Shown here: positions 1 through 32,000 of the stretch, piece after piece
Position numbering within the stretch: the first letter of the stretch is position 1
How the letters are laid out: the number at the start of each line of letters is the position of its first letter
DNA from: Amycolatopsis sp. CA-128772
GTDB taxonomy: Bacteria; Actinomycetota; Actinomycetes; Mycobacteriales; Pseudonocardiaceae
Direction of reading: 5' to 3'
Length of the DNA stretch: 32,000 nt
Assembly (NCBI RefSeq): GCF_002904295.1
Contig: NZ_PPHG01000085.1
Span: 22,047-54,046, forward strand
The notes under the pieces: generated by a model
What the model saw: the letters and a program-made list of their open reading frames with translations, nothing else
Databases searched by the model: none
Told to the model about the DNA's origin: nothing
Translations under genes and position numbers: made by a program

Positions 1-237
1 AGCTGCGCATCACCGGGCGTTCCTCCGCCGGGATCGCCAGGTACGCCTGGTACCAGCGCAGCACGTCGTTGTCGGCGGCCGGCAGCCGCACCGGGCGGCC
101 CGGCGGCGGGAACAGGAGCTTGAGCTGCTGGTCCGGCCACGGCTCCAGCTCGTCCAAACCGGGGCCGGTGAAGGTGATCCGCACGGTCCGCGGGGTCACC
201 CGCCGCACCGCCGTCACTTCGAGCAGACTGGTCGCGT

Positions 238-241
<4 letters not shown>
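1..241 (-). CDS. siderophore-interacting protein (FAD-binding N-domain), partial; runs off the window edge
   Basis: Not in the ORF track because it is open at the window edge. Reverse-strand translation from GTG at 241 gives VNATSLLEVTAVRRVTPRTVRITFTGPGLDELEPWPDQQLKLLFPPPGRP...RWYQAYLAIPAEERPVMRS. This matches the pattern of SIP/ViuB-type FAD-binding N-termini. The GTG overlaps the TGA of the upstream gene (tcac at 238-241). Confidence 0.55.
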
Positions 242-2511
<2,270 letters not shown>

Positions 2512-2528
2512 ACCGTCCTTCTCGATAG

Positions 2529-2575
2529 TTTAGGCTGTAAAGTGATTCTTCAGGGTACATTACTTTAGGGTGTAA
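2529..2575. promoter_or_regulatory. candidate TetR operator pair in the divergent UvrA-like/TetR promoter
   Basis: The 76-bp AT-enriched intergenic region holds a 12-nt direct repeat with one mismatch: TTTAGGcTGTAA (2529-2540) and TTTAGGgTGTAA (2564-2575). An AAGGAG RBS at 2575-2580 lies 7 nt before the GTG at 2588. Confidence 0.4.
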
Positions 2576-2587
2576 GGAGTCGGCAAG

Positions 2588-3382
2588 GTGGTCGTCTTCG
2601 CGGGTCAGGGCGACGCCCGGCGGTCCATGGAACTGCTGTGGGGGCCTCGGGTGGGCGCGCCGCGCACGGGCCCGGGGCCCAAGCCGGGCCTGTCGGTGGA
2701 GGCGATCGTCGCGGCGGCGATCGGCATCGCGGACGCCGAGGGCATGGCGGCGCTGTCGATGCGTTCGGTGGGCGAGCGCCTCGGCCGGACCGCGATGGCG
2801 CTCTACACGTACGTCCCGGGCAAGACCGAGCTGGTCGACCTGATGTACGACCGGACGCTGGGCGAGCTGCCGTCGTCGTTCCCGGCGGTCGGCGGCTGGC
2901 GCCCGGCGGCGCTGGCGCTGGCCGAGGCGTTGTGGGAGCTGCACCTGCGGCACCCGTGGCTGCTGCAGGTTTCGCCGGCGCGGCCGGTGCTCGGGCCGGG
3001 GGAGTTCCACGTGCAGGAGACGCTGCTGTCCGTCCTCGCGGAGACCGGGCTGCCGCTGCCGCGGGTCCGGTGGGTGGTGGCGGCGTTGTTCAACGTCGTC
3101 CGCGGCTCGGTGCAGGCGGCGGCGGAGTCCCGGCAGGCCGCGACCGAAACCGGACAGTCCGAAGAGGACTGGTGGTCCGCGCGGTCGGCGTTGCTGGGCG
3201 AACTGGTCCCGGACCTGACCGCGCGCTTCCCGACGGTGGCGCGGCTCGGTGCGGAGGGTGCCTACGAGCCGTCCGACGAGCCCTACCTGGAGCGGGAGGC
3301 GCGGCTGTCGTTCGAGGCCGGGGTGGAGCTGCTGCTCGACGGCGTCGAAGCGGCGATCGTCAAGGCTTCCGGGCCTCGATGA
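2588..3382 (+). CDS. TetR/AcrR family transcriptional regulator
   Basis: N-terminal HTH pattern LSVEAIVAAAIGIADAEGMAALSMRSVGERLGRTAMALYTYVPGKTELVDLM. Good RBS (AAGGAG) before GTG 2588. Divergent from the UvrA-like gene. An alternative start is ATG 2627. Confidence 0.85.
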   Translation: MVVFAGQGDARRSMELLWGPRVGAPRTGPGPKPGLSVEAIVAAAIGIADAEGMAALSMRSVGERLGRTAMALYTYVPGKTELVDLMYDRTLGELPSSFPAVGGWRPAALALAEALWELHLRHPWLLQVSPARPVLGPGEFHVQETLLSVLAETGLPLPRVRWVVAALFNVVRGSVQAAAESRQAATETGQSEEDWWSARSALLGELVPDLTARFPTVARLGAEGAYEPSDEPYLEREARLSFEAGVELLLDGVEAAIVKASGPR

Positions 3383-4304
3383 GGAACCTCGTCGTGCGGG
3401 CGGCGAACGGGCCGTCACGCTCGATCCGCTCGTGCAGCTCCCGCAGCTTGTCCCGGTACGGCCCGACGGTGAACCCGGGGACCATCCAGATCACCTTGCG
3501 CAGGAAGTAGACCACCGCCCCGATGTCGGAGAACTCGGTGCGCAGCGACTCCGAGCGCAGGTCGGCCACTCGCAGGCCCGCCGCTTCGGCTTCTCGCACG
3601 GCCCGGTCGGGGTGACGGCTCTGACGCGCTTCTTCGGGTTGGGCGCCGAGGAAGAACTCGACCAGCTCGAACACGCTCGCCGGGCCGACCTGCTGCGAGA
3701 AGTAGCTCCCGCCGCCGCGCAGGACGCGGGCGATCCCGGGCCAGTCCGTCGTCACCGGGTGCCGGCTGGAGACGAGGTCGAACACGTCGTCGCCGAACGG
3801 GATGCCGTCGGTGGCCACGACGACGACCCCGCGCGGGCGAAGGCGGGCCGAAGCGCGAGCCACGTTCGGCGGCCAGGACTCGGTCGCGGCCATCAGCGGC
3901 GGCAGGGCCGGGCAGCCGTCGAGCACCTCGCCGCCGCCGGTTTCGAGGTCGAGGGCGGTTTCGACCTGGGCGAGCCGGGCGCCCAGCAGCCGCTGGTAAC
4001 CCCAGGAAGGCCGCTCCTCGGTGGCGCGGCCGTCCAGCCAGGAGAAGTCCCAACCGTCGACCGACACGGCTTCGGCCTCGGCGACCAGCTCGTCGAACCG
4101 CGACTTCCGGACCGGCGGCGGGGGCACCGGCTTGGCCAGCGTGACCGCGTCGAACGCCACCACGACCGGGCCGCGGCGGGTCTCCACCGTGCACGTCGTC
4201 CCGTCGCGGGCGGTCAGGTTCCCGAGCGCGTCGGTGAAGCCGCCCTCGATGCGGTAGCGGACGACGACCCGCGTGCCGAGCGGCAGCTCCCGCAGCAGCT
4301 TCAC
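3360..4304 (-). CDS. class I SAM-dependent methyltransferase with a small N-terminal extra domain
   Basis: This is the C-terminal 314 aa of the 380-aa track ORF. The start is placed at GTG 4304 (VKLLRELPLG...), overlapping the TGA of the upstream gene (tcac 4301-4304). SAM motif I-like LDLETGGGEVLDG is present. The Arg/Pro-rich N-terminal extension in the track looks non-coding. Confidence 0.7.
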   Translation of the reverse strand: MKLLRELPLGTRVVVRYRIEGGFTDALGNLTARDGTTCTVETRRGPVVVAFDAVTLAKPVPPPPVRKSRFDELVAEAEAVSVDGWDFSWLDGRATEERPSWGYQRLLGARLAQVETALDLETGGGEVLDGCPALPPLMAATESWPPNVARASARLRPRGVVVVATDGIPFGDDVFDLVSSRHPVTTDWPGIARVLRGGGSYFSQQVGPASVFELVEFFLGAQPEEARQSRHPDRAVREAEAAGLRVADLRSESLRTEFSDIGAVVYFLRKVIWMVPGFTVGPYRDKLRELHERIERDGPFAARTTRFLIEARKP

Positions 4305-4531
4305 AGGCGCGCGCTGAGCTCGTCGTCCGACGGCTCGACGAGGAACGAACCGTCCTCCCAGACGATCGTCGGGATCCGGCGGGCGCCGTCCTGCAGCTCG
4401 CGGACCCGCTGCTCGGCGGCCGCGTCGGCTTCGACGTCCACATAGGAGTACTCGACGCCTTCGCGGTCGAGCAGCGCGCGGCTGCGCTTCACGTCCGGGC
4501 ACCAGCTCGCGCCGTACACCGTCAGCTTCAC
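4301..4531 (-). CDS. glutaredoxin/mycoredoxin-like protein, monothiol variant
   Basis: Only the last 76 aa of the 754-aa track ORF look real: VKLTVYGASWCPDVKRSRALLDREGVEYSYVDVEADAAAEQRVRELQDGARRIPTIVWEDGSFLVEPSDDELSARL. This is a thioredoxin-fold beta-alpha-beta start with WCPDV (single Cys) where mycoredoxin/NrdH proteins have CxxC, and a cis-Pro motif (IPTIV). GTG 4531 overlaps the upstream TGA (tcac 4528-4531). Confidence 0.75.
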   Translation of the reverse strand: MKLTVYGASWCPDVKRSRALLDREGVEYSYVDVEADAAAEQRVRELQDGARRIPTIVWEDGSFLVEPSDDELSARL

Positions 4532-6633
4532 GAAACTACCTCCGTAACCGGGGTTTCCACCGGGGCGTGCCCCAACTCTGCCAGCCAGCCGCGGAACACC
4601 CGGTGCAGGGCCTCCGCGCCGACGACCTCGCCCGGGACCGCGAACTCGCGCGGGTGCACCACGAACCCGTGCTGCTGCGGGCCGCCCAGGCCGCCGTGCG
4701 AGCCCACGTGCGTCTCGAACGGCGATGCCTGGTCCGAGTCCGGGTCGTACCGGCTGTTGATCATCACGTCCGCGCAGTGCGGGAACGTGTCGACCCGGCG
4801 GATCAGGTCCGCGGCGTGCGGGCCGTAGGGCAGGAGCGGGTCTTCGCCGATCACCACGCCCGTCGCCAGCCGGTGCAGGCCGTCGCGGCCCAGCACCACC
4901 GGGCCGGACTCGCGGCTCGAGACCAGCAGGAACCCGACGCCCGGGTGGTCCACCAGCGACGGCAGCAGGTCCGGGTGCTCGCGCTCGATCGTCTCCAGCT
5001 CGACGCGGCCTTCGTGCTCGGTGAACGACACCATCGCGATGTGCCCCGACACGACCACCACCACGCCGGGCGCCACCCGGGTGACCGCGCCGGGCGAGCC
5101 GGACGTCGTGCGCGGGGAGTCTTCGGCGCACTCCGCGTCCGCCACGCGGGCGCGCAGCCGGCGGGCGATCGGGCCGCCGCTCTTCGTCGCCTCCGCCAGG
5201 GCCGCGTTGATCTGCCAGCTCTCGGCCTGGCGCCGCTTGCCGGCGGACGGCGACGGCGTGCCACCGCAGAGCCGTCCGACGCACGCCTCGATCGTCTCGC
5301 CGAAGCGCTGCGAGAACGCCTGGCCCTGGGTCTGGCCGTGGTCCGACAGCGCCACCACGTGGTAGCGGCGCGGCGCCAGCCGGCTCGCCCGGTGCAGCCG
5401 CGCGATCTGCTGGTCGATCGAGCGAAGCACCGACAGCGTGTCGAACCGCTCGATGCCGGAGTGGTGCGCGACCTCGTCGTAGCCGAGGAAGTCCGCGTAC
5501 ACCACGGGCCGGCCGGCCAGCATGTCGCCGAGGATCGCCGACACGACGACGTCCCGCGCGATCACCGTCGTGCCCGGCCGGGCGAGGGGGTACCAGCCGC
5601 CGCGCGGCACCCGCGGCACGACACCGGCGCGGCGCTGGCGCACCGACGCGTTGATTTCGCGGAAGACGTCGGCGAGGGCGACGGCGAGCGTGCGCAGCGC
5701 GTTGACCGGGTTCGCGAAGTAGGCGTAGTAGCCCGCGCCGAGCCGGTCGCGGTGCCGGCGCAGCAGCTTCTTCGGCACCAGCACCGGGATCGAGCTCATG
5801 GTGAGGCTGACGTGGCCGGCGTCGCCGGAGAACAGGTTGCCGCGGCTCGCGCCGTCGCCGGCCAGCAGCCCGCGCCCGTCCGAATGGCGCCGCTCGATCT
5901 CGGCCGCGTCGGCCGGGTGCGCGCACGCCATCACGTGGTCGCGGTCCTTTTCGTACCAGCGGAACCCGAGGATGTCGTGGTTGGAGCCGTGCAGGATGCC
6001 GCAGACGCTCGCGCCGGTCTGCGAGCTCCAGTCGGTGTGCCAGCGGGTCAGCGCGTGGCTGCCCTCGGCGAGCCAGGCGGCGAACGTCGGCATGTCGCCG
6101 TCGCGGACCGCGCGGCGGACGGTGTCGAAGCCGAGGCCGTCGATCTGCAGGAACAACACGCCGGGCGGCTGGTCCGCGGTTCCGGCGGCGGGCGCGTGGC
6201 GCCGGCGGCGGCGGGCGGCCCGGCGGAAGAAGATCTCGTCCTCGTCGATGGCCAGCAGGCTGGAGATGAGCGCGCCGACCGCGGCCATGCCGAGCGTCAC
6301 GATCACCGCGGTCCGGAACCCGGCCACCTCGACCCCGGGTACCGTGCGGAACACCGTTAGCGTCCCGGCGCCGATCAGCAGGAACCCGGAGAGGCCGAAG
6401 GTGAAGAACGCCAGCGGGTAGGCGATCCGCATGACCAGCGGCCAGCCGACGGCGGCGAGCAGGCCGAGCAGCAGCGCGCACACCGCCGGCTGCCACCAGT
6501 GCGTCATCCGGAACCCGGGCAGCAGCACGTCGAGCAGGCGCAGCGCGCCGGTCACCGCGACCCACACGCCCAGCGCGCGGGCCACGGCCCGGCCGCCGCG
6601 CAGCAGCCGGCCCTTCGGCGCCGTCGTCGTCAC
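4528..6633 (-). CDS. membrane-anchored alkaline-phosphatase-superfamily (type I phosphodiesterase/nucleotide pyrophosphatase-like) protein
   Basis: The start is placed at GTG 6633 (VTTTAPKGRLL...), overlapping the DedA stop (tcac 6630-6633). The N-terminal ~150 aa has about four hydrophobic helices and resembles a holin-like membrane module. An AlkP-core-like region follows (VLFLQIDGLGFD, WSSQTGAS, DFLGYDEVAHHSG, ALSDHGQ, THVGSHGGLGG). Confidence 0.75.
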   Translation of the reverse strand: MTTTAPKGRLLRGGRAVARALGVWVAVTGALRLLDVLLPGFRMTHWWQPAVCALLLGLLAAVGWPLVMRIAYPLAFFTFGLSGFLLIGAGTLTVFRTVPGVEVAGFRTAVIVTLGMAAVGALISSLLAIDEDEIFFRRAARRRRRHAPAAGTADQPPGVLFLQIDGLGFDTVRRAVRDGDMPTFAAWLAEGSHALTRWHTDWSSQTGASVCGILHGSNHDILGFRWYEKDRDHVMACAHPADAAEIERRHSDGRGLLAGDGASRGNLFSGDAGHVSLTMSSIPVLVPKKLLRRHRDRLGAGYYAYFANPVNALRTLAVALADVFREINASVRQRRAGVVPRVPRGGWYPLARPGTTVIARDVVVSAILGDMLAGRPVVYADFLGYDEVAHHSGIERFDTLSVLRSIDQQIARLHRASRLAPRRYHVVALSDHGQTQGQAFSQRFGETIEACVGRLCGGTPSPSAGKRRQAESWQINAALAEATKSGGPIARRLRARVADAECAEDSPRTTSGSPGAVTRVAPGVVVVVSGHIAMVSFTEHEGRVELETIEREHPDLLPSLVDHPGVGFLLVSSRESGPVVLGRDGLHRLATGVVIGEDPLLPYGPHAADLIRRVDTFPHCADVMINSRYDPDSDQASPFETHVGSHGGLGGPQQHGFVVHPREFAVPGEVVGAEALHRVFRGWLAELGHAPVETPVTEVVS

Positions 6634-7211
6634 ACCCGCTCCTTGGTCCGGCGCCGCCACCGGGCGATCAGGTTGGTCAGGACGGTCACCAGCAGGACCA
6701 GCACCGTCGCCAGCAGCGTCGCGATGAGCGGCGAGTCGAAGATGCCGCCGCTGACGATGCCGAGCACCGCGTACGCGCACGCCCAAAGCACGCACGCGCC
6801 GAGCGCCGCGGGCAGCAGGCGCCGCCACGGGTAGCTCAGCGCGGCCGCCGCGAGCAGCACCGGGATGCGCCCGGCCGGGACGAGCCGGCCGATCACGACG
6901 AGCTGCCAGCCGCGCCGGGCGAACTGGTCGCGGGCCTTCTCGAGCCGTTCGGCCGGCTGGCGGCGGCTGATCCAGCGGAACGCGGCTTCGCTGCCCAGGC
7001 GCGGGATCCCGAACGTCACGACGTCGCCGAGGTACGCGCCGAGCACGGCGAGCACGATGACCAGCGGCAGGGACAGGTGGCCCGTGGTGGTGGCGACCGC
7101 GGCCGCGGCGCCGACGACCGCGCCGGTGGGCACGACCGGCACGATCGAGCCGAGCAGCACGCCGCCGAACACCGCCGGGTACCCGACAGCGGCCGGGTCC
7201 GTCCAGTTCAC
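6630..7211 (-). CDS. DedA/VTT-domain family membrane protein
   Basis: The start is placed at GTG 7211 (VNWTDPAAVGYPAVFGG...), overlapping the MBL gene stop (tcac 7208-7211). It is 193 aa and multi-pass hydrophobic, with the DedA-like pattern GxxLGDxxxF...R and RLVPAGRIPV. The upstream 174 aa of the track ORF are Arg/Pro-rich junk. Confidence 0.75.
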   Translation of the reverse strand: MNWTDPAAVGYPAVFGGVLLGSIVPVVPTGAVVGAAAAVATTTGHLSLPLVIVLAVLGAYLGDVVTFGIPRLGSEAAFRWISRRQPAERLEKARDQFARRGWQLVVIGRLVPAGRIPVLLAAAALSYPWRRLLPAALGACVLWACAYAVLGIVSGGIFDSPLIATLLATVLVLLVTVLTNLIARWRRRTKERV

Positions 7212-7990
7212 GCGCGGTCCGTCGGCGCGGGCAGCACGACGTCGGCGCCGGGCTCGGTGAACAGCACCTCGGTGTGGCCGTTCGCCTCGGCCGCGAACAC
7301 GCGCGGCGGGTCGGCCAGCAGCCGCCGCATCCGCGCGGTGCGCCGGACGCCGGGGAGGGCGAGGGTGCCCCAGTGCACGGGGACGGCCGCCCGGGCGTGC
7401 ACCAGCCCGGCGGCCCGCGCGGCGCGGGCGGGGTCGAGGTGCCCGGGGCCGAGGTTCGGCCCCCAGCCCCAGACGGGCAGCAGGGCGACGTCGACCGGGC
7501 CGAGGTCGCGCATGCCGTCGAAGAGGTCGGTGTCGCCCGCGTTGTAGACCTTCCGGCCGTCGCCCTCGATGAGGTGCCCGAGCGCGGGACTCTGCGGCCC
7601 GTGGGTCAGGCGCGGCCCCCAGCGGTGTCCGGAGTGGACGGCTTCGGTGGCGGTGACGGTCAGGCCGCCCTCGGTGAGCGTCTCCCCGGGCGCGATCTCT
7701 TCGACGCGCTCGAAGCCCTTGCTGCGCAGCCACGACCCGGCCCCGCGGGGGACGACGATCCGGGGCCGCGTGCCGAGCAGTCTCAGCGACGGCAGGTGCA
7801 GGTGGTCGCCGTGCAGGTGGGAAAGCAGGACGAGATCGACGTCGGCGTAGCTCGCCGGCGCCGGCACGGGAACCACCCGGACGAGCCCGCCGACGCGCGC
7901 GGTGAGCACGGGATCGGTCAGCACGACCCGGCCACCGAGTTCCAGGCGGACGGTCGAATGGCCGAGGAATCGCAGGCTGAAGCCGCTCAC
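7208..7990 (-). CDS. MBL-fold metallo-hydrolase
   Basis: LRFLGHSTVRLELGGRVVLTDP followed by the metallo-beta-lactamase motif LLSHLHGDHL, and later AGDTD and HWGT. The start is placed at GTG 7990 (VSGFSLRFLGHST), with GGAGGTGA about 10 nt upstream. Confidence 0.8.
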   Translation of the reverse strand: MSGFSLRFLGHSTVRLELGGRVVLTDPVLTARVGGLVRVVPVPAPASYADVDLVLLSHLHGDHLHLPSLRLLGTRPRIVVPRGAGSWLRSKGFERVEEIAPGETLTEGGLTVTATEAVHSGHRWGPRLTHGPQSPALGHLIEGDGRKVYNAGDTDLFDGMRDLGPVDVALLPVWGWGPNLGPGHLDPARAARAAGLVHARAAVPVHWGTLALPGVRRTARMRRLLADPPRVFAAEANGHTEVLFTEPGADVVLPAPTDRA

Positions 7991-8050
7991 GTCCCGAGTA
8001 TCACCTCCACCGGCGGGGAACGCCCGGCGGAGTGGCCAGGGCAACGCCGT

Positions 8051-10725
<2,675 letters not shown>

Positions 10726-10783
10726 GCCGGACGCCTCGCGAAGCTGGGCCGTCCGGGTGATCTGAGCGGTATGTCCGGTTCCC

Positions 10784-10831
10784 TTGGTTATTAACCAACC
10801 TTCGTCGGTAGTGCGTTGGTTGCCTGGCAAC
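10784..10831. promoter_or_regulatory. two perfect palindromes upstream of the protease gene
   Basis: TTGGTTAtTAACCAA (10784-10798, arms 7-1-7) and GTTGCCtGGCAAC (10819-10831, arms 6-1-6). Both are preceded by TTGGTT, and both lie in the AT-enriched leader before ATG 10877. Confidence 0.35.
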
Positions 10832-10876
10832 GAAAGTGTCGGCACAGGCTTCGACGCCCACCCCTGGAGGAAGTTG

Positions 10877-11893
10877 ATGACTCCCCGGAAGACCGCCCTC
10901 AAGACCCTCGCCGTCGTGTCGGCCGCCGCGCTGACCAGCGGTGTTTGCGCTTCGGCGGCCACCGCGTCCCCGCTGGCCTTCGCGGAACTGCAGGCCCACG
11001 CGATCGGCACCGCCACCCAGGTGGCGGACACGCTCGGCGCCGCGTCCGGCGGCGTCTACCTCGAAAACGGCAAGGCCGTCGTGAACGTCGTCGACGACGC
11101 CGCGCTGCAGCGGGTGCAGGCGGCCGGCCTCACCGCGAAGAAGGTCAAGCACACCTTCGCCGCGCTCACCGGGGTCAAGAACCAGCTGGACGCGGTGAAG
11201 AACGTGCCGCAGACCGCGTGGGGCATCGACACGAAGACCAACCAGGTCGTCGTGAAGGTCTACGACGCGGCCAGCAAGGAGACCGCGGACAAGGTTTCCG
11301 CGGCCGCCGCGAAGTACGGCGACAGCGTCCGCGTCGAGCACCGCACCGGCAAGCTGTCGCTGTACATCGCCGACGGCGACGCGATCCAGAACAGCCAGGG
11401 CCGCTGCTCGCTCGGCTTCAACGTGACGCGCGGCGGGTCGCCGTACCTGCTCACGGCGGGCCACTGCACCAACCTCGGCGGCACCTGGTCCGGCGGCGAC
11501 GTCTCCGGCGCGCAGGTCGTCGAGAGCGACTGCCCCGGCGCCGACTCCGGCCTGCTGACCCGCCCGAACGGCACCGGCCCGGGCGAGATCAACACCGGCC
11601 GGCCGATCACGTCGGCGGCGGCCCCGACGGTCGGCGAGCAGATCGAGAAGCAGGGCTCGACGACCGGCGGCGGCAGCGGCGAGGTCACCTCGGTCGACGA
11701 GTCGGTCAACTTCGACGTCGGCGTGCTCAACCACGAGTTCGGCACGACCGCCCACACCGACCACGGCGACTCCGGCGGCCCGGCGTACGACGGATCGACG
11801 GGCCTGGGCACGCTGTCCGGCGGCGACACGGTGACCAGCTACTTCTACCCGCTCACCCGCGAGCTGCAGGCGTACGGCCTCGAGCTCGCCTGA
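10877..11893 (+). CDS. secreted S1 family serine protease (streptogrisin/alpha-lytic protease type) with pro-region
   Basis: ATG 10877 follows a GGAGGA RBS. Signal peptide MTPRKTALKTLAVVSAAALTSGVCASAATASP. Catalytic motifs LTAGHC (His) and GDSGGP (Ser). Domain order is pro-region then chymotrypsin fold, as in the Streptomyces SGPA/B family. Confidence 0.9.
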   Translation: MTPRKTALKTLAVVSAAALTSGVCASAATASPLAFAELQAHAIGTATQVADTLGAASGGVYLENGKAVVNVVDDAALQRVQAAGLTAKKVKHTFAALTGVKNQLDAVKNVPQTAWGIDTKTNQVVVKVYDAASKETADKVSAAAAKYGDSVRVEHRTGKLSLYIADGDAIQNSQGRCSLGFNVTRGGSPYLLTAGHCTNLGGTWSGGDVSGAQVVESDCPGADSGLLTRPNGTGPGEINTGRPITSAAAPTVGEQIEKQGSTTGGGSGEVTSVDESVNFDVGVLNHEFGTTAHTDHGDSGGPAYDGSTGLGTLSGGDTVTSYFYPLTRELQAYGLELA

Positions 11894-11903
11894 CCGGAAA
11901 GGC

Positions 11904-11935
11904 CCCGCTCACCGCCGTCGGGGGAGGTGAGCGGG
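11904..11935. terminator. hairpin between convergent protease and methyltransferase genes
   Basis: 10-bp perfect stem CCCGCTCACC (11904-11913) / GGTGAGCGGG (11926-11935) with a 12-nt loop. There is no clear U-tract on either strand, which is common in actinomycetes. Confidence 0.45.
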
Positions 11936-11945
11936 CCTGGCCCGG

Positions 11946-12566
11946 TCACGCTTCGAGCCGCCGAGCCCGGTAGACGGCGTCGGTGTGGTGGCCCTCACCG
12001 CGCGTCTCGCAGGTTTCGACGAGCCACTGCCACGCGTCGCCGAGGTAGCCGGTGATCTCCTCGGGCTCGAAGAACAGCTCCTCGGGCGGCTTCTGCCCGT
12101 CGAACTGGCGCATGGCCTTCGGCGAGTGCCCGACGACCAGCAGCGAGCCACCGGGCCGGATCGCCGCCGCGGCCGCGGTGAAGACGTCGCGCCGCAGCGC
12201 GGGCGGAAGGTGCATGTACTGCGCGGAGACGAGGTCGTAGGCGTCCTCGGGCCGCCAGCTCAGGATGTCCCGGTGCAGCCAGTCGACCGTCACACCGGCC
12301 TCCCGACCGGCGGCTTCCGCCCGCGCGAGCGCGGTGGTCGAAATGTCGGCACCGTCGACGGTCCAGCCGTGCCGGGCGAGCCAGATCGCGTCACCCCCCT
12401 CGCCGCAGCCGAGGTCGAGCGCCCGCCCGGGTTTCAGCCCCTCGACCTCGGTCTGCAGGTTGACGTTGACGTTCCCGCTCCAGATCCGGTCGTCTCGCTG
12501 GTAGAGCGCCTCCCAGAACTCCTGCTTGAGCATGGCGTCGACGGTCATCGGGTGGTCGTGCGGCAT
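11946..12566 (-). CDS. class I SAM-dependent methyltransferase (TPMT/TehB-like architecture)
   Basis: 206 aa. N-terminal FWEALYQRDDRIWSG...N..L, then motif I ALDLGCGEGGDAIWLARHGWTVDGADIS, then post-I/II regions (DLVSAQYMH, RPGGSLLVVGH). It lies immediately downstream of the flB-like gene on the same strand. Confidence 0.8.
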   Translation of the reverse strand: MPHDHPMTVDAMLKQEFWEALYQRDDRIWSGNVNVNLQTEVEGLKPGRALDLGCGEGGDAIWLARHGWTVDGADISTTALARAEAAGREAGVTVDWLHRDILSWRPEDAYDLVSAQYMHLPPALRRDVFTAAAAAIRPGGSLLVVGHSPKAMRQFDGQKPPEELFFEPEEITGYLGDAWQWLVETCETRGEGHHTDAVYRARRLEA

Positions 12567-12624
12567 GGTGCCTCCTCGGGGTCTGCCTCCGAGGATGGGG
12601 AGGGGGTACCTGGGAAGGCAAATG

Positions 12625-12645
12625 CTGTTGCCGGAATGGCAACGG
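12625..12645 (-). terminator. possible weak terminator hairpin downstream of the flB-like gene
   Basis: CTGTTGCC-GGAAT-GGCAACGG forms an 8-bp stem with one G-U pair. On the minus strand it is followed by CAUUUGCC, so the U-tract is weak. Confidence 0.3.
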
Positions 12646-12704
12646 CGGGAGGTGCTGGGCGCGGTCGCGCTCGGGGACCGGCCGACGCTCGCCGCCGACC
12701 GGCC

Positions 12705-13583
12705 TCAGGGAAGGTAGGGGCCGGCCAGCAGGTCGAGGCGGTCGCGGTCGCAGTCCGACATCGAGGCCGCGTTCGACATGATTGCCTGGGACAAAGCGTC
12801 CTGGCAGTCGCACGTTCGCTCCTCCCGTGGCGCCGCCGTCAGGTTGCGGATCGCCTGCTGGGCCGCGGCCACGTTCCTGCGCATCACCTCCGCCACCATC
12901 GTCGCCGTCACCGGGGCTTCGTCCTGCCGCCAGCAGTCGTAGTCCGTCACCAGGGCGATCGTGGCCAGGCAGAGCCCCGCCTCGCGGGCCAGTTTCGCCT
13001 CCGGGGCCGCCGTCATGCCGACGATGTCCATGCCCAGCGCGCGGTTCAGGTCGGACTCCGCCCGCGTCGAAAACTGCGGGCCCTCGATGCACAGGTACGT
13101 GCCCGAGCCGTGCGAGGCGACCCCCGGCACGGTGCTCACCGCGGTGAGCACCTGCCGGCGCAGCCGTGGGCAGAACGGCTCCGCGAACGGGAGGTGCGCC
13201 ACCAGGCCGCGGTCGAAGAACGTCGACGTGCGGCCCTTGGTGAAGTCGACGAGCTGGTCCGGGACGACCAGCTCGCCCGGGCGCAGGTGGTCGCGCATGC
13301 TGCCGACCGCGCTCACGCTGACCAGCTCGCGGACGCCGAGGTACTTCATCGCGTAGATGTTCGCCGCCGCCGGTATGGCCGCCGGGGAATGCTGGTGGTG
13401 CCTTCCGTGGCGGGCCAGGAATGCGACCCGCCTGCCGTCGAGGTCGCCGACCACCACCGCGTCGCTCGGATTTCCGAACGGGGTGGACAGCCGGAATTCG
13501 CTGACGTTCCCGAGGCCCGGGAAGTCGTAGAGCCCGCTGCCGCCGATGATGCCGATCTCGGCCTCGACCGAGTTGGTCGCCAT
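12705..13583 (-). CDS. flB: 5'-fluoro-5'-deoxyadenosine phosphorylase (MTAP-family purine nucleoside phosphorylase, FlB-like)
   Basis: 292 aa with MTAP-type motifs: IGIIGGSGLY, FLARHGRHH, VSAVGS, VGMTAAPEAKLAREAG, VTDYDCW. It is divergently adjacent to ahcY and the fluorinase gene, as flB is in the S. cattleya fl cluster (recalled). Substrate assignment comes from context only. Confidence 0.8.
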   Translation of the reverse strand: MATNSVEAEIGIIGGSGLYDFPGLGNVSEFRLSTPFGNPSDAVVVGDLDGRRVAFLARHGRHHQHSPAAIPAAANIYAMKYLGVRELVSVSAVGSMRDHLRPGELVVPDQLVDFTKGRTSTFFDRGLVAHLPFAEPFCPRLRRQVLTAVSTVPGVASHGSGTYLCIEGPQFSTRAESDLNRALGMDIVGMTAAPEAKLAREAGLCLATIALVTDYDCWRQDEAPVTATMVAEVMRRNVAAAQQAIRNLTAAPREERTCDCQDALSQAIMSNAASMSDCDRDRLDLLAGPYLP

Positions 13584-13764
13584 AACCGCTCCCGCCTCTC
13601 GGCAGATGGAAAGTCGTTGCCCGGCAGGGGGATCCGGCCGCCGGGTGCCCGTGCCGCGATCCTAGCAACGGGAAGCTCGGGCGCGGAATGTGCGGATGAG
13701 GGTAGGCCGGCTCCGACGATGGTCGTAGGCGCGGTGCCGAAGGTGGTGTTTTCCCGCGGATTCA

Positions 13765-13794
13765 TTGTTGTGGCCGGGGCGAAAAGCCTAGCGT
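13765..13794 (+). promoter_or_regulatory. candidate sigma-70-type promoter for ahcY
   Basis: TTGTTG (13765-13770), 18-nt spacer, TAGCGT (13789-13794, fits actinobacterial TAnnnT). It sits in the lower-GC part of the flB/ahcY divergent region. Sequence inspection only. Confidence 0.3.
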
Positions 13795-13829
13795 GACGAC
13801 CATATGCCGTCGGAGAAAGGACGAGCGCG

Positions 13830-15272
13830 GTGCCGACCGGAGTTCCCCACCGAGTAGCCGACCTGTCCCTCGCCGGGTTCGGCCGCAGAGAGATCACCCT
13901 CGCCGAGGACGAAATGCCCGGGCTGATGGCCGTGCGCGCGGAACACGCCGCCGCGCGTCCGCTCGAAGGCGCCCGCATCACCGGCTCGTTGCACATGACC
14001 GTGCAGACGGCGGTGCTCATCGAAACCCTGGTCGCCCTCGGCGCCCAGGTGCGCTGGGCGAGCTGCAACGTCTTCTCGACGCAGGACCACGCCGCCGCGG
14101 CGGTCGTCGCCGGTCCGCACGGCACGGCCGAGGACCCCGCGGGCGTGCCCGTGTTCGCCTGGAAGGGCGAGACGCTCGAAGAGTACTGGTGGGCGGCCGA
14201 GCAGGCGCTCACCTGGCCCGGCGGCGAAGGGCCGAACATGCTGCTCGACGACGGTGGCGACGCCACCATGCTGGTGCACAAGGGCGTCGAGTTCGAGAAG
14301 GCGGGCGAGGTGCCGCCGGCGTCCACAGCGGACTCGGCGGAACACGCGGCGTTCCTGGAGCTGCTGCGCTCGTCGATCGCCGGGCAGCCGGGCAAGTGGA
14401 CCGCGATCGCCGGCCGGGTCCGCGGGGTCACCGAAGAGACCACCACCGGCGTGCACCGGCTCTACCGGATGGCCGAGGCCGGCGAGCTGCTGTTCCCGGC
14501 GATCAACGTCAACGACTCGGTGACGAAGTCGAAGTTCGACAACCGCTACGGCATCCGCCACTCCCTGATCGACGGCATCAACCGCGGCACCGACGTGCTG
14601 ATCGGCGGCAAGGTCGCGGTGGTCTGCGGCTACGGCGACGTCGGCAAGGGCTGCGCGGAGTCGTTGCGCGGGCAGGGTGCGCGGGTCGTCGTCGTGGAGA
14701 TCGACCCGATCTGCGCGCTGCAGGCCGCGATGGACGGCTTCCAGGTGACCACCCTCGACGAAATCGCGGGCGTGGGCGACATCTTCGTGACCGCCACCGG
14801 CAACATCGGCGTGATCACCGTGGACACGCTGGCGCGCATGAAGAACCACGCGATCGTCGGCAACATCGGGCACTTCGACAACGAGATCGACATGGCCGGG
14901 CTGGCCGCCGTGCCGGGTGTCGTGCGCACGAACGTCAAGCCGCAGGTCGACGAATGGCGGTTCCCGGACGGCCACGCCGTCATCGTCCTGTCCGAGGGCC
15001 GGCTGCTCAACCTCGGGAACGCGACCGGGCACCCGTCGTTCGTGATGAGCAACAGCTTCACCAACCAGGTCATCGCGCAGATCGAGCTGTTCACCCGCCC
15101 CGAGGCGTACCCGGTCGGCGTGCACACCCTCGCCAAGCGGCTCGACGAAAAGGTCGCCCGCCTGCACCTGGCCGCGCTCGGGGTGAAGCTCAGTACGCTG
15201 ACCCCGGAGCAGGCCGAGTACCTCGGGGTTCCGGTGGAGGGCCCCTACAAACCCGGGTACTACCGCTACTGA
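13830..15272 (+). CDS. ahcY: adenosylhomocysteinase (SAH hydrolase; FlI-like position in the cluster)
   Basis: 480 aa, canonical along its length: [57 protein letters not shown]-binding [19 protein letters not shown]-terminal KPGYYRY. GTG 13830 follows a GGAGAAAGGA RBS. Confidence 0.95.
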
Positions 15273-15290
15273 ACGCGGCCGAAATCGTCC

Positions 15291-15325
15291 CGTCCCGGCG
15301 GCACGCACGCCGGGGCGGGCTTTTT
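15291..15325 (+). terminator. intrinsic-terminator-like hairpin after ahcY
   Basis: Stem CGTCCCGGCG (15291-15300) / CGCCGGGGCG (15308-15317) is 10 bp with one G-U pair and a 7-nt loop. It is followed by GGC and TTTTT (15321-15325). Confidence 0.55.
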
Positions 15326-15417
15326 CCTGCCGTGGAAAGTGGTATCCGAAAACTGCGACCATCCGCCTGCCGTCCTGCATCCAATGGCCACATTTCCGGT
15401 GGGTCGACCGGTTTTCC

Positions 15418-16391
<974 letters not shown>

Positions 16392-16424
16392 CCGCACGCG
16401 CTCCGCCCTTCCGGAAAGGTCGTC

Positions 16425-17819
16425 ATGTCCCTCCAATCCGCCGACCTCGCCCGGCTGCTGGTCGCGATGGCGATGCTGCTGACGGTCGCGCACCTGGGCG
16501 CCCGGCTGTGCACGCTGCTGCGCCAGCCGCCGGTGATCGGCGAGATACTGGGCGGGCTGCTGCTCGGCCCCACCGTGCTGGGCCTGATCGCACCGGGCGC
16601 CGCGAGCGCCCTGCTGCCGAAGGCCGGCGTCACCCCGGTGGGGCTGGGCGTGCTCCAGGAACTCGGCCTGCTGCTGCTGATGTTCCTGTCCGGCCGTGAG
16701 GTGCTCGCCTCCCGCACCACCGCGCGCCGCCGGACCGTCGTCGCGGTGGCGCTGAGCGGGCTGGTCCTCCCGTTCGCGGCGGCGATGGCGAGCGTCGGGC
16801 TGTTCGACCACACCGCCTATTCCGGCCCGCACGGCACCCGGCTGACGTTCGTGCTGGTGTTCGGGATCGGGATCGCGGTGACGAGCATCCCGGTGATCTC
16901 GCGGATCATGCTCGACCTCGACCTGCTGCACACGCGGTTCGCCAGGGTGGTGCTTTCCGTGGCCCTGCTGGAGGACGTCGTCCTGTACGTCACACTCGCG
17001 GTGATCCTCGGTCTCGTGCAGGGCGCCGCCGCGCCGGTGTTCGGGCTGTGGTCGCTCGTCGGCGTGCCGGACATCGGCCTCACCACGGCGTACTACGTGA
17101 CGGCGAGCCTCGTGCTGTTCGCGGTGTTCATGCCGTGGGGCCGGAAGATCTTCGCGGTACTGGCGCACAACCGGTTCAACTTCGTCGAGCGGCGCAGCGC
17201 GACGGCGTTCCGGCTGCTGTTCCTGCTGGTGCTGGTGCTGGTGTGCGTGTTCATCGGCGTCAACCCGGTGTTCGGGGCCATCCTCGCCGGGGTGTCGGCG
17301 GCCGGCGCGGACGCCGACGACACCGACGTGCGCCGCCGCGAGCAGGCCGAGCACGCCTGGGACGCGCTGAAGAAGGTGTCGCTGGCGCTGTTCATCCCGC
17401 TCTACTTCGCGGTCGTCGGGCTGCAGCTGGACCTGGTGCACCACCTGTCGGTCGGCTTCTTCCTCGCCTACCTGCTGCTCGCGTGCGTCACGAAGACCGT
17501 GAGCGTCTGGCTGGGCGCGCGGGTGGCCGGCGAGCCGCCGCGCAGCGCGGTCGACCTGGCGATCGCGCTCAACGCCCGTGGCGGGCCCGGTATCGTGCTC
17601 GCCACGGTGACGTTGTCGGCCGGGGTGATCAACGAGGATTTCTTCACCGTGCTGGTGATCCTGTCGATCCTGACTTCGCAGGCCGCCGGGCTCTGGCTGC
17701 AGCACGCCGGAGTGGGCGGCGAAACCGGGCGGCCGCACCGCATCCGGGAGAACGGCGGCGCACCGGGGAGAACCGCCGAAACGGATCCGGCGGAAAGCGA
17801 CCGGGCCGTCCGCGGCTGA
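16425..17819 (+). CDS. flH: cation:proton antiporter (Na+/H+ exchanger fold; FlH-like)
   Basis: 464 aa polytopic membrane protein with the typical CPA N-terminus ([39 protein letters not shown]) and about 12 hydrophobic segments. It starts 34 nt after the flA stop with a GGAAAGG RBS. The same gene type sits in the S. cattleya fl cluster (flH, recalled). Confidence 0.85.
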
Positions 17820-17917
17820 CCCCCGCGGGTCCGGCCCGGCCACCCGGAGCCACGGATGCCGTGCGGGGCAGGCTGTTCCGGTGCGGAAAAGCCCGGAACC
17901 CGGTGCCCGGCCGACGG

Positions 17918-17954
17918 GGTAGGTGGAAGGTCGCACCGCGGGTTACCACCTACC
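17918..17954 (+). promoter_or_regulatory. strong hairpin in the 266-nt flH-metK spacer (function unknown)
   Basis: 9-bp perfect stem GGTAGGTGG (17918-17926) / CCACCTACC (17946-17954) with a 19-nt loop. It is immediately followed by the mini-hairpin CCGGC-ATT-GCCGG, and TTCCGG...CCGGAA (17876-17898) pairs upstream. There is no U-tract. Confidence 0.3.
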
Positions 17955-18085
17955 GGCATTGCCGGACGGCCGGTCGGTGCCGCACACTGGAATGCATTAC
18001 GGGGGCGTTCTCGAAATCGGATCCAGCGCCGTTCGCGCTGTGGCGAATGCGTCCCGTCGGAAATTTCGAAGCGCGGGAGGCGATT

Positions 18086-19273
18086 GTGCCCGATCGGCTG
18101 TTCACGTCCGAATCGGTGACCGAGGGACATCCCGACAAGCTGGCGGACCAGATCAGCGACGCCGTCCTGGACGCGGCCCTGCGGGCCGATCCGGCGGCGC
18201 GGGCCGCGGTCGAAACCCTGGTGACCACCGGGATGGTGCACGTCGCCGGCGAGGTGAGCCGGGTCCCGGACGACGTCGTGGGCCTGGTCCGCGAGACGAT
18301 CCTCGACGTCGGTTACGACTCCGTGCGCCGCGGGTTCGACGGGGCCGCGTGCGGGGTCCAGGTTTCGCTCGGCCGGCAGTCGCCGGACATCGCCCAGGGC
18401 GTCGAACGGTCGCTGGAGACCCGGCAGGGCGACGGGGCCGGGCTCGACCACCAGGGTGCGGGGGACCAGGGCATGATGTTCGGTTACGCCTGCGACGAAA
18501 CCCCGGAGCTGATGCCGCTGCCGATCGTGCTGGCGCACCGGCTCGCCGAGCGGCTGGCGCGGGTGCGCCGCCAGGGCGTCCTGCCGTTCCTCGGCCCGGA
18601 CGGCAAGACCCAGGTGACGATCGCCTACCAGGACGGGCGGCCGCTGCGGCTGGACACCATCGTGGTCTCCACCCAGCACGACGCCGGGATCGACCTCGAG
18701 ACGACGCTGACCCCGGCGGTGGCCGCGGAGGTCGTCCGGCCGGAGCTGGCGCGGCTGGACCTCACCGCGACGGGCTTCCGGCTGCTGGTCAACCCGAGCG
18801 GGCGGTTCGAGCTCGGCGGCCCCGCGGCGGACACCGGACTCACCGGGCGGAAGATCATCATCGACACCTACGGCGGGATGGCCCGCCACGGCGGCGGTGC
18901 GTTCTCCGGCAAGGACCCCTCGAAGGTCGACCGGTCCGCCGCCTACGCGGTGCGCTGGGCGGCGAAGAACGTCGTCGCGGCCGGCCTCGCCGCGCGGTGC
19001 GAAATCCAGGTGGCGTACGCGATCGGGCGGGCCGCGCCGGTGTCGCTGCTCGTCGAATGCTTCGGCACCGAGAAGGCGCCGGTCGACCAGATCCGCGCCG
19101 CCGTCGAAGCGGTCTTCGACCTGCGCCCGGCCGCGATCATCCGCGACCTGGACCTGTGCCGCCCCCGGTACCGGGCCACGGCCGCCTACGGGCACTTCGG
19201 CCGCGTCGACGGCGATTTCCCCTGGGAACGGGTCGATCGGGCCGGCGCCCTGCTGGCCGCCGTGCGGAGCTGA
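18086..19273 (+). CDS. metK: S-adenosylmethionine synthetase, cluster-situated
   Basis: This is the C-terminal 395 codons of the 741-aa track ORF. GTG 18086 follows a GGGAGG RBS (18075-18080). Canonical motifs: [55 protein letters not shown]. An alternative in-frame start is ATG 18047. Confidence 0.92.
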
Positions 19274-19276
19274 GCC

Positions 19277-19846
19277 GTGACCGCGACCGGCTCACTCGCC
19301 CGTACCGTTGCCGCCTCGTTGCGGGCGTACCCCGGCTTCCCGGAACCCGGTGTGCTGTTCCAGGACCTCGGTCCGCTCTACGCCACCCCCGGCCTGCTGA
19401 CCGAGCTCGCGTCCGCGGTGATCGACCGGTACGCCGGCGCGTTCGACGCGGTGGCGGCGATCGAGGCCCGCGGGTTCGTCCTCGGCGCCGCGGTCGCCCA
19501 GCAGGCCCGAAAACCCCTTGTGCTGGCCCGGAAAGCCGGCAAGCTGCCCGGCGAGCTGCACACGGTGACGTACTCGCTGGAATACGGCGAAGCCGTGCTG
19601 CAGACGCAGGCCGGGGTGTTCGCGCCCGGGGTGCGGGTGCTGCTCGTCGACGACGTGCTCGCCACTGGTGGCACGCTCGCCGCCGCGGGCCGGCTCGTGG
19701 AGCTCGGCGGCGGCCGGGTCGCCGGTTACGCCGTCGTGGTGACGATCGCGCCGCTCGGCGGTCCGCGGCGGCTGGCGGGCATCCCCGGCTTCAGCGTGCT
19801 CACCCTGCCCGGCGAAAACGCCGATGGCGCCGGCGATCCGCCGTAG
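19277..19846 (+). CDS. apt: adenine phosphoribosyltransferase
   Basis: 189 aa: YPGFPEPGVLFQDLGPL, IEARGF.LGAAVA, and the PRPP-binding motif VLLVDDVLATGGT. GTG 19277 lies 3 nt after the metK stop, so the two are probably co-transcribed. Confidence 0.9.
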   Translation: MTATGSLARTVAASLRAYPGFPEPGVLFQDLGPLYATPGLLTELASAVIDRYAGAFDAVAAIEARGFVLGAAVAQQARKPLVLARKAGKLPGELHTVTYSLEYGEAVLQTQAGVFAPGVRVLLVDDVLATGGTLAAAGRLVELGGGRVAGYAVVVTIAPLGGPRRLAGIPGFSVLTLPGENADGAGDPP

Positions 19847-19990
19847 CCGTCGACGTCCGGCCCGGCGCGTCGGTAGAGTGGAAAATCAGGGGTGTCTTCC
19901 TCGCTCCCGTGCGCCGGACGGCCGGTGAGCTCGCCCCGCGTAGTCATCGCCTCGCAACTGCCGCGTGTTCCCAGGGGGAGGTCGTTTTTC

Positions 19991-20668
19991 GTGAAAGCGC
20001 TCAAGGACTGCATGAGTGTCGTCGTCATCGACCGGTACCGGCTGTTCCGCCAGGGAATCATGCAGATCATCTCCGTCGAGGAGGACTTCCGCGTGGTCGG
20101 TGAATGCGGTTTCGGCAAGGACGGCATCACGCTGATCGGGGAGCGCCAGCCCGATCTGGTCCTGCTCGACAGCGACCGCGGCGGCGCGCAGGCGGTGGGC
20201 ATGCTGCGCGGTGTGCTGCTGGTGTCACCGGGTTCGAAGGTCGTGGTGGTCACCGCCCACGACGCGCCCCGGCTCGTCGCCGACCTGATCGCCGCCGGTG
20301 CGCACGCCTACCTGCTCAAGAACGCGACCCGCGAGGAGCTGCTCGTCACGCTTCGCACGGTTTACCGCGATTCGGGCAACGTGGTCGTTTCGGTGCCCCG
20401 GGAAACGTTGCGGGGGATGCACGAACCGGAGCACGTCCTGCTCTCGCGGCGGGAGGCCGAGGTGCTCGGCCTGGTCGCGGTCGGGATGCGCAACTCCCAG
20501 ATCGCGCTCGAGCTCTACATTTCCGAGGGCACCGTCAAGCGGCACCTCACCAACGCCTACGCCAAGCTGGGCGTCGAATCCCGGATCAGCGCGGTCAAGA
20601 AAGCGATCACGCTGGGAATCGTGTCGCTCGACGAGGTCTTCGACGCCGGGGAAACGGTCGGCAAGTGA
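19991..20668 (+). CDS. LuxR/NarL-family response regulator, atypical receiver (regulator 1)
   Basis: Receiver-like N-domain (VVVIDRYRLFRQG...DLVLLDSD...VVVVTAHD...AYLLKN) plus a C-terminal LuxR HTH ([45 protein letters not shown]). Start is uncertain: GTG 19991 has GGGGAGG 9 nt upstream; ATG 20012 is the alternative. The usual DD acidic pair is DR here. Confidence 0.8.
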   Translation: MKALKDCMSVVVIDRYRLFRQGIMQIISVEEDFRVVGECGFGKDGITLIGERQPDLVLLDSDRGGAQAVGMLRGVLLVSPGSKVVVVTAHDAPRLVADLIAAGAHAYLLKNATREELLVTLRTVYRDSGNVVVSVPRETLRGMHEPEHVLLSRREAEVLGLVAVGMRNSQIALELYISEGTVKRHLTNAYAKLGVESRISAVKKAITLGIVSLDEVFDAGETVGK

Positions 20669-20807
20669 CGGGTGTGCCGGGGTTGTCACGGTGAAGCGGG
20701 GCAAAGCCGGGGTTTTCCGGCGCGAATAGCGGTGGCGGCAACTCGAATGGGCTAACCGTCCGGTTGTACTTTCTTACTGAATCTTCAACCTTGCGCCGGA
20801 GTTGTGG

Positions 20808-20820
20808 ACTGTGCCACAGT
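20808..20820. promoter_or_regulatory. perfect palindrome between the two regulator genes (candidate operator)
   Basis: ACTGTGcCACAGT (arms 6-1-6) lies in the 237-bp lower-GC spacer, about 85 nt upstream of ATG 20906. Confidence 0.3.
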
Positions 20821-20905
20821 GGAAGTGGATTGGGGGCCCGGATCATCGCGCGGGAGAACCGCGGCACCTGCCTCCTTTCGGTGTGCCAAAGCGGGGTGGC
20901 AGTCC

Positions 20906-21568
20906 ATGGGGACCGGAACGGGTGTCATCAGTGTCGTGGTGATCGACGATCAGCAGCTGTCCCGGCAGGGCATGATCGAATTGCTGGCCGCCGAACCGGG
21001 CATCGAAGTCGTGGGGGACGGTGTGCTCGGCGACGCCGAGACCCTCGCCATGCGGCTGCGGCCGGACATCGTGCTGCTGGACGGCGAAGTCGGCGACGGC
21101 CACGTGGTCGCCGGGGTGGACGGCCTCGCCCGGGCGGCCCCGGCCGCCAAGCTGGTCGCGGTGATCGAGCACGACGACCCGCGCTTCGTCGGCACCTTGA
21201 TTTCGGCGGGGGCCCACGCCTACGTGCTGCGCAGCGCGACGCGTGACGAGCTGCTGGTGACCCTCCGTGCGGTGCACCGCGATTCCGGGCACGTCGTGGT
21301 CTCGTTGTCCCGGGCGAAATGGCAGGGGATGAACGGCACCGGCGAGCGCATTCTTTCCCAGCGGGAACGCGAGGTCATCATGCTCGTCGCGGCCGGGATG
21401 AAGAACGCCGAAATAGCGGGCCGGATGTTCATTTCGGAAGGCACCGTGAAGCGGCACCTGACCAACGTCTACAACAAACTCGGGGTGGCTTCCCGGATGG
21501 CGGCGGTGAAGAAGGCCGCCGCGCTCGGCATCGTTTCCTTCGGCGACTCCGCGCCGTCGGACGGCTGA
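20906..21568 (+). CDS. LuxR/NarL-family response regulator, degenerate receiver (regulator 2; paralogue of regulator 1)
   Basis: [13 protein letters not shown]...DIVLLDGE...LVAVIEHDD...AYVLRS, then [45 protein letters not shown]. It aligns by eye with regulator 1 along its whole length. The conserved receiver Thr/Ser and Lys positions read Ile and Arg. The start is placed at ATG 20906. Confidence 0.8.
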
Positions 21569-21909
21569 TGAGGCGGCACCCGCGGCACAGCCTGGCGGCA
21601 CCGGTGCTCCGCTTGACGATCTTCGTCGGCCGCGAGCTGTGGCACCACCGCCCGGTCGTGCACGAGATCGTCCGCCGCGCCCACCGCGCCGGGCTGGCCG
21701 GGACGTCGGTGTTCCCCAGCATCGAAGGGTTCGGGCGCAGCGCGCGGATCCACGACCTCGGCCGGCTGCGCCTGGCCGAAGGAACCGGGTACCTGGTGGT
21801 GGTCGTGGACACCGAGGACCGCGTGCGCGCGTTCCTGCTGGACCTCGACGAGCTGCTCACCGACGGCCTGGTCACGCTCGAACCGGTGGAGGTGATCGGC
21901 CGGCGCTGA
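21568..21909 (+). CDS. flJ: DUF190 family protein (FlJ-like; family usually linked to crcB fluoride channels)
   Basis: 113 aa: [49 protein letters not shown]...[34 protein letters not shown], matching the DUF190 pattern I recall (IY.GE.D...GKPLY..I.......G..GATV.RGI.GFG....IH). ATG 21568 shares one base with the regulator-2 stop (TGATG at 21566-21570). Confidence 0.85.
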
Positions 21910-21916
21910 AGGGTGT

Positions 21917-22882
21917 TCAATCGTGCGGCCGGGGCCCGGCCCCGGCGAGGCGCCGGTTCCGCCGGGCCGGTCCGGCTTCGCGGCCGGTCATGAGCCGCCC
22001 GATCAACGCGGCGCCGACGATCAGGACCCCGCCGGCGACCTGAAGCGGGCCGAGGAGCTCGCCCGCCAGCAGGACCGCGAACAGCGCGGCGAACACCGGT
22101 TCGGTGGACAGGATGATGCCCACCCGCGCGGAACCGCCGATGCGGGCGCTGCGCAGCTGGGCGAAGAAGGCGAAGGACGTCCCGAGCACGCCGAGGTAGC
22201 CGATGAGCAGCCAAGTGGAGCCGGTGAGCTGCCCGATCCGTTCCGGTACGCCGGTTTCGAACGCCGCCGACGCGACGCCGGCGAGCAGGGTCACCACGAC
22301 GAATTCGACGAACGTGATGTTGACCAGCGACTGCGGCCCGCTGCGGGCCGAACCGCGGCCGAAGAGGGTGATCTGGAACCCGCGGATCAGCGCCGCCCCG
22401 AGGATGATCAGGTCGCCGAGCTGGGGCCGGAAGCCGTGGGCGAGCGAGAGCAGCCCGCAGCCGGCGAGGCCGCACAGCGTGGCGACGTAGACGAGCGCGT
22501 GGTAGCGGCGCCGGAAGAGGGCCCACTCGAACAACGGGATCAGCACCACGGACACCGTGATGAGGAAGCCCGCGTTCGCGGCGCTCGTGAACCGGACGCC
22601 GGCCGTTTCGCAGGCCAGGACGCCGAAGAGGAGCGTGCCGAACAGCGCTCCCGACCGGACTTCGTGGGCGGTCAGCGCCCGCAGGGAACGCCGTCCCATC
22701 ACCGCGATGACCGGCAGCGAGCACACGAACCGCAGGGCCAGGAACGCCATCACCGGCAACGAATGGCCGACGATCTGCATGACGACGTAGGTCGAGCCCC
22801 AGATGACCGCGACGAGCACGATGGAGACGTCGCTGATCACCAGGGCGCGCTGATCGGCCACCGGATCGTCGAGCTGCTGCAT
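21917..22882 (-). CDS. EamA/DMT-superfamily transporter (FthC-like putative 4-fluorothreonine exporter)
   Basis: 321 aa taken from ATG 22882 (MQQLDDPVADQRALVISDVSIVLVAVIWGSTYVV...), with GAGGGGGA upstream. It has about 10 TM segments in two EamA-like repeats. The rest of the 694-aa track ORF is an artefact that overlaps the isomerase gene frame. Confidence 0.8.
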   Translation of the reverse strand: MQQLDDPVADQRALVISDVSIVLVAVIWGSTYVVMQIVGHSLPVMAFLALRFVCSLPVIAVMGRRSLRALTAHEVRSGALFGTLLFGVLACETAGVRFTSAANAGFLITVSVVLIPLFEWALFRRRYHALVYVATLCGLAGCGLLSLAHGFRPQLGDLIILGAALIRGFQITLFGRGSARSGPQSLVNITFVEFVVVTLLAGVASAAFETGVPERIGQLTGSTWLLIGYLGVLGTSFAFFAQLRSARIGGSARVGIILSTEPVFAALFAVLLAGELLGPLQVAGGVLIVGAALIGRLMTGREAGPARRNRRLAGAGPRPHD

Positions 22883-22950
22883 CGCGGCCAGTTCCCCCTC
22901 GCGGCTGCGTTCAATATAATTACCAACGTAGCCCACTTCGGTGATCGTGG

Positions 22951-30217: not shown

Positions 30218-31417
30218 GTGACGGCAGTACCCGCAACCCCGGCCCTCCCGACGACCCGACCGGCCGGCTGCCCGTTCGACCCGCCCGAGGACTACGCCAC
30301 CCGCCGGGAAACCGCACCGACGTCGCCGGTGCGGTGCCCGGCGGGCATGGACGCGGTCCTGGTGACCCGCTACGCCGACGTCCGCGCGGTGCTCGCCGAC
30401 CGCACGATGAGCTCGCGCGGCGCGTCGTCGGTGCACGTGAACCCGGACGCCGACCTCGGCGAGGCGGTCAGCCCGGGCTCGATCATCCAGCTCGACGGCG
30501 AGGCCCACGCCCGGCTGCGCAAGAAGGTGATCGCCGAGTTCACCGTGCGGCGCGTCGAGGCGATGCGCGCGTACGTCCAGGAGCTGGTGGACGGCCACCT
30601 CGACGCGATGCTCGCGAAGCCGGGCCGGGCGGACCTGGTGCAGGACTTCGCGCTGCCGATCCCGTCGCTGGTGATCTGCGAGCTGCTCGGCGTCCCGTAC
30701 GCGGACCGGTCCCGCTTCCAGACGCAGAGCTCGACGCTGGTCAGCACCGACGCCACGCGCGAGGAAAAGGGGCGGGCCAACGACGAGCTGTCCGGCTACC
30801 TGGCGGAGCTGTTCACGGAGAAGCAGCGGAATCCGCAGGAGGACCTGTTCAGCAGGCTGATTTCCCGCAGTGCCGCCGACCCGCTGACGATGGAGGAGCT
30901 GGTCGTCCTCGGCTTGAGCCTGCTGGTCGCCGGCCACGAGACGACGGCGAACATGATCGCGTTGAGCACCCTGGTGCTGCTGGAGCACCCCGGGGAGCGG
31001 GAGGCCGTGCTCGCGGCGCCGGAACGGGCGGTGGAGGAGCTGCTGCGGTACCTGTCGGTGGTGCAGTTCGGGGTGCTGCGGTACGCGACCGCGGACGCCC
31101 GGGTCGGGTCGCGGGAGGTGCGCGCGGGGGAGTGGCTCGTGGCCGCGTTGAACTCCGCGAACCGCGACGAGGAGGTGTTCACGGGCGCGGACGAGCTGGA
31201 GTTCGGCCGCGAGTCGCCGCGGACGCACGTCGCGTTCGGGTTCGGGGCGCACCAGTGCATCGGGCAGCAGCTGGCCCGGGTGGAGCTGCAGGAGGCGTTG
31301 ACGCGGTTGTTCCGCCGGGTGCCGGGGCTGCGGCTGGCGGTGCCCCGGGAGTCGTTGGCGTACAAGCACAACACGCTGGTGTACGGCGTCCGGGAGCTGC
31401 CGGTGGCCTGGGGGTGA
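30218..31417 (+). CDS. cytochrome P450
   Basis: I-helix LLVAGHETTAN, ExxR (VEELLRY), and heme-binding loop FGFGAHQCIGQQLA. 399 aa from GTG 30218. Confidence 0.9.
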   Translation: MTAVPATPALPTTRPAGCPFDPPEDYATRRETAPTSPVRCPAGMDAVLVTRYADVRAVLADRTMSSRGASSVHVNPDADLGEAVSPGSIIQLDGEAHARLRKKVIAEFTVRRVEAMRAYVQELVDGHLDAMLAKPGRADLVQDFALPIPSLVICELLGVPYADRSRFQTQSSTLVSTDATREEKGRANDELSGYLAELFTEKQRNPQEDLFSRLISRSAADPLTMEELVVLGLSLLVAGHETTANMIALSTLVLLEHPGEREAVLAAPERAVEELLRYLSVVQFGVLRYATADARVGSREVRAGEWLVAALNSANRDEEVFTGADELEFGRESPRTHVAFGFGAHQCIGQQLARVELQEALTRLFRRVPGLRLAVPRESLAYKHNTLVYGVRELPVAWG

Positions 31418-31439
31418 GTACGGTGAGGCCGTGAAGCCG

Positions 31440-32000
31440 ATGCCCGCCCGCCGGCTCTGGGCCGCCGTGGAGCCGTTGCACGCCGTCGTCTACTTCGCGC
31501 CCGAGACGGCCGAAGCGGCGAAGGCCGTCGGCTTGCGCGGGTACTGGATGGGCTACTTCGCCGGGCGCCTGGCGCCGCTCGGCCCGATCGGCCCGGAGCC
31601 GGCGACGGCGGTGCTGTTCGGCTTCGCGCCGGCGATGGTGGCGCGGGCGCTGCCGGACGCGTGGTCGTTCGCCGCGCCCGCGGACGTCGTCCGGACCCGG
31701 CTCGCGGCGGTGTCGTCGGCGTTGCGGCGCGCTCTCGGGGCCGGCCACGAGGAGCTGGTGGCCCTCCTGGAGCGCGCGGCGGACGCGTGCCGGTTCGACA
31801 GCCGTCCGCTGGCGGCGGCCTGGGCGGCCGTGCCGAAGCCGGCGGACCCGCTCGGCCGCCTGTGGCTGGCGGCGACGGTCCTGCGCGAGCACCGCGGCGA
31901 CGGCCACGTCCTGGCGGCGGTCCACGCGGGCCTCGGCGGCTTGGAGACCACTCTCACCCACATCGGTGACGGAGTGCTCCGCCAGGCGGATGTCGAACCC
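31440..32000 (+). CDS. conserved actinobacterial hypothetical protein, partial (resembles what I recall being named the 'SCO6745 family')
   Basis: Not in the track because it is open at the window end. From ATG 31440 (GGTGAGG about 11 nt upstream) the frame reads MPARRLWAAVEPLHAVVYFAPETAEAAKAVGLRGYWMGYFAGRLAPLGPIGPEPATAVLFGFAP... and stays open to 32000 with high GC3. The antisense track ORFs here are Arg/Pro-rich artefacts. Confidence 0.55.
   Translation, partial: MPARRLWAAVEPLHAVVYFAPETAEAAKAVGLRGYWMGYFAGRLAPLGPIGPEPATAVLFGFAPAMVARALPDAWSFAAPADVVRTRLAAVSSALRRALGAGHEELVALLERAADACRFDSRPLAAAWAAVPKPADPLGRLWLAATVLREHRGDGHVLAAVHAGLGGLETTLTHIGDGVLRQADVEP

Follow-up and report, generated by a model that had tools for sequence, protein, structure and literature searches.

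The DNA analyzed here, a 32,000-nucleotide stretch from Amycolatopsis sp. CA-128772 referred to below as the window, is a fluorinase (fl) cluster of the Amycolatopsis type, and three consecutive genes within it, encoding two LuxR-type regulators (regulators 1 and 2) and a DUF190 protein, are a pathway-specific regulatory module in an Amycolatopsis-like actinomycete (Table 1). Membership in the fl type was judged by the presence of a fluorinase together with a 5'-FDA phosphorylase, an isomerase, a 4-fluorothreonine transaldolase, and the resistance genes fthB and fthC, and Pfam assigned the corresponding domains (SAM_HAT, PNP_UDP_1, IF-2B, SHMT plus Aldolase_II, tRNA_edit, and EamA) to proteins of the window. 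A cluster of this type would be expected to yield fluoroacetate/4-fluorothreonine. Relatives of FlA with 80 to 95% identity were found at 19 actinomycete genome loci; Nocardia brasiliensis and Amycolatopsis bartoniae are among the sources. A conserved Na+/H+ exchanger gene adjoins the fluorinase gene, and the regulators lie 3.6 kb downstream of the latter. The third transcription factor of the cluster is an FlF-like protein that is 64% identical to the product of the N. brasiliensis gene at the nobF position and also occurs at two other loci (L003 and L015); S. cattleya flF encodes the same HTH_3 and Cupin_2 domains. A candidate assignment of the two regulators as FlF and FlG was dropped because FlF is the HTH-cupin protein. 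Nor is the gene set unusual for a fluorinase cluster, since the archetypal S. cattleya cluster has two LuxR-type regulators, a DUF190 protein, and the HTH-cupin regulator FlF. For Amycolatopsis sp. CA-128772, such a cluster with its FlG and FlJ homologs is already on record (PMC9234330). No Rfam match to a fluoride riboswitch was found in the window at gathering thresholds, and riboswitch control of the regulator/DUF190 module is therefore unsupported.

Table 1. Genes and candidate cis elements of the regulatory module and its surroundings (positions are those of the window)
Feature	Position	Strand	Basis
Fluorinase (FlA), cluster-defining	15495-16391	+	Pfam SAM_HAT_N + SAM_HAT_C
GTGGAAA box upstream of regulator 1	19878-19884	+	One of five same-strand RTGGAAR boxes
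Regulator 1, NarL/LuxR-family atypical response regulator, FlG co-ortholog	19991-20668 (alternative start ATG 20012)	+	Pfam, pocket residues
Candidate operator/promoter element before regulator 2: palindrome ACTGTG-C-CACAGT (20808-20820) overlapping GTGGAAG box (20819-20825)	20808-20825	+	Direct reading
Regulator 2, NarL/LuxR-family atypical response regulator, FlG co-ortholog	20906-21568	+	Pfam, pocket residues
DUF190/UPF0166 PII-like protein (FlJ-type), 113 aa	21568-21909	+	Pfam DUF190, start overlaps regulator 2 stop
FlF-like HTH_3 + Cupin_2 regulator, third transcription factor of the cluster	26961-27623	+	Pfam
Other RTGGAAR boxes, each upstream of the gene named	13606 (flI), 15332 (flA), 17923 (metK), 20819 (regulator 2)	+	Motif scan

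Both regulators combine an N-terminal PF00072 receiver with a C-terminal PF00196 GerE domain, each above its cut-off, as is characteristic of the NarL/FixJ (LuxR-type) family. For regulator 1 (20012-20668) the scores were 50.2 bits for Response_reg and 62.3 bits for GerE; for regulator 2 they were 32.4 bits, barely over the cut-off of 30.2, and 71.3 bits. Their best PDB matches were VraR, DesR, NarL, and DevR. The two proteins align with each other from end to end, as the preliminary description had noted, with 53% identity over 208 aa (E = 2e-70). Both are 38 to 39% identical to S. cattleya FlG (39% for regulator 1), both are encoded in a cluster that contains a fluorinase, and in our trees, all of which were neighbor-joining trees without support values, they fell into one clade with other fluorinase-linked regulators. 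As judged from these alignments and trees, regulators 1 and 2 are duplicates of an FlG-type NarL-family regulator and co-orthologous to S. cattleya FlG. The start of regulator 1 is most likely GTG 19991 because the Shine-Dalgarno sequence preceding it (GGGGGAGG) is conserved in A. melonis and regulator 1 orthologs are 225 to 226 aa long. The paralogs are adjacent in several genomes. They need not be colocated: in the assembly of Amycolatopsis sp. H20-H5, one contig carries regulator 1 and another carries regulator 2 together with its DUF190.

The phosphorylation pockets of both receivers were scored at the positions of NarL D13/D14/D59/S87/K109 in an alignment to NarL and CheY and to PDB response regulators. 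The pocket of regulator 1 reads D-R / D / T / K, and that of regulator 2 reads D-D / D / I / R, with the last two substitutions lying in VAVIEHD and AYVLRS. The "MP" that usually follows the Asp is missing from both (DSDRGGA in regulator 1 and DGEVGDG in regulator 2). Neither regulator thus carries the DD, D, Thr/Ser, and Lys of a canonical, phosphorylatable receiver, and both fall under the published definition of a pseudo-receiver or atypical response regulator (PMC12632262). The preliminary description had read these changes from the sequence, namely, DR for DD with Asp, Thr, and Lys kept in regulator 1 and Ile for Thr/Ser and Arg for Lys with DD and Asp kept in regulator 2, and had proposed an alignment with CheY and NarL as a check; the alignment confirmed every one of them.

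Relatives of the two regulators displayed similar changes. Regulator 1 orthologs share the pattern D[RNK]DTK, the second acidic residue being R, N, or K in most of them. The closer orthologs of regulator 2 keep the Thr-to-Ile and Lys-to-Arg changes; their acidic pair is decaying, and one member is without the Asp. Decay continues within each clade and includes loss of the Asp (P0007 and L002). Other FlG-type pockets were eroded in different ways: DE/S/G/K in N. brasiliensis, DD/G/A/K at locus L005, DR/D/A/K in Actinoallomurus, DD/G/L/Q in S. cattleya FlG, which is without the phospho-Asp, and DA/G/L/R in S. xinghaiensis. As read from these alignments, pocket erosion occurs widely in the FlG-type regulators of the sampled fl clusters and takes varied forms. 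The closest relatives with intact pockets (DDDTK plus DVEMPG) form a sister clade in fl clusters of Streptosporangiales. The degenerate receivers appear to remain functional domains: the AlphaFold2 model of regulator 2 has an intact (beta-alpha)5 receiver, confidently folded, and a helix-turn-helix (mean pLDDT of 86), and dN/dS values of 0.13 to 0.18 for the receiver of regulator 1 and 0.16 to 0.21 for that of regulator 2 point to purifying selection. The fl-cluster literature surveyed (PMC9173684, PMC9234330, PMC3999930) calls these genes "response regulator" or "DNA-binding regulatory" and mentions neither degenerate pockets nor a regulator-DUF190 pairing.

No HisKA or HATPase_c domain was detected by Pfam in the codon-bias-supported open reading frames of the 32-kb window, and a tblastn search of the window with four HisKA_3 kinases from related loci returned nothing below E = 4.6. 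Both results agree with the earlier statement that the window is without a histidine kinase, and within these 32 kb the regulators are not encoded with a kinase as in a two-component system. At three related loci (L010, L016, and L022), a sensor-less HisKA_3 plus HATPase_c mini-kinase of approximately 200 aa is encoded directly upstream of a regulator with a canonical pocket. This mini-kinase was found only beside such canonical-pocket relatives and was absent from the window and from every locus with a degenerate regulator. Canonical-pocket relatives at two further loci (L018 and L020) also have no adjacent kinase, making kinase absence an imperfect predictor of erosion. The idea that the DUF190 gene took over the operon position of the kinase was dropped, since the kinase lies upstream and DUF190 downstream of the regulator and Microbispora (L010) has both.

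The third gene of the module encodes a member of DUF190 (PF02641; 86.7 bits versus a cut-off of 23.4), and its sequence matched PDB 2DCL (E = 1e-13) and 1O51 (E = 6e-11). Two structural-genomics structures are among the PDB matches of the family. Direct reading of the junction TGATG (21566-21570) placed the regulator 2 stop codon TGA at 21566-21568 and the DUF190 ATG at 21568-21570, the overlap that had been described before. One public gene call gives a protein of 101 aa with an implied start at GTG 21604. The overlapping ATG is kept in the orthologs at L001, L024, and L033/34, of which the one at L024 has no alternative start. In the AlphaFold2 model of the monomer, the protein adopts the beta-alpha-beta-beta-alpha-beta arrangement of the PII-like ferredoxin-like fold. 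A Foldseek search with this model returned TM0021, CPII, GlnK, CutA, and SbtB with a probability of 1.00 and query-normalized TM-scores of 0.46 to 0.59; sequence identity to the PII and PII-like proteins GlnK, SbtB, and CPII was only 12 to 22%. The nearest characterized structural relative is CPII, which, according to PDB entry titles, binds ADP/AMP and the anion bicarbonate. The dN/dS of the DUF190 gene was fairly high (0.41 to 0.57), which counts against the model favored below. S. cattleya flJ, which the preliminary description had cited as a DUF190 gene, is indeed one, and its product shares 37% identity with the DUF190 protein of the window. A literature search found no functional study of DUF190, COG1993, or UPF0166 in connection with fluoride or crcB and turned up no publication giving the family a function.

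Ordinary DUF190 genes are embedded between crcB genes and translationally coupled on both sides, in keeping with the earlier remark that crcB is their normal neighbor. No crcB gene was found in the window or at any fl locus, so the window gene is not of this crcB-associated kind. Regulator-2-type genes were instead followed immediately by DUF190 in all seven cases with a readable context; the junctions are overlapping TGATG or ATGA or, otherwise, gaps of 30 to 45 nt with a separate Shine-Dalgarno sequence, and the pair is intact even where it has moved from the fluorinase genes to the front of an NRPS operon. In a neighbor-joining tree without support values, the regulator-linked DUF190 proteins formed one clade, sister to the ordinary copies from crcB-DUF190-crcB operons, with a branching order that broadly matches that of the regulator 2 clade. 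Members of this clade have lost T63/T64, the D72-L73-P74 motif, E95, and the C-terminal RYVGR, features that are 0.9 to 1.0 conserved in 114 ordinary homologs, and carry a 1-aa deletion. In the AlphaFold2 model these changes fall mainly in the tail and in the long loop after beta2. By these comparisons, the window DUF190 is a diverged paralog of the DUF190 that normally lies between two crcB fluoride-channel genes. The preliminary description had cast DUF190 as the sensing partner of both regulators. The part concerning regulator 2 is supported by association, through the 7/7 pairing, the frequent stop/start overlap, the congruent trees, and the residue losses; regulator 1 shows no comparable association with DUF190. 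In the fl clusters of Streptomyces, Actinoallomurus, and Microbispora, DUF190 is present and does not adjoin the FlG-type regulator, so whatever FlJ does across fl clusters does not have to work through a regulator. A conserved gene pair can also be explained by co-transcription alone, a point that counts against the model proposed below.

The intergenic regions contain candidate cis elements (Table 1). The region before regulator 2 includes a block, ...GGACTGTG(C/T)CACAGTGGAAGTGGATTGGGGG, that recurs in A. melonis (L001) and of which a metagenome locus (L024) retains the core. The palindrome in this region was read by eye, as the repeat search, with its minimum length of 10, missed a 6+6 palindrome. 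Five consecutive intergenic regions each have one RTGGAAR box on the plus strand, an outcome (5/5) seen in 0 of 5,000 dinucleotide shuffles, for a motif that was picked post hoc from the same data and is partially conserved in L001. The window as a whole contains 12 such boxes versus 6 expected. Scans of 19700-22100 found no sigma-70 promoter-like site and two weak terminator-like sites that did not exceed shuffled sequences, and the exact k-mers common to the intergenic regions were mostly GC-rich noise.

We tentatively favor a model, to which we give somewhat less than an even chance as a whole, in which FlG-type duplicates with pseudo-receivers work independently of phosphorylation and regulator 2 is switched by the PII-like DUF190 protein made together with it. 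The two regulators most likely act without phosphorylation, a component that the comparative evidence supports well. The preliminary description had considered such a unit plausible, and the recurrent erosion of the pockets, the restriction of the kinase to canonical-pocket loci, and the purifying selection on the receivers all argue for it. The ancestral mini-kinase would have been lost, and the regulators would probably act as homodimers or heterodimers on the cluster promoters. It is plausible that DUF190 is the signal-sensing partner of regulator 2. A DUF190 trimer may read a small-molecule state, such as an adenosyl intermediate of the pathway or fluoride (or metal-fluoride) combined with an adenine nucleotide, and pass this state on by binding to the regulator 2 pseudo-receiver, an input that would replace that of the former kinase. 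There is precedent in PII proteins, whose known targets include histidine kinases and transcription factors (PMC1779786). Since regulator 2 is always followed by DUF190, the pair may be a new switch for regulators of this kind. In its most specific form, in which the DUF190 next to regulator 2 responds to fluoride as a PII-like sensor (of fluoride or Mg-fluoride plus an adenine nucleotide, or of an adenosyl intermediate) and docks on the regulator 2 pseudo-receiver in place of the mini-kinase input, the proposal is unlikely. If true, it would establish a previously undescribed pairing of a PII-like protein with a pseudo-receiver and assign a first function to a DUF190 protein.

The same gene arrangement can be read in terms of fluoride homeostasis, a doubtful reading that nevertheless fares best among the alternatives. 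Here DUF190 would modulate either the FlH antiporter or a fluoride channel and thereby let fluoride in the cytosol reach the millimolar concentration needed by the fluorinase, whose Km for fluoride is approximately 2 mM (PMC11139923); it would lie behind regulator 2 for expression timing only, and the regulators would be constitutively active and controlled by their amount, as is thought for some atypical regulators whose expression is regulated, such as VmsT (PMC12632262). The coupling of ordinary DUF190 genes to crcB on both sides, the conserved Na+/H+ exchanger next to the fluorinase, and the DUF190 genes located away from regulators in the fl clusters of several genera are consistent with such a role. 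However, crcB is missing from the window and all fl loci, the loss of residues that are invariant in crcB-linked copies would be unexpected if the same channel were still docked, and regulator 2 and DUF190 have not separated where they lie before the NRPS operon, away from the fluorinase genes. It is quite improbable that DUF190 is uninvolved in control and that the pseudo-receivers either sense a small molecule directly, as JadR1 and RedZ do with end products, or form a regulator 1/2 heterodimer serving as a coincidence detector, as in BldM-WhiI. Documented examples of either mechanism exist among the orphan atypical regulators of actinomycetes (PMC12632262, PMC4125116), and the side-by-side paralogs and the selection on both pseudo-receivers agree with them, but they leave the strict regulator 2-DUF190 pairing and the clade-specific divergence of DUF190 unexplained, and the contig separation in H20-H5 also speaks against them. 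It is very unlikely that the regulators are an ordinary two-component pair with a kinase gene outside the window and that phosphorylation still switches at least regulator 1. In favor of this reading, the phospho-Asp, Thr, and Lys are retained in regulator 1, which could on that account still be served by a small phosphodonor or a distant kinase; typical members predominate among orphan response regulators (PMC12632262); and the kinase search covered 32 kb of the genome. Against it, both proteins have pseudo-receivers by the published definition (PMC12632262), the second residue of the acidic pair, normally a helper in holding Mg2+, is R, N, or K in most regulator 1 orthologs, regulator 2 lacks both phosphoryl-contacting residues, the pockets are still decaying in each clade to the point of Asp loss (P0007, L002), and the cognate-type mini-kinase is absent from every degenerate-regulator locus.

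A 2025 review (PMC12632262) described the switching of pseudo-receiver regulators as a mystery and as a major unknown, and the regulator-DUF190 operon (7/7) offers a concrete two-protein hypothesis that can be assayed by binding and genetics, with the contrast between crcB-linked and regulator-linked DUF190 proteins pinpointing residues for mutation. Many fluorinase clusters are silent; for N. brasiliensis, the pathway is described as "latent" (PMC3999930), and S. cattleya expression is confined to stationary phase (PMC11139923). The probable kinase independence of FlG-type regulators and the candidate cis elements before five transcription units should aid in activating such clusters or transferring them to other hosts.

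The fl cluster of S. cattleya resembles the window in having a fluorinase, PNP, SAH hydrolase, and Na+/H+ exchanger (PMC9173684, PMC9234330, PMC3999930), as well as LuxR-type response regulators (FlG and FlL), a DUF190 protein (FlJ), and an HTH-cupin regulator (FlF). FlG and FlL, like the window regulators, are also pseudo-receivers. The window differs in that FlG is duplicated, with both copies keeping the Asp that is Gly in S. cattleya FlG, and in that flJ is in an operon with one FlG copy, whereas in S. cattleya it lies two genes away on the other strand and flG is instead start/stop-coupled to flH. Orphan pseudo-receiver regulators like those of the window include BldM-WhiI, RedZ, JadR1, PapR6, and VmsT, of which BldM and WhiI are likewise NarL/FixJ proteins. 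Several have their genes in biosynthetic gene clusters or regulate such clusters. Without a partner kinase, they work by forming heterodimers, by binding end products, or by way of regulated expression (PMC12632262, PMC4125116); unlike regulator 2, none has been reported to be paired with a PII-like protein, and the sole case of a protein partner in the review of atypical regulators is the small inhibitor MirA acting on Rem (PMC12632262). GlnB/GlnK, SbtB, and CPII share the fold predicted for the window DUF190 from its monomer model, and PII-type proteins are small trimeric sensors of nucleotides and a second ligand that dock on transporters, enzymes, kinases, and transcription factors (PMC1779786). 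Members of the PII-like superfamily typically hold their nucleotides in the clefts between subunits and contact their targets through a flexible loop. Finally, the DUF190 proteins of actinomycete crcB-DUF190-crcB operons are 57 to 64% identical to the window protein, and their genes have a similar habit of start/stop overlap. Their neighbors are fluoride-channel subunits, whereas the neighbor in the window is a transcription factor, and the window clade has lost the T-T, D-L-P, and RYVGR signatures, which never vary among the crcB-linked copies.

Codon-bias-supported open reading frames of the window (about 72% G+C) were scanned against Pfam, and by this gene content the window is predicted to carry a complete fluorometabolite (fl) cluster. 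Relatives of its fluorinase were found in 19 actinomycete genome loci at 80 to 95% identity, the nearest being that of Amycolatopsis melonis (95%). Similar fl clusters have been published and the CA-128772 homologues listed as FlG5, FlL5, FlJ5, and FlF5 (PMC9234330), and all actinomycete fl clusters are described as conserving flG, flH, flI, and flB (PMC9173684). An Rfam scan of positions 1 to 32000 returned no family at gathering score, the fluoride riboswitch included; extensive riboswitch control has been reported in Streptomyces cattleya (PMC11139923). The 775-amino-acid (aa) terpene synthase just upstream of the fl genes has two Terpene_syn_C_2 stretches and, together with its accompanying metallo-beta-lactamase-fold gene, probably belongs to a separate cluster. 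Between positions 3250 and 7200 both strands carry long overlapping reading frames, none of which passed the codon-bias filter; one 766-aa frame combines Phage_holin_4_2 and Phosphodiest matches, and near 4301-4520 there is a glutaredoxin-like end.

Features of the window and of related loci (window features unless a locus is named)
Feature	Position	Strand	Remark
766-aa reading frame	4528-6828	-	
Metallo-beta-lactamase-fold gene	7208-8044		
Two-domain terpene synthase	8051-10378	-	
5'-FDA phosphorylase-type PNP	12705-13583	-	Pfam
RTGGAAR box	13606	+	upstream of flI
SAH hydrolase	13830-15272	+	Pfam
RTGGAAR box	15332	+	upstream of flA
SAM_HAT protein (fluorinase)	15495-16391	+	Pfam
Na+/H+ exchanger	16425-17819	+	Pfam
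RTGGAAR box	17923	+	upstream of metK
SAM synthetase	about 18050-19273	+	Pfam
Adenine phosphoribosyltransferase	19277-19846	+	Pfam
RTGGAAR box	19878	+	upstream of regulator 1
Regulator 1	19991/20012-20668	+	Pfam
Palindrome	20808-20820		perfect 6+6
RTGGAAR box	20819	+	upstream of regulator 2
Regulator 2	20906-21568	+	Pfam
DUF190	21568-21909	+	Pfam
EamA transporter	21917 to about 22900	-	Pfam
IF-2B-type isomerase	22951-24084	-	Pfam
SHMT + aldolase fusion	24141-26000	+	4-fluorothreonine transaldolase type; Pfam
tRNA-editing protein	26002-26574	-	Pfam
HTH_3 + Cupin_2 regulator	26961-27623	+	FlF homologue; Pfam
Mini-kinase	L010:14650-15345	-	Microbispora rosea
Mini-kinase	L016:989-1636	+	MAG
Mini-kinase	L022:9003-10004	+	metagenome
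crcB-DUF190-crcB	L026:803-1712		
crcB-DUF190-crcB	L027:3540-4707		
crcB-DUF190-crcB	L028:3537-4710		
NRPS cassette	L023:3533-11186		
NRPS cassette	L024:9780-17358		
P0053	L020:10001-10918		canonical pocket
FlG, FlL, and flE observations	L031:5279-5956, 8601-10705, 15857-16525		S. cattleya

Every element of the preliminary description of the two NarL/LuxR-type regulators checked out. They are paralogous end to end (53% identity over 208 residues, E = 2e-70), and at the phosphorylation-pocket positions (NarL D13/D14/D59/S87/K109, canonically DDDTK) regulator 1 reads D-R/D/T/K and regulator 2 D-D/D/I/R in an alignment with NarL, CheY, and PDB regulators. The MP that usually follows the phospho-Asp is gone from both. 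As first described, the window lacks a kinase: no kinase domain was detected by Pfam in the supported reading frames, and tblastn with four HisKA_3 kinases of related loci gave no match in the window. Judged by their sequences, both fit the PMC12632262 definition of an atypical response regulator with a pseudo-receiver domain. An AlphaFold2 model of regulator 2 keeps the (beta-alpha)5 receiver intact (pLDDT around 95 across most of it), and in comparisons with orthologues the receiver halves have a dN/dS of 0.13-0.21, comparable to that of the DNA-binding halves, which indicates that the degenerate receivers remain working parts. There is good support for the inference that these regulators act without phosphorylation.

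Regulator groups were defined from a regulator-2 homologue search, pocket signatures, and a neighbor-joining tree. The closer regulator-2-type members read x-x/D/I/R, the acidic pair decaying to DG, HG, DN, DS, or DR; the outer members P0017 and L002 retain T, and the phospho-Asp is replaced in P0007 (Q) and L002 (E). Regulator-1-type proteins read D[RNK]/D/T/K, with the Asp then 'DSDRGG', and the same larger clade holds regulators of Actinoallomurus (DR/D/A/K), Nocardia brasiliensis (NobG, DE/S/G/K), and MAG L005 (DD/G/A/K). The sister clade is canonical (DDDTK with DVEMPG), and among its members are fluorinase-linked regulators from Microbispora and Streptosporangiaceae. A further homologue search retrieved the Streptomyces FlG proteins. 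The phospho-Asp is missing from both FlG (DD/G/L/Q) and FlL (DP/A/A/T) of the archetypal S. cattleya cluster (L031, CP003219.1), and FlG of S. xinghaiensis reads DA/G/L/R. Since S. cattleya FlG is 38-39% identical to each window regulator, regulators 1 and 2 are, on this comparison, lineage-specific duplicates of FlG. In S. cattleya flH and flG overlap through ATGA, which holds the stop codon of the former and the start of the latter, and flE encodes a receiver-only protein whose N-terminal region has no Pfam match.

Directly upstream of a canonical-pocket FlG-type regulator, three loci from Streptosporangiales-type fluorinase clusters carry a mini-kinase of about 200 aa, composed of HisKA_3 and HATPase_c alone, with the H-box 'RALSRE(I/M/L)HD' and no sensor or input domain; in L022 this gene overlaps the regulator start. 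None was found in the degenerate-regulator loci. The canonical-pocket relatives L018 and L020 likewise have none nearby, so the correlation between kinase and pocket is strong but not perfect. The canonical-pocket regulator P0053 of L020, also without an adjacent kinase, has 305 aa, roughly 85-90 aa above the family norm. In the simplest history, the ancestral cluster would have held a mini two-component system, the kinase would then have been lost, and the pocket would have eroded by different routes in different lineages.

In all seven loci where the surroundings of a regulator-2-type gene could be read, the next gene on the same strand encodes DUF190; another contig, ending just past the regulator and uninformative on pairing, is outside this count. 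The two genes overlap by TGATG in the window (21566-21570, as first described) and in A. melonis (L001) and by ATGA in two metagenome loci (L024 and L033/L034), and they are separated by a 30-nucleotide (nt) gap in Amycolatopsis sp. H20-H5 (L023), a 45-nt gap in metagenome L025, and a short gap in A. bartoniae (L002), each of these with its own Shine-Dalgarno sequence. The public call for the window DUF190 (101 aa) implies a GTG start at 21604; orthologues favor a 113-aa protein starting at 21568 and overlapping the regulator stop codon. In L023 and L024 the pair persists away from fluorinase genes, heading an NRPS operon. The conserved cassette behind it (C-A-T, free C domain, MFS, MbtH, and thioesterase) invites the question whether a peptide containing a fluorinated amino acid is made there.

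The window DUF190 matches PDB entries 2DCL and 1O51 in sequence, and its model has a beta-alpha-beta-beta-alpha-beta PII-like fold, the next structural neighbors being CPII (ADP/AMP plus bicarbonate), GlnK, CutA, SbtB, and PotN. The literature places COG1993 in the PII-like group, and transcription factors and histidine kinases are among the effectors of such proteins (PMC1779786). Identity between the window protein and ordinary actinobacterial DUF190s is 57-64%, and the first described association with crcB was borne out by three loci in which one crcB gene precedes DUF190 and another follows it, each overlapping it by 4 nt, an arrangement suggesting that DUF190 stoichiometry is fixed relative to a heterodimeric fluoride channel. 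We found no published function for this crcB-sandwiched DUF190. The regulator-linked DUF190s form a single clade, sister to the crcB-linked ones, whose internal branching broadly mirrors that of the regulator-2 clade. They have changed T63, T64, D72-L73-P74, E95, L30, Y31, H36, and the C-terminal RYVGR, positions 0.9-1.0 conserved among 114 ordinary homologues, and have a one-residue deletion ahead of the WHH motif. Most changed residues map in the model to the tail and the long loop after beta2, which by position may be equivalent to the PII T-loop. The DUF190 of the Microbispora fl cluster, which has the mini-kinase, retains the ordinary signatures, and in Streptomyces, Actinoallomurus, and Microbispora the cluster DUF190 is not adjacent to the FlG-type regulator.

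Regulator 2 and its diverged PII-like DUF190 are made from the same message, their joint production probably involving coupled translation. With moderate support, we infer that DUF190 supplies the signal to regulator 2; in the simplest form it would bind the pseudo-receiver in a ligand-dependent manner. It is also possible that the regulators sense a ligand directly or form a regulator 1/regulator 2 heterodimer, both of which are documented for such regulators (PMC12632262, PMC4125116), and this is compatible with a role for DUF190. The main rival, in which DUF190 governs how much fluoride is available and is just expressed alongside regulator 2, is possible, but the crcB-type signatures are lost in regulator-linked DUF190s and crcB is absent from the window and from every fl locus.

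A candidate regulator target, a lead rather than a result, is RTGGAAR, of which five intergenic regions in a row each hold one copy on the plus strand. When these regions were dinucleotide-shuffled 5000 times, no shuffle gave five of five for this motif, which was picked post hoc, and the window holds 12 copies against 6 expected. The palindrome abutting the box upstream of regulator 2 forms with it a block conserved entire in A. melonis and as a core in L024; conservation at the other four sites is partial. Three of the five sites share the longer context CGG(T/C)AG..TGGAA.

The original observation is real, and its reading, a proposed phosphorylation-independent unit with DUF190 as partner, points in the right direction. 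FlF of S. cattleya, an HTH and cupin protein, is of another kind than FlG. The fl cluster and its regulator and DUF190 content were already known, and kinase-less atypical regulators are familiar in actinomycete gene clusters. As the literature we found does not mention them, three features seem new: the sampled FlG-type regulators are often pseudo-receivers, a mini-kinase without a sensor domain was observed only next to relatives with a canonical pocket, and one FlG duplicate appears locked to a neofunctionalized DUF190.
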